Origin: Candidatus Eiseniibacteriota bacterium
GTDB lineage: Bacteria; ARS69
Direction: 5' to 3'
NCBI GenBank assembly: GCA_052390515.1
Contig: JBQTGV010000005.1
Span: forward strand, 1 to 64,000
Length of the DNA: 64,000 nucleotides
Shown here: piece after piece, positions 1 through 64,000 of the stretch
Position numbering within the stretch: position 1 is the first letter of the stretch
How the letters are laid out: each line of letters begins with the position of its first letter
Translations under genes and position numbers: made by a program
The notes under the pieces: model-generated
The model's input: the letters and a program-made list of their open reading frames with translations, nothing else
What the model was told of the DNA's origin: nothing
The model's database searches: none

Positions 1-252
1 CGCCCGCGGCGCGGAACGCGCGGCGCAGGCGCCCGCGCGCTGGTGATGAGCCTCTGGCAAGTGGAGGACGCCGCCACCGCGGAATGGATGCGCGCGCTGT
101 ACCGCGCGCGCTTCGCCCAGGGCCTCGATCCCGCGGCCGCGGCGCGCGCAGCGAGCGGCCAGGTGCTGCAGGCACGCCGCGCCGAGAGACGCTCCACCCA
201 CCCCTTCTACTGGGCGGGGTTCGTCGTGGAGGGTGGGTCGGCCGGGCCGTAG
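1..252 (+). CDS. CHAT domain (caspase-like) protein, C-terminal fragment, 5' truncated by window
   Basis: AGARALVMSLWQVED..T..WM..LY and HPFYWAGFVV are the typical CHAT-domain C-terminus. Confidence 0.85.
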   Translation, partial: RPRRGTRGAGARALVMSLWQVEDAATAEWMRALYRARFAQGLDPAAAARAASGQVLQARRAERRSTHPFYWAGFVVEGGSAGP

Positions 253-318
253 GATCGATCGCGTTGCCCCGAGCGAGGCGCTGGCGACCGCCCCACGCGG
301 GTCGTGTACCCTCTCGAC

Positions 319-1602
319 ATGGGAGCGAACGCAGAAGCGAGATCGGACCCGGGGAGCTGGGGTCCGTGGAAGCGCTTCGGCTTTCGCTTTCTCCTCGCGT
401 ACGCGGTCTTCACGATCCTGCCCTTCCCCCTCGGCTGGGTGCCGTGGACCGAAGCGATTTCCGAGGCGTACGCGGCCCCCTGCCGAGCGGTCGCCCAGTG
501 GGTGGGCCGAGACGTCCTCGGTCTCGGCTCCGACATCCCGGTGGCGGAGAACGGCAGCGGCGACCGCACGATCGACTACCTGCTCGCTCTCACGTTCGTT
601 TTGCTGGCCGCCGCCACCGCGATCGTCTGGTCGGCCGCCGACCGGCGGCGAACGTCCCACCCGCGACTGCTCGCGGCGCTCCACGTGTACGTTCGCTACT
701 ACCTCGCCTTCGTCCTGCTGGACTACGGCTTCGCCAAGGTGCTCAAGACGCAGTTCCCGTTTCCGCCGCTCGCGAAGCTCGTGCAGCCCTACGGCAGCTC
801 CTCCCCGATGGGCCTGCTGTGGACGTTCATGGGCTACTCCACGTCGTACACGGTGTTCGCCGGCGCGTTGGAGGTGATCGGCGGCGCGCTGCTCTTCTCC
901 CGGCGCACGACGACGTTGGGAGCGCTGCTCACCATCGGCGTGATGTCCAACGTCGTGCTGCTCAACTTCTCGTACGACGTGCCGGTCAAGCTCTACTCGA
1001 CGCACCTTCTCCTGATGGCCGTGTACCTCGCGGCACCCGATCTGCCGCGGGTGCTCGACCTCTTCGTTCGGAACCGGACCGTGCCGTCCGCAGAGCTCGC
1101 GCCGCACTTCGCCGGCGGAGCTCGCCGCCGCCTCGCATGGGCGGCGAAAGTCACCGCCATCGGCCTCGCGCTCTTCGTCTCGCTGTCGAGCAGCCTGAGC
1201 TACCGCGGCGAGATCGCCGCGTCGGATCCCCTGCACGGCCTGTACGAGGTCGACGAGTTCGCGCGCAACGGACACGACGTGCAGCCCCTTCTCGGCAACT
1301 CCTCCAGGTGGCGCTGGGTCTCGCTGGAGAGCTGGGGGGCCCGCGTCCTGCTCCTCGACGACACGATGCTCCGCTTCTCGGTGACGTACGACCATGAGCA
1401 GCACGAGATCGAGCTGCAGGACTGGTTCGGTCCGGGCACGACGCACGTCTTCTCGGCGCAGAACGACGGCGACCACCTCGTCCTCGAGGGCGCGATGGGC
1501 TTCGACACGATCCGGGCGGAGCTGCGCAAAGTCGACCCGTCGCGCTTTCCGCTGGTGAGCCGCGGGTTCCACTGGATCAACGAGGCGCCGTTCAACCGCT
1601 GA
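319..1602 (+). CDS. DoxX-like multi-pass membrane protein
   Basis: ATG 319; GSGDRT, RYYLAF..YGFAKV..QFP, SPMGLLWTFMGYS, NFSYDVPVKLYS and terminal RGFHWINEAPFNR; many TM segments. Confidence 0.75.
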   Translation: MGANAEARSDPGSWGPWKRFGFRFLLAYAVFTILPFPLGWVPWTEAISEAYAAPCRAVAQWVGRDVLGLGSDIPVAENGSGDRTIDYLLALTFVLLAAATAIVWSAADRRRTSHPRLLAALHVYVRYYLAFVLLDYGFAKVLKTQFPFPPLAKLVQPYGSSSPMGLLWTFMGYSTSYTVFAGALEVIGGALLFSRRTTTLGALLTIGVMSNVVLLNFSYDVPVKLYSTHLLLMAVYLAAPDLPRVLDLFVRNRTVPSAELAPHFAGGARRRLAWAAKVTAIGLALFVSLSSSLSYRGEIAASDPLHGLYEVDEFARNGHDVQPLLGNSSRWRWVSLESWGARVLLLDDTMLRFSVTYDHEQHEIELQDWFGPGTTHVFSAQNDGDHLVLEGAMGFDTIRAELRKVDPSRFPLVSRGFHWINEAPFNR

Positions 1603-1716
1603 CACACGACATGCCGCGAGACGACCGCGAAGTTACGGGGTACGATGTCGGTGAGGTCTTGCCGGTATGGCTGCGGCGTCTCACCTGGCGCGGAGACGCG
1701 GGGAGGATCCGTCGAC

Positions 1717-2301
1717 ATGACCAAGGGGAGGCTCGAAGCGTTCAGCGACGGCGTGATCGCCATCATCATCACGATCATGGTACTGGAGATGAAGGTGCCC
1801 CACAGCGCGGAGTGGAGCGCGCTGCGTCCGCTCGCGCCCGTGTTCCTGAGCTACGTGCTCAGCTTCGTCTTCGTCGGCGTCTACTGGAACAACCACCACC
1901 ACATGCTGCAAGCCGTGCATCGCGTGAGCGGCAGGATCCTGTGGGCGAACCTGCACCTGCTCTTCTGGCTGTCGCTCTTCCCCTTCGTGACGGCATGGAT
2001 GGGCGAGAACCGGTTCGCGGCGGCGCCCGTCGCGCTCTACGGGGCGGTGCTGCTCTGCGCGGCGTGCGCGTACTACGTGTTGAGCCGCGCGCTGATCGCC
2101 CACCATGGTGCGGACTCCGCCCTCGCCGCGGCCGTGGGCAGCGACGTCAAGGGCAAGGTGTCCGTGGTGGCCTACGTCGTGGCGCTGCCGTCGACGCTCC
2201 TGCACCCGTGGATCGCCTGCGCCATCTACGTCGTGGTCGCGGTCATGTGGCTGATCCCCGACCGCCGCATCGAGAGGACGCTGCTCGAGCGCGCATCCTG
2301 A
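1717..2301 (+). CDS. TMEM175 (DUF1211) family potassium channel
   Basis: RLEAFSDGVIAIIITIMVLE signature, YWNNHH; GGAGG RBS before ATG 1717. Confidence 0.92.
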   Translation: MTKGRLEAFSDGVIAIIITIMVLEMKVPHSAEWSALRPLAPVFLSYVLSFVFVGVYWNNHHHMLQAVHRVSGRILWANLHLLFWLSLFPFVTAWMGENRFAAAPVALYGAVLLCAACAYYVLSRALIAHHGADSALAAAVGSDVKGKVSVVAYVVALPSTLLHPWIACAIYVVVAVMWLIPDRRIERTLLERAS

Positions 2302-2304
2302 GCC

Positions 2305-2766
2305 ATGAACCTCGAGGCGTGGGAACTCGCCAGCTACGTCGTCACCGTGATCGGCCTGCCGCTGGCGATCCTCGTGTTCCTGTACGAGCAGCGCAAGGAA
2401 CGCGACAACGAGGAGGAAGAGGTCTACCAGCTGCTCTCCGACAACTACCAGGACTTCCTGAAGATCGTGCTGGCCAATCCCGATCTCGGACTCGTCTCCA
2501 CCGAGCAGACTCCCCAGCTCTCCAACGAGCAGCGCGAGCGGATGCTCATCATCTTCAGCATGCTGGTCTCGCTGTTCGAACGCGCCTATCTGCTCCTCTA
2601 CGAAGAGGAGATGTCGCCGCGGCAGGCACGGCGCTGGTCCTCGTGGGAGGACTACATGCGGGAGTGGTGCGGGCGGGCGGACTTCCGGGCGTCGCTGCCC
2701 TCCCTGCTGCGCGGCGAGGACCCCAGCTTCGCGAAGTACATCGGCGCGCTCCTGGAGGAGGAGTAG
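2305..2766 (+). CDS. Hypothetical protein with N-terminal TM helix
   Basis: Clean coding-like ORF 3 nt after the TMEM175 stop; one TM helix followed by an acidic helical domain. Confidence 0.75.
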   Translation: MNLEAWELASYVVTVIGLPLAILVFLYEQRKERDNEEEEVYQLLSDNYQDFLKIVLANPDLGLVSTEQTPQLSNEQRERMLIIFSMLVSLFERAYLLLYEEEMSPRQARRWSSWEDYMREWCGRADFRASLPSLLRGEDPSFAKYIGALLEEE

Positions 2767-2821
2767 TGTTCCGTCTCTTGGCTCAGGCGCGGCCCGCCGG
2801 CTGCCGACTTCGCTCCGCGCC

Positions 2822-3909
2822 CTACGCGGCCGGTGCTTCACCCGAGGCACGCTGGAGCCGGCGCAGCGCCGGAGCGAGCGTGACCGCCAGGATCAGGAGG
2901 GTCAGCGCGCCGGACGCGAAGACGACTTCCGCGCGGATCCGCTCGGTTCCGGTCAGGACGATCATGGCAAGGAAGTACGGGAGCGGCGTCCAGATCCAGG
3001 TCATCACGACGGCTCGGCTGCCGCGCCACACACCCCGCGACGTGCGCAGCGCCGGCCCGGGTCCGTCCTCCGGCGCGGACCACTCGACTCGTCCGTCGGG
3101 CTCCGCCGCGCGAAGGAGCCACCGAGCCGATCGCGGCCCGACGGGCGCGAGACGAGGAGCCGCTCCGGCCAGGGCAAGCACGCCAGATACGACACCAGCA
3201 CCGCGGAGAGGAAGATGCCATAGTCGCCCTGAACGAGGATCGCCGCGCCTGCGTGCACTCCCGCAGCGACCCACACTCCCAGAGGTCTCGTTCGGCCGAA
3301 GAGAAACAGCACCCCCGCGAGGACCTCGGCCACGAAGATGGACCAGCACATCAGTTTCGCGAGGAGGATCCCCGGAAGGAGCGGGGCGAGGCCGAGATAG
3401 ATCGGCGACTGCCGGATGTGTCCCAGGAAGTAGTCGAAGTACTGACCGGTCCTCCAGTCCACCTCCATGAGCTTGTTGAAGCCTGCTCCGAAGTACATGA
3501 GCGCGATCTGCCAGTAGATGAGCCACGGCGATCGCCCCTTCTCCTGCAGCCCGATCAGGAAGAAGAGGAGCCCGACGAAGACCTTCGCGTTGCGGTAGTA
3601 GACTTTCGACGTGAGGGTCGCCAGCAGGAACACGGTCCCGAGGATGAGGCAGTTCGTGCGCACCGCCCGGTTCACCATCAAGCCCGCCGCGCTGACGAGG
3701 AAGGCGAACTGCAGAGCCCGGGACCACGCCGGACTCGGCAGATTGTCCATCCAGGCGAACATCGGAGCGAACGGCTCCGGGAATCCGAGGTGGTAGCCTT
3801 TCAGCACGAGGCCGATCACCAGCAGCTTCGCCGCGAGAAGGAGCGGTCCCGGGAGACTCGTCCCCTCCACGCGAAGCGGGTTCCACGAGGACCGCCAGAG
3901 TGAAGTCAT
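2822..3909 (-). pseudogene. HTTM/SdpB-like membrane protein, apparently frameshifted by one missing base near 3130-3150
   Basis: ATG 3909 overlaps the upstream stop (ATGA); TM-rich with WQIALMYFGAGFNKL..DWRTG (HTTM-like); protein-like sequence continues in another frame (RWLLRAAEPDGRVEW...TPLPYFLAMIVL) to 2822; 1088 nt plus 1 gives 362 aa. Confidence 0.6.
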
Positions 3910-4262
3910 CGCGCGGGCCAGTGCCACTGCTGCTCCACCCCGCCGTTCTTGCGGTACGTCACGGTGACCTGCGCCTCGTCGGCCGTTCGGTAGACGCGTT
4001 CCACGTGGGAGATCACGGTTGTCACCTGGTGGATGGCGCGGGGGTTGCGCCCGGGGGTGGGGAGGTCGTAGCGCCGGGAGACCTCCTCGGACGTCAGCCG
4101 CCTCCCCCCGACGGCCGTCTCGATCGTGTACTCGAACTGGGCGTCGTAGGGAGACCAGCAGTAGAAGCGCATGGGGTGGATGCGGGCGACCCCGAGCGCC
4201 ACGACCTGGGGAAGCAGCAGAGCCAGGCCGAGAACCGAACGGACGAACCGAACTCTCGACAC
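3906..4262 (-). CDS. Small membrane-anchored hypothetical protein, partner of the HTTM-like gene
   Basis: GTG 4262 after a G-rich RBS; N-terminal hydrophobic helix, RFYCWSPYD motif; coupled to the downstream gene. Confidence 0.65.
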   Translation of the reverse strand: MSRVRFVRSVLGLALLLPQVVALGVARIHPMRFYCWSPYDAQFEYTIETAVGGRRLTSEEVSRRYDLPTPGRNPRAIHQVTTVISHVERVYRTADEAQVTVTYRKNGGVEQQWHWPAR

Positions 4263-4362
4263 GTGTCCCCCCGGCTGACCCGGCCGAAACCGCTTCCTCG
4301 GGATCGGCTTCCCGGGGGGTCCGGTGCACCCCGCGACGGAGGACTCGAGCCGATCGCCCCAA

Positions 4363-4412
4363 GTTTCTGTCCAATCAACATTGTACACTGTGATTAAACT
4401 ATGTTAATGCTA
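4363..4412. promoter_or_regulatory. AT-rich divergent promoter region
   Basis: CCAATCAACATTGTACACTGTGATTAAACTATGTTAATGC between divergent genes in a GC-rich background. Confidence 0.5.
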
Positions 4413-4422
4413 CCCGCACACT

Positions 4423-5745
4423 GTGCGGGGCCGAGGACACTCCTCCGCTGGTGGCCACGGGTCGAGGTCCCCCATCGGAGGTCGCGGTTTGCGGGCCCTG
4501 CTCGTCGAAATGGCAGATTGGCCGGTGGCGGCCCGGTTCCCGGCCACGCTGAAGCGGGCCGGCTTCGAGACCGCCGTGCTGGCCACCCCGGGCGCGATGA
4601 TCCGCCGGTCCCGGTACTTGGACGGCCTGTTCGATTACCCGGCCCAGCACCTGCTTCGGTTCGCGGGGGTCCTCACGGCGATCGGGAGCTGGAGCCCGGA
4701 CGTCGTCATCCCCTGTGACGACGAGGCCGTGCAGGCCCTGTGTCGGATCCGGGAGGGGGTCGCCGGGCAGCGGCGGTGGTTCGTCATCGGACCGGTGAGG
4801 AAGCTCCTCGACCGTTCCATCGGGCCGGTCTCGGGGTTCGAGACGAAGCGAACGCGAGCCGCTTCCCTGCGCGCCCTCGAAGCGTCCGGCGTCTGCGTTG
4901 CCCCCTTCGCCCGAATCCCCTCCCAGCACCACCTTCGCGCCTTCGTCGAGGCGCACGGACTGCCCGTCGTGCTCAAGGCGGACGGCTCGGCGGCAGGTCA
5001 GGGGGTGCGCGTGTGCCGCACGCTGGAAGGGGCGGACGCAGCCTTCCTCGACCTTGCCGGACGGGTGCGTGCGGAGCACCGCGACCGGGGACAGCGCCTG
5101 ACCGAAGCGCTCCTCTGGGGCACCGATCCGACGGCCCCGTCCCAGGTGAGCGCGCAGAAGTTCGTAGCCGGACGCGAAGCGATGAGGACGTTCGTGGCGC
5201 TGGGGGGCCGGGAGATCGACGGCATCTCCGTGTCGAAGATCGTCCGATCCGACGACGGGCTCGGACCGGCCACCGTCATCGACTTCATCGATCACCCGGA
5301 GATGAGCGAGGCGACGACGCGGCTGGCACGGGCGATCGGCTACTCCGGCTTCGGCAGCATCGACTTCATCGTCGAGGACGGCACGAATCGCGCCCACGCG
5401 ATCGAGTTCAACTCCCGCCTGACCGCCCTCGTCCACCTCGGGCATCACGTGGGCCACGACCTGGCGGAGGCCCTTCTCCTGGCACTGCGCGGGGAGCAGC
5501 TCGAGACGCGTGCTCCGGCGCGCGGCCGCCTGACGCTCTTCCCTCGCGAGTGGATGCGGGATCCGTCGAGCCCCTATCTCACGGAGTGCTTCGTCGATGT
5601 TCCGACCGAGGAGCCGGAGATCACGAAGGCGCTCGTCGAATACGCCGAGGGAAAGTCTCCACAGCACGGCCCGATGAACCTCGCCGCGTTCTGCACCGAT
5701 CCGATGGCGATTCTCCGCGAGAACCCGGGCGGCCAACCGAAGTAG
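4423..5745 (+). CDS. ATP-grasp domain protein
   Basis: SRY, VIPCDD, GLPVVLKADGSAAGQGV, QKFVAG, GFGSIDFI, IEFNSR; exact start uncertain. Confidence 0.8.
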   Translation: MRGRGHSSAGGHGSRSPIGGRGLRALLVEMADWPVAARFPATLKRAGFETAVLATPGAMIRRSRYLDGLFDYPAQHLLRFAGVLTAIGSWSPDVVIPCDDEAVQALCRIREGVAGQRRWFVIGPVRKLLDRSIGPVSGFETKRTRAASLRALEASGVCVAPFARIPSQHHLRAFVEAHGLPVVLKADGSAAGQGVRVCRTLEGADAAFLDLAGRVRAEHRDRGQRLTEALLWGTDPTAPSQVSAQKFVAGREAMRTFVALGGREIDGISVSKIVRSDDGLGPATVIDFIDHPEMSEATTRLARAIGYSGFGSIDFIVEDGTNRAHAIEFNSRLTALVHLGHHVGHDLAEALLLALRGEQLETRAPARGRLTLFPREWMRDPSSPYLTECFVDVPTEEPEITKALVEYAEGKSPQHGPMNLAAFCTDPMAILRENPGGQPK

Positions 5746-5773
5746 AATCGCGTCATGGACGCTGCGCCCGCGC

Positions 5774-7006
5774 GTGGCTGGTGCGACGAGTGAACGCCGG
5801 CGAACGCCATTGACCGATCGACGACGGCTCTACGCCGCCGCGTTCGTGCGCGCGGTCGCGACGGGATGGATCGGCGTCCTCCTCGGCGTCTACCTCGCCG
5901 AGATCGGCGTGGGGACCGGCACGATCGGTCTGATCGTGAGCTGCGGCCTCGCCGGCGCGGCGACCGGCACGCTGCTCGTGACGTTCCTGGGCGACCGCAT
6001 CGGGCATCGCCGATCGCTGCTGCTGGTCGCGTTGTTCGGGGCGGCAGGTGGTGCCGCTCTCGCTGTCAGCTCGCATCCCGTCGTGCTCGGGATCGCCGCC
6101 TTCCTCGGCATGGTCAACGGCATGGGCCGGGACCGGGGAGCGGCGCTCGTCGTCGAGCAGGCTGTGCTTCCGGCCACCGTCGGCGACGCCGGGCGTACCA
6201 TGGTCTTCGCCCGATACAACGTCCTGCAGGATGTCGGACACGCGGCCGGCGGGCTGCTGGCCGGATTGCCCGCGCTCCTCGCGAACGGCGGTGTTTCGGA
6301 CCCCCTCTCGTTCCGCGCTTCGGTCGCGGGGTACGCCGCTCTTTCGCTGCTTCCGATCGCGGCCTACGTGGGGCTGTCGGCGGCCGTCGAGGCGCCCTCG
6401 CTCTCGCGCCGCGGCACCGTTTCGCGGGAGAGCCGCAGCATCCTGTGGCGCATCTCCTCCCTCTTCGCGCTGGACAGCCTCGCCGGCGGATTCCTCACCA
6501 CCGCGCTGCTCTCGTTCTTCTTCCACGAGCGCTTCGGCGTCGGCGTCGCCACCATCGGCCCGCTCTTCGCCGCCGCCCGCGTGGCCAACGCGCTGTCGCA
6601 CCTCGGCGCAGCTTGGCTCGCGAAGCGGATCGGACTCGTCAACACGATGGTGTTCACGCACATCCCCTCGAGCCTGCTGCTCGTCACCGTGGCCTGGGCT
6701 CCGAGCTTCCCCGTAGCCGCCGCGCTCTTCCTCCTTCGCGAGGGCCTGGTGGAGATGGACGTGCCCACGAGACAGTCCTACGTGATGGCGATGGTGCGGC
6801 CCGAAGAGCGGACGTTCGCTTCCGGCGTGACGCACCTCGTGCGCATGGCGGCGTGGGCGGTGGCCCCGGCCTTCGCCGGCCTGATGATGGCGGACCTCGG
6901 CCTGATGATCCCCCTCGTCATCGGAGCCGCCATGAAGATCGCCTACGATCTCCTGCTGTGGCGCGCGTTCCGGCACGTCCGGCCGCCGGAGGAGCGGACG
7001 GCGTGA
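5774..7006 (+). CDS. MFS transporter
   Basis: About 12 TM segments; motif A (LGDRIGHRR); NTMVFTHIPSS and EMDVPTRQSY; start may be TTG 5810. Confidence 0.88.
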   Translation: MAGATSERRRTPLTDRRRLYAAAFVRAVATGWIGVLLGVYLAEIGVGTGTIGLIVSCGLAGAATGTLLVTFLGDRIGHRRSLLLVALFGAAGGAALAVSSHPVVLGIAAFLGMVNGMGRDRGAALVVEQAVLPATVGDAGRTMVFARYNVLQDVGHAAGGLLAGLPALLANGGVSDPLSFRASVAGYAALSLLPIAAYVGLSAAVEAPSLSRRGTVSRESRSILWRISSLFALDSLAGGFLTTALLSFFFHERFGVGVATIGPLFAAARVANALSHLGAAWLAKRIGLVNTMVFTHIPSSLLLVTVAWAPSFPVAAALFLLREGLVEMDVPTRQSYVMAMVRPEERTFASGVTHLVRMAAWAVAPAFAGLMMADLGLMIPLVIGAAMKIAYDLLLWRAFRHVRPPEERTA

Positions 7007-7406
7007 CGGTCACGGACGGCCGGCGGCCCCGCGTTCGCTCTCCGCGCGCTCGCGCTCCTCGGAGAACCTCTCGTGGACGGCCCGGGCCGACGTCGCGCCT
7101 CGGCCGGGGGCGTGGTGACCCGGTCCCTCGGCCCAAAGTACGCCGGACGCGGCCTCGCGACACGGTCGCTCCGGCCGCCTTCGTGTAGTATGGCTGCTGG
7201 CCGGCGCCAACGTCGGCGCGCACAGCCGTCTGCACACGTTCAAGATCGAGCGCCTTTCCCTGGACTTGCCGATCGTCGTGGAGATCGTGGACACGAAGGA
7301 GAAGCTCGAGACGTTCCTCGCCGCCATCGACGATGACATCACCGAGGGGCTCGCCACCCTCGAGAAGGTCGACGTGCGGCTCTACCGGAGCCGGCCGGTC
7401 TCGTGA
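7003..7406 (+). pseudogene. DUF190 (PII-like) protein with disrupted 5' half
   Basis: 7215-7406 reads GAHSRLHTFKIERLSLDLPIVVEIVDTKEKLETFLAAIDDDITEGLATLEKVDVRLYRS, a DUF190 C-half; in-frame TGA at 7116 and no usable start; GTG 7003 overlaps the MFS stop. Confidence 0.75.
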
Positions 7407-7816
7407 GCGTCGAGGCGAACAAGGAGGTGGTCCGCCGCTGGTACCGCGACCTGTGGAACCGGTGGGACCTTGACGCGGCGGGCGAGCTCGTCCACGACGA
7501 TCTCTCGTTTCGCGGATCGCTGGGCACGGAGGTGTCCGGAATCGAGGCGCTGAAGGACTACGTGTGCACCGTGCGGGCTGCCTTCCCGGACTTCCACAAC
7601 CGCATCGACGAGCTCGTGGGCGAAGCGAACGTCGTGGTGGCCCGCCTCACCTACACCGGCACTCACCGCGGTCCGCTCTTCGGCTTCGCTCCGACCGGCC
7701 GGCGCGTCGAGTACGCCGGCGTCGCCGTCTTCACCCTGCGTGACGGCAGGATCGCCAGGGCCTGGGTCCTCGGTGACGTCCACGGGCTGCGCGAGCAGCT
7801 CGGCGCCGCCGAGTGA
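7403..7816 (+). CDS. SnoaL-like ester cyclase (NTF2 fold)
   Basis: NKEVVRRWY, AFPDF, TGTHRGPLFGFAPTGRRV, DGRI motifs. Confidence 0.9.
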   Translation: MSVEANKEVVRRWYRDLWNRWDLDAAGELVHDDLSFRGSLGTEVSGIEALKDYVCTVRAAFPDFHNRIDELVGEANVVVARLTYTGTHRGPLFGFAPTGRRVEYAGVAVFTLRDGRIARAWVLGDVHGLREQLGAAE

Positions 7817-9756
7817 AGGAGCCCGGCAAGGGCCCGCGCCGACCGGCGGCGCTCGCGTTGGCCCGACCGGCCAAGCCTCGCGGCCCGTTCACGCGCTGGC
7901 TCCGGGGAGACGGCGGAGCGCACGGGCACTCCACCCACCCGTGGTACCTCGTCCTGTGGCTCACCGGCGTGGACTACTTCTCGACGCTCGGTTACCAGCC
8001 GGGAATCGCGCTGCTGGCCGCGGGCGCACTCTCGCCGCTCGCGACCGGACTCCTGGTCGTCGTGACGCTGCTCGGCGCGCTGCCGATCTACGCCCAGGTG
8101 GCCTCGCGCTCGTACGCCGGACAGGGCTCCATCGCCATGCTGGAGAGCCTGCTGCCGGGCTGGTTCGGCAAGGTGCTCGTCCTGGTCCTGCTGGGCTTCG
8201 CGGCGACCGACTTCGTCATCACCATCACGCTGTCGGCGGCCGACGCGACCCAGCACGCCATCGAGAACCCGTTCCTCCACGAGCACCTCGGCGAAGCCAG
8301 GCTCCCGCTGACCATCGCGCTCATCGCGCTGCTCGCCGCCGTGTTCCTGAAGGGATTCACCGAGGCGATCGGCGTCGCCGCGATGGTGGCCATCCCCTAC
8401 CTGCTGCTCAACCTGGTCGTTCTGGTTCGCGGTCTCCTGGAGATCGCCGGACGTCCGGGGATCATCGGCGAATGGCGCTCCGGCCTGTTCACGCAACACG
8501 GCGACTGGGTCGGCCTGCTCGTCGTCTCGGCGCTGATCTTCCCGAAGCTGGCGCTCGGGCTCTCCGGCTTCGAGACCGGTGTCTCGGTCATGCCCCTCGT
8601 CTCCGGCGATGCCAAGGACGGCGGCGTTCCTTTCGCGCGCATCTCCGCCACGCGCCGACTGCTCGCCGCCGCGGCCCTCATCATGTCCGCCTACCTGCTG
8701 CTCTCCAGCTTCGTGACGACGCTGCTCGTCCCGGAGGAGGCCTACGCCGAAGACGGCGAGGCCGCCGGACGCGTGCTCGCCTGGCTCGCGCACGGCCTCC
8801 TCGGCCACGGCTTCGGCTCGGTCTACGACGCGGCCACGCTGCTGATCCTGTGGTTCGCGGGTGCCTCGGCGATGGCCGGCCTGCTCAATTTGATCCCGCG
8901 TTACCTCCCCCGCTTCGGCATGGCACCCGGCTGGGTGGCCCACCGCCGCCCGCTGGTGATCGTCATCCTGGTCATCTGCGTGATCGTGACCTGGATCTTC
9001 GACGCCGACGTGGAGGCGCAGGGCGGCGCCTACGCGACCGGGGTGCTCGCGCTGATGCTGTCCGCCGCCGTGGCCGTGGCGCTCTCGCTCACGCGGGAGG
9101 GCAAGCGCCTCCTCGGCGGATACTTCTGGATCCTGTCGGCGGTCTTCGCCTACACGCTGCTGGAGAACATCCACGAGCGTCCCGACGGACTGATCATCTC
9201 CAGCGTGTTCATCGGGATCGTTCTGGTGCTGAGCGCGGTCAGCCGCTACCTGCGCGCGACCGAGCTGCGCATCACCGAGATCACGTTCGCCGACGAGGAG
9301 TCGGCCTCCCTGTGGAAGGAGATGACGGGCAAGAAGGTGAATCTGGTGCCGTTGACGCAGGCGGATCCCGCCGCGCGCAGGCGGAAGGCCGAGGAGATCG
9401 ACCGCTACTACGACATCCACCATCCGTACGCGTTCGTGCACGTCCGGCTGCTGGACAACCGCAGCGAGTTCCTCGCCCCGGTGAGCGTGCGCGTTCGCAA
9501 GGAAGGCGCCGACTACACCATCGAAGGGACCGGCGCCGTGGCCATCGCCAACACGATCGCGTACTTCAGCGAGCTGCTCGACCCCGTGGGCATCTTCCTC
9601 GGACTCACCCGCAAGGGCCTGATGACGCAGTCGTTCCGCTACCTTCTCTGGGGCGAAGGCGAGACCGGGCTCATGGTCTACCAGATCCTGCTGCGCTACT
9701 GGGACTGGACGCCTGGCGACGACGTTCGCCCGCTCATCTTCCTGATGAGCGAGTAG
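7813..9756 (+). CDS. APC-superfamily transporter (amino acid transporter or KimA-like K+ transporter)
   Basis: LTGVDYFSTLGYQPGIA, FPKLALGLSGFETGV, QGGAYATGVL; about 12 TM plus a C-terminal soluble domain. Confidence 0.82.
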   Translation: MKEPGKGPRRPAALALARPAKPRGPFTRWLRGDGGAHGHSTHPWYLVLWLTGVDYFSTLGYQPGIALLAAGALSPLATGLLVVVTLLGALPIYAQVASRSYAGQGSIAMLESLLPGWFGKVLVLVLLGFAATDFVITITLSAADATQHAIENPFLHEHLGEARLPLTIALIALLAAVFLKGFTEAIGVAAMVAIPYLLLNLVVLVRGLLEIAGRPGIIGEWRSGLFTQHGDWVGLLVVSALIFPKLALGLSGFETGVSVMPLVSGDAKDGGVPFARISATRRLLAAAALIMSAYLLLSSFVTTLLVPEEAYAEDGEAAGRVLAWLAHGLLGHGFGSVYDAATLLILWFAGASAMAGLLNLIPRYLPRFGMAPGWVAHRRPLVIVILVICVIVTWIFDADVEAQGGAYATGVLALMLSAAVAVALSLTREGKRLLGGYFWILSAVFAYTLLENIHERPDGLIISSVFIGIVLVLSAVSRYLRATELRITEITFADEESASLWKEMTGKKVNLVPLTQADPAARRRKAEEIDRYYDIHHPYAFVHVRLLDNRSEFLAPVSVRVRKEGADYTIEGTGAVAIANTIAYFSELLDPVGIFLGLTRKGLMTQSFRYLLWGEGETGLMVYQILLRYWDWTPGDDVRPLIFLMSE

Positions 9757-9806
9757 CGCCGGGCGCCGGCCGCGGCACCCGGCGGCGTCCACGCGGTCCA
9801 GCGCCC

Positions 9807-12446
9807 CTACAGGTCGATCCAGCGGTTGATCTTGATCAGGAAGACGTCGTGGGGGTGCTCGTCGAAGAGCCGGTCGAGGTCGCGGCCCACGTCGAAGCGC
9901 CCGTCCGGATCGAACCCGAAGCGTGACTGCGACCACACCAGATAGAGACTCGACCCCGGCGAGTACTCCCAGCGCACGACGAGGTTGGAGTTGAAGTCGC
10001 GCACGTTGAAGTCCGGGTCGCCGAAGGAGTAGTCGGTGGCTCCGTCCGCGTCCTCGTCCACGAGCCAGGCGCCGCCGGCCGGGTCCGGCGTGGTCACGCC
10101 GTCCAGGCGCACGAAGCGATCCTCGTAGCGGTCCGCGCGGGGATCGGTGATGCGCCTGAAGCCGGCGTACGTTCCCGCCGACACGAAGGGAGCGCCGTAG
10201 TACTGCACGGTCAGCCGCGGCGTGATCGCGTAGTCCAGCCGCAGTTCCACGTCGAACGTCTCCTGCTCCAGGCTCCCGTAGACGTACGCGGGCTCTCCGC
10301 TCCGGTCCGTGGTCTCGATGTACTGCAGGTCGGGACGGCTCCGGCTGTACTGCGGGCCGATCTCCCCTCGGATCGCGTTGCTCGGCCGCCACGCCACGTA
10401 CGTCCAGACGCTCGACTCGCGCCCGGCGCCGTCGTCGAAGCGGATGCCGCTTCCGCCGAGTCCTCCCGACAGCCGCCGCCTCGAGTCGGAGTGGAGGTTG
10501 CCGTTGAAGCTCACGTTGCCGGGGACCTTCATGGACGGTCCGCCACGCAGTTCGCTGAGGGAGATGCGCTCGTTCTCGCGGGTGATCCCCGCGTTGTAGT
10601 TCCAGTTGTTGCGGAAGTTGGCGTTGGTGTTGAAGTTGAACGCCTGGTAGGTGTTCTCGCCGCCGTACTCGAAGTCCAGCCACTGGTTCACGTTGAATCC
10701 CATGCGCCGGAAGATCCCGAACGGGTTGCGGATCGAGTAGCCGACCCAGGAGAACTGGTTGATCTCGTCGGAGTTCCGCATGAAGCCGAGGTCGTTGAGC
10801 TCGAAGCCCGGAGACCGCCAAGCCGCGCCGCCGTCGAAGTTGAGGTTGCCGCTCGACTTGCCGACCCGCATCGACCCCGCGTGGCCGTCCAGCGACGTGC
10901 GCGTCGTGTCGACCGACTGGCCTTCGTTGTCGGGACGCTGGAAGTAACGCGCCGAGGATGTCTGCGTGCGAAGGATGGCTTGCTCGCTGCCGGCCACGCG
11001 GCTGCCCAGCAGGTTCGCCGCCAGGTAGTAGTCCCGCTCGCCGAGGTAGTGGAAGAAGTCCACGCCGCCGGCGTACGCGGACTCGTGCAGGAAGTCCACC
11101 TGCGGGTCGTCGATTCGTCGGTTCACGGCGGTGACCATGCCGCCGATGCGGGTCTCGCCGCGGTCGAAGTCCCGCTGCACGCGACCCACGAAGTGACTGG
11201 CCGCCGGCTCCACGGTGACGTCGCGCCGTTCGCCGTCGAGCTCGACTCGGGCCTGCTCCTTCGCCGTGATGCTCTCCAGCACGCCGATCGACGTGCCCCC
11301 GACCTTGCCGGTGAGCTTGGCGGCCCCGACGATCGAGGTGTTCACGGGCTGATCGACGTAGCCGGGCTCGTTGAAGTCCGCGCGGTACTGGGGCGACCGT
11401 CCGATGCGCCGCGAGTAGAAGAGGCGGTCCGTCGCGTGCGTGCCGAAGGCCACCGACGGCGCGATCCGGAACTCGAAGATGTTCGCTCCCTCGATGAAGA
11501 AGGGCCGCTTCTCGTCGAAGAACGTCTCGAAGGCGGACAGGTTCACTTCGGATGGATCGGCCTCCACCTGCCCGAAGTCGGGGTTCACGGTCAGATCCAG
11601 CGTCAGCGCGCTGCCCACCCCGATCTTGCCGTCCAAGCCCCCGGAGACGTTTCCGTCGGACCCGTCGGCGAACGGATCGCCCGAGACCTCGGCGAAGCGC
11701 TCCTGCTTGGCCACCGTGTACGGCAGAAACTCGACCCGACGCTGCGGCCGGATGCCGCGGATCCCGTGCAGCTCCCCGAACTTGGACACCCACCCGTCCT
11801 CGTCCCTGGGGATCGGCTGCCACACGGACCGCTCTTCCTGGCGGTAGATGCGCCGCTGCACCTGGATGCCCCAGACGTGCTCCTCGCGGTTGTCGTAGCG
11901 GAGCTGGCTGAGCGGGATGCGCGCTTCCGCCGTCCAGCCCTCCGCGTCGATCCGCGCCTGGTGCTCCCACACCGGATCCCAGTTGCCGTCCCAGCTGTCG
12001 CCGTCCTGCGAGATGAACTCGTCGCCCTGCACTCCGGAGACGCTGGCGGTGAACGAGTACGCCGTGCGGTGGTCATGGTAGCTGTCGATGTTCACCTCGA
12101 CCCAGTCGCCGGGGAACTGGTCGCGGCGGCCGAGGATGCTGACCACGCCTCCCGGCTGGGGATCGAACGCGCGGTAGGCCAGGTAGAGGTTCTCGTCGTC
12201 GTACAGGATCTTGAACCGCGTGTCCGCGGTCGGCGGCTGGCCCTCCGCCGGCTCCTGCTGGGTGAAGCCACCGGACCACTCCACCGCGCTCCAGGCCTCT
12301 TCGTCGATGCTGCCGTCGATCCGGGGCGGCGTGGACGCCCGCTCCGTCACGTAGACACGCGGAGGGACCGCGGCGGCGGTGCCGGCCGCGGCCAGCGCCC
12401 AGAGGGCGGCGAAGAGCGGGGCGAAGCGGGAGGCGGAGGGGTTCAC
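9807..12446 (-). CDS. CBM9-like + DUF5916 secreted/outer-membrane protein
   Basis: Signal peptide; PRIDGSIDEEAW, DLTVNPDFGQVEAD, FETFFDEKRPFFIEG, LFYSRRIG; NLVVRWEYSPGSSLYLVWSQ barrel-like end. Confidence 0.88.
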   Translation of the reverse strand: MNPSASRFAPLFAALWALAAAGTAAAVPPRVYVTERASTPPRIDGSIDEEAWSAVEWSGGFTQQEPAEGQPPTADTRFKILYDDENLYLAYRAFDPQPGGVVSILGRRDQFPGDWVEVNIDSYHDHRTAYSFTASVSGVQGDEFISQDGDSWDGNWDPVWEHQARIDAEGWTAEARIPLSQLRYDNREEHVWGIQVQRRIYRQEERSVWQPIPRDEDGWVSKFGELHGIRGIRPQRRVEFLPYTVAKQERFAEVSGDPFADGSDGNVSGGLDGKIGVGSALTLDLTVNPDFGQVEADPSEVNLSAFETFFDEKRPFFIEGANIFEFRIAPSVAFGTHATDRLFYSRRIGRSPQYRADFNEPGYVDQPVNTSIVGAAKLTGKVGGTSIGVLESITAKEQARVELDGERRDVTVEPAASHFVGRVQRDFDRGETRIGGMVTAVNRRIDDPQVDFLHESAYAGGVDFFHYLGERDYYLAANLLGSRVAGSEQAILRTQTSSARYFQRPDNEGQSVDTTRTSLDGHAGSMRVGKSSGNLNFDGGAAWRSPGFELNDLGFMRNSDEINQFSWVGYSIRNPFGIFRRMGFNVNQWLDFEYGGENTYQAFNFNTNANFRNNWNYNAGITRENERISLSELRGGPSMKVPGNVSFNGNLHSDSRRRLSGGLGGSGIRFDDGAGRESSVWTYVAWRPSNAIRGEIGPQYSRSRPDLQYIETTDRSGEPAYVYGSLEQETFDVELRLDYAITPRLTVQYYGAPFVSAGTYAGFRRITDPRADRYEDRFVRLDGVTTPDPAGGAWLVDEDADGATDYSFGDPDFNVRDFNSNLVVRWEYSPGSSLYLVWSQSRFGFDPDGRFDVGRDLDRLFDEHPHDVFLIKINRWIDL

Positions 12447-12575
12447 GGGGCGGATCCTCGCGTTCGGCGGTTCTCTCACCGCGCCGACGTCCGCGTTCGG
12501 GCGGGTCCGGCGCCGCGTCGAACTGTCAGACGCACTCGCCCGGCGGACCGTTCATCCGGGGAAACGCGAGATCTC

Positions 12576-13103
12576 TCACCAACCGGACTCGGAGGCCTTC
12601 CCCGAGACCGCCTCTCCGGCGGCCATCTTCACGGCGGCGACCAGCCTCCCGAGCTCCTTCTCGCCCTCCGCTCCGTAGCCGCGAAGGATTTCCACCTGCT
12701 GCAGGGCCGCCTGGAGATGCGCTTCGCCAAGGTACTCCCGCGCCTGCGGGAAGTCCGGACGGATCTCCAGCGCCTTCCCGTAGTTCTCGAAAGCATGCTC
12801 CAGATCGCCGGTCTTCCGCTGGCAGAAGGCCAGCATGTTGAGGATCTCGGCGTCGTTCTTGCGCTTCTTGTTCGCCTGCTCGAAGCGAACCAGCGCCTCC
12901 TCGAACTTCCCCGCCTCGGCCAGCTCCATCCCGCGCTGGTACATCTGGTCCGCCTCGTCGGCCTTCGCTTCCGTGCCTTCCGCGGAAGTTGCCTCGCGCT
13001 CCCGCGCGCCGCCGCCGCTCGACGCGGCGATGGCTCCGCCGGCGAGCGCGGCGGTTGACACGGTGAGGAGGGCGAAGGTCCGGGCGCGGTTCGTGATCGA
13101 CAT
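12576..13103 (-). CDS. Secreted TPR protein
   Basis: AGGAG RBS, ATG 13103, signal peptide, about 3 TPRs (YGKALEIRPDFPQAREYLGEAHL). Confidence 0.85.
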   Translation of the reverse strand: MSITNRARTFALLTVSTAALAGGAIAASSGGGAREREATSAEGTEAKADEADQMYQRGMELAEAGKFEEALVRFEQANKKRKNDAEILNMLAFCQRKTGDLEHAFENYGKALEIRPDFPQAREYLGEAHLQAALQQVEILRGYGAEGEKELGRLVAAVKMAAGEAVSGKASESGW

Positions 13104-13353
13104 GGTGGAGCTCCTCTCGGGTGGGAGATTCGGATCGAGATGGAAACTACGGGCGAGGCGCGGGGCGCGCCAGATCCGAGCTCCTCCCAAGGGTGCCTTC
13201 CTGGAGCCGCAGTCCATCAACCGGTCGGGGCGCAGGACGATGGTGGGACGTGAACGAACCAAACGCCACGGCGCGAAGGCTCAGCCACCGCCGAACTGGA
13301 CCGTGGTGTCCGACGTTGCTCCGAGCCCCTGCCCTGCGGCGGGCAGGTAGTCT

Positions 13354-13935
13354 CTAGCGCGGCCTGCGCTCCCGAACCTCCTTGTGCGGCGGTGTCCTCC
13401 GGTACTTGATCTCCACCGTCGCTGTTCCCAGATTCGCGAGGCGCGATACATCAGTCGTTTGGATCCCACGTGCGTCCGTCGTCGCCGCCGAGTCCGCCGC
13501 TGCGGCGGTCAGCACAAACCCGTTCGAGTTCACGCCACCCTCCAGCGCTTCCTTCATGAGCAGCGTCATGTCCAGGGCAACCGCTCCGGTACGGCCGAGG
13601 TCCACCTCCGTGCGCCCGTACACCGACTCGTCGAAGCTCGTGGCCCACGTGACAGCTCCCGGAGTCCACGCGGCGGTGACAGGGTGGACGCGAAGATCCA
13701 GGGTTCCGTCTCGTGCCGCCCCGGCCAGGTCCAGACGAATGCTGGCCCGGGAGATGGCGATGTAGCCGAGGTCTTCTGGCGTGGCCAGATTGAAGAAGAT
13801 GCGGGCGTTCCCGAGACCGTCGTCCGCCGTCGTGACGTCCTGGACGGCGAGGTGGAGAGTCTCGGCGAACGAAGACGCGGCGGCGAGCACGATGCAAGCC
13901 CCGGCGACGAGACCGGCAGAGCAATGCGTCTTCAA
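13354..13935 (-). CDS. Secreted protein with DNRLRE-like beta-sandwich domain
   Basis: TTG start overlapping the upstream TGA; signal peptide; RIFFNL, ISRASIRL, VHPVTAAWTPGAVTW, NSNGFVL pattern. Confidence 0.65.
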   Translation of the reverse strand: MKTHCSAGLVAGACIVLAAASSFAETLHLAVQDVTTADDGLGNARIFFNLATPEDLGYIAISRASIRLDLAGAARDGTLDLRVHPVTAAWTPGAVTWATSFDESVYGRTEVDLGRTGAVALDMTLLMKEALEGGVNSNGFVLTAAAADSAATTDARGIQTTDVSRLANLGTATVEIKYRRTPPHKEVRERRPR

Positions 13936-15263
13936 CGGTAGCCCTCCTTGATTCGTCCCCAGGATCTCGTCTCGACGGAGACCGAGCCGCAGCCCTGACC
14001 GCGGGCGCCGATCGGACCGCAGCCGGCGGAGTTCGCCGGCAGGCAGGGCGAGGTATCGAAGACGGTGAAGTCCCCGAGCGTCGGATCGCAGTACTGCGGA
14101 TCGATCACGCGGTCCGTGGCAGCCATGCTGAATCCGCTCACGTCACCGCCGGCGTTCTGCCAGTAGACGTTGCAGCTTGGCACGACGGTGGCTGTGCTGG
14201 ACCGCCACACCGCCACCGCCCCGATCGAGCCCGTGACCGCATTGTTCTGGAACTGAACCGCTCCAGCCTGGAAAGCGGCCGCCGCGCCCGCCCCGAGCGC
14301 CGTGTTCTGGTGGAACGTGTTGCCGACGGCGGTGCCGGAGCCACCCGTCGAGAGAGCCCCACCACCCCCTCCTCCAAGCGTCGTCCGATTGGTCCAGAAC
14401 ACGCAGTTCTGAACAGTGTACGGCGCCGCGCCGAACGCGTTGATGGCCACTGCACCCCCGGCCGACACGGCCACGTTGTTCTCGAACCAGCAGTTCTCGA
14501 TGGTGACGCCCAGCTCGTACCCGCCGATGGCGATGGCACCGCCGCCTCCCGAGCCGAGCTCGGAGTTGCCGATGAACGCGCTGTTCCGGATCACCGCAAC
14601 ATTCGGAAGGCCCGGAGTGTACGGACCGGCGTTGATGGCGCGCTCGCTGCAGTTGATGAACGTGCAGCCGTCGACCAACAGGTCTGCCTCCAGCTGCGAG
14701 ATGCCCGCGCCTCCCGTCTGGGTGGACAAGTTGCGGAACTCACAGCCGACGACCTCCAGATCGGCGAACGTCACGAGGATTCCGGCCACTGCGAGCTGTG
14801 CTCCGTCCATGTCACGCAGGACACAGTCACGGAAGGTGACTTTCTCCGAGTCGACGATGAACGCACCAGGGCTCCTCACCGGAGCACCGGTGATGGTGAA
14901 GCCTTCCACCACCGTGGTCCCCGACAGAAGCTGCTCGCCGTAGATCACCTGCGGCTGGAAACCGGTGGCCCCCAGCATGTCGATGGTGGTGACCGAGGGT
15001 CCCCCCTCGGAGAGAAGCGTGACGCCATCCGCCAGGAAGGCGCAAGCAGTCTGCGGAGAGCCGAAGACTACCCTGGTCTCGACGTCGCTGTATGTGCCCG
15101 GAGCAACCAACACCGAGTCTCCGGTCACGCTGGCATCCAGCCCAGCCAGGATCGTCGGCTGGTCGGCAGGAACATGAATCACAGCACCCTCGACTCCTGC
15201 GGTCAGGGTCCCAACCGTCCCCGCTGCGGTCCAGAAGCGGCGCACCCAAGGTAGCCACCTCAT
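13932..15263 (-). CDS. Secreted right-handed beta-helix (pectin-lyase fold/Pmp-like) protein with C-terminal SWGxIK tail
   Basis: ATG 15263 coupled to the upstream stop; IHVPADQPTI..GDSVLVAPGTY start; repeated GGAI and CxFxxN motifs; ends DPQYC..SPCLP..C..IGA.G.GC.SVSVETRSWGRIKEGYR. Confidence 0.85.
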   Translation of the reverse strand: MRWLPWVRRFWTAAGTVGTLTAGVEGAVIHVPADQPTILAGLDASVTGDSVLVAPGTYSDVETRVVFGSPQTACAFLADGVTLLSEGGPSVTTIDMLGATGFQPQVIYGEQLLSGTTVVEGFTITGAPVRSPGAFIVDSEKVTFRDCVLRDMDGAQLAVAGILVTFADLEVVGCEFRNLSTQTGGAGISQLEADLLVDGCTFINCSERAINAGPYTPGLPNVAVIRNSAFIGNSELGSGGGGAIAIGGYELGVTIENCWFENNVAVSAGGAVAINAFGAAPYTVQNCVFWTNRTTLGGGGGGALSTGGSGTAVGNTFHQNTALGAGAAAAFQAGAVQFQNNAVTGSIGAVAVWRSSTATVVPSCNVYWQNAGGDVSGFSMAATDRVIDPQYCDPTLGDFTVFDTSPCLPANSAGCGPIGARGQGCGSVSVETRSWGRIKEGYR

Positions 15264-18200
15264 TCGAGCACCGCGATCTTGTGAGTCTGCGCGAACCCCG
15301 GGCCTGTCATCCTCACGAAGTAGACGCCCGAGGACACACGGCCTCCGGACGCATCCCTCAGATTCCACGTCAACTCCCCGGTACCCGCCGAGAGCGGCCC
15401 GTGCAAGAGACCTGCCACATGCCGTCCGCGAACATCGAACACGTCGACCGCGTAGACTCCCTCGTCGCCAGCTGCAATTCCGAACCCGAGCTGAACCGAC
15501 CCTCGTGTGGGATTGGCTGCCAGTGACGCCAGCGACGTGACCGCCGGAGTCCGGTCGACAGCCGTCGTGGCACGCCCGGTGTCTCCGGAGCGGTCGTCCA
15601 GCGGTTGTGACGGGAGCCCGGGGACCGTCCTCCCGACCTGCGGTGCCCCACTCATACGGTGGTAGCTCTTGACGACGTCGCTCGTGTACCTGGGGACGAA
15701 GTCGAAGAGCGTGTAGGTCGGCTTCAGCTTGGGCCGAAGGAGCTGGAAGATGTCGAACTGGCTGCCGTCGATCAGGTGCTCGTCCAGAGGGGACGCGGTG
15801 TACGTGTACCAGTAGCAGTTCTGCGACTCCAGGATGGGACTGCCGGCTTCGACGTAAGTCAGGACGAACTCCACGTTGACGCGCTCGACCATCAAGCCGT
15901 TGTTGCCTCGATCTACCACGGGTGACTCCATGCCCAGTTTCGTCAGGGCTCGATTGTTCGACCGCACCGCTTCGAGGCCCGCGCCGCTCGTCACCTCCAG
16001 CCAGTTCGCGCGGAAGTTCGCGGTCGGCCCGGTCAGCAGGGGATTCGAGTCCCGGCTGATGTCCACCGATCGCAGGGACTGCACCACGTTGTTGCTGTCC
16101 GCCTGGATGTTCTGTGTCTGAACCATCAAGAGGCCAGCGAGGTTGAAGTCCTCCACGTAGTTGCGCACGTACGTGGCGGTCCGGTTGTACGCCGCGTCGG
16201 CGCACACCCACGTGGACGCGACGCCCGTGTGGCTTCCGAGGCCCGCTCCCGTCCCTGGACCCACGATCCAGTTGCCGTCGATGAGGAGATGGTGAGGAGT
16301 CAGAAACGTCACGCCGCAGACGTTCGGGTTCGTCGTGGGCCAGATAATGTCGACGGCCGCGGAAGTCTCCCCCGGAATGACCAGCCCGAACAGGTCGACC
16401 TTGTTGTTGCGGATCGTGGCGTGAACGGCACCGTCGAGGAGAATCCCCGAGCGACCCACGTTGAAAAGGACACTCCCCCCACGCTCGATGGTGTTCGACT
16501 CGATGACCACCCCTTGATTCACCGCCCAGTCCACCCACGCGCCGACCTCCCCGAAGTCATGGATACGTGAGTTCCTGAGAGTGGTGAAGTTGTCAGGCTC
16601 GAAGAAGAAGATGGGGTATTCCGCGTAGCCGATGTCCGCGTACTCGATCACGCTCCCCGCGGCATCAGCATCCAGAAGGAGTCCGCCCCAGGCGTCGCCC
16701 GAGCTCGTCAGGGTCTCCGGACGGAAGTACACCGAGTCGCCGTCGGTCTCGCTCCCGGTCGTGAAGATCCTCCCCTGAGGGACGAGGTCAACCTTGCCGG
16801 CAACTCCGAACGACGTCTCCAGGCTCGGCGACACCGCGTTCGTCGCGACGACGTAGGTGCCTCCCAGAAGGTCCCACTCCCCGTGTTCCTCCTCTACAGA
16901 CCCGCCGCTCCACACGCCCCACGGGAGGAAGGCATCGGAGTTGTCGAGATAGATGTGCTTGGGCGGAGCACCGGCGATGTTCACGAAGTCCACATCGTCG
17001 AGATTCGGTGCGATCAGGTGCGCAACCGTGATCCCGTTCTCCGCGTCACGGATCGTCGCGTTCGAGATCGAGGAGAGCGGCTCCACCGAGCCTACGTACC
17101 CGTATCCCGTCCACTCCGCCCCGATGAGCTCCATGTGGAAGCCGCCCCAGTCCGTGCTCGTCGGCGTAGGACTATCCGAACGGAACGTGATGGGTTCGGG
17201 GATCGTCCCATCGGCGACGAGCTGTCCCCTGACGACGCACTCCGACTTCGGTGACGCCCCGTAGTTCGCCGACCCTGCCGCCGCCGGGCCGAAGCCGAGC
17301 GTCCAGCCGGGCGGGACTGTCAGCGAGTTACCCGTGTCGACCAGGACATCCCGGTCAAAGCTCACGTCGGACACGTTCCCCGTGAACGTGAGGCCCGCCG
17401 CGTTGGCGAGCAGGGTGTTGAGTTGCGCTGTGGTCAGCCCCGCATCCTCCAGAGCCAGCGCACCCCGGGCGTACCGGAACTCAGCGTTCGCCAGGGACGC
17501 GGCATCCAGGTCCCCCATGCGGATGCCGTACCAGTCGCCGGCCGTGGCTGCGGCTACCTCCCCGCCACCCAGGTAGTGCGTGTTCGCCGCGTCGTCGCGC
17601 GAGGAGGTGAAGGTGACCTCGTTGCCAGCCGTCCCGGCCACGACGAGATTCGCGGACGCCGGAACGACGATCTCCACGCGCTGCTGATCGACACCTGCGG
17701 CGAGCAGGTCCTCAGTACTGGCGATCACCGTGGCACCTGCGTTGACCGTGAGCGTACCGCCCGCCGGCACCGCCACGTCCTGCGTCAGCCGGATCTTGCC
17801 GTCCCACTCCATGTCAGAGGGGAGCACGAACGGCTGGTTCGCGGCCGGCGCGTCGTCGTACCTCACGGTCACCTGCATCACGCCGTTCCCACCGCCGGGC
17901 TCGGTCTCCCAGTGGATGTCGTAGAACGTGAGGCCGCTGTACATCGATTGCTCGCGCCGCATCGAGCACATGTTGTGGTCGCGGTACGCCGTCTCACTCG
18001 GATCATTGGGGACGAACCAGTAGACGTCCGTGCTCGGGTTGGTCCACGGCGCGAATACATTGGACACCCCGTTCCCCCAGATCTCCTCAAGGTCCCCAGG
18101 GTAGATCTCGTCCTCACAGGTCATGCAGGACATCTCGTCGAATCCCAGGACCGGGTCCGGCACCCAGGTCAGCGTGTCGACCATCCCCTGGGGCACCTCG

Positions 18201-19626
18201 ATGTCGATGGTCGGCGGGAAGTTCCCGTCCGGGCAGCAGGCCACGTCTTGTATCGTGCAGGGGGGATTGGGACACGGCGGTTGGGTGCAGTTCTCGCAGC
18301 CAACGTCTGCGCACAGTGGCGGGGCTTGCTGACCAAAGGCACCTATCCACCAGCCTTCAATGGAATGACTAACGTCCGGTTCCGGCCCGCAAGAAGGGCA
18401 GGCCCCGTGCGCCCGGTACCTCTCGTGCTCGGACACGTGGGCGATCACCAGACCGCTGTTCCCCTTCACAGCTCCGCCACAAGCGCCGCCCAGCGATGAT
18501 CCATCGGTGAAGAGGGTGGCCGTGCTATCCCGGCACTCGATGACGAAATACTGCTTCGGATCCTCGGTGTAGATGACGCCGAAGCCGGCCTGATCGCCGT
18601 TGGCGCCGACGTCTTCCAGAGTCAGAACCTGGGAACCAGGCCCACTGAAGCTGATCTCGTACTTGGGCTCGATCCACCCCAGCTTCCAGCGCATGATCGT
18701 TTCCATGATCGTGCCGGCGTAATAGTTTTCGTCGGTGCCGTCCATGACGCCGTAGCGTCCGATTGACTTGATGTGCCCCCCCGCCCACCCCACCGGAAGG
18801 GATCCCAGGCCGTTCAGCGCGTCGAGAACGTCGTGGCCGTACTCGTGAAGCACCAGCCCGCGGACCCGTGCAGCGCTCCGTTGGGAAAGCCTGGGAGCCA
18901 GATAGATGCCGTTGTTCGCTCGTATCTCGACGTTGTCGACGGGCTTCGGGTCCAGCGCGAGGTCTAACGTGGACGCTCCGGGGATGCCACTGAGGGCGAG
19001 CGCATGGGTGTCACCGAAAACCTGGCGCCAACAGATGATCACTTGATCGACGATGTCGTCCCCGTCCGCATCGAAGTCGTCGAAGCTGAAGGCCGGGTCA
19101 TTGTCGACCGAGTCGATCACCGCGTTATGCGCTCCGCGGAGGTCCTCGTTCCATGTCGCCATGCCGTCCTCCAGGTAGACGACCTCCGGGTAGACGACAC
19201 CGCGAACGTCGTGCTGGCCGTTGGACATCTGCAGGAAAAAGTCCGTGATGGAGCCGGGAACCGGCGTCTCGCCTACCTCCTGAAGCAGGAGCGGCGCCCA
19301 GGACGGCACCGGTGTTCCCGGACCCGAGGACAGAGGCCACGGATCGGGTGTGCAGGGTGATCCGCCGGGATCAGACTGTCCCTCGGCCTCCGCGAGGATG
19401 AACACGACCTTCACCAGTCCGGAGGGCGGAATCCCTTGCGCGGGCTCGTGTGGCACTCCCGCCGCGTGGGCGCACGTAGCGCTCTCCTGCGATCTGACGG
19501 CAGATGTCCCCGTGATGACGGCTGCCAGCGCAACGGCGAGCGCGGCAGCCGGACGGCGACGCGTCGCCGCGCGACAGGTCTCGAGAACATGGCTATGAGT
19601 GAGTGAGTGAGTGAGTGAGTGAGCAT
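15260..19626 (-). CDS. Large secreted M6 (immune inhibitor A)-like zinc metalloprotease with beta-helix repeats and FlgD-Ig/T9SS-like CTD; likely start currently out of frame
   Basis: GSITDFFLQMSNG, FDDFDADGDDIVD, HEYGH, GVMDG, WKLGWI, QYFVIECR (M6-like); CTD NPTRG..FDVRGRHV..TWNLRDASGGRVSSGVYFVRM; RBS-supported ATG 19626 is separated from the frame by (CTCA)7. Confidence 0.8.
19596..19623 (-). repeat. Perfect tetranucleotide simple sequence repeat (CTCA)7, (TGAG)7 on +
   Basis: Seven TGAG units counted from 19596 to 19623, directly followed by CAT (ATG on minus). Confidence 0.95.
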
Positions 19627-19858
19627 CGTTCGTTCCCCCCTCCAGACACGCACCGAGCGACGAGGTCGCGCCCCGGGCAAGCGGGCGGCGCCAGCTACCC
19701 ACGCGCCGCAGTCGAGTCCGAGGGGGGAACTCCCGGACGGAGCGCAGAGCTCCTCGCCCGCAGCGCGCCGACGTATCCAGGATACGCTCCCCGCGGGTGG
19801 GCAAGTCAAGGGGGCCGAGGAGTGAGGTCGCGGAACCGCGCTCCGTCGCGGGACTGGG

Positions 19859-22800
19859 CTACAGCGCCGCCACCGCCCGGTCCCGCTCGAGCATGAGGAC
19901 GCCGACGTCGGGATCCACGAGAATCCTCTCCGGCTCGAAGTCGCAGGGGATGGTGACCTCCGCGGTTTCGCCCGCGCCGAGCGTGATGGAGACGCGCGCC
20001 TCGCTCCAGGCCTTCGCCCCCTCCTCCTCGGCGTAGCGCTCCCCAGCCACCGCCGCCACCTCCACCGGCATGCGCCCGGTGCCCGCGTTGCGGACCGTGG
20101 CCGTCACCGTCCAGCCGCCTTCGCCCGCCGCCTTCGCCGCCCCCTCTACCCGATACTCGGGAACGATCACGTCGAAGAACCACTGGTTCACGAACTCGTC
20201 GAACGCCGTCGAGTCCGGCGCGTGCGCGCGCAGAACGCGGACGTAGTCCTGCAGCACCGGGAAGTCGGGTCCGCCGGCATACTCGCGGAGGAATGCCTGG
20301 ATGCCGGCCAGCCCCGCCTCTTCTCCCATCCGGCTATGCAGCATCCAGAAGACCCAGCCGCCCTTGTCGTACATCACCGTCTCGTCCGTCGACTTCTCCC
20401 CGAGCGTCCACACCAACGGCTTCTCCGCGTCCACCTGTCGCCGCTCGCCGTAGCGCTCCTCGATTCCCTTGCAGAACTCGGCGCGCGCCCGATCGCCCTG
20501 CACCTGGCGGAACAGCAGGATCGTCGAGAAGTGCGCCATGCCCTCCGCGAGGATGTTGCCGCCCGGCCCCTCGCCGGGCATGAGGATGTTGCCCCACCAC
20601 TGGTGGGCGGCCTCGTGAGCGGTGATCAGGAAGGGCGCGTCGGATTCGTCGGTCTTGCGCGTCAGGAAGCCGATGCTCTCCGAGAACGTGATGTTCGTCG
20701 GGAATCCCTGCGCGTAATGGGCGAGTCCCGGGAACTCGCTGAGCTTGAGCTCCCGCCAGGGATACGGGTAGAACCACTCCGAGTACCACTTCCGCGAGGC
20801 CTCGAGCGTCCTGCCCATGTCCTCGATGTTCACCGCGTGCTCGGGATGGTGGTAGATCGCGACGCCCTCGCCCTCCCACACATCCCACTTGCCGGCGACG
20901 ACGTTGAAGAAGTTCACCGGGAAGTCGGACTCCCACACCACGGTGCGCGTCCCGTTCTCGACCGTCTCCGCGGTGCGGATCCCGACACCGTGGTACCGGT
21001 ACTCCTCCGGCCCGTGGATCGTCGTCCGGACCGGAAAGCGCACGCCGCTCCCGATCGCCGGCGGGGTGCGCCCCTCGTAGAAGCCCTCCTCCCATTCGCT
21101 CGGCTCGGTTCGGTTGTCCTCGTCGATCCCGCGGTCGGGCTCGAAGAACGGCACGGGCAGGAAGCCGCTGTTGAACGACGTCAGCACGACGCCGGCGGGC
21201 AGGACGAAGTTCGGAGCACCCCCGCCGTTCTTGGTGATTCCGCGCGGGAACCGCCCCTCGTGGGCGAAGCCGACGCGCACCGTGTCCCCCGGCGCGATCG
21301 GCTCGGCCGGCTCGAACACGAAGAGCCGCGCGCGCTCCTCCGGCTCGACCGGCTCTCCGTCCACGGTCCACTCGATGTTCTCGAAGTGGTCGCCGACGGA
21401 CATGGGGAAGCGGCTCATCGGCTCGCTCTCGGCGTTCACCAAGTCGTACCATCCGCGGACGCGGAAGTGGCGGTTCGCCGGGTCGAGTGTCAGGTCTACG
21501 TCGGCACCGCCGATCTGCGGCGTGCGCCGCTCCTTCCACGTGTTCACGTTGCGTCCCCAGTAGTCCTGCTCGCGCTTCTCCGCTGTCTTGCCCTGCCAGC
21601 CCCGCCCGACCTGCACGTGCAGCAGGACTCCGAGCACGATCACGGGGACGAGAACCGGCGCCATCCTCCACAGGGTGCGCAGCATCGCGACGGGGCGAAG
21701 TCGATCCAGCGCGTTGCCGGAGTCGTGCTCGCGGCGCGGAAACACGCGGACGGTGAGCGCCACCAGGAACACCATCACCGCGAGATAGAAGGCGCGGTTC
21801 ATGAGCAGCGCGCTCTCGTTCGGCGTCACGCCGCCGAAATCGCTCCAGGTCAGCACTCCCCACAGGTCCCAGTTGCCGAGCCAGTTCATCTCGCCCTTCA
21901 GCTGCTTCCACCCCGTGAACATCAGGGTGGCGAGCGCGATTCCGTACGTCGTGTAACGGTCGCCGGTGAGCGCCACGAGCGCGGTCACGTAGGACGACCA
22001 CACCAGGAGCGTCGGAACGAGGAGCAGCCCCCAGACCAGGAGGAACGGTCCGAAGTCGAAGCCGACCCGGTTGCCCTGGAACAGCATGACGACGAACGAC
22101 CCGAACATGGCCGCGAGCAGGATCACGACGCCCACGACCCCGTTCGCAAGGGACTTGCCGAGCAGCATCGCCGCGGTGCGCGACGGCGTCGCGTAGGATA
22201 CGGGCGCGAGCCCCGTGGTCTTGTCCCGCAGGACCGACTCCGCGGTGTAGACCATCAGCAGCGCGCACAGCATCAGCGTGAGGGCGTTCATGGAGGCGAC
22301 CGCGGCGATGCCGGACGTCAGCAGCACGGGCGTATCGAACGCACCGACGTCGAACGCCCGGTTCAGCACGACCTGCAGGATGATGATGGGCACGAACAGG
22401 TAGAGCCCGGCCTGCCCGGCGAGGTTCTTGGCCTCGAACCCGGCGACGTCGAGCGTCGTGCGCACGAATCCCGGCGTCCGCGCGGTCATGCCCAGTCCCG
22501 CGATCGGCGCGGGTGTGGACGTCGGCTCGACGGCGGGCGCCGCGGCCTTCGCCTTGCGTCGCGCCACCCGATCCCCGCGCAGCGTCGCGGCGAAGTGCCG
22601 GGCCGACGCGCCGACCAGCGCGACGCCGAGGAGCAGATACGCGAGGCGGCTGGCGAGGAACGGCCAGTCGTATCCGACGGGGGTGCTGTTGTAGTACTCC
22701 ACGCCCCGGTCGACCTTGATCCAGGTCTCGTTGATCCAGCGGTATCCCGACGGCTCGATCCACATGAGCAGCCGGTTGATCCGTGGATCCAGCCACGAGG

Positions 22801-23428
22801 GAGACCACTCGAACAGGAAGAAGATCGTCACCAGGAACGCGACGACCGGCGCGACGAACACCAGGATGGGCTTGCGGGTGAGCTCGCCGATGGCGAAGGA
22901 CATCCCGCAGAAGAACAGGAGGCACGGAACGGTGAGGAACAGGGCGGGCCGCAGGTAGTTCGCCGCGACGAACGGCCCGCGGATCTGCTCCGCCTCCTCG
23001 TGGGGCCACAGGTGGTTGAAGAACATCTGGAGCAGCAGGTGCGCCCCGAGCACCGCGAGGAACACGAGAAGCACCGCCCCGAACTTGCCCCACACGTACT
23101 CCGCGGGAGTCAGCCGCGTGGCGTGCAGCAGCGGACCCACGCGGAGCTCGTCGTCGCGCGGCAGGGCCATCCCGGCCAGCACCGCGACGAAGAACACGTA
23201 GAAGAGGAACGCGACGAGCGGGAACATCAACCCGACGGTGAACTCGGAGGTGATCCACAGCTTGGAGTCCCCGCCGACGGTGTTGTCTCCGGAGGCGATC
23301 GCCATCTGCCCGGTGGACAGCCCGAAGCTGGTCAGCGCGAGCATCAGCAGCAGGAACCACAGCGGCGGCCGCGAGACGTACGAGCGCAGGTCGACCCCGA
23401 GGACCGCGCCGGTCCTGGCGAGATTCAC
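19859..23428 (-). CDS. ABC-2 type permease (two membrane domains) fused to M1 family aminopeptidase
   Basis: Two blocks of about 6 TM; C-terminal HEAAHQWWG...LAEGMA, YDKG, FVNQWF; YAQGFP in place of GAMEN. Confidence 0.88.
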   Translation of the reverse strand: MNLARTGAVLGVDLRSYVSRPPLWFLLLMLALTSFGLSTGQMAIASGDNTVGGDSKLWITSEFTVGLMFPLVAFLFYVFFVAVLAGMALPRDDELRVGPLLHATRLTPAEYVWGKFGAVLLVFLAVLGAHLLLQMFFNHLWPHEEAEQIRGPFVAANYLRPALFLTVPCLLFFCGMSFAIGELTRKPILVFVAPVVAFLVTIFFLFEWSPSWLDPRINRLLMWIEPSGYRWINETWIKVDRGVEYYNSTPVGYDWPFLASRLAYLLLGVALVGASARHFAATLRGDRVARRKAKAAAPAVEPTSTPAPIAGLGMTARTPGFVRTTLDVAGFEAKNLAGQAGLYLFVPIIILQVVLNRAFDVGAFDTPVLLTSGIAAVASMNALTLMLCALLMVYTAESVLRDKTTGLAPVSYATPSRTAAMLLGKSLANGVVGVVILLAAMFGSFVVMLFQGNRVGFDFGPFLLVWGLLLVPTLLVWSSYVTALVALTGDRYTTYGIALATLMFTGWKQLKGEMNWLGNWDLWGVLTWSDFGGVTPNESALLMNRAFYLAVMVFLVALTVRVFPRREHDSGNALDRLRPVAMLRTLWRMAPVLVPVIVLGVLLHVQVGRGWQGKTAEKREQDYWGRNVNTWKERRTPQIGGADVDLTLDPANRHFRVRGWYDLVNAESEPMSRFPMSVGDHFENIEWTVDGEPVEPEERARLFVFEPAEPIAPGDTVRVGFAHEGRFPRGITKNGGGAPNFVLPAGVVLTSFNSGFLPVPFFEPDRGIDEDNRTEPSEWEEGFYEGRTPPAIGSGVRFPVRTTIHGPEEYRYHGVGIRTAETVENGTRTVVWESDFPVNFFNVVAGKWDVWEGEGVAIYHHPEHAVNIEDMGRTLEASRKWYSEWFYPYPWRELKLSEFPGLAHYAQGFPTNITFSESIGFLTRKTDESDAPFLITAHEAAHQWWGNILMPGEGPGGNILAEGMAHFSTILLFRQVQGDRARAEFCKGIEERYGERRQVDAEKPLVWTLGEKSTDETVMYDKGGWVFWMLHSRMGEEAGLAGIQAFLREYAGGPDFPVLQDYVRVLRAHAPDSTAFDEFVNQWFFDVIVPEYRVEGAAKAAGEGGWTVTATVRNAGTGRMPVEVAAVAGERYAEEEGAKAWSEARVSITLGAGETAEVTIPCDFEPERILVDPDVGVLMLERDRAVAAL

Positions 23429-24360
23429 GACGCCGCCTCGACGCGCGCCGCCGGCGCCGGGACCGCGGCGGCCGCGGGGGACGCTCCGGAAGGCGTCGGG
23501 CCGACGAGCGTCATGTACGCGTCCTCCAGAGACGCCTCCACCGGGGCGAATCCCGGCGGCGGCGAGCCCTCCGGGGCCCAGACGCGCACGCGGTTCCTTC
23601 CCTCCACGAGGACCGCCTGCGTCACGCGGTACCTTCGCTTGAGCGCGGCCAGCTCCTCATCCGATCCGGCGCCCTCGAAGATCCGGCCGGCCAGCCTTCG
23701 CCGCGCCTCCTCCGGCGTCGTGTCGGCCACCAGCCGTCCTCCGGAGATCACGGCGAAGCGCGAGCACAGCACGGCGACGTCCTCCACGATGTGCGTGGAC
23801 AGGAGCACCGTCCGGTCGCGGGCGAGCTCGGCGAGGATGCGGTAGAAGCGATGCCTCTCCTCCGGGTCGAGACCCGCCGTCGGCTCGTCCACGATGAGGA
23901 TGCGCGGGTTGCCGGCGATGGCCTGCGCGATTCCCAGACGCTGTCGCATGCCGCCGGAGTAGCCCTTGACCTTCTGCTTCGCGGCGAAGGACAGGTTGAC
24001 GCGCTCCAGCAGCTCCGCGACGAGCTTTTTCGTGCCGCCGGGCGCTTCCACGCCCTTCAGCCGGAGCAGGTACATCAGCATCCGCTCCCCGCTCAGGCCG
24101 GGATAGAAGCCGAAATCCTGCGGCAGGTAGCCGAGCACTCCGCGAATGGCGGCGGGGTCCCGCAGCACGTCCTTGCCGTCGAAGGCGACCGAGCCGGAGC
24201 TCGGTTCGAGCAGCCCGGCGACGATCTTCATGAGGGTCGACTTCCCGGCACCGTTGGGGCCGAGCAGGCCGAACATGCCCGGCGCCACGTCGAGATCGAC
24301 GCCCTGGAGCGCCGTCACCGGTCCGGGATAGACCTTCACCAGCTTGCGCACGCTCAGCAT
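23425..24360 (-). CDS. ABC transporter ATP-binding protein
   Basis: GPNGAGKST, YSGGMRQR, IVDEPTAGLD, STH. Confidence 0.95.
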   Translation of the reverse strand: MLSVRKLVKVYPGPVTALQGVDLDVAPGMFGLLGPNGAGKSTLMKIVAGLLEPSSGSVAFDGKDVLRDPAAIRGVLGYLPQDFGFYPGLSGERMLMYLLRLKGVEAPGGTKKLVAELLERVNLSFAAKQKVKGYSGGMRQRLGIAQAIAGNPRILIVDEPTAGLDPEERHRFYRILAELARDRTVLLSTHIVEDVAVLCSRFAVISGGRLVADTTPEEARRRLAGRIFEGAGSDEELAALKRRYRVTQAVLVEGRNRVRVWAPEGSPPPGFAPVEASLEDAYMTLVGPTPSGASPAAAAVPAPAARVEAAS

Positions 24361-24405
24361 GCGGACCTCCGGGGATCGGGAAGGGTGGCTGCGGGCACGA
24401 CGGGA

Positions 24406-25134
24406 TTACGATCCGGACACGACGCGGGTTCCTTCGGGAGGGGCGTCGTCGCGGAAGGCTGCGGCGGCGAGCTGCCCCATGTTCCGATCGACCATGGCGT
24501 GTACGAGGATCGGCACCCACAGGGAGCCCGAGAGCAAGAAGAGGCCGCAGAGGACGGCTCCCATTGCTGTCGCGCGGAGCGCCACCGAAGGGCCTCCGTA
24601 GAGGTGCACGGCTCCGAAGGCCAGCGTCGAGAGGACGGCCGCGGCCGGCGTACCGGCCACCGGGGCCAGCCAGGCGATCAGCCACCCGCGGTACAGCAGC
24701 TCCTCGCAGATCCCGGCGGTGATCGAGACCAGGGCGAACTCCCGCTCCTCCCCGGTAGTCCGGGGGAGAAAGACGAGGGGACCGCCGAGGCTGGTCTTGA
24801 GCTCGCGGCGATCGTCTTCGCTTCGCTGCACGGAGCGCAGCTGCAGGGCGAGGGCGGCGGTGCCGAGCAGCGCGAGCACGAGCGCGATCCAGAATCCTGC
24901 TCCGGAGGGAGCACGGAAGCCGAGCTGGGCGAAGGTCCGCCCGCCGGCGAGCCAGACCGCGACCCCCGCGGCCGCGAGCCCCCACTCCCACAGCATCGTC
25001 TCGCGGTAGGCGTCGATGCGGGCGCGCGGTCGGAACTCCGCGATGCCGCGCATCGTCCGCGGGTACGTCCGCGCCGCGTACAACGGGTAGGCCACCGCGA
25101 ACACGATCACAAAGAGCACATCGAGGACCGTCAT
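24406..25134 (-). CDS. CPBP (Abi/CAAX) intramembrane glutamic protease
   Basis: EELLYRG, FGAVHLY, ILVHAMVD motifs; ATG 25134. Confidence 0.9.
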   Translation of the reverse strand: MTVLDVLFVIVFAVAYPLYAARTYPRTMRGIAEFRPRARIDAYRETMLWEWGLAAAGVAVWLAGGRTFAQLGFRAPSGAGFWIALVLALLGTAALALQLRSVQRSEDDRRELKTSLGGPLVFLPRTTGEEREFALVSITAGICEELLYRGWLIAWLAPVAGTPAAAVLSTLAFGAVHLYGGPSVALRATAMGAVLCGLFLLSGSLWVPILVHAMVDRNMGQLAAAAFRDDAPPEGTRVVSGS

Positions 25135-25188
25135 GGGATACTCTCCGCCGATGTCGCGCCAGTATGCGGCGCGGCCCGTGAGGAGTCC

Positions 25189-26391
25189 ATGGAGACGCTC
25201 GATCTGGCCGCCGTCCGCCGGCTGGCGCTGGCACGGGCCGGGTTGATGAAGCCCGCGTGGACGGGGCTGCCGGAGCGCGCGGGCGGCCGCGGAGCGCGCG
25301 CCCGACGTGCGGCGCACGAGATCATCCGGCGCTTCGGCTACCTGCAGCTCGACACGGTCTCGGTCGCCGGAGCGCGCAGCCACTCCATCGTGCTGCACTC
25401 CCGGCTCGAAGGGCTCGACGCCGAGCTCGGGGAGGAACTGCTCCGGCCGGGCGAGCCGCTGTTCGAGTACTGGGGCCACGAGGCCTCCTGGCTGCCGATC
25501 GAGCTGTACCCGGTCTTCGCCTTCCGGCGGCGCGCCTTCCGCCAGCATCCCTGGTGGGGCGACCTCATCGGCAGCCACCCCGGCGTCGCGCGCGATCTTC
25601 GCCGGCGCATCCGCACCGAGGGGGCGCTCCGCTCCGTCGACCTCGAGGGCGAAGGCAGCCGCGGCTGGTGGGATCTCAAGGTCGCGAAGAAGGTCGCCAT
25701 CGCGCTGTGGTCCTCCGGCGAGCTCGCCATCCGAGAGCGCCGGAATTTCCAGCGCTCCTACGACCTCGCCGAGCGCGTCATTCCGGCGGAGCAGTACCGC
25801 GCTCGCCCCCTGTCGAAGTCCGCCTCGCTGGAGCGCCTGCTCCTGCTCGCTCTTGAGGGACACGGCTGGGCGCAGACCGGGACGCTCGCGCGCACCTGGC
25901 GCCTGACGAACATTGGACCGGAGATCTCCGCCGCGCTCGCACGGCTGCGGCGTGCCGGGAAGATCGTCGAGTGCGGCGTGCACGGGAGCAGCCGGCGCGC
26001 GAGCGGCTGGATCCGCCCCGAGGATCTCGAGCTCGCGGCGCGGCTGCGGGCGGTCCGGACGAGACCGGACCGGGGGGTGCTGCTTTCGCCCTTCGATCCG
26101 CTGCTGTGGGACCGCGCGCGCGTGCAGCTCCTCTTCGGCTTCGACCAGGTGCTGGAGATCTTCAAGCCGGCGCCGAAGCGCAAGTACGGCTACTACTGCA
26201 TGCCGGTCCTCGCGGGCGATCGTCTCGTGGCGCGGTTCGACCTGAAGTCGGAGCGAAAGGAAGGACGGCTGCGCATCGTGTCGGCGCGCCTGGAGGACGG
26301 CGCCACGAGCGCCGACCGGGAGGCCGCGCGCAGCTCGCTGCAGCGGTACGCCGGCGCGGTGGGTCTCGAAGCCCCGGCGTGGCGTGGCTGA
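25189..26391 (+). CDS. ycaQ: YcaQ/AlkZ-family (HTH_42) interstrand-crosslink DNA glycosylase
   Basis: LQLDTV (QxD), RSHSIVLHSR, FEYWGHEAS, LLSPFDPLLWDR, YGYY; AGGAG RBS. Confidence 0.88.
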   Translation: METLDLAAVRRLALARAGLMKPAWTGLPERAGGRGARARRAAHEIIRRFGYLQLDTVSVAGARSHSIVLHSRLEGLDAELGEELLRPGEPLFEYWGHEASWLPIELYPVFAFRRRAFRQHPWWGDLIGSHPGVARDLRRRIRTEGALRSVDLEGEGSRGWWDLKVAKKVAIALWSSGELAIRERRNFQRSYDLAERVIPAEQYRARPLSKSASLERLLLLALEGHGWAQTGTLARTWRLTNIGPEISAALARLRRAGKIVECGVHGSSRRASGWIRPEDLELAARLRAVRTRPDRGVLLSPFDPLLWDRARVQLLFGFDQVLEIFKPAPKRKYGYYCMPVLAGDRLVARFDLKSERKEGRLRIVSARLEDGATSADREAARSSLQRYAGAVGLEAPAWRG

Positions 26392-26446
26392 GCATGGCGT
26401 TCGCCGTCTTCTGCTAGAATCGGAGCGCCCCAGGAGACCATCAGGA

Positions 26447-28336
26447 ATGTCCTTCCGCGGCACGTTGTGCACCGCCGCTCTCTGGCTGAGCGCCTCGCCT
26501 GCTGGTGCGCAGATCGTCCTTCCCGGCACGCAGCCCGGCGACATCGTGAACTGGCCGCTCTGGGACTCGGCGCTCTGCGGGGTGTGCCACGGCCAGTACA
26601 CCGTGCAGGACTACGAGCCGTGGGAGACGTGGGCCGGCTCGATGATGGCGAACGCCGCTCGTGATCCGCTCTTCTGGGCGGGTGTGGATATCGCCAACCA
26701 GGACTCGCCGGGCGTCGGCGAGTGGTGCATCCGCTGCCACGCCCCGCGTGGATGGCTCGCCGGGCGAAGCTCGACTCCGGACGGAAGCGCGCTTCTCGGC
26801 TCGCCCGATTCCGCCGGCGGCGACTTCGAAGGCATCGACTGCGCGCTCTGCCACCGGCTCTACGAGGGACCGACGGGAACGCCCTTCCTGCAGAACGCGC
26901 AGTACTGGGTGGACGACGGAACTCCCTCGCAGAGCCCGCCGAATCGGGGGCCCTACACGGACGCCACGTTCGCGCCGCACGCCTGGCAGTACTCCGCCTA
27001 CCATCGCTCCTCGGCGCTCTGCGGCGTGTGCCACAACGTGCGCAACCCGCTCGTGAACCTGCGCGACGCCTCCGGCGCGGACACGGGGTTGCCCTTTCCG
27101 GAGCAGACCACCTACGACGAGTGGGCGCAGAGCGCGTTCCCGGGTGACGGCGTCGAGTGCCAGACTTGCCACATGCCCGCGGTGGCGGGGTGGGCCTGCA
27201 GCGACCAGTACCCGCTCCGTCCGGAGGTGCCCAAGCACGAACTGATCGGGGCGAACGTGTGGATGTCGACCGTATTGAAGGGACTGTACGGCGCGTCGCT
27301 CTCGCGCGAGGCGCACTTCGACCGCGCCATCAACCTGGCTCTGGACAACTTGCAGAACCGCTCCGCCGCGCTCTCCCTCGACGCGCCGCTGCGCGCGGCA
27401 GCGGGAGGCGTCGCGCGCTTGCGGGTCCGCGTGACGAACCTGACCGGCCACAAGCTCCCCACCGGATACCCCGAGGGCCGCCAGATGTGGCTGCACGTGC
27501 GCGTGGAGGACGCGGTCGGCCAGCTCGTCTACGAGTCGGGGGCCTACGACTCGACCACGGCGGCGCTGATCGAGGACGCGGACATCCGCGTGTACGAGGC
27601 GGTGCACGGCGTGCACGGCGAAGGTGCCGGCTTCCATCTCGTGCGCAACGACCGCATCCTGAAGGACAACCGCATCCCGCCGGCGGGCTTCGTCCCGGAC
27701 GCGTCCACGATGCCGGTCGGCGCCACATTCGAGACACTCCCCGACGGTACGCTGGCCAACTGGGACTTCGCCGCGTACTCCGCGCCGATCCCGCCCGCGG
27801 CGTACAGCCCGCTCCGCGTGACTGCATCGCTCTGGTACCAGACCGCGTCCCGCGAGTACATCGAGTTCCTGCGCGACGAGAACGTCTCCGGACCCGACCC
27901 CCTGGATCCCGATCCGATGGCGCCGAGCCGCGGAGAGAAGATGTGGAGTCACTGGAACAACTACGGCAAGTCGGCGCCCGTGCTCATGGCCCAGGCCGCG
28001 CGTACCGTCCGCCTCGACCTTGCGCTGCCGGTGACGGCGCCGGCGCCGCCGCCCCACGTCCCCCGCATCGTCTCCGTCGGAACGAATCCCTTCCGTGACC
28101 GCACCGAGATCACGTTCCTCGTCCCGCCAGCGTCCGGCGCGGTTCTCCTCGTGTTCGACGTGGCCGGCCGGCGGATCCGCACGCTGGCCGACGAGCCGCT
28201 CGCTCCGGGCCGCCACTCCCGTATCTGGGACGGCCGTACCGACGCCGGGACCATGGCTGCCAGCGGCTCGTACTTCGTTCGACTGGATGTCGCCGGGCAC
28301 TCGCCGGTGGTCGAGCGGGTCCTGCTGCTCCGTTAG
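26447..28336 (+). CDS. Secreted multiheme (5 x CxxCH) cytochrome c with FlgD-Ig/T9SS-like CTD
   Basis: Signal peptide; [72 protein letters not shown]. Confidence 0.88.
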
Positions 28337-28785
28337 CTCAGCGCCGAGGTGCAGTTCGGACAGCGCGTCGCCTTGAGGGGAATGGCGCTGAAGCAGAACG
28401 TGCAGTCCTTCGTGGACGGTGCGGCCGCCGGCGCCTCCTGCTCCCGCTTCAGCGTGTTCATCGCCTTGATCACCAGGAAGAGAGCGAACGCGACGATGAC
28501 GAAGCTGACCAGCGTGTTGAAGAACGCCCCGTAGTTGATGGTCACGGCGCCGGCCTGCTTCGCCGCGGCCAGCGACGCGTACGGGGCCGCCGCTGCGGCG
28601 CCCGGCTTCAGCACGAGGAAGAAGTTGGAGAAGTCCACGCCGCCCAGCGCCAGCCCGATGGGCGGCATCAGCACGTCGTCGACGAAGGACTTGACGATCG
28701 TGCCGAACGCCGCGCCGATGACGATGCCGACCGCCATGTCGACGACGTTGCCGCGCATGGCGAATTCCTTGAACTCCTTGAACAT
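28333..28785 (-). CDS. mscL: Large-conductance mechanosensitive channel with C-terminal zinc ribbon
   Basis: [33 protein letters not shown]; tail CTFC..CPNC. Confidence 0.96.
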
Positions 28786-28810
28786 GACTTCCTCCTGTCC
28801 GCGGGCCGAA

Positions 28811-29830
28811 CTACAGGAAACGGTACGAGAGCGCGAGCGCCAGCGTCTGCTTGAACTGGCCGCCCTTGCGGATTCCGCCGTCCACCTCGGCGATGAGCTG
28901 CGGCGCGGCGACCGACGTGTCCACGTTCGTCGCCGCGTCGAACTTGTCGTAGATCCACTGCAGGTACAGGTTCACCGAGAGCCACTCGGTGATCTTCGCG
29001 TCGAACGTGTTCTGGAAGTTCACATCCGGGATCCTCCAGAAGTCCGCCACCTCTTCCCGGCCGGGATCGGCACCGAGGGCGATGGCGTCGAAGTCCTCCA
29101 GATCCCCGGACTGGCTGTAGAAGACCGGGACGAACACGAGCAGCTGGCCCTTGTACTGGATCTTCCCGCCGGCGAGCGGGGCCTTCGCGTCGGTCTGCCA
29201 CTCGAAGCCGCCGTCGTTCGTGCTGAAGCTCTCCGTCTCGTCCCCGGTCGCGTCGGTGAACGTGCGCGCGATGTTCTGCCGGAATCCGAACCCCGCGCGG
29301 CTGATCAGCTCGGATGTCTCGGTCTTCTGGAACACGCGCGCCACGCCGCCCGTCTCCTTGAGGCGCACGGGATTGAAGAGGATCTGACCGACGGGGCTGC
29401 TCTCGTCGATGAACTGCGACTCCAGGCGAAAGCCGACGTACGGATCCACCCAGCGGTTCAGCGTGAAGCGCCCAAGGGACTCGAGCTGGATCAGGTCCGT
29501 CGTCTTGTCCGGCGCGCTCCAGCTCTTCTTGCCGGACGCGGCGTCCGTGTTCTGCTGCGCGGTCTGCCCGTACGCGAGCTGCAGGTCGTTCGCCCAGTGG
29601 AACTTCCGCGTGAGCTGGCGCTCCGCTCCCAGGTCGGACTTGAGCACCCAGGTGATCGACCCCTGATCGCCACCGGCCCAGTTGTCGCTGAAGGCGCTTT
29701 GTGAAAGGTTCAGGCCGAGCGTGGCCTCGTACTTCCACGGTCCGGGCTCCGCCGGAGCGTCGCCCTGGGCGCCGGCCAGCCGCGGCGCCGCGCACAGGAA
29801 GGCGAGGCCGACGAGGATTGCGCGCTGCAT
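28811..29830 (-). CDS. DUF3078-like outer-membrane beta-barrel protein
   Basis: Signal peptide; [42 protein letters not shown]. Confidence 0.8.
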
Positions 29831-29903
29831 CGGATCGAGACCTCCGGTGGTGATTGCGAGGGAACGACGACGGAGTTTCGCCCAGGACGCGGGCAGTGGA
29901 AAG

Positions 29904-29930
29904 TGTCGATTTCGCCGTGCCTCCGGCGTC
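29904..29930 (+). promoter_or_regulatory. ECF42-type autoregulated promoter (TGTCGA-N17-CGTC)
   Basis: TGTCGA 29904-29909 and CGTC 29927-29930, just upstream of the AGGAGG RBS of yciI; matches the ECF42 consensus as I recall it. Confidence 0.7.
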
Positions 29931-29954
29931 TCCGAGGCGAAAGGAGGGTGAGTC

Positions 29955-30311
29955 ATGCCGCGCTACATGATCCTGATGCACGAGAACGACAACGCCTGGG
30001 AAAGGTTCTCCGCCGAGGAGAAGCAACGTCTGATGGAGCGCTACTTCGCGTGGGCGGACGACCTTCGCCGAGGCGATCATCTGCGGGGGGGCGATCCCCT
30101 GGCCCGCGGCGGGCGCGTCCTGCGCGGCTCCGGCGGCGAGGTCGTGGACGGCCCGTACACGGAGACCAAGGAAGTCATCACCGGTTACTTCCTGATCGAG
30201 GCGAAGGACCTCGGCGAGGCGACGAGGCTCGCCCGCGCATGCCCGGCGCTGCAGCACGGGGAGATGGTGCTCGTCCGCGAGGTAGTCGAGCTCGAGGCCG
30301 GCAAGCACTGA
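29955..30311 (+). CDS. YciI/DGPF-domain protein
   Basis: VVDGPYTETKEVITGYFLIE motif. Confidence 0.92.
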   Translation: MPRYMILMHENDNAWERFSAEEKQRLMERYFAWADDLRRGDHLRGGDPLARGGRVLRGSGGEVVDGPYTETKEVITGYFLIEAKDLGEATRLARACPALQHGEMVLVREVVELEAGKH

Positions 30312-30312
30312 C

Positions 30313-31563
30313 GTGACACGCACCGCGGCGCGCGTGGCCGAGCACACGTTTCGCCACGAGAGCGGGCGGATCGTCGCCGCGCTCACGCGGACGCTGGGCC
30401 CGGCGGGTCTCGAGCTCGCCGAGTCCGCGGTCCAGGAAGCGTTCGTCGCGGCGCTCCGCGTCTGGCCGATGCGCGGGATCCCGGAGCGGCCGGAAGCCTG
30501 GCTCTACCGCGCGGCGAGGAACCGTGCGCTGGACGAGCTGCGCCGCTCGACGCGGGCCGGAGACGCCGAAGGCCGGCTCCTGCGGGAGCTGGAGTCGGCG
30601 GTGGAGCCGGGCGGGGCGCACTTCTCCGGAGAGATCGTCGACGACGAGCTCCGGCTGATGTTCCTGTGCTGCCATCCGCGCCTGCCACGCGCCTCACGCG
30701 TGGCGCTGATGCTGCAGGTCGCGGCCGGGTTCTCCGCACGCGAGATCGCGCGCGCCTTCCGCGTTCCCGAGCCGACGATCGCGCAGCGCATCGTCCGGGC
30801 CAAGCGTGCGCTGCGTGACGCGGACGTGCCCCTCGCGCTTCCGCGGCGGGAGGACGTCGGCGGTCGGCTGGAGGCCGTGCTCGACGCGCTCTACCTCGTG
30901 TTCAACGAGGGCTACACGCTGAGAGACGGCGACGCCGCGGCGCGGATCGAGCTCGCGGAGGAAGCCATCCGCCTCACCCGCCTCGTCCTGGGACATCCGG
31001 CCGGCCGTGAGCCGCACGTGCACGCGCTGCTCTCGCTGCTGCTGCTGCAATCGTCGCGGACGGCAGCCCGGATCGGCGCGGACGGCGCGGCGGTGCCGCT
31101 CGGCGAGCAGGACCGTTCGCGGTGGGATCGGGCGCGGATCGACGAGGGGCTGGATGCGCTGGCGGCCGCCGGGCGGGGGCCCGCGGTCACCGAGTACCAC
31201 CTGCTGGCCGGCATCGCGGCGTGTCATGCAGCGGCCGCGCATCCCGCGTCCACCGACTGGCGCCGCATTCTGGATTGCTACGACGAGCTGGTGGCAAGCG
31301 GCGGCGGCGATCTCGTCCTGCTGAACCGCGCGGTGGCGCTCGGCCGGGCGAACGGCGCAGACGAAGGGCTCGCTGCGCTCGACGAGCTGACCCGGTCCGC
31401 GGCCCTGGCCGGCGAGGCGGCGCTCCCGGCGGCGCGGGCCGACGCGCTGGACCGGCTCGGCCGTAGCGAGGAGGCATGCGCCGAGTGGGCGCGGGCCGCG
31501 GATCTCGCCGGCAGCGAGCCCGAGCGGCGCTACTTCGCGAAGAGGGCCGGCCGCCTGCGGTGA
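30313..31563 (+). CDS. ECF sigma factor, ECF42 group (DUF6596/TPR C-terminal extension)
   Basis: LAESAVQEAF..AL..WP, LRLMFLCCHP, AQRIVRAK, LYLVFNEGY, QDRSRWD; follows the DGPF gene. Confidence 0.92.
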   Translation: MTRTAARVAEHTFRHESGRIVAALTRTLGPAGLELAESAVQEAFVAALRVWPMRGIPERPEAWLYRAARNRALDELRRSTRAGDAEGRLLRELESAVEPGGAHFSGEIVDDELRLMFLCCHPRLPRASRVALMLQVAAGFSAREIARAFRVPEPTIAQRIVRAKRALRDADVPLALPRREDVGGRLEAVLDALYLVFNEGYTLRDGDAAARIELAEEAIRLTRLVLGHPAGREPHVHALLSLLLLQSSRTAARIGADGAAVPLGEQDRSRWDRARIDEGLDALAAAGRGPAVTEYHLLAGIAACHAAAAHPASTDWRRILDCYDELVASGGGDLVLLNRAVALGRANGADEGLAALDELTRSAALAGEAALPAARADALDRLGRSEEACAEWARAADLAGSEPERRYFAKRAGRLR

Positions 31564-33275
31564 TGGTCCGTCACGCTCTGGTACGCGACGCCGAGCGCCA
31601 GCAGGTCCTCCTCGCCGTCGAGGCTGCCGGTGATCGTGATGCTTGTCGGGGTGCCGTCCGAGCGGAATCCGTTCGGTAGGACGATCTGCGGATGTCCGGT
31701 GAGGTTGGTGAGCAGCAAGTTGTCGCCGCCGAAGGTCGGTGTGACATAAGCGTCGACACGCTCGAAGAGCTTCTCCATGTCGCGCATCAGGAGCGTTCGG
31801 ATGCGGTTCGCGCGGATGTACTCGACGGCGGGGATGAGCTGACCCTGGCGGAACACGTTGGGCCAGGCGTGCCGCTCCTGGCGCACGAGCAGGTCGTCCT
31901 TGCCGCTGCGGGTCAGCTCGTCGAACGCCGCGGCCGCCTCCGCGGTGAGGATGAGCGAAAGCGCCGTCACCGGCACGTCCTTCGGCAGCTCGATCGGGAT
32001 CAGCTCGTAGCCGAGGCCCTCCAGCTCGCGGAGCGTATCGCGGTCGATCTCCTCCCACTCCTTCGCCGCGCGGCGCTCGGCCGCGGCCTCGGCGTTCTGC
32101 GCATCGCCCTCGATCTCCGACGCGCGGTCCTCTTCGAAGAGCGAGGGCACGAAGCCCACGCGCGGCCGCCGCCCGCCCTTGCCCGGCCACGAGAACGCGG
32201 CGTCCCGGGCGGCGGGATCCAGGCCGTCCGCGCCGCGAACGGCGTCGAAGATCCGGGCGCAGTCTTCCAGGCTCCGCGCCATCGGACCGATCTTGTCCAT
32301 ACTCCAGGACAGCGCCATGCATCCGTGCCGGCTCACGCGCCCGAACGTGGGGCGAAGACCGGAGACGCCGCAGCGCGTGCACGGCGACACGATGCTGCCC
32401 CATGTCTCGGTGCCGATGGCGAATCCGACGAGGCCGGCGGCGGTGGCGGCGCCCGGACCGGCCGACGACCCGCTCGATCCCTGCTCCGTGTTCCAAGGAC
32501 TCTTCGTCGTGCCGCCGAACCACACGTCGCCCCAGGCCAGCTCACCGACGGAGAGCTTCGCCAGAAGCGGCGCGCCGGCCTCGTCCAGGTGGCGCACCAC
32601 GGTGGCGGTGTCGTCGCGCACTTGATCTTCGTACGCTTTCGAGCCCCACGTCGTGCGCTGGCCCGCGACGGAGAGCAGATCCTTCGCGCCCCAGGGAATG
32701 CCGTCCAGCGGACCGCGCGTGTCGCCCGAGGCGATGCGCCGGTCGGCGGCGGCCGCGGCCTCGCGCGCCCGCTCCTCGGTCCGCGAGATCACGCAGCGCA
32801 ACACCGGGTCGTGCGCCTCGAGTCGGCGAAGGTAGAGCTCGGTCAGCTCGGACGACGAGATCTTGCGCCGGCGAAGCCAGGTGGCCAGCTCGGAGATCGT
32901 CGCGAAGGCGATGTCGGCCTCGCCGGACGGCGGCTCGAGACCGCGCAGCGGCCGCCACGAAGTTCCGGCGGCACGTGACCGTCGCGCGGGCGCAGCTGCC
33001 GAGGCCGGCGGTGATGCCGGCACCGGATGGAAGCGCAGAGCCGGCGGAACCGAGTTGTCCAGCGCGACGCCGCGGAGCTTCGCCCATTCCGCGAGCGCTT
33101 CGCCCAGGTCCTCGAGCATGAGCTCGCGGTCGGCGTCGGTCAGCTCCAGCCCGGCGATCCACTCCGCGCCGCGGATCATCTCCGGGGAGACGCGGGCTTC
33201 CTCGGCCAGCGCGGAGGCTATTCGGCCGGAGACTCCGGTCACGGCCAGTGCCTTGAGCATGTCGCGTCGGGTCAT
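31530..33275 (-). CDS. Amidase-signature enzyme with Tat signal peptide
   Basis: MTRRDMLK twin-Arg; GIPWGAKDL, GSSGSSAG, GTETWGSIVSP, GLRPTFGRVS, LSWSMDKIGP. Confidence 0.9.
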   Translation of the reverse strand: MTRRDMLKALAVTGVSGRIASALAEEARVSPEMIRGAEWIAGLELTDADRELMLEDLGEALAEWAKLRGVALDNSVPPALRFHPVPASPPASAAAPARRSRAAGTSWRPLRGLEPPSGEADIAFATISELATWLRRRKISSSELTELYLRRLEAHDPVLRCVISRTEERAREAAAAADRRIASGDTRGPLDGIPWGAKDLLSVAGQRTTWGSKAYEDQVRDDTATVVRHLDEAGAPLLAKLSVGELAWGDVWFGGTTKSPWNTEQGSSGSSAGPGAATAAGLVGFAIGTETWGSIVSPCTRCGVSGLRPTFGRVSRHGCMALSWSMDKIGPMARSLEDCARIFDAVRGADGLDPAARDAAFSWPGKGGRRPRVGFVPSLFEEDRASEIEGDAQNAEAAAERRAAKEWEEIDRDTLRELEGLGYELIPIELPKDVPVTALSLILTAEAAAAFDELTRSGKDDLLVRQERHAWPNVFRQGQLIPAVEYIRANRIRTLLMRDMEKLFERVDAYVTPTFGGDNLLLTNLTGHPQIVLPNGFRSDGTPTSITITGSLDGEEDLLALGVAYQSVTDHHRRRPALFAK

Positions 33276-33316
33276 CGAACGAGGTTCCTCGCGCCGCCGC
33301 TCGGAGTCAAGACGCC

Positions 33317-33568
33317 TCACCCCTCCGCATGCACGTGCTCGAGCGTCCACTGGCACGACCGTGGCTGGAAGCAGATCTCGTAGTACTCGCGCGTGCCGAC
33401 CCCGACGGAGAAGAAGTGCGCACGCTCCTCGCCGGTCCGCTTGATCCACGTTCCGGTGATCTCCGCCACGGTGAAGACGCGGCCGCGCCAGCGGAAGCGG
33501 ATCGGCTGGATCTTCCCCTCCACGAACTTCGAAAGCACCTCGATGGGCTCCTGGACCTTCTCGATCAC
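33317..33568 (-). CDS. DUF6504-like small protein
   Basis: EPIEV..P.RFRWRGRVFTV..I.GTW..YEI..W.LE.V pattern; GGAGGAG RBS before GTG. Confidence 0.72.
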   Translation of the reverse strand: MIEKVQEPIEVLSKFVEGKIQPIRFRWRGRVFTVAEITGTWIKRTGEERAHFFSVGVGTREYYEICFQPRSCQWTLEHVHAEG

Positions 33569-33776
33569 GGATCTCTCCTCCCGGAAGCCTCACGCCGCCG
33601 TCTCCCCGGAGACGGCGGTTCCGCGCCAAGCCCGGCGCGAAGATACCAGACTAATGTCTGGCTCTTCCAGCGCCGAGAGCGGCGAGTCTCGCAAAGAGGA
33701 CACTCGCCGAGGACATGTCCGCATTCGAGGACGGAGCGAGGCGCTGCCTGCGCCAGCTCCAGCGTCGGCTCGATCC

Positions 33777-33848
33777 AGTCAACCGATTGTCTTGAAACGA
33801 CTTGGTATTCCTCGCCGGCATTGGGCGAAGTTCGGCACCACGCTTGCT
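33777..33848 (+). promoter_or_regulatory. Candidate sigma54 -24/-12 promoter with upstream IHF-like site
   Basis: TCGGCAC-CACGC-TTGCT with GG 33834-35 and GC 33846-47 (exact N10 spacing); AGTCAACCGATTG 33777-33789 is one mismatch from WATCAANNNNTTR. Confidence 0.6.
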
Positions 33849-33858
33849 TTGCTTCCGC

Positions 33859-34000
33859 GGCGACGAGGGGCTCGCCTCCTCAGAGGGCCGGTGCTCGGAG
33901 GTGTGCTCGGCTCTACGTGGCGGTTCGGCCCCTCTCTTCGAGAGCGCGGCATTCGCCGCACAGGATCAAGGGGCGGAGTCTTGGCCACTCCGCCCCTTTC
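33859..34000 (+). ncRNA. Candidate small structured RNA, family unknown
   Basis: Lies between the sigma54-like promoter and a strong terminator; several internal hairpins; no credible CDS. Confidence 0.4.
33968..34000. terminator. Rho-independent terminator, possibly bidirectional
   Basis: Perfect 12-bp stem AAGGGGCGGAGT / ACTCCGCCCCTT with 7-nt loop, ending TTTC on +. Confidence 0.8.
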
Positions 34001-34035
34001 ACGTTTCCGCTCCGCGTCATCGATCGACAGCCGTC

Positions 34036-35229
34036 TCAGAAGTACGTCGCGACCCCGAGCTGCAGGGCGGCGTTCGCCGCGGGATTGTTGAAGCGATCGC
34101 GGGTCTCACCGCGCACCCAGGCGAGCTTGAGCGCCGTCTCCGGCACCGGCCGGAAGTTGACGCCCAGCGTGAGACTCCGGGATGAGTCACCGGCGACGTC
34201 GCGGTCGAAGTCGACGACATCAGCGCGCGCGGCCAGCGTGAACCGGGACCCCGGCATCGCAGTGATCCGATCTCGTCCGAACGACTTCGCCGCCTGCAAG
34301 TAGAGTCCGCCCTGTCGGGACGCGAAGACTCCGGCGAGCGCCGGCGGAACGTCGAGTCGCACGATCGCCGCCTCGCCCGAGAGCACGATGCCGAGGACGC
34401 TCGTCTCCGCGTCGAGTGCGCCGACCCCGAGATCCTGGCGCGCCCCGACCTCGAGTCCCTCGACGCGGTAGGTGTTCCACGCTCCGTGATAGCCGGACAC
34501 ACCGACCGCCGCCCGCTCGAAGCTCCACTGGATCCTTCCGACCCACGCCGGCGAGGCGTTCTCGTCCTCGTGGTTCCGCCTGCCTGCGGGAAGCCGCGTT
34601 CCCTCCGCCGAGCTCGTCACGATCCCGTCGTGGTAACCGGTCACTCCGTACGCCTCGTAGGTGAACTGCGAGCCGCCCGGCGCTTCGAACGCCCCGAAGA
34701 GCCCCATGCCGGGCTGCGAAAGCGCCACGCCGAGCAGTTCCGACGCCACCGCGGGCCGACCGGGCAGCTCGTTGCGCGGCGCGTCGTGAGCGAGATTGAA
34801 GCGCCCGAGCGGCAGCAGGACGATCCCCGCGCGGACGCTTGCGGCGCGGTCCAGCGTCAGGTCGACCTGCGCCAGCTCGACGGTGACTTCCTCCCCGCCC
34901 TCCTCGAACTCGAGCTCGCTGAAGATGTGCACCCGCTCGCGGATGTCGGTAGCCACGAGCAGATTCCAGCGCGTGAGCTGCACGCCGAGCGCGCCGGTGG
35001 CGCCTTCCTCGCGCTCCCAGGCTGCGTTCGCCTCGAGGTATCCGCCGACCGAGATGCGCCCGAAGATCCCCTCGAGATACGGCTTGTCGTCGTAGCCGCC
35101 CGGCACGAAGGGCCTCTGCCGCGCGACCGATGTGTCGGCGGCCTGCGCCTCGGCGGCCTGCGCCCGGCAGGACGTCGCCACGAGGGCACCCAGGCAGCCG
35201 ACGATCGCCACCGTCGTGAAGCCGCTCAC
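34036..35229 (-). CDS. Porin-like outer-membrane beta-barrel
   Basis: GTG 35229 overlapping the DHOR stop; signal peptide; VGGYLE, FSELEFE, VRAGIVLLPLGRFNLAH, LGVNFRP, terminal GVATYF. Confidence 0.8.
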   Translation of the reverse strand: MSGFTTVAIVGCLGALVATSCRAQAAEAQAADTSVARQRPFVPGGYDDKPYLEGIFGRISVGGYLEANAAWEREEGATGALGVQLTRWNLLVATDIRERVHIFSELEFEEGGEEVTVELAQVDLTLDRAASVRAGIVLLPLGRFNLAHDAPRNELPGRPAVASELLGVALSQPGMGLFGAFEAPGGSQFTYEAYGVTGYHDGIVTSSAEGTRLPAGRRNHEDENASPAWVGRIQWSFERAAVGVSGYHGAWNTYRVEGLEVGARQDLGVGALDAETSVLGIVLSGEAAIVRLDVPPALAGVFASRQGGLYLQAAKSFGRDRITAMPGSRFTLAARADVVDFDRDVAGDSSRSLTLGVNFRPVPETALKLAWVRGETRDRFNNPAANAALQLGVATYF

Positions 35230-36440
35230 CGGGACTCCACGAAGTCGAGCAGCGCCGCCCGATCCGCCGCCGGAAGCGTGGCGAAGGCGTCGCGAGCCGC
35301 CTGCGCCTCGCCGCCGTGCAGGAGGATGGCCTCTTCGACGCTGCGCGCGCGCCCGTCGTGCAGCAGGAACGCGTCGCCGTCCAGGAACTCGCGCAGGAGG
35401 CGCAGCCCCCAGAGAGGCGTCGTCCGCCATTCGCGCCCGTCCGCGTCTCCGTCGCCCCGATAGTCGGCGAGCCCATCGCCCATGTCGTGCAGGAGCAGGT
35501 CCGAGTAGAGCGTCACGTCCCGGTCGGCCAGCGCCTCCACCGTGCTCGGTCCGGTTCGAAGCGTCGGGACGTGGCAGCTCGCGCAGCCGACGGCGCCGAA
35601 CACGGCCGAGCCCCGCTCGCGCGAGGCGTTCCAGTCTCCCGGTTCCGGCGGTGCGAGCAGACGCAGGTAGTTCACGACGGACAGCACGGTGCTCGCCGGG
35701 ATCTCGGGATCCGCCACACGGTCCGCCGCCTCGGTGGGAATGGAGGCGAGCGGGTTGCGAATCTCGTCCGGCCGGAAGTCGGTCGTGATGCCCATGTCCT
35801 GGTGATAGGCATCGACCGTCTGCTGAAGCAGGCTGGACACCTGAGCCTTGCGACCGAATCGTCCGAGCTCCTGCGCGGAGGCACCCCCCGGCTCGTGCGC
35901 AGGCACGAACGGCGCCGGCGAAACCCAGTTGGGGCGTCCGGAGATGCCGTCGCCATCGGCATCGGCCGGGTCGGCGCGGCTCAGGACGTCGGCCACCGGA
36001 ACCGCCTCGATGAGCCCGACCCCGAACACCGGCGGTGGCAGCCGGCGCGACACTTCCGCGCCCGGCGGAAGAGTCTCGGGCTGGGCTCCCGGAATCGCGC
36101 GATCCTGCACCTGCGGGCCGCCGAGCTCGGGCGAGGGATCGCCTCCGAAGCTGAAGCGCGTCAGCACGTTCTCGATCCGCCCGCGACCGTCTCCGCTGTG
36201 ACACGCGGCACACGAGACGTTGTTGAAGACCGGCCCGAGCCCTTCGTTCACCGCGAACGGCTTGCCGAACTGCTCATCGCCCTCGGCGAAAGCGGCCAGC
36301 TGGTCGGCGGTGAGACCATCGAACGGGGAGTCGAAGAGGTCGCCGGGGTCGGGCTCGCCGGTGATCAGTCCGTCGCAGGCTGCGGCGATGAGCGCGGCCA
36401 GGGAGAAGATCGTCTTGATCCGGCGCCGATTCTTGCGCAT
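35226..36440 (-). CDS. Di-heme oxidoreductase family (DHOR) lipoprotein
   Basis: Lipobox-like IAAAC; GLGPVFN..SCAACH..DGRG, GVGLIEAV, DADGDGISGR, GRFGRKA, CASCH, YSDLLLHDMG, WRTTPLWG, LHDGRA..EAILLHGGE. Confidence 0.92.
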   Translation of the reverse strand: MRKNRRRIKTIFSLAALIAAACDGLITGEPDPGDLFDSPFDGLTADQLAAFAEGDEQFGKPFAVNEGLGPVFNNVSCAACHSGDGRGRIENVLTRFSFGGDPSPELGGPQVQDRAIPGAQPETLPPGAEVSRRLPPPVFGVGLIEAVPVADVLSRADPADADGDGISGRPNWVSPAPFVPAHEPGGASAQELGRFGRKAQVSSLLQQTVDAYHQDMGITTDFRPDEIRNPLASIPTEAADRVADPEIPASTVLSVVNYLRLLAPPEPGDWNASRERGSAVFGAVGCASCHVPTLRTGPSTVEALADRDVTLYSDLLLHDMGDGLADYRGDGDADGREWRTTPLWGLRLLREFLDGDAFLLHDGRARSVEEAILLHGGEAQAARDAFATLPAADRAALLDFVESR

Positions 36441-36468
36441 GCCCGCTCCTTCGCCCTGAATGAGAATG

Positions 36469-36498
36469 TTAGTATAAACTAAACCTGATATTAGTCAA
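36469..36498 (-). promoter_or_regulatory. Sigma70 promoter overlapped by TTAG-N6-CTAA palindrome (DtxR/MntR-like operator)
   Basis: Minus strand TTGACT(36498-93)-N16-TATACT(36476-71); palindrome TTAGT-ATAA-ACTAA 36469-36482. Confidence 0.7.
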
Positions 36499-36700
36499 TC
36501 CTACATCGTGCCCGCCGTCCGCCGCCCATCAGCCGACGCGCGCCGGCCATCCGGCCGCCCGTCATCCCACGGCGCACCCCGCCATCCGCCGGTCCTCCCC
36601 GGTCGTATCTCCTTCGGAAACCTCGCAGCCGCGCCGGCGTTGAAGCACCAAGCGCGGCGCACCGTTGCCGGATCGGCGGACCTTGAGGAAAGTGGGGCGC

Positions 36701-37048
36701 ATGAACACCCTCTCCCGACTGCAATCGATCGCTTCCCCGCCCAGGGTGGGCGAACGGCGCCTCTCCCAGGTCGTCCGGGTCATCGTGGACGAGCGAGAGG
36801 GAATCGACCTGCCGAAGATCGCGCTGGCTCCGGGGGACCGTCTCATCGTGCTGAACCGCTCGGGCCGGACGCTTCGGGTCGCGCCGCTGGACTTCTTCGG
36901 GAGCGCGTTCTGCCGCTTCGCCCTGGAACCGGGCGAGGCCACTTCGCCCATGGTCGTTACCGGGCTGTGGTTCCAGGTCGAGTTGCTGGCCGGAGCGGAC
37001 CGGATCTACCCGCTCGACGTCGACCTCGTGCCCAACAACTCGCGCTGA
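36701..37048 (+). CDS. Hypothetical protein (small beta-rich domain)
   Basis: ATG 36701 after GAGGAAAG; protein-like composition; terminator immediately downstream. Confidence 0.6.
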   Translation: MNTLSRLQSIASPPRVGERRLSQVVRVIVDEREGIDLPKIALAPGDRLIVLNRSGRTLRVAPLDFFGSAFCRFALEPGEATSPMVVTGLWFQVELLAGADRIYPLDVDLVPNNSR

Positions 37049-37055
37049 CGCGACG

Positions 37056-37085
37056 AGGCCCCGGATCTTTCTCGATCCGGGGCCT
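37056..37085 (+). terminator. Terminator-like hairpin
   Basis: 12-bp stem AGGCCCCGGATC / GATCCGGGGCCT, 7 nt after the stop. Confidence 0.7.
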
Positions 37086-37417
37086 TCGTGCTTCCTTCAG
37101 GCCGTCCGGGGTTTCGTGCTGCTTCGCAGCTCCTCCGCCTGCACTTTCAGCGCCTCCCACGCTTCCGCGAAGCGGTCGTGGATCCGGCGTTGACGGAGAA
37201 CCCGCTTGCGCGGCTGCCCGCCGCGCACCCAGGGCCTCTTTCGCATGGGCACAGCCCCTGCGTCCCCGCGACCGCTCGAGCGCACGCCGGGGACTCTGGC
37301 GCGACACCCGATGACGCGATGGAATTCAACCGGGCAGACACCGAACCCGGTTGCGGGGCACACTAGGGCGAGCATCACCCATCGTCAAGGAAACGAACAC
37401 CATATCGAGTGGCAGGC

Positions 37418-38992
37418 ATGGCGAAGCAACACAACCCCTGGGGGTGGGACGTCACGGCGCGCGTCCTCGCCGCCGCACCGATCGCCGGCGGGCTCGTCGT
37501 GCTCGCGGCGGTTTGGAACGCGGGACGCGCGGCGAACGCGGGACCGCTCGGGTTCCGGCTGGACGACGCCTGGATCCATCTCGTGTACGGCCGCGGCCTG
37601 CTCGAGAACGGATTCCTCGCCTACGTCGACGGAGAGCCGTCGACGGGCTGCACGTCGCCGCTGTGGGCGCTCTGTCTCGCGGCGGTGCACGCCGTCGCCG
37701 GACCCGGCGTCGACTCGATCGTCCGCGGAGTGCTGGTCCTCGGCGCGCTCCTTCACCTGGGCGGGATCGTCGGGGCCACGCGGCTGGGCTTCGCCCTGAC
37801 CGGATGCCGCGCGGCCGGAGCCGCGGCGGGAACCCTCATGGCCGCTGCCACGCCCGTAGCGGCCGCGGCGTTCTCGGGCATGGAAGTGGCGCTCGCCGGA
37901 ACGCTCACTCTCTTCGCCATGGACGCCGTCGCCCGGCGAAGGTGGAGTGCGGCCGGCTGGCTGCTCGCTCTGGCCGCGCTCGCCCGGCCGGAGGCGGCGG
38001 TCCTTTCGCTTCTCGCCGCCACGCTCGTGACGCCGCGACGCACCGCGCTCTTCGCCCGGCTGCTCCTGCCGCCGGTCTTCGCCGCAGCGCTCGTCGCCGC
38101 GCACCACCTCGGGGCCTCGGGCTCGGCGCTCCCGGCCACGTTCCACGCGAAGGCGGCCGTGTCCCTCGCCGCGCTGCCCCATCGCCTCGTCGTCGTGCTC
38201 CGCGACATGATGCCCGGAATCCCGCCCTTCGCCGCCGGGCTCGGCTGGATCGCGCTGCTGGGGCTGGCGACCCGCCGCGACCTCGCGCTCCCGTTCCTGG
38301 CCGGTGCGGCCCTGCTGCTCGCGAACCTCGTGCTGATCGATCCGGTCGATCCGGCCGCGTTCTACCACCTTCGCTACGTGCTGCCGGCCCTGCCGCTGCT
38401 GCTCGTGGCTCTGGCGGTCGGAGCGCGCGCGCTGGGCGACCGGCTCCGCGGCCGTCTCGTCTACGCGCCGCTCGCCGTGCTGCTCGCGCTGGCGGCCGCC
38501 GGCGCCGCTACGACCGCGGGCCCGGTCAGCCGGCACCTGCACAACGACGTGCGCAACATCAACGAGGTACAGCGCGCGATCGGCGAATGGCTCGCGGCGA
38601 ACCTGCCGGCGGGCACCCGAGTGGCCGCGTCGGACGCGGGCGCGGTGCGCTACTTCTCCCGGCTGCCCGTGATCGACGTGCTCGGGCTGAACACGCCCCA
38701 GATGCTGGCGAATGACGAGGGGTTCCTCAGCGCCCATCCCGTCGGCGCCGTCGTGCTGATGCCCGCATGGTTCCGGCCGGCGGACGGTGCCGGGCCGCTC
38801 GTCGCGGTCTTCGCCGCGGAGACGGCGGATTACACGGTGACATCGAACCCGCAGATGGCACGTCAGGTGGTGCTCTCGGCCGCACCCGGCGCGACGAGCC
38901 GCGTGCGCGCTCGCTTCGTCGGATTCCGGAGCTTCGAGGTCGACGTGGATCCCCCCGGTACTACGCGGCGGAATCTCCCTTCCGGTACGTGA
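37418..38992 (+). CDS. GT-C-fold-like polytopic membrane glycosyltransferase
   Basis: LDDAWIHLVYGR..GEPSTGCTSPLW, SGME, LARPEA, RYVLP, DAGAVRYFS..VIDVLGL. Confidence 0.7.
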   Translation: MAKQHNPWGWDVTARVLAAAPIAGGLVVLAAVWNAGRAANAGPLGFRLDDAWIHLVYGRGLLENGFLAYVDGEPSTGCTSPLWALCLAAVHAVAGPGVDSIVRGVLVLGALLHLGGIVGATRLGFALTGCRAAGAAAGTLMAAATPVAAAAFSGMEVALAGTLTLFAMDAVARRRWSAAGWLLALAALARPEAAVLSLLAATLVTPRRTALFARLLLPPVFAAALVAAHHLGASGSALPATFHAKAAVSLAALPHRLVVVLRDMMPGIPPFAAGLGWIALLGLATRRDLALPFLAGAALLLANLVLIDPVDPAAFYHLRYVLPALPLLLVALAVGARALGDRLRGRLVYAPLAVLLALAAAGAATTAGPVSRHLHNDVRNINEVQRAIGEWLAANLPAGTRVAASDAGAVRYFSRLPVIDVLGLNTPQMLANDEGFLSAHPVGAVVLMPAWFRPADGAGPLVAVFAAETADYTVTSNPQMARQVVLSAAPGATSRVRARFVGFRSFEVDVDPPGTTRRNLPSGT

Positions 38993-39716
38993 TGATGTTC
39001 ATGGCCGACAGCCGCCTTGTTTCGATTTCTATGAGGCCGGCATCCGCGGCGAGCCGGCGATACGCCCCCGTTTCGACGTAGCGGACGAACGGCACTTCGA
39101 GGAAGTCGCGCGTGCGTGCATCCGCGTCCGCGCTTCCGATCGGTCGTCCGGCGAGACCGTACCGGAGCCGCAGCATCGCGCGCGTCGACGCGAAGACGAA
39201 GCGCCGCCACGGCCGAAAGCTCGAGCGATCGTGCAGGGAACGCAGGAAAGCCGGCAGAGTACCGGGGGCGTAGACGCCGAGGACGAAGATGCCCGCAGGG
39301 CGCAACACCCGCGCGATCTCGCGGAGCGGTCGCTCGGGATCCGGCAGGTGGTGCAGAACGCCGACGCACAGGATGCGATGGAAGGTGGCGTCCGGGAACG
39401 GCACGTCGTGGAGATCGGCCTGCACCCGCCGTCCGTACTCGATGGCGCGAAGCGCCGCCCCGGAGATGTCCAGGAAGACAGGCGCCGGCCGATAGCCGCG
39501 CAACGCTTCGTGGAAGATCGATACCCCGGATCCGAAGTCCCCGAGAAGCTCGCCGTGGGCCTGCGGCAGCAACCGCTCGTATGCGGGATGGCTGGTGCGA
39601 GACGGGAAGTTGAACTCCCGATAGAAGCCCGCCACTCGACCGGCCAGCTCGGACGCGCCGGCGTCCTCGCCCACGTTCGCCCCGGGGGCCGCTCCGAATG
39701 ACGACGTGACTCGCAT
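38961..39716 (-). CDS. Class I SAM-dependent methyltransferase
   Basis: LGDFGSG, FLDIS, QADL..VPFPDATF, GVLHHLPDP..LREIARVLRPAG. Confidence 0.85.
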   Translation of the reverse strand: MRVTSSFGAAPGANVGEDAGASELAGRVAGFYREFNFPSRTSHPAYERLLPQAHGELLGDFGSGVSIFHEALRGYRPAPVFLDISGAALRAIEYGRRVQADLHDVPFPDATFHRILCVGVLHHLPDPERPLREIARVLRPAGIFVLGVYAPGTLPAFLRSLHDRSSFRPWRRFVFASTRAMLRLRYGLAGRPIGSADADARTRDFLEVPFVRYVETGAYRRLAADAGLIEIETRRLSAMNIITYRKGDSAA

Positions 39717-39782
39717 CGCCGCATGATAGCGGAGCCGCGGGGCGAGTGTCTCGCGCGGCCGCGTTCGCTCGCCACCCCGGGC

Positions 39783-39812
39783 TTGAGACCGCGCGAAGCG
39801 CTCGCTTATACT
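39783..39812 (+). promoter_or_regulatory. Sigma70-like promoter
   Basis: TTGAGA-N18-TATACT upstream of the carbamoyltransferase. Confidence 0.5.
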
Positions 39813-39896
39813 CGCTCCCTCTTGCGGAGGCGAGCGGTCGGACCATGGACTCGCTTTCGACTCCGGTCACGCGACGGTGAAGTTACGGAGAAGGCC

Positions 39897-41603
39897 GTGC
39901 TCGCTCTCGGAATCCACGATGGCAAGGACGCCGGCGTCGCGCTCGTCGGGGACGGCGACGTTCTCTTCGCCGCCAACGAGGAACGATACACGCGTCGGAA
40001 GCTGCACTTCGGGTTCCCGGTCCTCTCCCTGGAAAGGATGTTCCGACACACCGGGGTGAAGCCGACCGACATCGCAGTCGTGACGGTCGGGTTCGAGGCC
40101 ATGGTGGAGAACTCTCAGGCCGCCTACGACTACTCGGCGGAGCCACGACTCCACCAGCGGATGTATTCGTCGCTCACCCGCTCGCTCGGACCGATCATGG
40201 ACTCGGAAGCGGCCGCGTACGGATCCCTTCAACTGATGAAGATCCTGGCGCGCAACAAGGACGAGCTGCGCCGCAACGTTCGCGCCGCGGGAATCCAGGC
40301 GCCGATTCGGTTTCTCAATCACCATCGTTCGCACGCCGCCTCTGCCTACTACATGTCGGGCTGCGAGGATGCCGTCGTCATCTCGTCCGACGGTGGAGGC
40401 GACGGCGTCTCCGGCGGCATCTACGTGGGCAGAGCCGGCCGACTCGAGCACAAGTCGACGTTCTCGAAGCTCAATTCCGCCGGCATCTTCTGGGAGATCG
40501 TCACGCAGATCTGTGGTTTCAATCCGGAGAGGCACGGCGGCAAGATCACCGGCCTCGCCGCCTACGCTCCGGGGGACGAGGCCTACCGCATCCTCTCGGA
40601 GATGTTCGCGTCCAACCGGCGCAGCGGCGGGCTCCTGAACGTGAGCAGGCGCGCGTTCCGCGATGCGTTCGACCTCGTCCGCCGGCGAGTCGGTCACCTG
40701 AGCATCCAGGAGCTCTCCTCGGGAGCGCAACGGATCCTGGACGAGGCCTTCGTGGAGACCACCGCCGAGGCGATCCGGCGATACGGGACCGGTAACATCG
40801 TGCTGGCGGGCGGCACCTTCGCCAACGTGCGCACCAATCTCCGCATTCGCGAGGTTCCCGGCGTCGAGAGCGTGTTCGTCTTTCCGCACATGGGCGACGG
40901 CGGAATCGCGCTCGGCAGCGCGCTCCTGTTCCACGGGGAGAACGGGGGATGGCCGGTGGGGACGATCGACGATCTCTACTGGGGGGACGGGTGGACGGAA
41001 ACGCAGATCCGTGCCGAGCTCGAGTCCGCGTCCGGGATCCGTTTCGAGCGGCTGGAGGAGCCTGCCGAGGCCATCGCCTCCGCGCTCGCACGGAAGGAAG
41101 TCGTCGGGATCTTCCAGGGGCGGATGGAGTACGGACCGCGCGCGCTCGGGCACCGCAGCATCCTCGCGGAGCCGACGGACACGACCATGATGGATTGGCT
41201 GAACAAGAGGCTGGCGCGGACCGAGTTCATGCCATTCGCGCCGATCATCCTCGAGGAGGAGGCTCCCCGCTACTTCGAGAATTTCGAGGGGAACGCCTAT
41301 CCCGCGAAGTTCATGACGATCTGCCTTCGATGCACACCGCTCTGTCGCGAGAAGGCTCCCGGAGTCGTGCACCTCGACGGCACCGCCCGACCGCAGACGG
41401 TGAACCGCGTCCGGGACGCGTACATTCACCGGGCGCTCACTCGGTACAGGGACCTGACCGGTCTCCCGCTCAGCATCAACACGAGCTTCAACAAGCACGA
41501 GGAGCCGATCGTCGGGAGTCCCGCGGACGCGATCAGCGAACTGAAGCGCGGTGCCGTGGACCAGCTCTTCTTGGAGTCGTTTCGTGTGACCGTGCCCGAC
41601 TGA
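39897..41603 (+). CDS. O-carbamoyltransferase (NodU/CmcH family)
   Basis: AANEERYTRRK, HHRSHAASAY, DGGGD, GKITGLAAY, HMGDGG, EYGPRALGHRSIL, FMPFAP, HLDGTARPQ, NTSFNKHEEPIV; GTG 39897 with GGAG. Confidence 0.95.
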   Translation: MLALGIHDGKDAGVALVGDGDVLFAANEERYTRRKLHFGFPVLSLERMFRHTGVKPTDIAVVTVGFEAMVENSQAAYDYSAEPRLHQRMYSSLTRSLGPIMDSEAAAYGSLQLMKILARNKDELRRNVRAAGIQAPIRFLNHHRSHAASAYYMSGCEDAVVISSDGGGDGVSGGIYVGRAGRLEHKSTFSKLNSAGIFWEIVTQICGFNPERHGGKITGLAAYAPGDEAYRILSEMFASNRRSGGLLNVSRRAFRDAFDLVRRRVGHLSIQELSSGAQRILDEAFVETTAEAIRRYGTGNIVLAGGTFANVRTNLRIREVPGVESVFVFPHMGDGGIALGSALLFHGENGGWPVGTIDDLYWGDGWTETQIRAELESASGIRFERLEEPAEAIASALARKEVVGIFQGRMEYGPRALGHRSILAEPTDTTMMDWLNKRLARTEFMPFAPIILEEEAPRYFENFEGNAYPAKFMTICLRCTPLCREKAPGVVHLDGTARPQTVNRVRDAYIHRALTRYRDLTGLPLSINTSFNKHEEPIVGSPADAISELKRGAVDQLFLESFRVTVPD

Positions 41604-41625
41604 GCCTCGGCCGGAGGAGGAGCGC

Positions 41626-42927
41626 GTGCGACGATTTTCGGAACACTGGAAGTTCCCGGACTCGGTCGCGGCGCTGGTTCCGCAGGGATCTCCGGCTCAG
41701 CCGGACTCACCACCCCCGGAGCGCGCGATCTTTCGCGGATCGACCGTGTGGATTCACGCGGTCGACCCCGCCTCGACGGACTACCTCACCGACGACGGAC
41801 GAGGGATCCAGCCCGACGATGCGATCGCCAACGTCCAGCTCGAGCGATATGTGCCCGCGGCCGCGGAGGATCTGGGTCGCGAGAGCCGACTCAAGTCCAT
41901 CTACTACCTCTTGAAGCCGGTCATGCCGCGCGCCTGGCAGCTCGCCGCGCAACGCACGAACGCGCGTCTCCGGCTCCGCCAGATCGACTTTCCGGACTGG
42001 CCGCAGGACGACTCCCTGAACTCCGTACTGACGGGACTCCTCGATCGCCTCCTCGAGCGCGCCGGGAGACGGCAGGTGCCGTTCCTCGGGTTCTGGCCTC
42101 GCGGCCACGAGTGGGCGGCCTGCCTCACCCACGACGTCGAGACCGCCGCCGGGCTCGCCGCGTCCGATCGGATGGCCGGCATCGAGGAGGAAGCGGGAGT
42201 GCGTTCCACCTGGTTCATCGTCCCCGAGCGCTATCCGGTGACTCCCGGCGACTTCCGTGGACTGCAGGATCGTGGCCACGAGATCGCCGTCCACGGCCTC
42301 AATCACGACTGCCGCGAGTTCTCGACGCGCGCGGAGTTCGTGCGTCGGACGCCGCTGATCGACGCGTATGCCAGAGCCTGGGGGTCCGTCGGATTCCGCT
42401 CGCCGGCGCTCTACCGCAACCCGGACTGGATCCCCGACCTCGCGATCCGCTACGACAGCTCGTTCATGGACACGGCGGTGCTCGAACCTCAACGGGGAGG
42501 CGTGAGCGCCCCGTTTCCATTCCATCTCGACGAGAAGGTGGTCGAGCTTCCCATCACCCTTCCCATGGACCACCACCTCATCAACATCCTCCGCACCGAC
42601 ACCGTCACTGGAGTGTTGGCGAAGTTCGAGTGGGTCGTGGAGCGGCACGGCCTCGTCAACGCCCTCTTTCATCCCGATTACAACTTGCAGCCGGAGAGGC
42701 TCCGCGACTATCGCGCCATCGTGCAAGCGATCCGCGCGCGGCCGGGCGGATGGATCGCTCCGGCGGCGGAGATCGCCGATTGGTGGGATCGGCGGAGGCG
42801 GTCCAGCGTGATCGAGGAAGACGGAGGCGCGCGCATCGAGGGGCCTGCGGCGAAGGACGGCGCCGTGTGGCGCGCCGTGCGGTCGGAGGCCGGGCTGCGC
42901 ATCGAGCCGGAGAGCGGCTCCGCCTGA
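41626..42927 (+). CDS. Polysaccharide deacetylase-like (CE4) protein
   Basis: LTHDVE, HEIAVHGLNH, GFRSPAL, YDSS, ELPITLPMD, LFHPDY. Confidence 0.82.
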   Translation: MRRFSEHWKFPDSVAALVPQGSPAQPDSPPPERAIFRGSTVWIHAVDPASTDYLTDDGRGIQPDDAIANVQLERYVPAAAEDLGRESRLKSIYYLLKPVMPRAWQLAAQRTNARLRLRQIDFPDWPQDDSLNSVLTGLLDRLLERAGRRQVPFLGFWPRGHEWAACLTHDVETAAGLAASDRMAGIEEEAGVRSTWFIVPERYPVTPGDFRGLQDRGHEIAVHGLNHDCREFSTRAEFVRRTPLIDAYARAWGSVGFRSPALYRNPDWIPDLAIRYDSSFMDTAVLEPQRGGVSAPFPFHLDEKVVELPITLPMDHHLINILRTDTVTGVLAKFEWVVERHGLVNALFHPDYNLQPERLRDYRAIVQAIRARPGGWIAPAAEIADWWDRRRRSSVIEEDGGARIEGPAAKDGAVWRAVRSEAGLRIEPESGSA

Positions 42928-42964
42928 CCCGTGGGTCCGCGTGTCGCCGGTCAGCCCGCAGGGC

Positions 42965-43177
42965 TCAGGCGCGGCCGTGCCGGGCGAGGATCTCTCGCCA
43001 GGTCGCCTCGTCGAGCTGCTCCGACTCGTCGACGAGCATCACCGGGATGCCGTCGTCGATGCGGTAGCGGCGTCGCGTGGCGGGGTCGGTCGAGACCAGG
43101 GTGTCCTCGTCGAGGACCAGCGGCGCCCGCGAGAGCGGACAGACGAGCATCTCCAGCAGCTCGGGATCGATGGACAC
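42965..43177 (-). CDS. Trm112 family protein
   Basis: IDPELLEMLVCPLSRAPL...YRIDDGIPVML. Confidence 0.92.
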   Translation of the reverse strand: MSIDPELLEMLVCPLSRAPLVLDEDTLVSTDPATRRRYRIDDGIPVMLVDESEQLDEATWREILARHGRA

Positions 43178-43218
43178 GGCTCCCTCCCGGACGGCAGCGA
43201 AGCTATCATGGTCCCGCC

Positions 43219-44544
43219 ATGGCCCGAAACCCCCTCGTCGCCGCGCGCCACGTCGCGAAGGAGCTTCGCGCCGACGGTCACGAGGCCTTCCTGGCGGGCG
43301 GAGCCGTCCGCGACCGCCTCCTCGGCCTCGAGCCCCACGACGTCGACGTGGCCACCTCGGCGCGGCCGGAGCAGATCATGGCCCGCTTCCCGGAGAGCCG
43401 CCTGGTCGGCGCCGCGTTCGGCGTGGTCCGCGTCCACCAGGGCGAGGACGAGATCGAGGTGGCCACGTTCCGCAGCGAGGGTCCCTACCTCGACGGCCGC
43501 CGGCCCAGCTCGGTGCGCTTCGCCACGGCCGAGGAGGACGTCCGGCGCCGCGACTTCACCGTGAACGGACTCCTGATGGACCCGGAGACCCTGGAGGTCC
43601 TCGATCGGGTGGGCGGCCGGGCGGATCTCGAGACGCGCACGCTCCGGGCCATCGGCGATCCTCGCGATCGGTTCCGCGAGGACCATCTTCGCCTGCTCCG
43701 CGCCGTGCGCCTCGCGGCACAGCTGGACTTCGCCGTCGAGCCGGGAACGAAGGCCGCAGTCGTGGAGCTGGCGCCGCTGGCGCGGGAAGTGGCGGCCGAG
43801 CGCACGCGCGACGAGCTGCTGCGGCTGCTCACCGGTCCGGCGCCGGCGCGCGGCCTCGAGCTGCTGCACGAGTGCGGTCTGCTGCGCGTCGTGCTCCCCG
43901 ACATCGCGGCGCTGGAGGGGGTGCCGCAGCCGCCCGAGTTCCATCCCGAGGGCGACGTGCTCACGCACACCGTGCTGCTGCTCCGACACCTCCGCTCCGC
44001 GTCGCCCACCCTGGCGCTCGGCGCGTTGCTGCACGACGTGGGCAAGCCGGCGACGTTCGTGCGCGGACCAGATCGCATCCGCTTCCCCGATCACGCGCGG
44101 GTCGGCGCGGAAATGGCCGACGGGATCTGCCGCGAGCTGCGCCTCTCCAACGAGTCCCGCGAACGGGTGGTCGATCTCGTCGCGCAGCACATGCGGTTCC
44201 TGGACGCGCAGAAGATGAAGACGTCCACGCTGAAGCGCTTCCTGCGCATGCCGTACTTCGACGAGCACCTCGAGCTGCACCGGGCGGACTGCCTCGCGAG
44301 CCATGGCAAGCTCGATAACTGGGAGTTCGTGTGCTGGCGCCTCGCCGAGTACGGAGGCGAGGAGCTGCGCCCGGCCCGACTGCTCGGCGGCGGCGACCTG
44401 CTGGCGCTGGGCTACCAGGAAGGCCCCGCCGTGGGTGCCGAGCTGCGCGCGCTGGAGGAGCTGCAGCTGGCCGGCGAGATCACCACGCGGGAGGAGGCGC
44501 TCGCCCGAGCCCGCCGCGATCTGGTCAAGCTTCGATCAACCTGA
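43219..44544 (+). CDS. cca: CCA tRNA nucleotidyltransferase (class II, HD domain)
   Basis: AGGAVRD..DVD, EVATFRSE..Y.DGRRP, RRDFTVN, EDHLRLLRAVR, FHPEGDV, LLHDVGKP. Confidence 0.9.
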   Translation: MARNPLVAARHVAKELRADGHEAFLAGGAVRDRLLGLEPHDVDVATSARPEQIMARFPESRLVGAAFGVVRVHQGEDEIEVATFRSEGPYLDGRRPSSVRFATAEEDVRRRDFTVNGLLMDPETLEVLDRVGGRADLETRTLRAIGDPRDRFREDHLRLLRAVRLAAQLDFAVEPGTKAAVVELAPLAREVAAERTRDELLRLLTGPAPARGLELLHECGLLRVVLPDIAALEGVPQPPEFHPEGDVLTHTVLLLRHLRSASPTLALGALLHDVGKPATFVRGPDRIRFPDHARVGAEMADGICRELRLSNESRERVVDLVAQHMRFLDAQKMKTSTLKRFLRMPYFDEHLELHRADCLASHGKLDNWEFVCWRLAEYGGEELRPARLLGGGDLLALGYQEGPAVGAELRALEELQLAGEITTREEALARARRDLVKLRST

Positions 44545-44682
44545 CGCCGGTCGTGTCCTCCCGAATCAGGCCGCCAATCTGACGCCGGCCCCTTTACCCG
44601 ACGGAGCCCGCCGGGCGATAATCGAACGGCTCATCGTTCGTCGGAATCCTCGGGTTCTTCAACCGCAGTCCTGGGAGGTCTC

Positions 44683-45993
44683 ATGCGCTTCCGGCGCCTC
44701 GCGATCGTCGCGGCCGGCATCTTCGCGTTCGCCGCGGCCACGCCCGTTCCGGCGGAGCCCGTTCGGATCAACGGGCTCGAGTTCGACAGCTGGCAGGACT
44801 ACGTGCACTCCGACTACTTCAAGCAGAACGGCATGCGCTGCGGCACGCAGGTGAGCATCCCGGAGGACGGAATGATCCTCGGCGTCCCGAACGACTGCGG
44901 CTCCAGCAACACCAACCCGCTCGCCGAGTACGACCCCGGCGCCACGATCACCATCCCGGTCGTGGTGCACATCATCACCAACACCGCCGGCACGGTCGGG
45001 CAAGTTCCGGACGCGCTCGTGCACAGCCAGATCGACATCCTGAACGAGGACTTCCTCGCGCTGACGGGCACGAACGGGGCGAACGGCAACTACGCCGCCA
45101 TCCAGTTCCAGCTCGCCACGGAGGATCCGCTGGGGAACCCGACGACGGGCATCACTCACAGCGCGAATACCACCTGGTACAACGACGGCGGCAACTACTT
45201 CAACACACTGGCCTGGGACACCGACGTGTACCTGAACATCTACACGAACTCGGCCCAGGGCTTCCTCGGCTACGTCCCGAACCTCCCGCAAGGCGGCGGC
45301 GTGGGACTCAACTCCGACCGCGTCGTGATCCTGTGGAGCGCGTTCGGGCGGGATGCCCCAGTCGGTCCACCGTACGACCAGGGCCGCACCGCGACGCACG
45401 AGGTCGGGCACTACCTGGGCCTCTACCACACCTTCCAGGCCTGCGGCACGGCGGCCACGTGCCACACCTCCGGCGATTTCATCTGCGACACGAATCCGGA
45501 GGCTTCGCCGACGTTCGGATGCCCGGGCAGCCGCTTGACCTGCACCCCCCCGGTCCAGGCTCCGGTCGAGAACTACATGGATTACTCCGACGACCTGTGC
45601 ATGACGGAGTTCACCGTCGAGCAGGTCAACCGCATGCGTTGCACGATCGAGCACTGGCGGCCGAACCTGCCGCTGCCGGGCGCGGTCGGCGCGAACGTGC
45701 TGGCCGAGCGGAGCGCCTTCCAGCTGCTGCATCAGAACGTGCCCAACCCGTTCCACCCCATGACGCAGATCCGCTTCGACCTGCCGGCCTCCGCCGACGT
45801 GTCGCTCCGGGTGATGGACGTCGCCGGCCGCACGGTGCGCACGCTCGCGGGAGGGCGACAGTCCGCCGGCTCCCATCAAGTGAGCTGGGACGGCACCGAC
45901 GAGGCGAACGCCCCGGTCGCCGCAGGGGTGTATTTCTATCGCCTGGAGACGAGCCTCGGGTCGGAGACGCGGCAGATGGTGAAGGTGAAGTAG
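44683..45993 (+). CDS. Secreted M43 (pappalysin/ulilysin) zinc metalloprotease with FlgD-Ig/T9SS-like CTD
   Basis: Signal peptide; RCGT Cys-switch; HEVGHYLGLYH; NYMDY Met-turn; CTD QNVPNPF..DVAGRTVRTL..WDGTD..GVYFYRL. Confidence 0.93.
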   Translation: MRFRRLAIVAAGIFAFAAATPVPAEPVRINGLEFDSWQDYVHSDYFKQNGMRCGTQVSIPEDGMILGVPNDCGSSNTNPLAEYDPGATITIPVVVHIITNTAGTVGQVPDALVHSQIDILNEDFLALTGTNGANGNYAAIQFQLATEDPLGNPTTGITHSANTTWYNDGGNYFNTLAWDTDVYLNIYTNSAQGFLGYVPNLPQGGGVGLNSDRVVILWSAFGRDAPVGPPYDQGRTATHEVGHYLGLYHTFQACGTAATCHTSGDFICDTNPEASPTFGCPGSRLTCTPPVQAPVENYMDYSDDLCMTEFTVEQVNRMRCTIEHWRPNLPLPGAVGANVLAERSAFQLLHQNVPNPFHPMTQIRFDLPASADVSLRVMDVAGRTVRTLAGGRQSAGSHQVSWDGTDEANAPVAAGVYFYRLETSLGSETRQMVKVK

Positions 45994-46117
45994 CCGACCA
46001 TCCCGGAAAGCGCGGCCGGTTCTACCTCGCTCGATCTCGCTCGCCGTCCATGGCTCCCGGCGCGGCGGCGACGACGCGGGGCAGAACTGGCTGCGCTTCC
46101 GGGATCCCGCCGGCCCT

Positions 46118-48790
46118 TCACTTCCCCCCCGTGATCTCCTCCCTCACCAGCTCGATCCGCCGCTGAATCGCCGCGTCCTCCGGGCGAAGCCTCTGCGCCG
46201 CCTCCAGCAGCCGCAGCGCGTCGTCCAGCGCGCCGGCGCGTCGTGCCGCGAAGGCCTCGTCGACCCATGCTCGCGCCGCCTCACCGCGTAGCCCCGACGC
46301 GGCGAAGTCCTCGCGCGTGCCGCCGGCGTTCGCCGCGAACGAGACGAGGATGACGACGAGGAGGGCGGCGAAGGGCAGCGCGTTGCGCAGGCCACCGCCC
46401 GGGCCGGACTCCGACACGAGGCCGATCGTGGGGCGCCTGCGGGCCGCCACGAAGAGCGCACCCCACGCGAGCAGCGACACGAGCGAGACGGCCGCTCCCG
46501 CCGTCACGGAGCGCGGCTCGTGCCGCAGCTCGACCGTCCCTCCCGTCGCCGGCGCGACGAACCCTGCGAACAACCCGTCGGCGCGGAACACGGGGATATC
46601 GCTCCCGTCGGCTCCCTTCGCCTTCCAGCCCGGGTCCCACGACTCCGCCAGCACCACGATTCCGCGCGCCCCTGCCGGCACGTCCACGTCCCAGCGTCCG
46701 GCTCCCTGCTCCCGCGCCGCGAGCGCTGCATCGGCCGGGCCGCGCTGCTCCGCGGCCGGCAGTCCGGGCGGCGCGGTCTCGAGCAGCACCGCGCGCCGCG
46801 GATCGTGGTCGTCGGCCCGAACGCGCGCCAGCAGGCCGGCACGGTCCACGGTCTCCCACGACGCGGCCAGCCGTGCGCGCGGCAGCGGATCTGCGTTGCT
46901 CGAGACCCACACGTCGCCCGGCAGTGCCTTCGCCTCCCAGCCCGCGCCGGCAATGCCGGAGCCGGTGGAGATGACCGCGTCGACGGCCAGCAGATCGGCC
47001 TGAGCCTCGGACAGCTCCGCTCTCGGGGCCGCGCCGGGCGCGCCGGCGAGTCCCGTCCACTCCAGCCACTGGGCCGGCGGGAGCGAGGTGAACCCTTCGC
47101 CGGAGTCCACGCCGTAGAGCAGGCCGCTGTTCGGCGGCAGCGTCCACGCGCCGGAGCGATAGCTCGCCTCGTTCCCCTTCCAGGCCGGCGTGAAGAGATC
47201 CGCCCGCGGCGCGCCGGGCGCACGCACCCACAGCTCGTCGACGCCCTGGCGGAAGACGCGCGGCCGGGGCTCGGTTCTCGGCAGTGCGGCGACGAGCGGA
47301 GGAGGCTCGACGATCCATGCCGCCGGGATCATCGGGTTGAACGGCGCGCCCCAGCTGCCGAGGTCCGCGGCCAGCACCGCTGCCGGAACGAACGCGGCCG
47401 CACGCGGCACTCGGCGGAGCGCGAGCAGGCCCGCCGCCGCGAGCGCCGCGGCGAGCACCGTCGCGAGGCGGACCGAGCCGTCCTCCGCCGCGCGCGAGAT
47501 CGAAGCGAGTCTCTCCGGCCAGAAGCGTCCGGTTTCCGCGATCCAGCCGTCCGGCGAGCGCGTGCCTTCGCCCTGAATCCACGCGGCGGCGGCGAACAGC
47601 ACCATCACCGACGCTCCCACGGCGAGCGCCCGCCGCCTTCGCGGCGCCGTCTCTCGCAGCAGCGCGTCGACGCCGAGTCCGGCCAGCGTCGCGAGCGCGA
47701 GAGTGAAGAGCAGGGCCCAGCGCGCCGGCAGTCGGGTCGAGGAGAGCAGCGGCACCCAGGAGAGCGCGCGGTAGGCCGGCGTGTACTTGCCAAGCATGAG
47801 GAGCAGCGAGAGCGCCGCCGCCGCCGAGAGGCACAGCGTCGCGCGGTCACGCCGCAGGACGAGCGCCGCCGCGGCGAGGCCCAGTGCGAGAATCCCCGCG
47901 TACGAGCAGGTCTCGGCGAAGTGGCTCCAGTCCGGCCCGCCGTGGAACGTGCCGTCGACTGGCGTTCCGAAGAGATCCGGCGCCGCGAGCGTGGACAGCT
48001 GCCACGGCGGGAACGAGCCGAAGGTGAGGAAGTCCCAGTCCGCGGCGCCCGCCCGGGGCGTGCGCCCGATCAGCTCCCGCGCGGGAAGCACCTGCACCGC
48101 GGCGACCCCCGCCGCGAGCACGGCCGCGCCGAGGAGCACCGCGACGCCGCGCGCAAGCGTGCGTGCGCTCCCGCCTCGCCCGAGCAGCAGTCCCGCAGCC
48201 AGCGCGAGCGACATGATCGTCGCGTAGGGGTGCGCGCCGGCCAGTGACAGAGCGAGCGTTCCGGCCAGCGCCAGTGCCGGCCGCGCGCGGCCGGCGGCGG
48301 CGTCCCACGCGAAGGCCGCAGCCCACGGCGCGAGCGCCGCACCGACGAGCAGATTGAAGTGCACGACGTGCGTCACCAGGAACCCGGAAAGCTCGAACGC
48401 CACCCCCGCAGCGATCGCCCCCGCCCATCCCGCAGAAAGCCGGCGCGCCAGGAAGCACGCTCCCGCACCGGCCAGCGCGAAGTGCAGCAGCACGCTGGCC
48501 GAGAACGCCGCGGTCGCCGGCAGCAGGAGGAAGAGCAGGAACGTCGGCGGGTAGAGCGGGCCCGTCTGGGTCTCGGCGAAGAGCGGGAATCCGGCGAACA
48601 TCCCCGGGCACCACGTGGCGAACCGCCCCTGGCGGAGCTCGTCGAACCACCAAGCGCGGAACGCGAGGTTCTGCATCCAGGTGTCGTAGTGGAAGAACGA
48701 TCGACCCTCGAGCGCGCCGGGGAAGAGCGCGAGCGCCACGGCCGGGAACACGAGCCAGGGACCGGCCGCCCGCAGTCGCGCGGGGATCAT
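46118..48790 (-). CDS. YfhO-family membrane protein (GT-C-like)
   Basis: W.PGMFAGFPLFAE...LYPP, YAG, RLPARW, NADPLPRA, LAESWDPGWKA, VFRADGLF; TPR-like C-terminus. Confidence 0.85.
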   Translation of the reverse strand: MIPARLRAAGPWLVFPAVALALFPGALEGRSFFHYDTWMQNLAFRAWWFDELRQGRFATWCPGMFAGFPLFAETQTGPLYPPTFLLFLLLPATAAFSASVLLHFALAGAGACFLARRLSAGWAGAIAAGVAFELSGFLVTHVVHFNLLVGAALAPWAAAFAWDAAAGRARPALALAGTLALSLAGAHPYATIMSLALAAGLLLGRGGSARTLARGVAVLLGAAVLAAGVAAVQVLPARELIGRTPRAGAADWDFLTFGSFPPWQLSTLAAPDLFGTPVDGTFHGGPDWSHFAETCSYAGILALGLAAAALVLRRDRATLCLSAAAALSLLLMLGKYTPAYRALSWVPLLSSTRLPARWALLFTLALATLAGLGVDALLRETAPRRRRALAVGASVMVLFAAAAWIQGEGTRSPDGWIAETGRFWPERLASISRAAEDGSVRLATVLAAALAAAGLLALRRVPRAAAFVPAAVLAADLGSWGAPFNPMIPAAWIVEPPPLVAALPRTEPRPRVFRQGVDELWVRAPGAPRADLFTPAWKGNEASYRSGAWTLPPNSGLLYGVDSGEGFTSLPPAQWLEWTGLAGAPGAAPRAELSEAQADLLAVDAVISTGSGIAGAGWEAKALPGDVWVSSNADPLPRARLAASWETVDRAGLLARVRADDHDPRRAVLLETAPPGLPAAEQRGPADAALAAREQGAGRWDVDVPAGARGIVVLAESWDPGWKAKGADGSDIPVFRADGLFAGFVAPATGGTVELRHEPRSVTAGAAVSLVSLLAWGALFVAARRRPTIGLVSESGPGGGLRNALPFAALLVVILVSFAANAGGTREDFAASGLRGEAARAWVDEAFAARRAGALDDALRLLEAAQRLRPEDAAIQRRIELVREEITGGK

Positions 48791-50370
48791 CCGGCGGCCT
48801 CCACCCGGCGCCAGACCGTGACCGTGGCGAACGGGTACAGCCAGTCGTGCGGGGCGAAGCTCCGCCCGAAGATCCGTCGCTCGCGCGGCGGGATGCGCTC
48901 AAAGACGGCCGCCGGGCGGTAGTCGGCGCGGAGCTCGCGCAGGAATCCGAGGGCCGCGGGAACCCCGGTGCGCTCCTCCTCGCGGTGCTCGAACTCGCTC
49001 AGGACGAAGAACTCGGGAGCGTTCCGCTCCAGCGCCGTGACGTTCCACCCGCGGAACACGACGAAGCGGTACCGGCCGCGCTCCGCCTCGTAGGCCGCGA
49101 ACGTCTCGTACGCGTCGTCGCCGCCGTTCCACGGCGTGATGGCGGCGGTGTAGTGCCACGGCGTCTTGGCCAGCCCGACACCCGCGCCGTTCGGCGCGTT
49201 CGCCTGCATCCACTCCGCCGCCGCCGTGCGCGGGTCGGTGGCGGCGAACGCCGCCTGCTGGCGACCGGTCAGCATCACGAGCGACGCCAGCACGATCGCG
49301 AGCACGCCACGCCGCGCACCCCCGTGCCGCACGGCCGCGGTGCCGTGCGCGGCTGCGACGGCCAGCACCGGCGCGAGCGGCAGCAGGTAACGGAGGAAGC
49401 GCACCTCGGACGCGCCGAGCAGCGCGAAGTACGCCGACGCGAACGCCAGCACGACGAGGTCCGCGGCGCTTCGCCGCCGAGCGAGCAGCACGAGCCCCGC
49501 GCCGCCGGCCAGCGCGAGGGGTACGCCGGCGACGTACGGAAGGTTCGCGGTCAGGTGGTACCACCAGCCGTTGCCGGTCTGAGCGAAGACCTCGCCGTGT
49601 CCGCTGCGCGCGTGCTCGAACAGCTCGAACCCGACGTCCTCGCGGAACGCGGCGAAGTCCAGCACGGCGTATGGAGTGGCGAGCACGAAGGCGGCGAGCG
49701 CCGCGAGGCACGCCGCCCCGGCACGGCGCAGCTTCCGCCCGGCGTCACCCGCTGCGCCGGCGCGGCCCACCGCGACGGCGACCACCGGCGCGAGCAGGAC
49801 GATGCCCGCGTTGTACTTCGTCGCCGCGGCGAGCCCGGCGGCGGCTCCGGCAAGCGCGGCGCTCTTCGCCGAGGGCGTCTCCGCCACGCGTACCGCCAGG
49901 ATGAGCGTGAGCGTGGTGAGGAACGCCGCCGGCACGTCCACCGTCGCGAAGGCCGAGTGCAGCACGTGTCCGGGCATCAGCGCGAGGAAGGACGCGGCCA
50001 CCCACGCGGCGCGCTCTCCGGAAAGCGCCCGCGAGAGCTTCGCCACGAGCACCACCGTTCCGGCGGCGAACGCCAGCGTGATCAGCCGCGCGATCACGTG
50101 CGTGCCGACGACGGTCTTCACGAATCCGGCGGCGTGCAGCGGCCAGGCGAGCAGCCACGTGAGATAGATGGTCGCGCTCCCGTAGTGGAAGAAGCGCGGG
50201 TTCAGGTCGCCCGTGTTGAGCATGCCGTTCACCGTGCCGGCGACGGAGAACTCGTCCGGATGGTACGAGAAGAAGTGCGTCTCGTCGGGCAGACCCCAGC
50301 CGAGCCCGGCCGCCCGCGCGAGGACGGCGAGTCCCACGATCCCGAGCGCGGCCCCGCCCGGCTTCTTCAA
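48787..50370 (-). CDS. GT39/PMT_2-like membrane glycosyltransferase
   Basis: TTG 50370 overlapping the upstream stop; WGLP..YHPDE, LNPRFFHYG, ATVD, GLAAATKYN, RFLRYLLP. Confidence 0.85.
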   Translation of the reverse strand: MKKPGGAALGIVGLAVLARAAGLGWGLPDETHFFSYHPDEFSVAGTVNGMLNTGDLNPRFFHYGSATIYLTWLLAWPLHAAGFVKTVVGTHVIARLITLAFAAGTVVLVAKLSRALSGERAAWVAASFLALMPGHVLHSAFATVDVPAAFLTTLTLILAVRVAETPSAKSAALAGAAAGLAAATKYNAGIVLLAPVVAVAVGRAGAAGDAGRKLRRAGAACLAALAAFVLATPYAVLDFAAFREDVGFELFEHARSGHGEVFAQTGNGWWYHLTANLPYVAGVPLALAGGAGLVLLARRRSAADLVVLAFASAYFALLGASEVRFLRYLLPLAPVLAVAAAHGTAAVRHGGARRGVLAIVLASLVMLTGRQQAAFAATDPRTAAAEWMQANAPNGAGVGLAKTPWHYTAAITPWNGGDDAYETFAAYEAERGRYRFVVFRGWNVTALERNAPEFFVLSEFEHREEERTGVPAALGFLRELRADYRPAAVFERIPPRERRIFGRSFAPHDWLYPFATVTVWRRVEAAG

Positions 50371-52583
50371 GGGAGTCCCCGACCCCGCCGGAGCGCCCAC
50401 TCCCCGCCGAGCAGCGCGAGCAGCGCGAGGAACACCAGAGGCTGCTCTTGGAACGGCCACTCCTTCACGGATTGCTCCACGACGGGCTCCAGGTCCAGGA
50501 GCTCCGGCAGCTCATCGAGCGCCGACAGCTCGAGGAACCGTCCCCCCGACTCCTGCGAGATCTGCTGCAGCATGGCGAAGTCCGGCGCCGGATCCTCGAA
50601 CTCCAGCCGGTAGGGAGCCACGGTCATCTCCGAGCGATCCTCGCCGAGCTCGGCGCCTCCGGCGCTCGCAGCGCCGTCGACGCGATAGTCGCCCGGCGGA
50701 AGGCCGGGCAGGGTCCCGCGGTACCGTCCGCCTCCGACATCCGGCAGCGAGATCTCCCGCGCTCGCTCGTCTTCGGTCCCGAGCGGACCGAGCACGGTCG
50801 CGCGCACGTCGGCTCCTTCGATCGGGCGAAAGTCGTCGTCGTACACCTGACCCTCGATGATCACCGTCTCGGCACCGTCGAAAAGGCTCTTGCCGGGGCG
50901 GACCAGCACCTGCTTCAGCTCGTCGCGGGCGACGAGCCAGCGTACGCTCCGCGACACCAGGTGCCGGAACGCGTCTCCCGGACGGCCCGTCCCCCAGAGA
51001 TACAGATCCCATCTCCAGTACGGGCCGCCGGCCACGGCCAGCACGCGGCCGCGCCCGGTCTCCAGCGTCGTGACCAGGGGCATCTCCTCCCGTGCCGCTC
51101 CGTCCAGCTCGCCCAGGACGAGAGTGCGCGCCTCCGGCCGGCGGCGGAGGAACATCGGCGCCTCGGCGAGCGGAGGCAGCTCGCTCCACAGGCGTGCGTT
51201 CGCCGCCTCGTCGTCGGCGAGCGTCGTCACCGGATGCGTGCGCCCGGATTGCGTGAGCCGCGGCAGGACCTGGCCGCGCCGGGGCCGGGACATGGGCTCG
51301 GACACGAACGGCATCAGCTCGGCGAGCGGGCTGCCGGTCAGGTCGAACGCGCGGGCCGATCCCGTCACCAGGAGCGCGCCTCCGCGCTCGCTGACGAAGC
51401 GCGCCAGATTCGCGGAGTTCGTGGAGCCGAGATCCGAGGCGGCCATGTCGGAGAGCACCACCAGATCGTACCGCGCGAGATCGGCGTAGCGCGTCGGGAA
51501 GGCCTTGCCGCGCCGGCCCAGGGCTCCCTCGAAACCCGTCAGGGACTGTACGGTCGCGTCGACCTGGAGGGAAACATCGGCCTCCAGCGCGCGCTTCAGG
51601 AACGTCAGGTCGAACGTCGGGCGGGAGGCGGCGAGCAGCACGCGGATCTTCTCGCGCAGCACTCGCACCGCGAAGAGGTGCTCGTTGTTGGACGCGGAGA
51701 TCTCGCCCTCCTGCGGCCTCGTCCACACGCGATAGACGTGGAGGCCCTCCTCGTGCGGCACGTACTCGAGGTCCACGCCGGCCTCGATCCCGCCTCCGGG
51801 AAGGTCGACCGTCGCCGAGTCGATCACCGCGTCCCCTTCGGACAGATAGACGCGGACTCCGGGCGCGGCATCGCCGCGGGCGCGGATCTTCGCCTCCACC
51901 GGAACGACGTTGTCCAGGTACGACACGCCCGAGGCGATCACGTCGAACACCGACAGATCCGTGACCGGACCGGAGCTTCCCACGCCGACCGTGTAGACGG
52001 GAACGGCCAGACGTCGCGCTTCGGCGCGGGGATCGGCGCCGACGTTGCGCGATCCGTCGGACAGCATGACCACGGCGCCGGTCCGGCTGCGCAGCCCGCC
52101 CACGCCGTCGGCCAGCGCGCCGGCGAGGTCGGTGCGATCCTCGCGCGGGACGAGATCCATCTCGCCGTCCTCGCCGGTGAGCGGCTCCACCGAGCCGCCG
52201 AAGCGGTACGCGTCCACGCGCCCCTCGCCCTGCAGCGCCTCGAGCAGCTCGGTGTCCGCGAGCGCCTTCGCCATGCGCTCCGCGCGGGTCGGCGCCGGAC
52301 CCGCCGTCTCGCCCTCGCCTTCCGGGAACGGGATCGTCATCGAGAGCGACGCGTCGGCGAGCAGCACGATCCGCGGGGGTGCGCGGCGCTCCGCGAAGAA
52401 CGCCAGCACCGGCTCCATCAGCAGCAGCACGACGAGCGCCACGGAGGCGAGCCGCAGGGCGAGCAGCGGAAAGCGCGGCGCGGCGTACAGGCGAAGCGAG
52501 AGCACGAGCAGCACCGCCGCCAGCGCGAGCAGCACCAGCCAGGGCCCGCCGAGCAGCTCCAGCGAGACCGAGGTCGGCGTCAC
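50367..52583 (-). CDS. Membrane-anchored vWA + glutamine-amidotransferase-like domain protein
   Basis: DASLSM MIDAS, TDLAGAL, LSDG, PVYTVGVG; YWRW; SGGRF; terminal EWALRRGRGLP. Confidence 0.8.
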   Translation of the reverse strand: MTPTSVSLELLGGPWLVLLALAAVLLVLSLRLYAAPRFPLLALRLASVALVVLLLMEPVLAFFAERRAPPRIVLLADASLSMTIPFPEGEGETAGPAPTRAERMAKALADTELLEALQGEGRVDAYRFGGSVEPLTGEDGEMDLVPREDRTDLAGALADGVGGLRSRTGAVVMLSDGSRNVGADPRAEARRLAVPVYTVGVGSSGPVTDLSVFDVIASGVSYLDNVVPVEAKIRARGDAAPGVRVYLSEGDAVIDSATVDLPGGGIEAGVDLEYVPHEEGLHVYRVWTRPQEGEISASNNEHLFAVRVLREKIRVLLAASRPTFDLTFLKRALEADVSLQVDATVQSLTGFEGALGRRGKAFPTRYADLARYDLVVLSDMAASDLGSTNSANLARFVSERGGALLVTGSARAFDLTGSPLAELMPFVSEPMSRPRRGQVLPRLTQSGRTHPVTTLADDEAANARLWSELPPLAEAPMFLRRRPEARTLVLGELDGAAREEMPLVTTLETGRGRVLAVAGGPYWRWDLYLWGTGRPGDAFRHLVSRSVRWLVARDELKQVLVRPGKSLFDGAETVIIEGQVYDDDFRPIEGADVRATVLGPLGTEDERAREISLPDVGGGRYRGTLPGLPPGDYRVDGAASAGGAELGEDRSEMTVAPYRLEFEDPAPDFAMLQQISQESGGRFLELSALDELPELLDLEPVVEQSVKEWPFQEQPLVFLALLALLGGEWALRRGRGLP

Positions 52584-53329
52584 GCGCGCAGCTCGCGGGC
52601 CCGCTGCACGAGGCGCGGCAGGATGGAGCCGGAGGGTCCGCGCAGCGACCAGTCGAGCTCGCCGGTCAGCTCCGTCGTCTCGGGATTCACCTCGACGGTG
52701 GACGCTCCCGCGTCACGCGCGGTGAGTGGAAGCCCGGCGGCGGGCCACACCACGCCGGACGTGCCCACCACGAGGCACACGTCCGCTTCCCGGGCATGGC
52801 GCGCGGCCAGCGCGAACGTCTCGGCGGGCAGCAGCTCGCCGAAGAGCACCACGGCGGGGCGGAGAATCCCGCCGCACGCGCACCGCGGCGGGAGCGCCGG
52901 GGCCGGGAAGGGGAACGGATCCACCACGGCGCCGCATCCCGCGAGGCAGCGCGCGCGCCACAGCGAGCCGTGCACCTCGAGAACCTGCGAGGAGCCGGCG
53001 CGCTGGTGGAGGCCGTCGATGTTCTGGGTGATCGTGACGACCTCCTCGAACACGGCCTCCAGCGCCGCGACGGCCTCGTGTCCGGCGTTCGGAGCGACCG
53101 ACTGCACGTGCTCGCGGCGGCGCTCGTAGAACTCCCACACCTTGCGCGGGTTCCGCTCCAGCGCCTCCGGCGTGGCCACCTCTTCGATGGAGTGCTGCTC
53201 CCAGAGCCCGCCCGCGTCGCGGAACGTGGCGACGCCGCTCTCCGCGGAGATCCCGGCGCCGGACACGACCACGACTTTGCGCGCCGAGGCGAGAGCCCGG
53301 GCTGCGTGCTCGAAGTCGTCCACGGTCAT
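52580..53329 (-). CDS. cobB: NAD-dependent protein deacylase (sirtuin)
   Basis: GAGISAESGVATFR, TQNIDGLH, HGSL, CxxxC..CxC, LRPAVVLFGE, GTSGVVWPAA. Confidence 0.95.
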   Translation of the reverse strand: MTVDDFEHAARALASARKVVVVSGAGISAESGVATFRDAGGLWEQHSIEEVATPEALERNPRKVWEFYERRREHVQSVAPNAGHEAVAALEAVFEEVVTITQNIDGLHQRAGSSQVLEVHGSLWRARCLAGCGAVVDPFPFPAPALPPRCACGGILRPAVVLFGELLPAETFALAARHAREADVCLVVGTSGVVWPAAGLPLTARDAGASTVEVNPETTELTGELDWSLRGPSGSILPRLVQRARELRA

Positions 53330-53829
53330 GGTCCCGGATGTTCGGCTGCGGCGCGCACCAGCACCGAGAGGGCGTGGGGGAGGACCGGCGCCAGCGCCGC
53401 GAACATGTCCACGGCACCCTGGGGGCTGCCGGGCAGGTTCACGATCAGCGATCCCGCGCGGAGCCCGGCGACGCCTCGGGAGAGCGGCGCGAAGCGCGAG
53501 CGGGCGAGCGTGGCCGCCCGCGCGTGCTCGGCGAGCCCCGGCGCCTCGCGCTCGATCACCGCGAGCGTCGCCTCGGGGGTGACGTCCCGCGGCGCGAACC
53601 CCGTGCCCCCCGTCGTGAGAATCAGCGGCACGCGCTCCACGTCCGCCAAGCGGATCAGCTCCGCCTCGATCACGGTGCGCTCGTCCGGGACGATGCGTCG
53701 GGCGACGACGTCGAAGCCCGCAGCCCCGGCCGCCTCCGCGAGAGCCGGCCCGGAGCGGTCCTCGCGCTCCCCGCGATGCGAGCGGTCGCTCACGGTGAGC
53801 ACCGCGGCGCGGAACCGCTCGCCGGTCAC
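53326..53829 (-). CDS. mog: MogA/MoaB molybdopterin adenylyltransferase
   Basis: LTVSDR..EDRSG, VPDE, TTGGTGFAPRDVTPEA, NLPGSP; GTG 53829. Confidence 0.92.
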   Translation of the reverse strand: MTGERFRAAVLTVSDRSHRGEREDRSGPALAEAAGAAGFDVVARRIVPDERTVIEAELIRLADVERVPLILTTGGTGFAPRDVTPEATLAVIEREAPGLAEHARAATLARSRFAPLSRGVAGLRAGSLIVNLPGSPQGAVDMFAALAPVLPHALSVLVRAAAEHPGP

Positions 53830-54317
53830 GACCCGCGCTCCGCCTCCGCCTTCCAGTCCCCGGACCTTCCGCCGCGCTTCTCCAGCAGTCGGATCCCCTC
53901 GATGCGCAGGTTCCGATCGACGGCCTTGAGCAGGTCCCAGGCAGTGAGCAGCGACACCGCGACCGCGGTCAGCGCCTCCATCTCCACGCCGGTTCGGGCC
54001 GAGACCACCGCGGTCGCGGCCACGCGCACGCACCCCTCGTCCGGTCGCGGCTCCACCGCGACTTCCACGTGGCTCAGCGGCAGCGAGTGACAAAGCGGGA
54101 TGAGCTCCGCAGTGCGCTTCGCCGCGGCGATCCCCGCGATCTGCACGGCGGGGACGAAGTCGCCCTTGGGCAGGGCGCCTCCGTGGATGCGGCGGATCGT
54201 GTCGGGGGACGCACGGAGGAAGCCCTCGGCCACGGCGATCCGGTCGGTCGACGGCTTCCCGGAGACATCGACCATCCTCACCCGTCCGTCGGGGCCCAGG
54301 TGGGAAAGGTCGCTCAA
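53826..54317 (-). CDS. moaC: Cyclic pyranopterin monophosphate synthase
   Basis: LSH..G.VRMVDVSGK, AAKRTAELIPLCH, TGVEMEALT, KRGGRSG; TTG 54317. Confidence 0.95.
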   Translation of the reverse strand: MSDLSHLGPDGRVRMVDVSGKPSTDRIAVAEGFLRASPDTIRRIHGGALPKGDFVPAVQIAGIAAAKRTAELIPLCHSLPLSHVEVAVEPRPDEGCVRVAATAVVSARTGVEMEALTAVAVSLLTAWDLLKAVDRNLRIEGIRLLEKRGGRSGDWKAEAERGS

Positions 54318-54514
54318 GTCTTGTCCCGTGGCGCCTTGGGGGCCTGCGACTCGCCGCCCTCCTCGCTGGGGCCGCGCAGCTCCTTGCGGAACTCGCGGAT
54401 TCCCTGCCCCATGCCCTTCATGAGGGCGGGGATCTTGGCGCCGCCGAACAGCAGCACGAGGACCAACGCGATGACGACGAGCTCCATGCCGCCCGGCATG
54501 CTGACGAGGACCAA
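54314..54514 (-). CDS. tatA: Twin-arginine translocase subunit TatA/E
   Basis: MPGGMELVVIALVLVLLFGGAKIPALMKGMGQGIREFRK; TTG 54514 with GGGAGG (alternative ATG 54499). Confidence 0.92.
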   Translation of the reverse strand: MVLVSMPGGMELVVIALVLVLLFGGAKIPALMKGMGQGIREFRKELRGPSEEGGESQAPKAPRDKT

Positions 54515-54624
54515 TCGACACCCTCCCTGACCCAGGATCCGCCTTGCCCGGGGCAAGGGCACGGGGCACTCCCTCTGGTGGAGGCCCGCGGGCTCGGCTA
54601 GGTTCGCCGGCCTGAGGAGGAGCG

Positions 54625-56736
54625 ATGTCGTTTCGACCGGGGCGTTGGGCGTGGGTCGCCGCGGCGGTCGCGGGGGCGGTCGTTCAGGGGTGCGACGGCG
54701 GCGGTCCGGACGAGGCGCGGCTCGACGGTCAGGCGGCGGCCTATCGGTCCCGGGCGGAGGCTGCCGAGCAGGGGGGCGACTCCGAGGAGGCGCTCGCGTC
54801 CTTCCGCGACGCGGCGCGTCGCTACCCGACCGAGGCGTGGGCGTGGTCCGGCGCCGGCCGCGCCGCCTCGAGGCTCGGGCGGTTCGACGACGCCGAGCAG
54901 GCCTGGCTGACCGCGGTGCGCTGGGACTCCTCCCTCGTCGCCGAGCGTGTCGCGCTCGCCGAGATCGCGCTGGAGGACGGCCGCGCGGCCGAGGCCGTGG
55001 CCCGGATGGACGAGGCCGTTCGCGCGGGCGGCGAGAGCCCGGAGGCGCTCGCCCTCCGCGGGCTCGCACTGGCCGCGGCCGGTCGGGCGGTCGAGGCCAG
55101 GACCGCGGTGGACCGCGCTCTGGCCCTCGGTCCGGAGAGCATCACCGCACGGATCGCCCGCGCGCGCCTCGCCCTGGCCGGCGGCTCCTCGGAGGAAGCG
55201 GTCGCCGAGCTGGAGCGGCTGGCCGGCGCCCATCCCGAGGACCCCGACGTGCACTCCGCCCTGGCGCGGGGACGGCTCGCCTCCGGCGACGGCGAGGGGG
55301 CGAGGACGGCGCTCGCCCGGGCGCTGGCGCTCGACAGCGGCCGGCCCCCGGACCGGCGGCTTCGCGCCCGCCTGCTGCTCGACTCCGCCGATTTCGACGG
55401 TGCGGCGCGCGAGTTCGCCCGCCTCCTCCGGGACAACCCCCGCGACGCGGTCGCGCTGGAGGGGATCGGCGCCTGCGCGTTCGCGAAGGGCGATCCGGAG
55501 GCGGCGGAGGCTGCGTTCCAGCACGCGATCGAGTCCGCGCCCGAATCGGCCGACGCGCACTTCGCGCTGGCGCGCTTCCGCATTCGACAGGGTCGTTTCG
55601 ACGAGGCCGTGGCGCTGTTGAGGCGCGCGCGAGCCCGCGCGCTCGCCCCGGCACTCCAGGAGCAGATCGACGCCACGCTCGCGGAGGCGTATCTGGCGCT
55701 CGGCGAGCCCCAGAACGCCGCGGCCATCACCGACGGACTGCTGCACAAGAACCCCGCCTCCCCGGCCGGGCGCGCCGTGCTGCTCGCCCACTCGCGGTGG
55801 CTGCTCGAGCACGGCGACGCCGCGCAGGCTCAGGACTTGGCCGGCCGCGCTCTCGCCGCGGACTCGACCGACGCGGAGGCGCTCGTGGCGCGTGCCGAAG
55901 CCTCCGCGGCGCTGGGGCGGACGGCCGAAGCCGAGCGGGAGCTGCGCGCGCTGCTCGCCGCGGGCCGCGGCGGGGCGGCCACCTACCTCGCGCTCGCGCG
56001 GCTGTGCCTCGCCGGTGAGCGGCTCCGCGAAGCGCTCTCCTTTGCGACCGAGGGGGAGCGCCTCGCGCCCGACGAGCCCGACTTCGCCGTGATACGCGGC
56101 TTCGCCGCGATGCAGCAGGGAGACGCCGGCGCCGCCCGCACCGCGTTCGAGCGCGAGCGCGAGCTCCGGCCGGAAAGTCCCAAGCCCTGGATGAATCTGG
56201 GCCAGCTGGAGATGGACGCGGGCGATCCGGCGCGTGCCGCCGAGTGCTTCGCCGAGGCGCAGAAGCGGGATCCGGCCGGCTGGTTCCCGTCGTACCAGCT
56301 CGGCCTCGCACTGGACCGCGCGGGGCGCGCCGCCGAGGCGATCGATGCCTACAAGGCGGTCCTGTCCCGGAACGAGCGGGTCGCCGAGGCGCACAACAAC
56401 CTCGCGTGGCTGCTGGCCGACCGGGAGATCGATCCCGTCCTCGCCGAGGTGCATGCTCGGCGCGCCGTGGAGCTCGCCCCCGACAACGCGAACGTGCTGG
56501 GGACGCTCGGCTGGACGCAGTACCGCAACGGTCTGCTCGACGAGGCGGTCACGTCCCTGGAGAGGGCGAAGAAGCTGGAGCCCCGCGACTCCATGAAGAG
56601 GTACCTGCTCGGCGTCGTTCGCCTGGAACGCGGCGAAGCGGCCGCGGCGCGCGCCGAGCTGACCGAAGCCCTTCGCCTGGACCCGGCGTTCCCCCGCCGG
56701 GAGGACGCCCGCAGGCTGCTCGACCGCCTGGATTGA
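54625..56736 (+). CDS. Long TPR-repeat protein, probable lipoprotein
   Basis: Lipobox-like VQGC; many TPRs; AHNNLAWLL..LGTLGW..Y.LG terminal pattern. Confidence 0.85.
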   Translation: MSFRPGRWAWVAAAVAGAVVQGCDGGGPDEARLDGQAAAYRSRAEAAEQGGDSEEALASFRDAARRYPTEAWAWSGAGRAASRLGRFDDAEQAWLTAVRWDSSLVAERVALAEIALEDGRAAEAVARMDEAVRAGGESPEALALRGLALAAAGRAVEARTAVDRALALGPESITARIARARLALAGGSSEEAVAELERLAGAHPEDPDVHSALARGRLASGDGEGARTALARALALDSGRPPDRRLRARLLLDSADFDGAAREFARLLRDNPRDAVALEGIGACAFAKGDPEAAEAAFQHAIESAPESADAHFALARFRIRQGRFDEAVALLRRARARALAPALQEQIDATLAEAYLALGEPQNAAAITDGLLHKNPASPAGRAVLLAHSRWLLEHGDAAQAQDLAGRALAADSTDAEALVARAEASAALGRTAEAERELRALLAAGRGGAATYLALARLCLAGERLREALSFATEGERLAPDEPDFAVIRGFAAMQQGDAGAARTAFERERELRPESPKPWMNLGQLEMDAGDPARAAECFAEAQKRDPAGWFPSYQLGLALDRAGRAAEAIDAYKAVLSRNERVAEAHNNLAWLLADREIDPVLAEVHARRAVELAPDNANVLGTLGWTQYRNGLLDEAVTSLERAKKLEPRDSMKRYLLGVVRLERGEAAAARAELTEALRLDPAFPRREDARRLLDRLD

Positions 56737-56892
56737 CCCCCGCACCGATCCGGCGTGAGACGCGGGGTGTCGTTCGGGTATGATCCGCACGGCGGCTGGC
56801 AACGACGCACCTCGACGTTCCGGCCCGCGCTCGAGCCGGATGCCGGCATGCTCCGGAGCTCGGCGTGAAAGAGCGAGGGGAGGAGGGACGCG

Positions 56893-57261
56893 GTGGCGAG
56901 AATCCTCGTCGTCGACGACGAAGAGCAGGTTCGCGACATGCTGCAGGAGATGCTGCAGTCCACGGGCCACGACGTACTGGTCGCGTCGAACGGAGATGCA
57001 GCTCTCGAGCTGCTGCGAGAGTCGCGGTGCGACCTCGTCATCGCCGACATCTTCATGCCGGGCAAGACGGGGCTCGACACGATCAAGGAAGTTCACCAGG
57101 AGCATCCAGACGTCAAGATCGTGGCGCTCTCGGGCGGCGGCGGGTTCGATCGCTTCGACGTCCTCGAGATGGCGCCCGACTCCGGCGCGACGGTCACGAT
57201 GAAGAAACCCGTCGACTTGGAAGAACTGGTCATGATCATCCGGAATCTGACGCGCACGTAG
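56893..57261 (+). CDS. Stand-alone response regulator receiver
   Basis: ILVVDDE, ADIFMP, ALSGGG, KKP; GGAGG RBS. Confidence 0.92.
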   Translation: MARILVVDDEEQVRDMLQEMLQSTGHDVLVASNGDAALELLRESRCDLVIADIFMPGKTGLDTIKEVHQEHPDVKIVALSGGGGFDRFDVLEMAPDSGATVTMKKPVDLEELVMIIRNLTRT

Positions 57262-57379
57262 CAACGCACCACCGGCCCCGGGCAATTCCCCCGCCCGGCG
57301 GCCTTTCACTTCCGCTCAAGAGCGACGCGGGACCGCCCGATCCACCCGGGGAACCGGCTCCTCATCCTCGGGCGGCAAC

Positions 57380-58252
57380 ATGGCTCTGTGTCACCGACTC
57401 CTGATCGCTCTCGCCGTGCTTCCCCTCCTCTCCGGCTGCAACAACCTGTGGGAATGGACCGCGGGTGCGGACGGGTACGACGCCCTTCTCGCCGACGGCA
57501 AGGCGGCGCTCCGCGACGGCGACTACGACCTCGCCGTGCAGAAGCTGGGCGACGCCGTCGCGGTGGAGCCGAGCCGCGGCGAGGCCCGCTACTACTATGC
57601 GAAAGCGGCGGTGCTGCAGTCCGGCATCGACGTGGTGGAGATCGTGCAGGCCATCATCGACGCCGACGAGAACGGCGGCGCCGCGGAGATCTTCGCCTTC
57701 GAGACGCCGCTCGCCGACCGCGTGTACCGCGTGAACCGGACGGTGATCGACGCGCTCCTGCCCATCCATGACGGTGCCGCCGACGCCGTCGGACTGGGCA
57801 GCTCCGACGTCGGCCTGGATCTCGCCGTCGCGCACACGCTCCGCGGGATCCTGCGCCTGCGTGACACCAACGGCGACGGAACCATCGACGCGCTCGACCT
57901 GACGGTCAGCGAGTTCTCCCTGGAGGAGGGCGGCGGCTATTCCCTCGAGGGGATCGACAATCTCCCGCCCGACGACTTGAACGCCATGCTCGACGATCTG
58001 AACGCGCTGCTCACCAGCGGCGGGGACCTCGCCAGCGGGACCGGCGGCGTCATCGATCCAGAGGAACTGGACGAGCTGGTGGACTCTCTCGGCGGAGACC
58101 TGTCCGCGTTCTACGTGAACACCGGCGCCCCGGGCAATCCCGGCGAAGGCGACAACGACGGGGACGGCGCGACCGACGAGGAGTGCCTGAACGACCTGGA
58201 CGACGACGGAGACGGCCGCGTGGACGAGGACGCGACGGTGTTCTGCGCATGA
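57380..58252 (+). CDS. Acidic lipoprotein with TPR and DxDxDG Ca-binding-like motifs
   Basis: Lipobox LSGC; one TPR; DTNGDG, DNDGDG, DDDGDG. Confidence 0.8.
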   Translation: MALCHRLLIALAVLPLLSGCNNLWEWTAGADGYDALLADGKAALRDGDYDLAVQKLGDAVAVEPSRGEARYYYAKAAVLQSGIDVVEIVQAIIDADENGGAAEIFAFETPLADRVYRVNRTVIDALLPIHDGAADAVGLGSSDVGLDLAVAHTLRGILRLRDTNGDGTIDALDLTVSEFSLEEGGGYSLEGIDNLPPDDLNAMLDDLNALLTSGGDLASGTGGVIDPEELDELVDSLGGDLSAFYVNTGAPGNPGEGDNDGDGATDEECLNDLDDDGDGRVDEDATVFCA

Positions 58253-59313
58253 CCTCCGCCCGCCTCTCCAGGGGTCTCCTGACTGGCGCGACGCTGCTCT
58301 TGCTCGCCGGCGAAGCGGACGCGGACGCCCCGCATCCCACGCTCCGCGGGGTGCGGCCGCTGGGCATGGGCGGCGCGTTCCTCGCCGTGGCGGACGACCG
58401 CAACGCGCTGCACGACAATCCCGCGGGCCTCGCGCGCCTCATGCGGACGACCATCTCCGGGCTCGGCGTGCACGGCGCGATCGACGACGAGTTCCTCTCC
58501 GTCGTGGACTTCATCCAGGAGCACGAGGAGCAGTTCTCGGACTTCTCCACGGTGGACGCGGCGTTCCTGGACGAGCTGGAGCCGTACGACGACCGCTGGG
58601 TCTCGGCCGACGCCGGCGCGTACGCGGACCTGACCCGTCCCGGATTCGGCATCGGCGTGTTCTCGACCGGCCGCGCGCAGATCAAGGTCGATCGCGGCGT
58701 GTACGAGCCGCGCGTGCACGCCGACGTGCTGGACGACATCGTCGCGGTGGTCGGCGGTGCGATGGATCTCGGCCGCGGCGACCTCGCCGTCGGCGGAACC
58801 TTGAAGACGATCTGGCGAAGGCAGTTCAGCCGCGTCCTCACCGCGCGCGAAGTGGCCGACTTCCGGGCGGACGATCTCGTGGAGCGGCTCGAAGGAGCCG
58901 ACGCGGGCTTCGCCATGGATCTGGGCGCTTTGTGGTCGCCGCTCGACTCGCCGTTCAGCGCGGCCGCGGTCCTGCGCGACGCCGCCGGACGCGTGGCCGG
59001 CGAAAGCCTCGGTCCGGCGTTCGACGTCGGCGCGGCCTGGCACGTTCGCCCGCGGCTCGTTCTCGCCGCCGACCTCCGCGACACGTTCGAGAGCGAGACC
59101 GCGTTCGGCACGAAAGTCCACGTCGGAGCGGAGCTGAGGTTCCCCGTCGTCACGCTCCGGGCCGGCGCGAACCAGGGCTACTCCACGATCGGCGCGAGCC
59201 TCGCCCTCCCCGTGCTCTCGATGGACTACGCGTTCTACGGCCGCGAGCTCGGGCATCTCCCCGGCGCGGACGGACAGTATCTCCATGCGGTGGAGGCAAG
59301 GCTCGGCTTCTAG
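58249..59313 (+). CDS. FadL/PorV/TraF_2-like outer-membrane beta-barrel
   Basis: GVRPLGMGGAFLAVADD.NAL..NPAGLA start; LRAGANQGY; terminal ARLGF; ATGA-coupled to the lipoprotein. Confidence 0.8.
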   Translation: MTSARLSRGLLTGATLLLLAGEADADAPHPTLRGVRPLGMGGAFLAVADDRNALHDNPAGLARLMRTTISGLGVHGAIDDEFLSVVDFIQEHEEQFSDFSTVDAAFLDELEPYDDRWVSADAGAYADLTRPGFGIGVFSTGRAQIKVDRGVYEPRVHADVLDDIVAVVGGAMDLGRGDLAVGGTLKTIWRRQFSRVLTAREVADFRADDLVERLEGADAGFAMDLGALWSPLDSPFSAAAVLRDAAGRVAGESLGPAFDVGAAWHVRPRLVLAADLRDTFESETAFGTKVHVGAELRFPVVTLRAGANQGYSTIGASLALPVLSMDYAFYGRELGHLPGADGQYLHAVEARLGF

Positions 59314-59373
59314 GGCCCGGGTTCTAAAGGTCACGCTCCCGGAGGCCGATCCGCCCCACGAGGACCCCGCGGC

Positions 59374-59403
59374 TTGACACTGCGCGGGGGATTTCGCTAG
59401 TTT
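59374..59403 (+). promoter_or_regulatory. Sigma70 promoter
   Basis: TTGACA-N18-TAGTTT upstream of the AGGAGG RBS of bactofilin. Confidence 0.6.
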
Positions 59404-59443
59404 CACCGACCTTCCCCTCGCCCGAGAAGTCCAGGAGGCTCTC

Positions 59444-59899
59444 ATGATCGGCAAGAAGCCGGGGCTCGGTCCCGACAACGGCGAAGCGACATCCGTCATC
59501 GGAGAGAACTCCGCCTTCCAGGGAACGCTCGAAGTCGACGGAAACCTGCGCGTGGACGGCAAGTTCAGCGGCACGTTGCGCATCACCGAGACGGTCCACG
59601 TCGGCAAGAACGGATTCGTGGACGCGGAAGTGCACACGCGCAGCGCCGTAGTGGCGGGCACCATCAAGGGAAACCTGCACGCCTCCGAGAAGATCACGCT
59701 GCAGAGCGGATCGCGGCTCGAAGGCGAGATGGTGACGGCGCGCCTCGTGATCGAGGAAGGTGTCTCCTTCCAGGGCAGCTGCAACACGGCCAAGGGCGCG
59801 GCGACCGGTCCCGCGCGGAAGTCGGACACTTCCCGCGACGAGGCCAAGACGGTGCAGGACAAGATCGAGCAGGTCGCCGAGGCGCTCTCCAAGAAGTAG
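59444..59899 (+). CDS. Bactofilin (polymer-forming cytoskeletal protein)
   Basis: SVIG....G.L...G.LRVDG.F.G, VGKNG.V, LVIEEG..F.G.C. Confidence 0.93.
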   Translation: MIGKKPGLGPDNGEATSVIGENSAFQGTLEVDGNLRVDGKFSGTLRITETVHVGKNGFVDAEVHTRSAVVAGTIKGNLHASEKITLQSGSRLEGEMVTARLVIEEGVSFQGSCNTAKGAATGPARKSDTSRDEAKTVQDKIEQVAEALSKK

Positions 59900-59995
59900 T
59901 CGGCGGCGGCATCGGATCGTGGCCGAGGCCCCGGAGTCTGCTAGACTCCGGGGCTTTCGATTGGAGCCTCGACGAGCCGCGGGGACGGACACGGA

Positions 59996-62437
59996 ATGAC
60001 CCACGACGACTCCAGCCGCGATCTGACGCTCGACTCGCGATCGATCCCGCCACCGCAGCGTAATCTGCCGTCCGGGATCGGTGGCTACCGGATCCTCGGC
60101 ATCCTCGGCGAAGGCGGCATGGGAATCGTCTACGAGGCCGAGCAGCCTTCCCCGCGCCGGCGGGTCGCCCTGAAGGTCGTGCGCGGCACCGAACTCGTCG
60201 ACGAGCTGCGCCTCAAGATGTTCGAGCGGGAGGCAGCCACGCTCGGCCGGCTGGACCACCGGAACATCGCCAGCATCTACGAGTCCGGCCGCACGCCGGA
60301 GGGGCGCCACTTCTTCGCGATGGAGCTGGTCCGTGGACCGAGCCTCGCCACCTGGCTGGCCGGCCGCACGGCGGCCCCCGATCGCGCCGAGCTCGAGCTG
60401 CGCTTGCACCTCTTCCGGCAGATCTGCGATGCGGTGCACTACGCCCACCAGCGCGGCGTGATCCACCGCGATCTCAAGCCCTCCAACGTCATCGTCACCG
60501 AGGCGCCGCAGTCCGGCACGGGGTCCGGCGCCCTGTCCTCGATGGCGAAGATCCTGGACTTCGGGCTCGCGCGCATCACCGAGGAGGACGTCGCGGCGAC
60601 GCAGATCACCGAGGTCGGCGCCATCAAAGGGACGCTCGCCTACATGGCGCCGGAGCAGGCGCGCGGGGAGGTCGCCGCGATCGACGTGCGCACCGACGTC
60701 TACGCGCTCGGCGTCTTGCTGTACGAGCTTCTGACCCGCGAACGGCCCTACAACGTCGACACGGGATCCCTGCTCTCGGCCGTCGGAGTCATCTGCGAGC
60801 ACCCGCCTCGCCCGCTCTCGGCGGTCTGGAAATCGACGACGCGCCTCGATCCGGACCTCGCGACGATCGTCGCGACGGCACGGGAGGAGGAGCCGGATCG
60901 GCGCTACGCGAGCGCCGCGGCGTTCGCCGAGGACGTCGGCCGCTTCCTCGAGTCCGAGCCGATCCTGGCCCGTCCCGCCAGCACGATGTATCAGCTGAGC
61001 AAGCTGGTCGCGCGGCAGAAGCCGCTCTTCGCCACCGCGGCAGCGGCTCTCGTGCTGCTCGTCGCGGCCGCCGTCGGCGTGAGCATCCTGTACGTGCGCT
61101 CCGAGGCCAACCTGGCACGCGCGCTGGAAGCGGAGCAGGCCGCGCGCCGCGAGGCCGAGACCGCGGAGCGGACATCGACCTTCCTCGTCGATCTCTTCGA
61201 CCGGGCGAATCCCGAGCGGTCCCGCGGGGCGACCGTGACCGCCCGCGAGGTCATGGACGAGGGCGCCCGGCGGATCGCCGGAGATCTCGCCGGAGAGCCG
61301 GTCATGCAAGCGCGCCTGCTTTACACGATCGGTCAGGTCTACCTCAGCCTCGGTCTCTACGACGACGCGCGCCGCCTGATCGAGCAGTCCCTCGCGCTGC
61401 GTCGCGAGCACGTTCCCGCCGGCGATCTCGACATCGCCGCGAGCACGCACCAGCTGGCCCGAGTGCTCGAGGCCCAGGGCGATCCGAAGGCGGCGCGGGC
61501 CGCCTTCGACGAAGCCGCGGGGCTCTACGAGCGGAACGGGGCGAAGGGGACCGACGGCCTGATCGACCTCCTCGGTAACCTCGGCTGGATGCTCGGCCAG
61601 AACGGAGATTTCGCCGCGGCGAACGAGATGCTGGACCGGGCCATGGCGCTGGCCGAGGCGAAGCAGCCGCCGGACGAGGAGCGCATCCTCGATCTGCTCA
61701 ACAACCGCTCGACGACTCTCATGGATGAAGGCGCGCCGGATTCGGCGCTCGTGGTCCTGGATCGCGCGCTGGCCCTGTCGCGCCGACTTCACGGAGACGG
61801 CGACCGGGACATGGCCAGCATCCTCACGAACATGGGCGTGGCGCACTCCATGGCCGGCCGCTTCGACGAGGCCGCGAGGAAGTCGCTCGCCGCGCTCGGC
61901 ATCTACCAGAGCCTGCACGGGGACGCTCACCCGCTCGTGGCGAAGGAGATGGCGAACCTCGGTATCTCGCTCGCTCAGCAGGGACGGCGAGACGAAGCCC
62001 GCCCGTACTTGGAAGGCGCGCTCGAAGCGCTCGAACGCATCCACGGTCCCGAGCACCCGGCCGTCGCGCAAGGGTGGATGAACCTCGGACTGCTCGAGCT
62101 CGAGTCGGGGAACGCCCGCAAGGCGATCGTCCACCTGCAGCGAGCGGCCGAAGTGCACGAGCGCGCCACCGGGCTGGAAACGCCGTCGCTGTCGACGTCG
62201 CTCTATCATCTGGCGACCGCACGCGGTGCCGTCGGAGAGATCGCGGAGGCACGGCGCCTCCTGCTGCGCGTCATCACGATCGACGAGAAGATCTTCGGGC
62301 CAGCGTCCGGCGAAGTGGCGGACGACCTGGAGGCGCTGTCGAGCCTGCAGCGCGAGGCCGGCGACGGAGCCGAAGCCGACCGGACCGAGGCCAGGATGCG
62401 GGCCATCCGGGAGAAGCTGGCGGGCGCCGGCAGCTGA
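59996..62437 (+). CDS. Hanks-type Ser/Thr protein kinase with TM helix and TPR repeats
   Basis: LGEGGMGIVY, VALK, HRDLKPSN, KILDFG, GTLAYMAPE, DVYALG; C-terminal kinesin-light-chain-type TPRs. Confidence 0.95.
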   Translation: MTHDDSSRDLTLDSRSIPPPQRNLPSGIGGYRILGILGEGGMGIVYEAEQPSPRRRVALKVVRGTELVDELRLKMFEREAATLGRLDHRNIASIYESGRTPEGRHFFAMELVRGPSLATWLAGRTAAPDRAELELRLHLFRQICDAVHYAHQRGVIHRDLKPSNVIVTEAPQSGTGSGALSSMAKILDFGLARITEEDVAATQITEVGAIKGTLAYMAPEQARGEVAAIDVRTDVYALGVLLYELLTRERPYNVDTGSLLSAVGVICEHPPRPLSAVWKSTTRLDPDLATIVATAREEEPDRRYASAAAFAEDVGRFLESEPILARPASTMYQLSKLVARQKPLFATAAAALVLLVAAAVGVSILYVRSEANLARALEAEQAARREAETAERTSTFLVDLFDRANPERSRGATVTAREVMDEGARRIAGDLAGEPVMQARLLYTIGQVYLSLGLYDDARRLIEQSLALRREHVPAGDLDIAASTHQLARVLEAQGDPKAARAAFDEAAGLYERNGAKGTDGLIDLLGNLGWMLGQNGDFAAANEMLDRAMALAEAKQPPDEERILDLLNNRSTTLMDEGAPDSALVVLDRALALSRRLHGDGDRDMASILTNMGVAHSMAGRFDEAARKSLAALGIYQSLHGDAHPLVAKEMANLGISLAQQGRRDEARPYLEGALEALERIHGPEHPAVAQGWMNLGLLELESGNARKAIVHLQRAAEVHERATGLETPSLSTSLYHLATARGAVGEIAEARRLLLRVITIDEKIFGPASGEVADDLEALSSLQREAGDGAEADRTEARMRAIREKLAGAGS

Positions 62438-62438
62438 G

Positions 62439-63320
62439 ATGGACTCCCTCTTCCTCGTCAACCCACGCGCCGGCCGCGGCCGCGGCGAGCGCATCGCGCG
62501 GGAGCTGCCGGCGCTGCTGGCCGCGCGCGGTGCGCGGGCCGACGTGCGCATCACCGAAGCGCCCCGCGACGCGGTCCGGCTCGCCCGGGAGGCTGCCGCG
62601 GCCGGCGCATCGCTCGTCGTCGCCGTAGGCGGGGACGGCACCGCGCACGAGGTCGTCAACGGGATCGCCGGCTCGCGCGCGACCTTCGCTCTGATCCCGG
62701 TCGGCAGCGGCAACGACCTGGCGCTGGCGCTCGGCATCCCGTCCGAGCTCGATGCGGCCCTCGACGTCGCGCTCTCCGGCGCCGAGAAGGCGATCGATCT
62801 CGCGCGCTTCGACGACGCCTGGTTCGCGAACAGCCTGGGGCTGGGCTTCGAGGCGCAGGTCACGATCGAGAGCCGCTCGATCACCTGGCTCCGCGGCTTC
62901 GCCATCTATCTCGCCGCCGTACTCCGCGCGCTCGCGCGCCTGCGCTGCCCGCAGCTCGTGATCCGGGCGGACGACCGCGTCCTCGAGGGGCGAAGGCTCC
63001 TCGTGTGCGTCGGCAACGGTCCGCGCGTCGGCGGCGGCTTCTACCTCACTCCCGACGCCGTGAACGACGACGGGCTGCTCGACCTGTGCATCGTCGAAGG
63101 CATGGGCCGCTGGCGGGTCCTGCGCACCTTACCCAAGGCCATCCGGGGCGCGCACGTCGGCGATCCGCGCATCACCATGCTCCGCGCCCGCTCGATCGAG
63201 ATCGAGTCCGACGAAGGGTTCCCGTTCCACGCCGACGGCGAGGTCATCGACGCCGCCTGCCGGCGCCTCTCCGTGCGCGTCGTCCCTCGAGCGCTGACGG
63301 TCCGCGTGCCTCGCGCCTGA
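62439..63320 (+). CDS. Diacylglycerol/lipid kinase family (YegS/DgkB-like)
   Basis: NPRAG, GGDGTAHEVVNG, PVGSGNDLA, DDGLLD, ADGE. Confidence 0.93.
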   Translation: MDSLFLVNPRAGRGRGERIARELPALLAARGARADVRITEAPRDAVRLAREAAAAGASLVVAVGGDGTAHEVVNGIAGSRATFALIPVGSGNDLALALGIPSELDAALDVALSGAEKAIDLARFDDAWFANSLGLGFEAQVTIESRSITWLRGFAIYLAAVLRALARLRCPQLVIRADDRVLEGRRLLVCVGNGPRVGGGFYLTPDAVNDDGLLDLCIVEGMGRWRVLRTLPKAIRGAHVGDPRITMLRARSIEIESDEGFPFHADGEVIDAACRRLSVRVVPRALTVRVPRA

Positions 63321-63321
63321 A

Positions 63322-64000
63322 TCAGAACGCGAACTGCGTCCGCGCGAAGATCGCCCTCTCCGTCTCACGGTCCTCGCCGTTGGCCGCGCCGCCTTCGAAC
63401 TCCGTCCGCACGTAGTCCGCGACGAGCTTCACGTTCCGGCTCAGCGTCCAGGTGACCCCTGCGCCCCACGCCTTCGCCCCTTCCACGGACGAAGCCGGAT
63501 TCGCGAGGATCGGGAACGCGTTGTCGCCGACGGTGAGCTTCTGATACCTCGCGTCCAGCTCCACCGCGCCCCACTGACCCTGGGAGGAATCGTACGGTCG
63601 CTTGGGGGACACACCCTTCGGCGCAGCCTCGTCCGCGGTGAGCAGCACGACGCCGGTGACCTGCCACGCGCTGACCTCGTGCTCGATCGTGTCGACGTCG
63701 AGCGTGATCTCCTGAGTGGACTCCACCCACTCGCCGAGCACGCCGAGCCGGCGCCAGAACCACTGTCCCTGCGGTGAGAGGCGGGTGTGCTTGCCGTCGG
63801 CGAAGGCGGTCGTCGTCGCGGCGGTCGTCCCGGACCCGACGCGGTAGGCGAAGATCGTCGACTGCCCTTCGGAGCGGATCGACCCGAGGCCGGTGCTCGC
63901 CGGCGATCCCTCGGGGCGGCTCACGCTCGCCGCGACGGCGAAGGAGAGCCCGCGCAGGTCGGGCGACGTCGACTTCTTGAACGGCGTGGCCAAGATCCGG
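63322..64000 (-). CDS. Phosphate-selective porin OprO/OprP family, C-terminal part (5' end outside window)
   Basis: RLSPQG.W..G.LGEW, WGAVELDARY, AWGAGVTW.L..NVKL, terminal RTQFAF. Confidence 0.8.
   Translation of the reverse strand, partial: RILATPFKKSTSPDLRGLSFAVAASVSRPEGSPASTGLGSIRSEGQSTIFAYRVGSGTTAATTTAFADGKHTRLSPQGQWFWRRLGVLGEWVESTQEITLDVDTIEHEVSAWQVTGVVLLTADEAAPKGVSPKRPYDSSQGQWGAVELDARYQKLTVGDNAFPILANPASSVEGAKAWGAGVTWTLSRNVKLVADYVRTEFEGGAANGEDRETERAIFARTQFAF

Follow-up and report, generated by a model that had tools for sequence, protein, structure and literature searches.

What is understood of slipped-strand phase variation comes nearly all from pathogens adapted to a host. Among the tetranucleotide contingency loci of Haemophilus influenzae are the lic genes, with (CAAT)n, and mod, with (AGTC)n, and within the range of the tracts studied experimentally in Haemophilus, 7 units lie near the low end. 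De Bolle et al. reportedly dealt with these tetranucleotide-repeat loci in 2000, and phase variation through homopolymeric G/C tracts in Neisseria and Campylobacter is said to be the subject of the PhasomeIt studies. Soil and ocean bacteria are described as a knowledge gap for phase variation in a passage of a 2025 review (PMC11868660). Here we analyse a (CTCA)7 tract in the window, by which we mean the whole stretch of 64,000 nucleotides, from the phylum Eiseniibacteriota. We consider the locus likely to be a slipped-strand translational phase-variation (contingency) switch that is OFF in this assembly. As a candidate it is clean and open to testing, and its host lineage is uncultivated and high in GC.

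A tetranucleotide tract behind a start codon

On the minus strand, where all features described below are located, the sequence reads ...TCTGGAGGGGGGAACGAACG-ATG(19626-19624)-(CTCA)7(19623-19596)-TAGCCATG..., exactly as in the original prediction, which had placed the tract directly after ATG 19626. A Shine-Dalgarno-like motif, GGAGGGGGG, occupies 19635..19643; its GGAGG core lies 12 nt before the ATG and the end of its G-run 8 nt before. GGAGG is also found ahead of many of the window's long, coding-like ORFs, and this marks it as a ribosome-binding site that the organism uses.

The tract itself (19596..19623) is perfect and starts at codon 2 of the ORF opened by the candidate start codon (19624..19626). 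Tandem Repeats Finder assigns it a period of 4, 7.0 copies and 100% matches, which makes it the sole row of 51 in the 64-kb window with more than 3 copies at 100%. A scan of the window for perfect repeats returned, besides the tract, only 7-base homopolymers and (CG)5/(GC)5, and both searches agree with the earlier statement that the window holds no comparable microsatellite. With up to one mismatch allowed, (CTCA)4 was present neither in the window outside the tract nor in any of 100 dinucleotide-preserving shuffles. The tract exceeds the cut-off of at least 5 units for calling tetranucleotide repeats phase-variable, as given in the Methods of PMC5953494. Its unit of 4 nt is no multiple of 3, and it lies inside a reading frame at the 5′ end of that frame.

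Could the locus instead be a decayed gene or an assembly artefact, its 5′ end broken by a fixed frameshift or by a miscount of the tract, with the repeat as a neutral expansion? A perfect 28-nt tract right behind a Shine-Dalgarno motif and an ATG would be unexpected on that account, as even 4 units occurred in no shuffle. Taking this together with the evidence given below on either side, we regard such decay or artefact as unlikely.

Reading frames and tract length

With the 7 units of the assembly, ATG 19626 opens a dead-end ORF of 71 aa (19411..19626), which runs for 60 codons after the tract before it stops at TGA 19413-19411, and whose peptide has no database relatives. Removing one unit or adding two leaves no codon after the tract, since TAG (19593..19595) stands in frame right behind it whenever n is a multiple of 3 (6 or 9). 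Adding one unit or removing two (n = 8 or 5) joins ATG 19626 to the 1444-codon protease frame; the joined product begins MLTHS and for n = 8 has 1456 aa. The frames that we recomputed are identical to the predicted ones (71 aa at n = 7, TAG at n = 6, 1456 aa at n = 8), and the computed gain or loss of units toggles between the full-length product and early termination.

Across the tract the protease frame reads ...DAHSLTHSLTHSH..., and it stays open as far as TTG 19804. The present tract length therefore puts no stop in the protease frame; it only unlinks the frame from ATG 19626. That the assembled state is OFF speaks for a decayed gene or a miscounted tract, but the remainder of the 1444-codon frame is intact, with no stops and a coding-like GC3 of 0.79-0.80, and both alternative tract lengths behave as designed.

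Start sites and signal peptide

The signal-peptide segment RRRPAAALAVALAAVITGTSAVRS (19490..19561) lies in the protease frame and can be reached from ATG 19626 only with 5, 8, 11 and so on units. It aligns to the N-terminal signal peptide of the homologue P0005, which begins M-KRRLAHAVTALGVVLALTGTVRA|E, so that a methionine directly precedes the aligned signal peptide. This alignment backs the earlier suggestion of a plausible signal peptide in the joined frame. The Tat-type signal TIGR01409 gave no match in the protease-frame protein.

Apart from the route through ATG 19626, the canonical starts of the protease frame are only TTG 19804, GTG 19702 and GTG 19456; none of these three lies near the signal peptide and none has an SD-like motif, in line with the view that no other convincing start precedes the signal peptide. 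ATG 19626 is the one start codon with a ribosome-binding site. In the database, the gene call for this locus (P0002) begins no earlier than GTG 19456, past the signal peptide. Such a call speaks for a broken 5′ end; it also shows that automated annotation would overlook the secretion signal as well as the switch.

If translation began at GTG 19702 or TTG 19804, the tract would encode an in-frame (HSLT)n as part of a lengthy extension at the N-terminus, and the gene would be ON in its assembled form. The protease frame does run without a stop from 19804 to 15260, through the tract. However, no SD-like motif lies within 20 nt of either codon, unlike at ATG 19626, and the signal peptide would stand 59-81 residues from the N-terminus, whereas it is N-terminal in the homologues with an intact start. 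The upstream in-frame extension is not coding-like, with a GC2 of 0.73 vs. 0.43-0.48 in the gene body. An upstream start is extremely improbable on this evidence, and TTG 19804, which had been named beforehand as the alternative start, is rejected on the GC2 of the extension and the missing SD-like motif.

A different ancestral start is conceivable at ATG 19590, followed by a single-base indel before the hydrophobic core; the tract and ATG 19626 would then be an upstream ORF or leader element. This ATG lies 29 nt before the RRR codons, and its own frame, which also reads MFSRPVARRR, would supply an ordinary n-region given the gain of one base downstream. Yet the sequence ahead of it consists of the tract and then TAGCC, with no SD-like motif; the Shine-Dalgarno sequence lies 45 nt upstream, at the correct spacing for ATG 19626 instead, and the interval contains neither a homopolymer nor another error-prone site. 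We therefore judge an ancestral start at ATG 19590 to be very unlikely and retain ATG 19626 as the start of the candidate switch.

Leader sequence

An inverted repeat search paired the leader arm GUUCCCCCCUC (19720..19730), without a mismatch, with GAGGGGGGAAC (19642-19632), which spans the ribosome-binding site; the two arms form a candidate anti-SD stem. The stem is present in the minimum-free-energy (MFE) fold of the leader and is unusual in comparison with shuffled sequences, of which 38-68 of 20000 reached an 11-nt complementarity of this kind. The stability of the whole-leader fold is not above that of shuffles (z -0.38). Scanning 19350-19950 for sigma-70 promoters and terminators gave none of either, and Rfam returned for 19350-19900 only a chance-level miRNA match (E 0.78).

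The protease and its downstream genes

The body of the protease frame (15260..19591) comprises the candidate signal peptide, an M6-like domain with HEYGH, a right-handed β-helix region and, at the C-terminus, a putative domain of FlgD-Ig/T9SS type A. The motif is kept as H-E-Y-x-H in the homologues that cover the region. TIGR03296 matches over ~240 residues with 31.9 bits for the whole protein and 34.2 bits for the N-terminal 619 aa, against a cut-off of 110.8, and has a match in 7 of 9 family members; no Pfam peptidase family matches the protease-frame protein. The name giant secreted metalloprotease in the original prediction is reasonable, its basis being sub-threshold family matches together with HEYGH.

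At the C-terminus, TIGR04183 scores 21.7 bits (cut-off 23 bits) and FlgD_ig 21 (cut-off 27) in the window protein. Matches to TIGR04183 at E ≤ 0.001 are seen in 4/9 family members, and the source names of homologues read T9SS type A sorting domain. A secretion signal combined with a T9SS-type C-terminal domain is a product class usual for contingency loci. When the PDB was searched by sequence, the single protein gave no match and the profile only 4 FlgD Ig-like matches, to the C-terminal domain. AlphaFold2 modelled the N-terminal 619 aa with low confidence (mean pLDDT 49.6, pTM 0.41).

Two further genes follow. The first encodes a β-helix protein of 443 aa (13932..15263), and its ATG overlaps the protease stop as ATGA at 15263-15260. 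The second encodes a DNRLRE/CBM96-domain protein of 193 aa (13354..13935), whose TTG start overlaps the preceding stop as TTGA at 13935-13932 and which has its own AAGGAGGG 7 nt upstream of this TTG. Both overlaps had been predicted and are present. A homologue of the β-helix gene follows the protease homologue in 4 of the 5 homologue loci described below (L002-L005).

Homologues and their 5′ repeats

A HMMER search with the N-terminal 619 aa against 1.84 billion representatives yielded 78 proteins at E ≤ 0.001. The search for proteins of near length with residues 60-560 gave 6 matches, none of them including the tract region, and the search for shorter proteins with residues 45-245 gave one, P0011, in which the tract region is not covered. 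The relatives P0003 (77% identical) and P0011 (72% identical) lack the N-terminus, the gene call of P0011 beginning within its signal peptide. In another protein, P0026, the signal peptide has the form (SL)n. In the protein databases the tract locus is represented by one allele only.

Genome contigs were searched with a profile from a 9-sequence alignment, which identified 5 distant loci (L001-L005), all in other lineages; the source genome and its closest relatives are not among them. Three of the five have a repeat of their own, each a different one, at the 5′ end of the gene or close to it. L002 has C9 at codons 38-40, currently in frame; in the two remaining frames, stops follow the tract after 1 and 4 codons. 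L005 has G8 at about codon 37, also in frame and below the Neisseria cut-off of 9, and L003 has (ACCGC)5 125 nt upstream of its ATG; only C9 and (ACCGC)5 among these homologue tracts reach the Neisseria cut-offs. L001 shows neither a repeat nor a frameshift at its 5′ end. Independent repeats at the same position are hard to account for by decay or artefact.

Applied to 150,552 nt, the published cut-offs leave 4 repeats, 3 of which fall no more than 200 nt from one of the 6 starts of family genes (binomial P 1.6e-5). Leaving out the window in which the tract was ascertained, the figures are 2 of 3 repeats in 86,552 nt (P about 1.6e-3). This enrichment test is based on only 6 genes and on a ±200 nt zone that was picked after the data had been seen, although this zone matches the published 200-bp rule.

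Other family members favour decay or assembly error. In L004, a signal-peptide-like ORF is out of frame with the gene body and no repeat is nearby, so that decay or assembly error is a further source of 5′ frameshifts in this protease family. Moreover, in a signal-peptide census of 80 screened proteins, the N-terminal strand motif was located in 56, and 17 of these 56 start with M but are without a signal peptide according to a crude hydrophobicity rule applied with no control family; at least one of the 17 (P0009/L001) merely has a mis-called start.

Discussion

How would the switch operate? We propose that ribosomes load at GGAGGGGGG and ATG 19626 and at once read (CTCA)n, to which slipped-strand mispairing in replication would add, or from which it would remove, 4-nt units. 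When n is 2 mod 3 (5, 8, 11), the ATG would be joined to the signal peptide and the 1444-codon frame, and the gene would be ON. When n is 0 mod 3, translation would meet an immediate stop at TAG, and when n is 1 mod 3, as with the assembled n = 7, it would run into the 71-aa dead end, the OFF state. In the OFF state the signal peptide of the protease has no start codon ahead of it, so the protease would not be exported, and the ATGA-coupled downstream β-helix gene would be down-regulated as well. This mechanism presumes three things: changes in tract length that are frequent enough to be of use, synthesis and secretion of the ON form, and a response of the downstream genes to the switch; the tract may in this way control the whole operon. 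The original prediction of a contingency locus that is currently OFF has gained support for the tract, the frames, the signal peptide and, from homologues, the independent repeats, while the switching itself is what we infer from them.

More tentatively, the cassette of protease, β-helix and DNRLRE genes might serve as a contingency module in a number of uncultivated lineages, most of them environmental (Eiseniibacteriota, Gemmatimonadota and unclassified MAGs), with T9SS-type cargo. Its tetranucleotide, pentanucleotide, poly-C and poly-G tracts would have been installed independently, and in at least two of the loci a stem in the leader would mask the ribosome-binding site as well. We see this wider proposal as possible but somewhat doubtful. 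Different lineages seem to reach the same solution in this protease family with different repeats. If the proposal is true, switching a costly or exposed secreted enzyme ON and OFF at random would be a selected trait beyond host-pathogen settings, with possible uses in limiting public-good exploitation or in evading recognition by phages or predators. Full-text literature searches found no report of such a switch in the phylum Eiseniibacteriota and no paper that connects Eisenbacteria to type IX secretion. Among the papers mentioning phase variation together with Gemmatimonadota, a check confined to titles and abstracts found neither term in any title or abstract.

With regard to its product, the locus resembles the M6 (immune inhibitor A-like) metalloproteases, including the NCBIfam "T9SS-dependent M6-like" proteins, in its HExxH motif (HEYGH) and its weak match to TIGR03296. 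It differs from them in scores far below the cut-off, in having no PDB relative by sequence and in the large β-helix region after the domain.

The homologue tracts C9 (L002) and G8 (L005) are comparable to the homopolymeric G/C-tract systems of Neisseria and Campylobacter in that they are G/C tracts in the 5′ coding region. The pentanucleotide tract of L003, within 200 bp of its ATG, belongs to the class that is called "transcriptional" in the Neisseria and Campylobacter work (PMC5953494). Those systems belong to other phyla than the hosts of L002, L003 and L005, which are MAGs labelled Gemmatimonadota and unclassified.

The (CTCA)7 locus shares with the tetranucleotide contingency loci of Haemophilus influenzae a perfect tract in the first codons just after the ATG, a (here predicted) surface or secreted product, and the shift of the ATG among three frames by gain or loss of units, one frame being productive, which here is computed from the sequence. 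On the other hand, the tract of this candidate switch is short at 7 units, and the host is not a host-adapted pathogen but belongs to a high-GC (about 67%) uncultivated environmental lineage. The cargo differs too, being a putative 1456-aa T9SS-type protease that heads a conserved three-gene cassette.

The CTCA tract and its effect on the reading frame

Read on the minus strand, the sequence is TCTGGAGGGGGGAACGAACG-ATG-(CTCA)7-TAGCCATGTTC, with the ATG start codon at 19626-19624 and the tract, directly after it, at 19623-19596. Tandem Repeats Finder reports a period of 4, 7.0 copies and 100% matches for the tract, which is the sole one of its 51 rows with more than three perfect copies. A perfect-repeat scan of the 64-kb window revealed nothing similar elsewhere, and (CTCA)4 with one mismatch allowed is absent from the window outside the tract and from all 100 dinucleotide-preserving shuffles. 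The occurrence of (CTCA)7 after the ATG is far beyond chance expectation. With seven units, ATG 19626 reads MLTHSLTHSLIAMFSRP for 71 codons and ends at TGA 19413-19411. One unit less or two more places TAG 19595-19593 immediately in frame, while one unit more or two less joins the ATG to a frame with 1444 further codons, eight units giving a product of 1456 aa. The original prediction is thereby confirmed for the tract, for its uniqueness in the window and for the outcomes at five to eight units. We consider it probable that slipped-strand events add or drop CTCA units, that the change in unit number would shift ATG 19626 among the three frames, and that the assembled majority allele would be OFF, i.e. 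not joined to the protease frame.

The start codon of the protease

The protease frame itself stays open across the tract as far as TTG 19804, so what matters is the site of translation initiation. From the stop of the upstream gene (19859, minus strand) to the mature domain, canonical starts in this frame are limited to TTG 19804, GTG 19702 and GTG 19456, and an SD-like motif is absent in the 20 nt before each of them, in line with the claim that no other convincing start precedes the signal peptide. GGAGGGGGG is located 8-12 nt before ATG 19626, and GGAGG stands 4-13 nt ahead of many long, coding-like ORFs in the window. An in-frame upstream start, by which the gene would be ON as assembled, could make use of the open frame, but besides the missing motifs at TTG 19804 and GTG 19702 the extension 19858-19627 (GC1/GC2/GC3 of 0.71/0.73/0.78) does not look like coding sequence, its GC2 contrasting with 0.43-0.48 in the gene body, where GC3 is 0.79-0.80; we regard this explanation as very improbable.

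Public annotation gives the locus a product of 1398 aa, P0002, called from GTG 19456, 3' of the signal peptide. The N-terminus of the homologue P0005, M-KRRLAHAVTALGVVLALTGTVRA|E, aligns with T-RRRPAAALAVALAAVITGTSAVRS|Q in the window, and because of this alignment the segment 19561-19490 (minus strand) is assigned as the plausible signal peptide that had been proposed, with a start codon expected shortly upstream. Only ATG 19626 with 5, 8 or 11 units can provide a start codon just before it. That the ancestral start was instead ATG 19590, its frame broken by the gain or loss of a single base, seems improbable to us.

An (S/T/K)-R-R motif, reminiscent of twin-arginine signals, recurs at the signal-peptide starts of the window protein (19552-19561) and at the N-termini of P0005, P0012, P0023 and P0043, in the forms TRRRP, MKRRLA, KSRRTRS, MTRRKV and MTRRAL; in this context no match to the twin-arginine signal model TIGR01409 was seen.

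Probable masking of the ribosome-binding site

On the minus strand GUUCCCCCCUC (19730-19720) is the exact complement of GAGGGGGGAAC (19642-19632), a stretch that spans the ribosome-binding site, and the pairing is present in the minimum-free-energy fold. Among 20000 shuffles of the leader, an 11-nt match able to pair with the SD-ATG zone turned up in only 38-68. Among five distant homologue loci, L002 has an analogous 11-nt pairing into its SD (about 7930-7940 with 7986-7996; 30/5000 shuffles) and L005 an 8-nt pairing (477/5000 shuffles); shuffle comparison gave no unusual SD pairing in L001, L003 and L004. The whole leader is no more stable than its shuffles (z -0.38) and matches no Rfam family. 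The ribosome-binding site is likely, on prediction, to be masked by the leader arm, which may act as a second control layer on top of the repeat switch.

The downstream genes

As originally described, the stop codon of the protease gene shares bases with the start ATG (ATGA) of a gene for a 443-aa beta-helix protein, whose stop in turn overlaps the TTG of a gene for a 193-aa DNRLRE/CBM96 protein (TTGA); the latter also has its own AAGGAGGG. From this translational coupling we infer that the repeat switch would govern the entire cassette. By tblastn, a beta-helix homologue lies 3' of the protease homologue in four of the five related loci (E 2e-67 to 3e-38) and a DNRLRE gene follows it in two, matches by which the cassette is judged to be conserved.

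The upstream neighbour (19859-23428, minus strand) is a 1189-aa fusion-like protein with an N-terminal ABC-2 membrane region and a C-terminal Peptidase M1 (aminopeptidase N-like) domain. Just 3' of the cassette, genes in the same orientation encode a TPR protein (12576-13262) and an 890-aa DUF5916 + CBM9 protein (9807-12479).

Repeats at the 5' ends of homologues

The five loci, at 27-35% identity to the window protease, came from a profile search of genome contigs and belong to MAGs labelled Planctomycetota, Gemmatimonadota (two paralogues) and "bacterium" (two). L002, which encodes P0005, carries C9 in frame at codons 38-40 (8118-8126); in the two alternative frames a stop comes 1 and 4 codons past the tract. 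L005 carries G8 in frame at about codon 37 (8069-8076), within the signal peptide, the other frames stopping after 4 and 88 codons. The gene in L003 is intact and has (ACCGC)5 (7840-7864) 125 nt before its ATG, in the intergenic space between divergent genes. Besides an array in L001, these are the sole long repeats in the set of loci. L001 has no 5' repeat, and its start and signal peptide are intact. Its array, 88 nt of (CGGCCAAA)11 at 15589-15676, closes an 871-kb contig and lies some 260 nt upstream of a gene on the minus strand that encodes a BNR-repeat protein (sialidase-like fold) with a signal peptide.

PMC5953494 gives Neisseria cut-offs of at least 9 for G/C, 11 for A/T, 5 for tetra- and pentanucleotides and 3 for 6-9-nt units, and places promoter-class repeats within 200 bp of the ATG; for di- and trinucleotides it has 8 in the Methods and 6 in a table footnote, the latter value (at least 6) being used here. 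Of only four repeats that qualify in the 150,552 nt of the window and five loci, three are no further than 200 nt from the start of one of the six family genes (binomial P 1.6e-5); G8 of L005, just below the cut-off, was not counted. With the window left out, because the locus was found through it, two of three qualifying repeats in 86,552 nt lie near family starts (P ~1.6e-3). That lineages differ in the repeat unit while its functional position is shared argues for selection for mutability at the 5' end of the gene.

In L004, from a 4.7-Mb chromosome-level MAG, the signal-peptide-like ORF MNCRTSSAERTCLPVLAAASILACGSK (7928-8011, stop TAA 8009-8011) and the gene body (7947-11558) are in different frames, there is no 5' repeat, and none was found near the frame break; a frameshift, gene decay or an error of assembly may lie behind the mismatch. 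This locus argues that plain frameshifts, by decay or assembly error, also arise at family 5' ends. For the window locus, a frameshift that has become fixed, a neutral expansion or a miscounted consensus is an unlikely but real contender beside the slipped-strand switch.

In the protein P0026 the signal peptide is MSRLSVRTLSLSLSLSLSLLVLPG, residues 9-19 being LSLSLSLSLSL, a run of the kind specified by a (TC)n or (CT)n dinucleotide repeat. A signal-peptide census by a crude hydrophobicity rule, with 80 family proteins and no control family, could not locate the N-terminal strand motif in 24; the remaining 56 comprised 33 with a signal-peptide-like N-terminus, 17 starting with M without one, at least one of which (P0009, from L001) merely has a mis-called start, and 6 starting with another residue.

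The protease family

An HEYGH motif sits within a weak match to the M6-metalloprotease domain (TIGR03296, 31.9 bits against a cut-off of 110.8), a model matched by 7 of 9 aligned family members. "Giant secreted metalloprotease" is accordingly a fair label as far as sequence goes, but the M6 membership is putative. The protein also has a right-handed beta-helix region and, at the C-terminus, a FlgD-Ig / T9SS type A sorting domain slightly below threshold. Named homologues are "Candidatus Eiseniibacteriota" MAG proteins labelled as T9SS type A sorting domain proteins, and these names are the sole basis for assigning the window to a phylum. Few proteins belong to the family, with 78 representatives at E <=0.001 among 1.84 billion. 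A PDB sequence search returned no relative except for the C-terminal Ig-like domain, and the AlphaFold2 model is unusably poor (pLDDT 49.6).

Comparison with known phase-variable loci

Haemophilus has tetranucleotide contingency loci, and the window locus has a matching architecture. It likewise matches the repeat-defined "phasome" genes of Neisseria and Campylobacter as set out in PMC5953494. Repeat enrichment at gene N-termini is described in PMC3315296 as a phase-variation signature, mostly of pathogens, and a 2025 review identifies a gap for soil and ocean bacteria (PMC11868660). Literature searches returned no paper on Eisenbacteria plus type IX secretion, none on such lineages among the matches listed for "tetranucleotide repeat", "phase variation" and "metagenome", and, for phase variation with Gemmatimonadota, four papers that have neither term in the title or abstract. 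The window locus differs from the loci of Haemophilus, Neisseria and Campylobacter in its host, a high-GC uncultivated lineage, and in its cargo, a T9SS-type protease cassette, and in that different lineages seem to have gained the 5' repeat by convergence.

Follow-up and report, generated by a model that had tools for sequence, protein, structure and literature searches.

A Predicted Sigma-54-Dependent Structured Small RNA in Candidatus Eiseniibacteriota and Its Candidate Pairing With a Second, Anti-Shine-Dalgarno-Like RNA

The Intergenic Gap and Its Conservation

Can a gap between two minus-strand genes, which holds a promoter-like element, several complementary segments and a hairpin, be regarded as the gene of a regulatory RNA, and if so, on which molecule would this RNA act? 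The question is raised by a locus in the window, i.e., the G+C-rich stretch of 64,000 nucleotides that has been analyzed as a whole and that belongs to a 4.27 Mb assembly from Candidatus Eiseniibacteriota (G000). A previous inspection of the letters alone, in the following called the sequence-only reading, had proposed that a sigma-54-dependent structured small RNA (sRNA) is encoded here on the plus strand, in a gap free of genes. Reading the sequence directly has returned this gap between two minus-strand genes with a length of 467 bp (33569-34035). The predicted RNA, termed RNA-A, and the two flanks are placed as follows:

33317-33568, minus strand: DUF6504 gene, 83 aa (Pfam E-value 2.6e-6), flanking the gap
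33859-34003, plus strand: predicted sRNA transcript RNA-A, ~145 nt, its start being set 12 nt after the C of the -12 element
34036, minus strand: end of the ORF that forms the other flank of the gap

The C-terminal 387 aa of the ORF ending at 34036 have no match to a Pfam family, and the upstream part of this ORF overlaps a di-haem peroxidase gene in a different frame (35229-36440, PF06537). None of the ORFs inside the gap (33569-34035) has a Pfam match, which, together with alignment gaps of 1-4 nt, argues against a coding function.

Comparison with other genomes has provided the basis for judging the locus. With the gap as query, a BLASTN search of 60 other genomes has recovered 9 of the 11 genomes of the same family, the matches extending from window position 33787 or 33885 to 34000 at 72-76% identity, and in the 49 genomes of other families has yielded one weak match of 39 nt elsewhere in the gap, which is probably due to chance. 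The covariance model R1 has found exactly one copy of RNA-A in each of the 12 genomes that represent the whole phylum in the collection searched (one family, 8 genera); its match in the window covers 33859-34004, and the matches in G003 and G005 are divergent (54-60 bits). At least three metagenome contigs with RNA-A have been added by a gapped pattern scan (L066, L127 and L145), all of them confirmed by the model at 110-142 bits, and the other 16-nt pattern matches listed are chance. The 12 genomes and these 3 contigs make up the 15 copies referred to below.

The search of Rfam that the sequence-only reading had recommended has been carried out with Rfam 15 over the whole window and has given 0 matches at the gathering score. 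Over the candidate RNA alone and in E-value mode, the best plus-strand match reached 20 bits against a threshold of 50. The lack of any Rfam family at threshold fits an undescribed RNA, and RNA-A is best regarded as a new family within an already established kind of RNA.

Promoter and Upstream Control Sites

Upstream of RNA-A, four elements have been located that may control its transcription:

33686-33701, no strand assigned: distal activator site for an enhancer-binding protein (EBP), a GTCT-N8-GGAC palindrome centred at about -165 from the predicted start (PWM score 14.7)
33717-33732, no strand assigned: proximal activator site, GTCC-N8-GGAC, ~31 nt from the distal site (PWM score 18.8, rank 4 genome-wide)
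33777-33789, plus strand: IHF-like or CAA-N4-TTG element at about -80; 4 of 200 shuffles matched the consensus equally well
33833-33848, plus strand: sigma-54 type -24/-12 promoter (GG at 33834-35, GC at 33846-47)

Promoters of the sigma-54 type follow the consensus TGGCAC-N5-TTGCW, and the GG-N10-GC element that had been pointed out in the gap is indeed present, with one mismatch to this consensus (CGGCACCACGCTTGCT, 33833-48). The sigma-54-like motif alone is weak evidence; the window holds four matches with at most one mismatch compared to an expected 0.74, and 1 of 100 shuffles has reached this number. A simple scan for sigma-70 promoters has found none at the locus. In the alignment of the relatives, the element is kept as GGC-N8-TTGC (equivalent to GG-N10-GC) in 15 of 15 copies, at a fixed distance of 12 nt before the RNA and with variable spacer bases. 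Further upstream, a GTC[CT]-N8-[AG]GAC palindrome has been observed about 172 nt before the model start in all 15 copies and a second palindrome about 141 nt before it in 11 of the 15 by the strict pattern, one of the four copies without it (G008) being cut by the contig end. Both palindromes are ~30 nt apart, which corresponds to roughly three helical turns, and the consensus of the activator site reads CTGTCCTCGATCGAGGACAG (PWM). A different palindrome, CCAGAC-N4-GTCTGG, has been considered as a control region of RNA-A and rejected, as it belongs to the divergent DUF6504 gene.

The IHF-like site seen in the earlier inspection has been found as well (AGTCAACCGATTG at 33777-89), and it deviates at one position from the IHF consensus WATCAANNNNTTR. 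Its CAA-N4-TTG core occurs at -76 to -82 in at least 10 of the 15 copies and individually beats shuffles only in G000, G002 and G003. A search for rpoN, the presence of which was among the proposed checks, has placed it on contig C161 of G000 (Sigma54_DBD, 218 bits). The same genome encodes ~20 sigma-54 activators (23 Sigma54_activat matches); none of the 23 matches lies on the contig of RNA-A, and in four relatives with long contigs no sigma-54 activator gene is found within ~80 kb of RNA-A.

Searching the genomes for the exact activator pattern, TGTCCYC-N4-GRGGAC, has returned 1-6 matches per genome in 10 of the 12 genomes and 0 for the pattern read backwards. In five of them (G000, G009, G011, G006 and G002), a further full palindrome has been found 149-161 nt upstream of TGGCAC-N5-CTGC, after which come a conserved leader and a lipoprotein gene. 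The G000 member is located as follows:

C17:5306-6145, minus strand: lipoprotein gene with the palindrome and TGGCAC-N5-CTGC upstream

Since the same palindrome precedes the lipoprotein gene, RNA-A would represent one of at least two promoters under one putative activator and is, judged from these sites, a predicted member of a small regulon. The top PWM match for the activator site (C3:54312) has been rejected, because it falls in coding-like sequence with no promoter nearby. Downstream of the lipoprotein gene in G000, a DegP/HtrA-type protease and a sigma-70-family factor are encoded.

Secondary Structure of RNA-A

The predicted transcript is divided into the following elements, all of them on the plus strand:

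33865-33871: 5' strand of P1, GAGGGGC, pairing with 33928-33934
33884-33891: 5' strand of P2, pairing with 33907-33914
33888-33905: invariant 18-mer CCGGTGCTCGGAGGTGTG in the region of the apical loop, GAGG being exposed, identical in 13 of 15 copies; proposed pairing site of a second RNA (RNA-B, see below)
33907-33914: 3' strand of P2 (helix 3, double changes in 4 of 5 pairs)
33928-33934: 3' strand of P1, GCCCCTC (from RNAalifold and the model-fitted alignment)
33946-33959: P3 hairpin, GCGGC/GCCGC (helix 6)
33960-33967: conserved single-stranded ACAGGATC, GCACAGG in 13 of 15 copies
33968-34003: intrinsic terminator with a 12-bp stem and a T-containing tail (helix 7, double changes in 12 of 12 pairs)

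From a plain MAFFT alignment of 9 copies, RNAalifold has predicted P1 as GAGGGGY/RCCCCUC, a short P1b, P2, a weakly paired tip, P3 and the terminator. On a MAFFT alignment of 10 copies, the first structure, the helices of which RNAalifold has recovered independently, has left 88.7% of the cells paired compared to 47-58% in slid controls, and its covariation score has been reached by 0 of 500 shuffles. In the alignment of all 15 copies fitted to model R2, these values rise to 95.2% of paired cells versus 49-56% in slid controls, with double changes in 24 of 38 pairs and 0 of 500 shuffles reaching any of five measures; owing to the fit to the structure and to the relatedness of the sequences, the pairing figures of this alignment lean in favour of the structure. 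Helix 1 (P1) shows double changes in 5 of its 8 pairs with 99% of the cells paired, and P3 reads GCGAC/GUCGC in two metagenome copies. The predicted transcript (33859-34003) folds with a z-score of -2.6, and 1 of 200 shuffles has folded as well. Taking into account the 66 G·U cells versus 13 A·C cells in RNA-A, this asymmetry fixes the plus strand for the RNA.

The invariant parts of RNA-A are those that are unpaired or weakly paired, namely the 18-mer, UCGAGAG, ACAGGAUC and the terminator loop. The latter (TGGCC in the DNA, UGGCC in the RNA) is kept in 15 of 15 copies, and the exceptions to GCACAGG are G003 and G005. A long-range pairing of CCGGUGC with GCACAGG, which appeared in the first RNAalifold run, has been dropped, being invariant and broken in G003 and G005. 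A fold is supported by covariation in which a long arm (P1-P1b-P2) would carry at its tip an invariant Shine-Dalgarno-like loop and would be followed by P3 and the terminator.

Compared with this model, the complementary segments that were listed in the sequence-only reading are all present in the DNA, and only some of them have been retained as pairings. The perfect 12-bp hairpin (33968-33979 with 33987-33998, 7-nt loop) has been recovered, and the GCGGC/GCCGC and terminator pairings hold in the comparative model. The GAGG segment had been paired with a local CCTC, and GAGG(GG) instead pairs with the distal CCCCTC (33928-34); in the same manner GGGCCG, formerly assigned to CGGCCC, instead pairs with TCGGCTCT (33907-14). 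The CTCTC/GAGAG pairing and the duplication of GTGCTCGG have turned out to be peculiar to G000. A simple terminator scan based on a T-run rule has found nothing at the locus in G000, because the T tail is weak in this genome (TCACGTTT); the tails of the relatives are of the TTTCTTTT type, with the T-run on the plus-strand side. The proposal of a sigma-54-dependent structured sRNA is thus supported by the Rfam search, by the presence of rpoN, and by the same gap in the relatives, in which the GG-N10-GC element is found in every copy, the upstream palindromes are kept and base pairs of the plus strand covary.

A Second Conserved, Predicted RNA Carrying the Complement of the Loop

A scan of the genome with the loop of RNA-A has revealed a near-identical copy in another gap, which separates convergent genes of contig C165. 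If R is allowed at position 16, the 18-mer exists in exactly two copies in the 4.27 Mb, one in RNA-A and one at the C165 locus, and the next best site has two mismatches and lies inside a gene. The RNA predicted at this second locus has been placed as follows:

G000:C165:9059-9125, minus strand: RNA-B, predicted, ~70 nt, with conserved promoter and fold

The C165 gap is conserved in 10 of the 12 genomes and contains a 29-nt invariant block. On the strand opposite to the copy of the 18-mer, a promoter of the sigma-70 type, TTGACA-N17-TAnnnT, has been found in 10 of 10 copies of RNA-B with a variable 17-nt spacer, and the invariant block begins ~7 nt past the TAnnnT. The fold starts with a 6-bp hairpin at the 5' end, the 8-nt loop of which (CAUACCUC) contains CCUCC, and continues with a long G+C-rich hairpin capped by UUCG; 97.6% of the cells are paired compared to 38-58% in slid controls, and 34 G·U cells stand against 2 A·C cells. 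From these features of the sequence, we infer the strand and the transcription of RNA-B. Its CCUCC loop suggests that RNA-B may block ribosome-binding sites. Scans for mRNA targets of RNA-B have given no clear set, and among 64 CGGAGGT[GA]T sites only a handful are located at plausible start codons.

Model R3 has returned one strong match (72-91 bits) in each of 10 of the 12 genomes. The R3 search has found no RNA-B in G005, an assembly that is 73% complete, and RNA-B has likewise not been found in G003, which is 100% complete by markers and keeps RNA-A. Two candidates in the latter genome have been rejected: a BLAST match, regarded as chance as it lies inside coding-like sequence, and a 28-bit R3 match that comes without promoter and without complementarity. 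Rfam has given no match at the RNA-B locus on either strand.

Predicted Pairing of RNA-A With RNA-B

The 18-nt loop of RNA-A (33888-33905) is complementary, with one G·U pair, to the 5' hairpin of RNA-B. Regarded from the side of RNA-B, it is the first 19-20 nt that are complementary to the loop, and the uninterrupted run amounts to 18-20 nt in 10 of 10 genomes, whereas shuffled RNA-B averages 9-10 and reaches 13-18 at most (300 shuffles each). At this G+C-rich composition, other parts of RNA-A do show exact matches of 14-15 nt by chance. Taking duplex and opening energies together, values of -8.4 to -13.9 kcal/mol have been calculated across the 10 genomes, and no pairing is predicted for the tip of RNA-A with its GAGG or for the loop of RNA-B that contains CCUC. 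For most genomes, the RNAduplex energies of the whole molecules have been no better than those of shuffled RNA-B, the z-scores ranging from +0.7 to -3.0; such whole-molecule energies are uninformative in these G+C-rich RNAs, and the run-length and opening-energy calculations have been used instead.

Both pairing segments are invariant in the 10 genomes, which is evidence of constraint and comes with no covariation between the partners. The two genomes in which RNA-B has not been found carry the exceptions in the loop: in G005, a change from G to A turns one G·U into an A-U pair and makes the duplex fully Watson-Crick, and in G003 the flanks of the 18-mer have diverged and CGGAGGUGUG has been kept. 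A partner would be expected wherever its sponge is, and RNA-B has been found in 10 of the 12 carriers of RNA-A; as it has not been found in the other 2, pairing with RNA-B cannot be the sole function of RNA-A. On the strength of the complementarity, RNA-B is predicted to be the main partner of RNA-A, and we give this prediction an even chance of being right.

Proposed Mechanism and Alternative Explanations

Considering promoter, fold and conservation together, the locus is very probably the gene of a structured sRNA driven by sigma-54. One may go further and postulate that this sRNA of ~145 nt, made upon the action of an activator, pairs with an anti-Shine-Dalgarno sRNA and probably sequesters it, an explanation that in its entirety we regard as evenly poised between right and wrong. 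According to this proposal, a bacterial enhancer-binding protein would bind at about -165 and -133, where the two GTCC-N8-GGAC palindromes lie, and would act on sigma-54 RNA polymerase at the GG-N10-GC element, with DNA bending at about -80 possibly being of help. Transcription of RNA-A would then start near 33859 and stop at the intrinsic terminator (33968-34003). The loop of RNA-A and its flank would form a duplex of 18-19 bp with the 5' hairpin of RNA-B, for which the first contact may be made between the exposed loops, GAGG with CCUC, before pairing spreads. With the activator switched on, RNA-A would be a sponge or antagonist that titrates RNA-B, and the effect of RNA-B at ribosome-binding sites would be lifted. 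Extended to the whole lineage, the two RNAs might constitute a switch, in which a constitutive CCUCC-loop RNA damps strong ribosome-binding sites and a decoy under sigma-54 and enhancer control, furnished with an 18-nt target mimic, removes the CCUCC-loop RNA on a signal common to the envelope lipoprotein operon; we put this broader picture forward tentatively, as something that is somewhat more likely to fail than to hold.

The proposal has to be weighed against explanations in which RNA-A exists and does something else. As a trans-acting sigma-54 sRNA, it could use the Shine-Dalgarno-like loop directly on CCUCC-containing mRNA segments, for example by freeing sequestered ribosome-binding sites, or on the 3' tail of 16S rRNA, and RNA-B would then be one of several partners or the regulator of RNA-A. 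Such direct action would account for the core CGGAGGT, which is found in 15 of 15 copies including that of G003 with its diverged flanks and no RNA-B found, and GGAGGTG is the complement of the generally known anti-Shine-Dalgarno sequence, the 16S 3' end itself being absent from the assembly. Apart from the RNA-B locus, however, complementarity to the loop reaches at most 16 of its 18 bases anywhere in the genome, and the invariance across all 18 bases is matched by RNA-B only, which makes direct targets an unlikely main role. A protein sponge of the CsrB/RsmZ kind, on the other hand, would offer two GGA motifs to CsrA, one of them in the apical loop and one in ACAGGAUC. The known RNAs of this type (CsrB, RsmY, RsmZ) carry many GGA sites, and some of them are made from activator-dependent promoters. 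RNA-A resembles them in presenting GGA in a hairpin loop, and its two conserved GGA motifs both lie in unpaired contexts; CsrA is encoded in G000 (69.5 bits), and Hfq has been searched for and none has been found. In contrast to these RNAs, only two GGA sites are conserved in RNA-A, the second of which is lost in G005, and CsrA has been found in 10 of the 12 genomes, the exceptions being the RNA-A carriers G003 (100% complete) and G006 (92%). If the lineage is that of the Eisenbacteria, a 2026 survey, as far as its predictions for this group go, adds that functional CsrA homologues are few there (PMC13443453). The reading as a CsrA sponge is therefore weaker, and we consider it highly improbable.

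Two further explanations deny RNA-A the standing of an independent gene. The RNA could be the cis-acting 5' leader, attenuator or riboswitch-like and with a conditional terminator, of a co-oriented operon for a 115-aa protein, a 540-aa membrane protein and a CCA/HD-type enzyme. Among the 11 neighbourhoods examined, 8 do have the 115-aa gene, for which no Pfam family has been found, in the same orientation 135-230 nt past the terminator, that of the divergent G005 being one of them. In G000, however, it is located 2.8 kb from RNA-A with two opposite-strand genes in between, and in G002 and G003 it is absent within 7 kb of RNA-A. The terminator stem is G+C-rich and 12 bp long, and an alternative pairing that is conserved has not been seen. 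Moreover, the 115-aa gene has a conserved promoter-like block of its own 35-60 nt before the start codon, and since this block is kept in all 8 copies aligned, G000 included, the comparison favours RNA-A as a probable separate transcription unit over a leader, perhaps with some read-through. We thus rate the leader as quite improbable. The second explanation does without an RNA gene altogether: the promoter-like motif would have arisen by chance and the hairpin would only terminate the convergent minus-strand gene, an outcome that the sequence-only reading had itself named as fatal to its proposal. In its favour, motifs with one mismatch are not rare, as seen from their excess in the window, and the hairpin is situated 37 nt past the stop codon of the minus-strand gene. 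Yet 12 of 12 genomes have retained motif, palindromes, fold and hairpin as one set regardless of the downstream gene, which is co-oriented and not convergent in 8 of the 11 neighbourhoods, and both the G·U asymmetry and the T tails indicate the plus strand. The hairpin hence travels with the RNA and not with the convergent gene, so that it is not merely the terminator of the latter; in G000 it may serve both. On this comparative evidence, the absence of an RNA gene appears already contradicted and is hardly credible.

Coming back to the proposed pairing of RNA-A with RNA-B, the locus yields a new structured RNA family together with its covariance model and a specific, cheaply testable prediction, i.e., a duplex of 18-19 nt between two conserved sRNAs. 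Sigma-54 promoter, activator sites and the second regulon member together provide an entry point to one of the activators, 20-30 of which these genomes carry. If the pairing holds, it would provide a case beyond the model phyla in which a transcriptional signal is relayed by destroying or masking an sRNA and not by making one. If the two-RNA switch is true as well, RNA-A would be the first sponge RNA under sigma-54 control, and with the switch a riboregulatory circuit would be described for the first time from this uncultured lineage; a full-text literature search on Eisenbacteria and sRNA has found CsrA treated and no such RNA described.

Comparison With Known Systems

Several sRNAs depend on sigma-54 and an enhancer-binding protein, among them Qrr1-5 (LuxO), GlmY/GlmZ, CrcZ (CbrB), NrsZ (NtrC) and Pxr. 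RNA-A shares its arrangement with Qrr, GlmY, CrcZ, NrsZ and Pxr: a -24/-12 promoter is preceded by activator sites and followed by a short structured RNA that ends in an intrinsic terminator. In contrast, the seeds of those among them that act by base pairing are not known to be Shine-Dalgarno-like, RNA-A originates from a different, uncultured lineage, and to any sigma-54 sRNA family held in Rfam 15 it has given no match at the gathering score.

With regard to the proposed function, the closest likeness is to sponge RNAs. In Bacillus subtilis, RosA (S345) sponges RoxS and FsrA, and RsaI in Staphylococcus is a further case (PMC8216469). As described there, G-rich regions of RosA pair with the C-rich, Shine-Dalgarno-targeting regions of another sRNA and neutralise this sRNA, and Hfq is not required (PMC8216469); in the genome of the window, none has been found. 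RosA differs in being under CcpA control and in having two G-rich sites (PMC8216469), whereas RNA-A has a predicted sigma-54/enhancer promoter and one site of 18-19 nt in an apical loop; RNA-A also has no relationship to it by sequence or Rfam, and its interaction is a predicted one.

In Caulobacter, CrfA sponges SisA-D, and in Vibrio, QrrX sponges the Qrr RNAs (PMC12559287). Both resemble the arrangement proposed here in that abundant sRNAs have their seed masked by a stand-alone sRNA, which is induced by stress, and both differ in being Hfq-dependent (PMC12559287). The regulator of the CrfA promoter is given as not known in the account of CrfA in that source, which also mentions the link of Qrr to LuxO and sigma-54 (PMC12559287). 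Compared with QrrX, the roles would be exchanged: QrrX targets RNAs that are made by sigma-54 (PMC12559287), whereas in the present case it is the sponge itself that would be made by sigma-54.

A second predicted small RNA and a second predicted sigma-54 promoter

RNA-B, the proposed pairing partner of the 18-nt apical loop of RNA-A, is a second predicted small RNA not described before, which has returned no match in Rfam and which has been found as one copy per genome in 10 of the 12 genomes of the phylum. In the genome that holds the window (G000), it is located outside the window:

C165:9059-9125, minus strand: RNA-B, ~70 nt (loci L160, L162 and L183)

A TTGACA-N17-TAnnnT promoter is conserved ahead of this RNA, which folds into two hairpins, one with CAUACCUC as its loop and the other capped by UUCG.

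A second sigma-54 promoter has been predicted on another contig of the same genome:

C17:5306-6352: predicted sigma-54 promoter and lipoprotein gene (loci L221 and L232; matching loci L212, L204, L209 and L210)

This predicted promoter reads TGGCAC-N5-CTGC, carries ~150 nt upstream the same activator palindrome as RNA-A, and may drive the lipoprotein gene, which belongs to no Pfam family and contains a conserved GTCCG...CGGAC hairpin within its leader. Downstream of the lipoprotein gene, G000 encodes an HtrA-like protease and a sigma-70-family protein. Within the window, allowing one mismatch to the sigma-54 consensus has yielded the following further matches:

14178-14193, plus strand
15402-15417, minus strand
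33351-33366, plus strand, inside the minus-strand DUF6504 gene

Genomic neighborhood of RNA-A

The ~115-aa conserved gene, for which no Pfam family has been found, is the usual co-oriented neighbor of RNA-A and immediately adjoins it in 8 of 11 neighborhoods. It carries a conserved promoter-like block of its own (TTGCSG ... GAGRAAGTGG) and is followed by two genes whose translations suggest a membrane protein of 540 aa and an enzyme of the CCA/HD type. In the window, the intervening region 34036-36440 and this gene are arranged as follows:

34036-36213, minus strand: listed 725-aa ORF
35229-36440, minus strand: di-haem peroxidase (DHOR), in a different frame from the 725-aa ORF
36665-37048, plus strand: ~115-aa conserved gene

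The 725-aa ORF probably represents two genes, encoding the di-haem peroxidase and a 387-aa protein that ends in ...ATYF and matches no Pfam family. Both are inserted between RNA-A and its usual downstream neighbor.

On the other side, a palindrome retained by most relatives accompanies the divergent DUF6504 gene:

33646-33661: CCAGAC-N4-GTCTGG, ~80 nt upstream of the DUF6504 gene

Its single further copy in the genome (C36:57945) is flanked by the -35 and -10 elements of a gene for a radical-SAM protein with a CxxxCxxC motif, putatively of the SplB/DNA-photolyase type, and in the relative G002 a DinB-like polymerase comes after the DUF6504 gene. The palindrome is a candidate DNA-damage (LexA-like) operator.

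Other loci

A further gene pair of the window is also conserved in the relative G004:

~29950-31560, plus strand: 119-aa gene followed by 425-aa gene

The translations suggest that the first encodes a YCII-like protein and the second a sigma factor of the ECF type. The G000 assembly lacks the 16S 3' end. The string GGATCACCTCCTT occurs on contig C11 (minus-strand offset 67656), outside any rRNA, and the strand opposite to it spells out a long, extended Shine-Dalgarno sequence.
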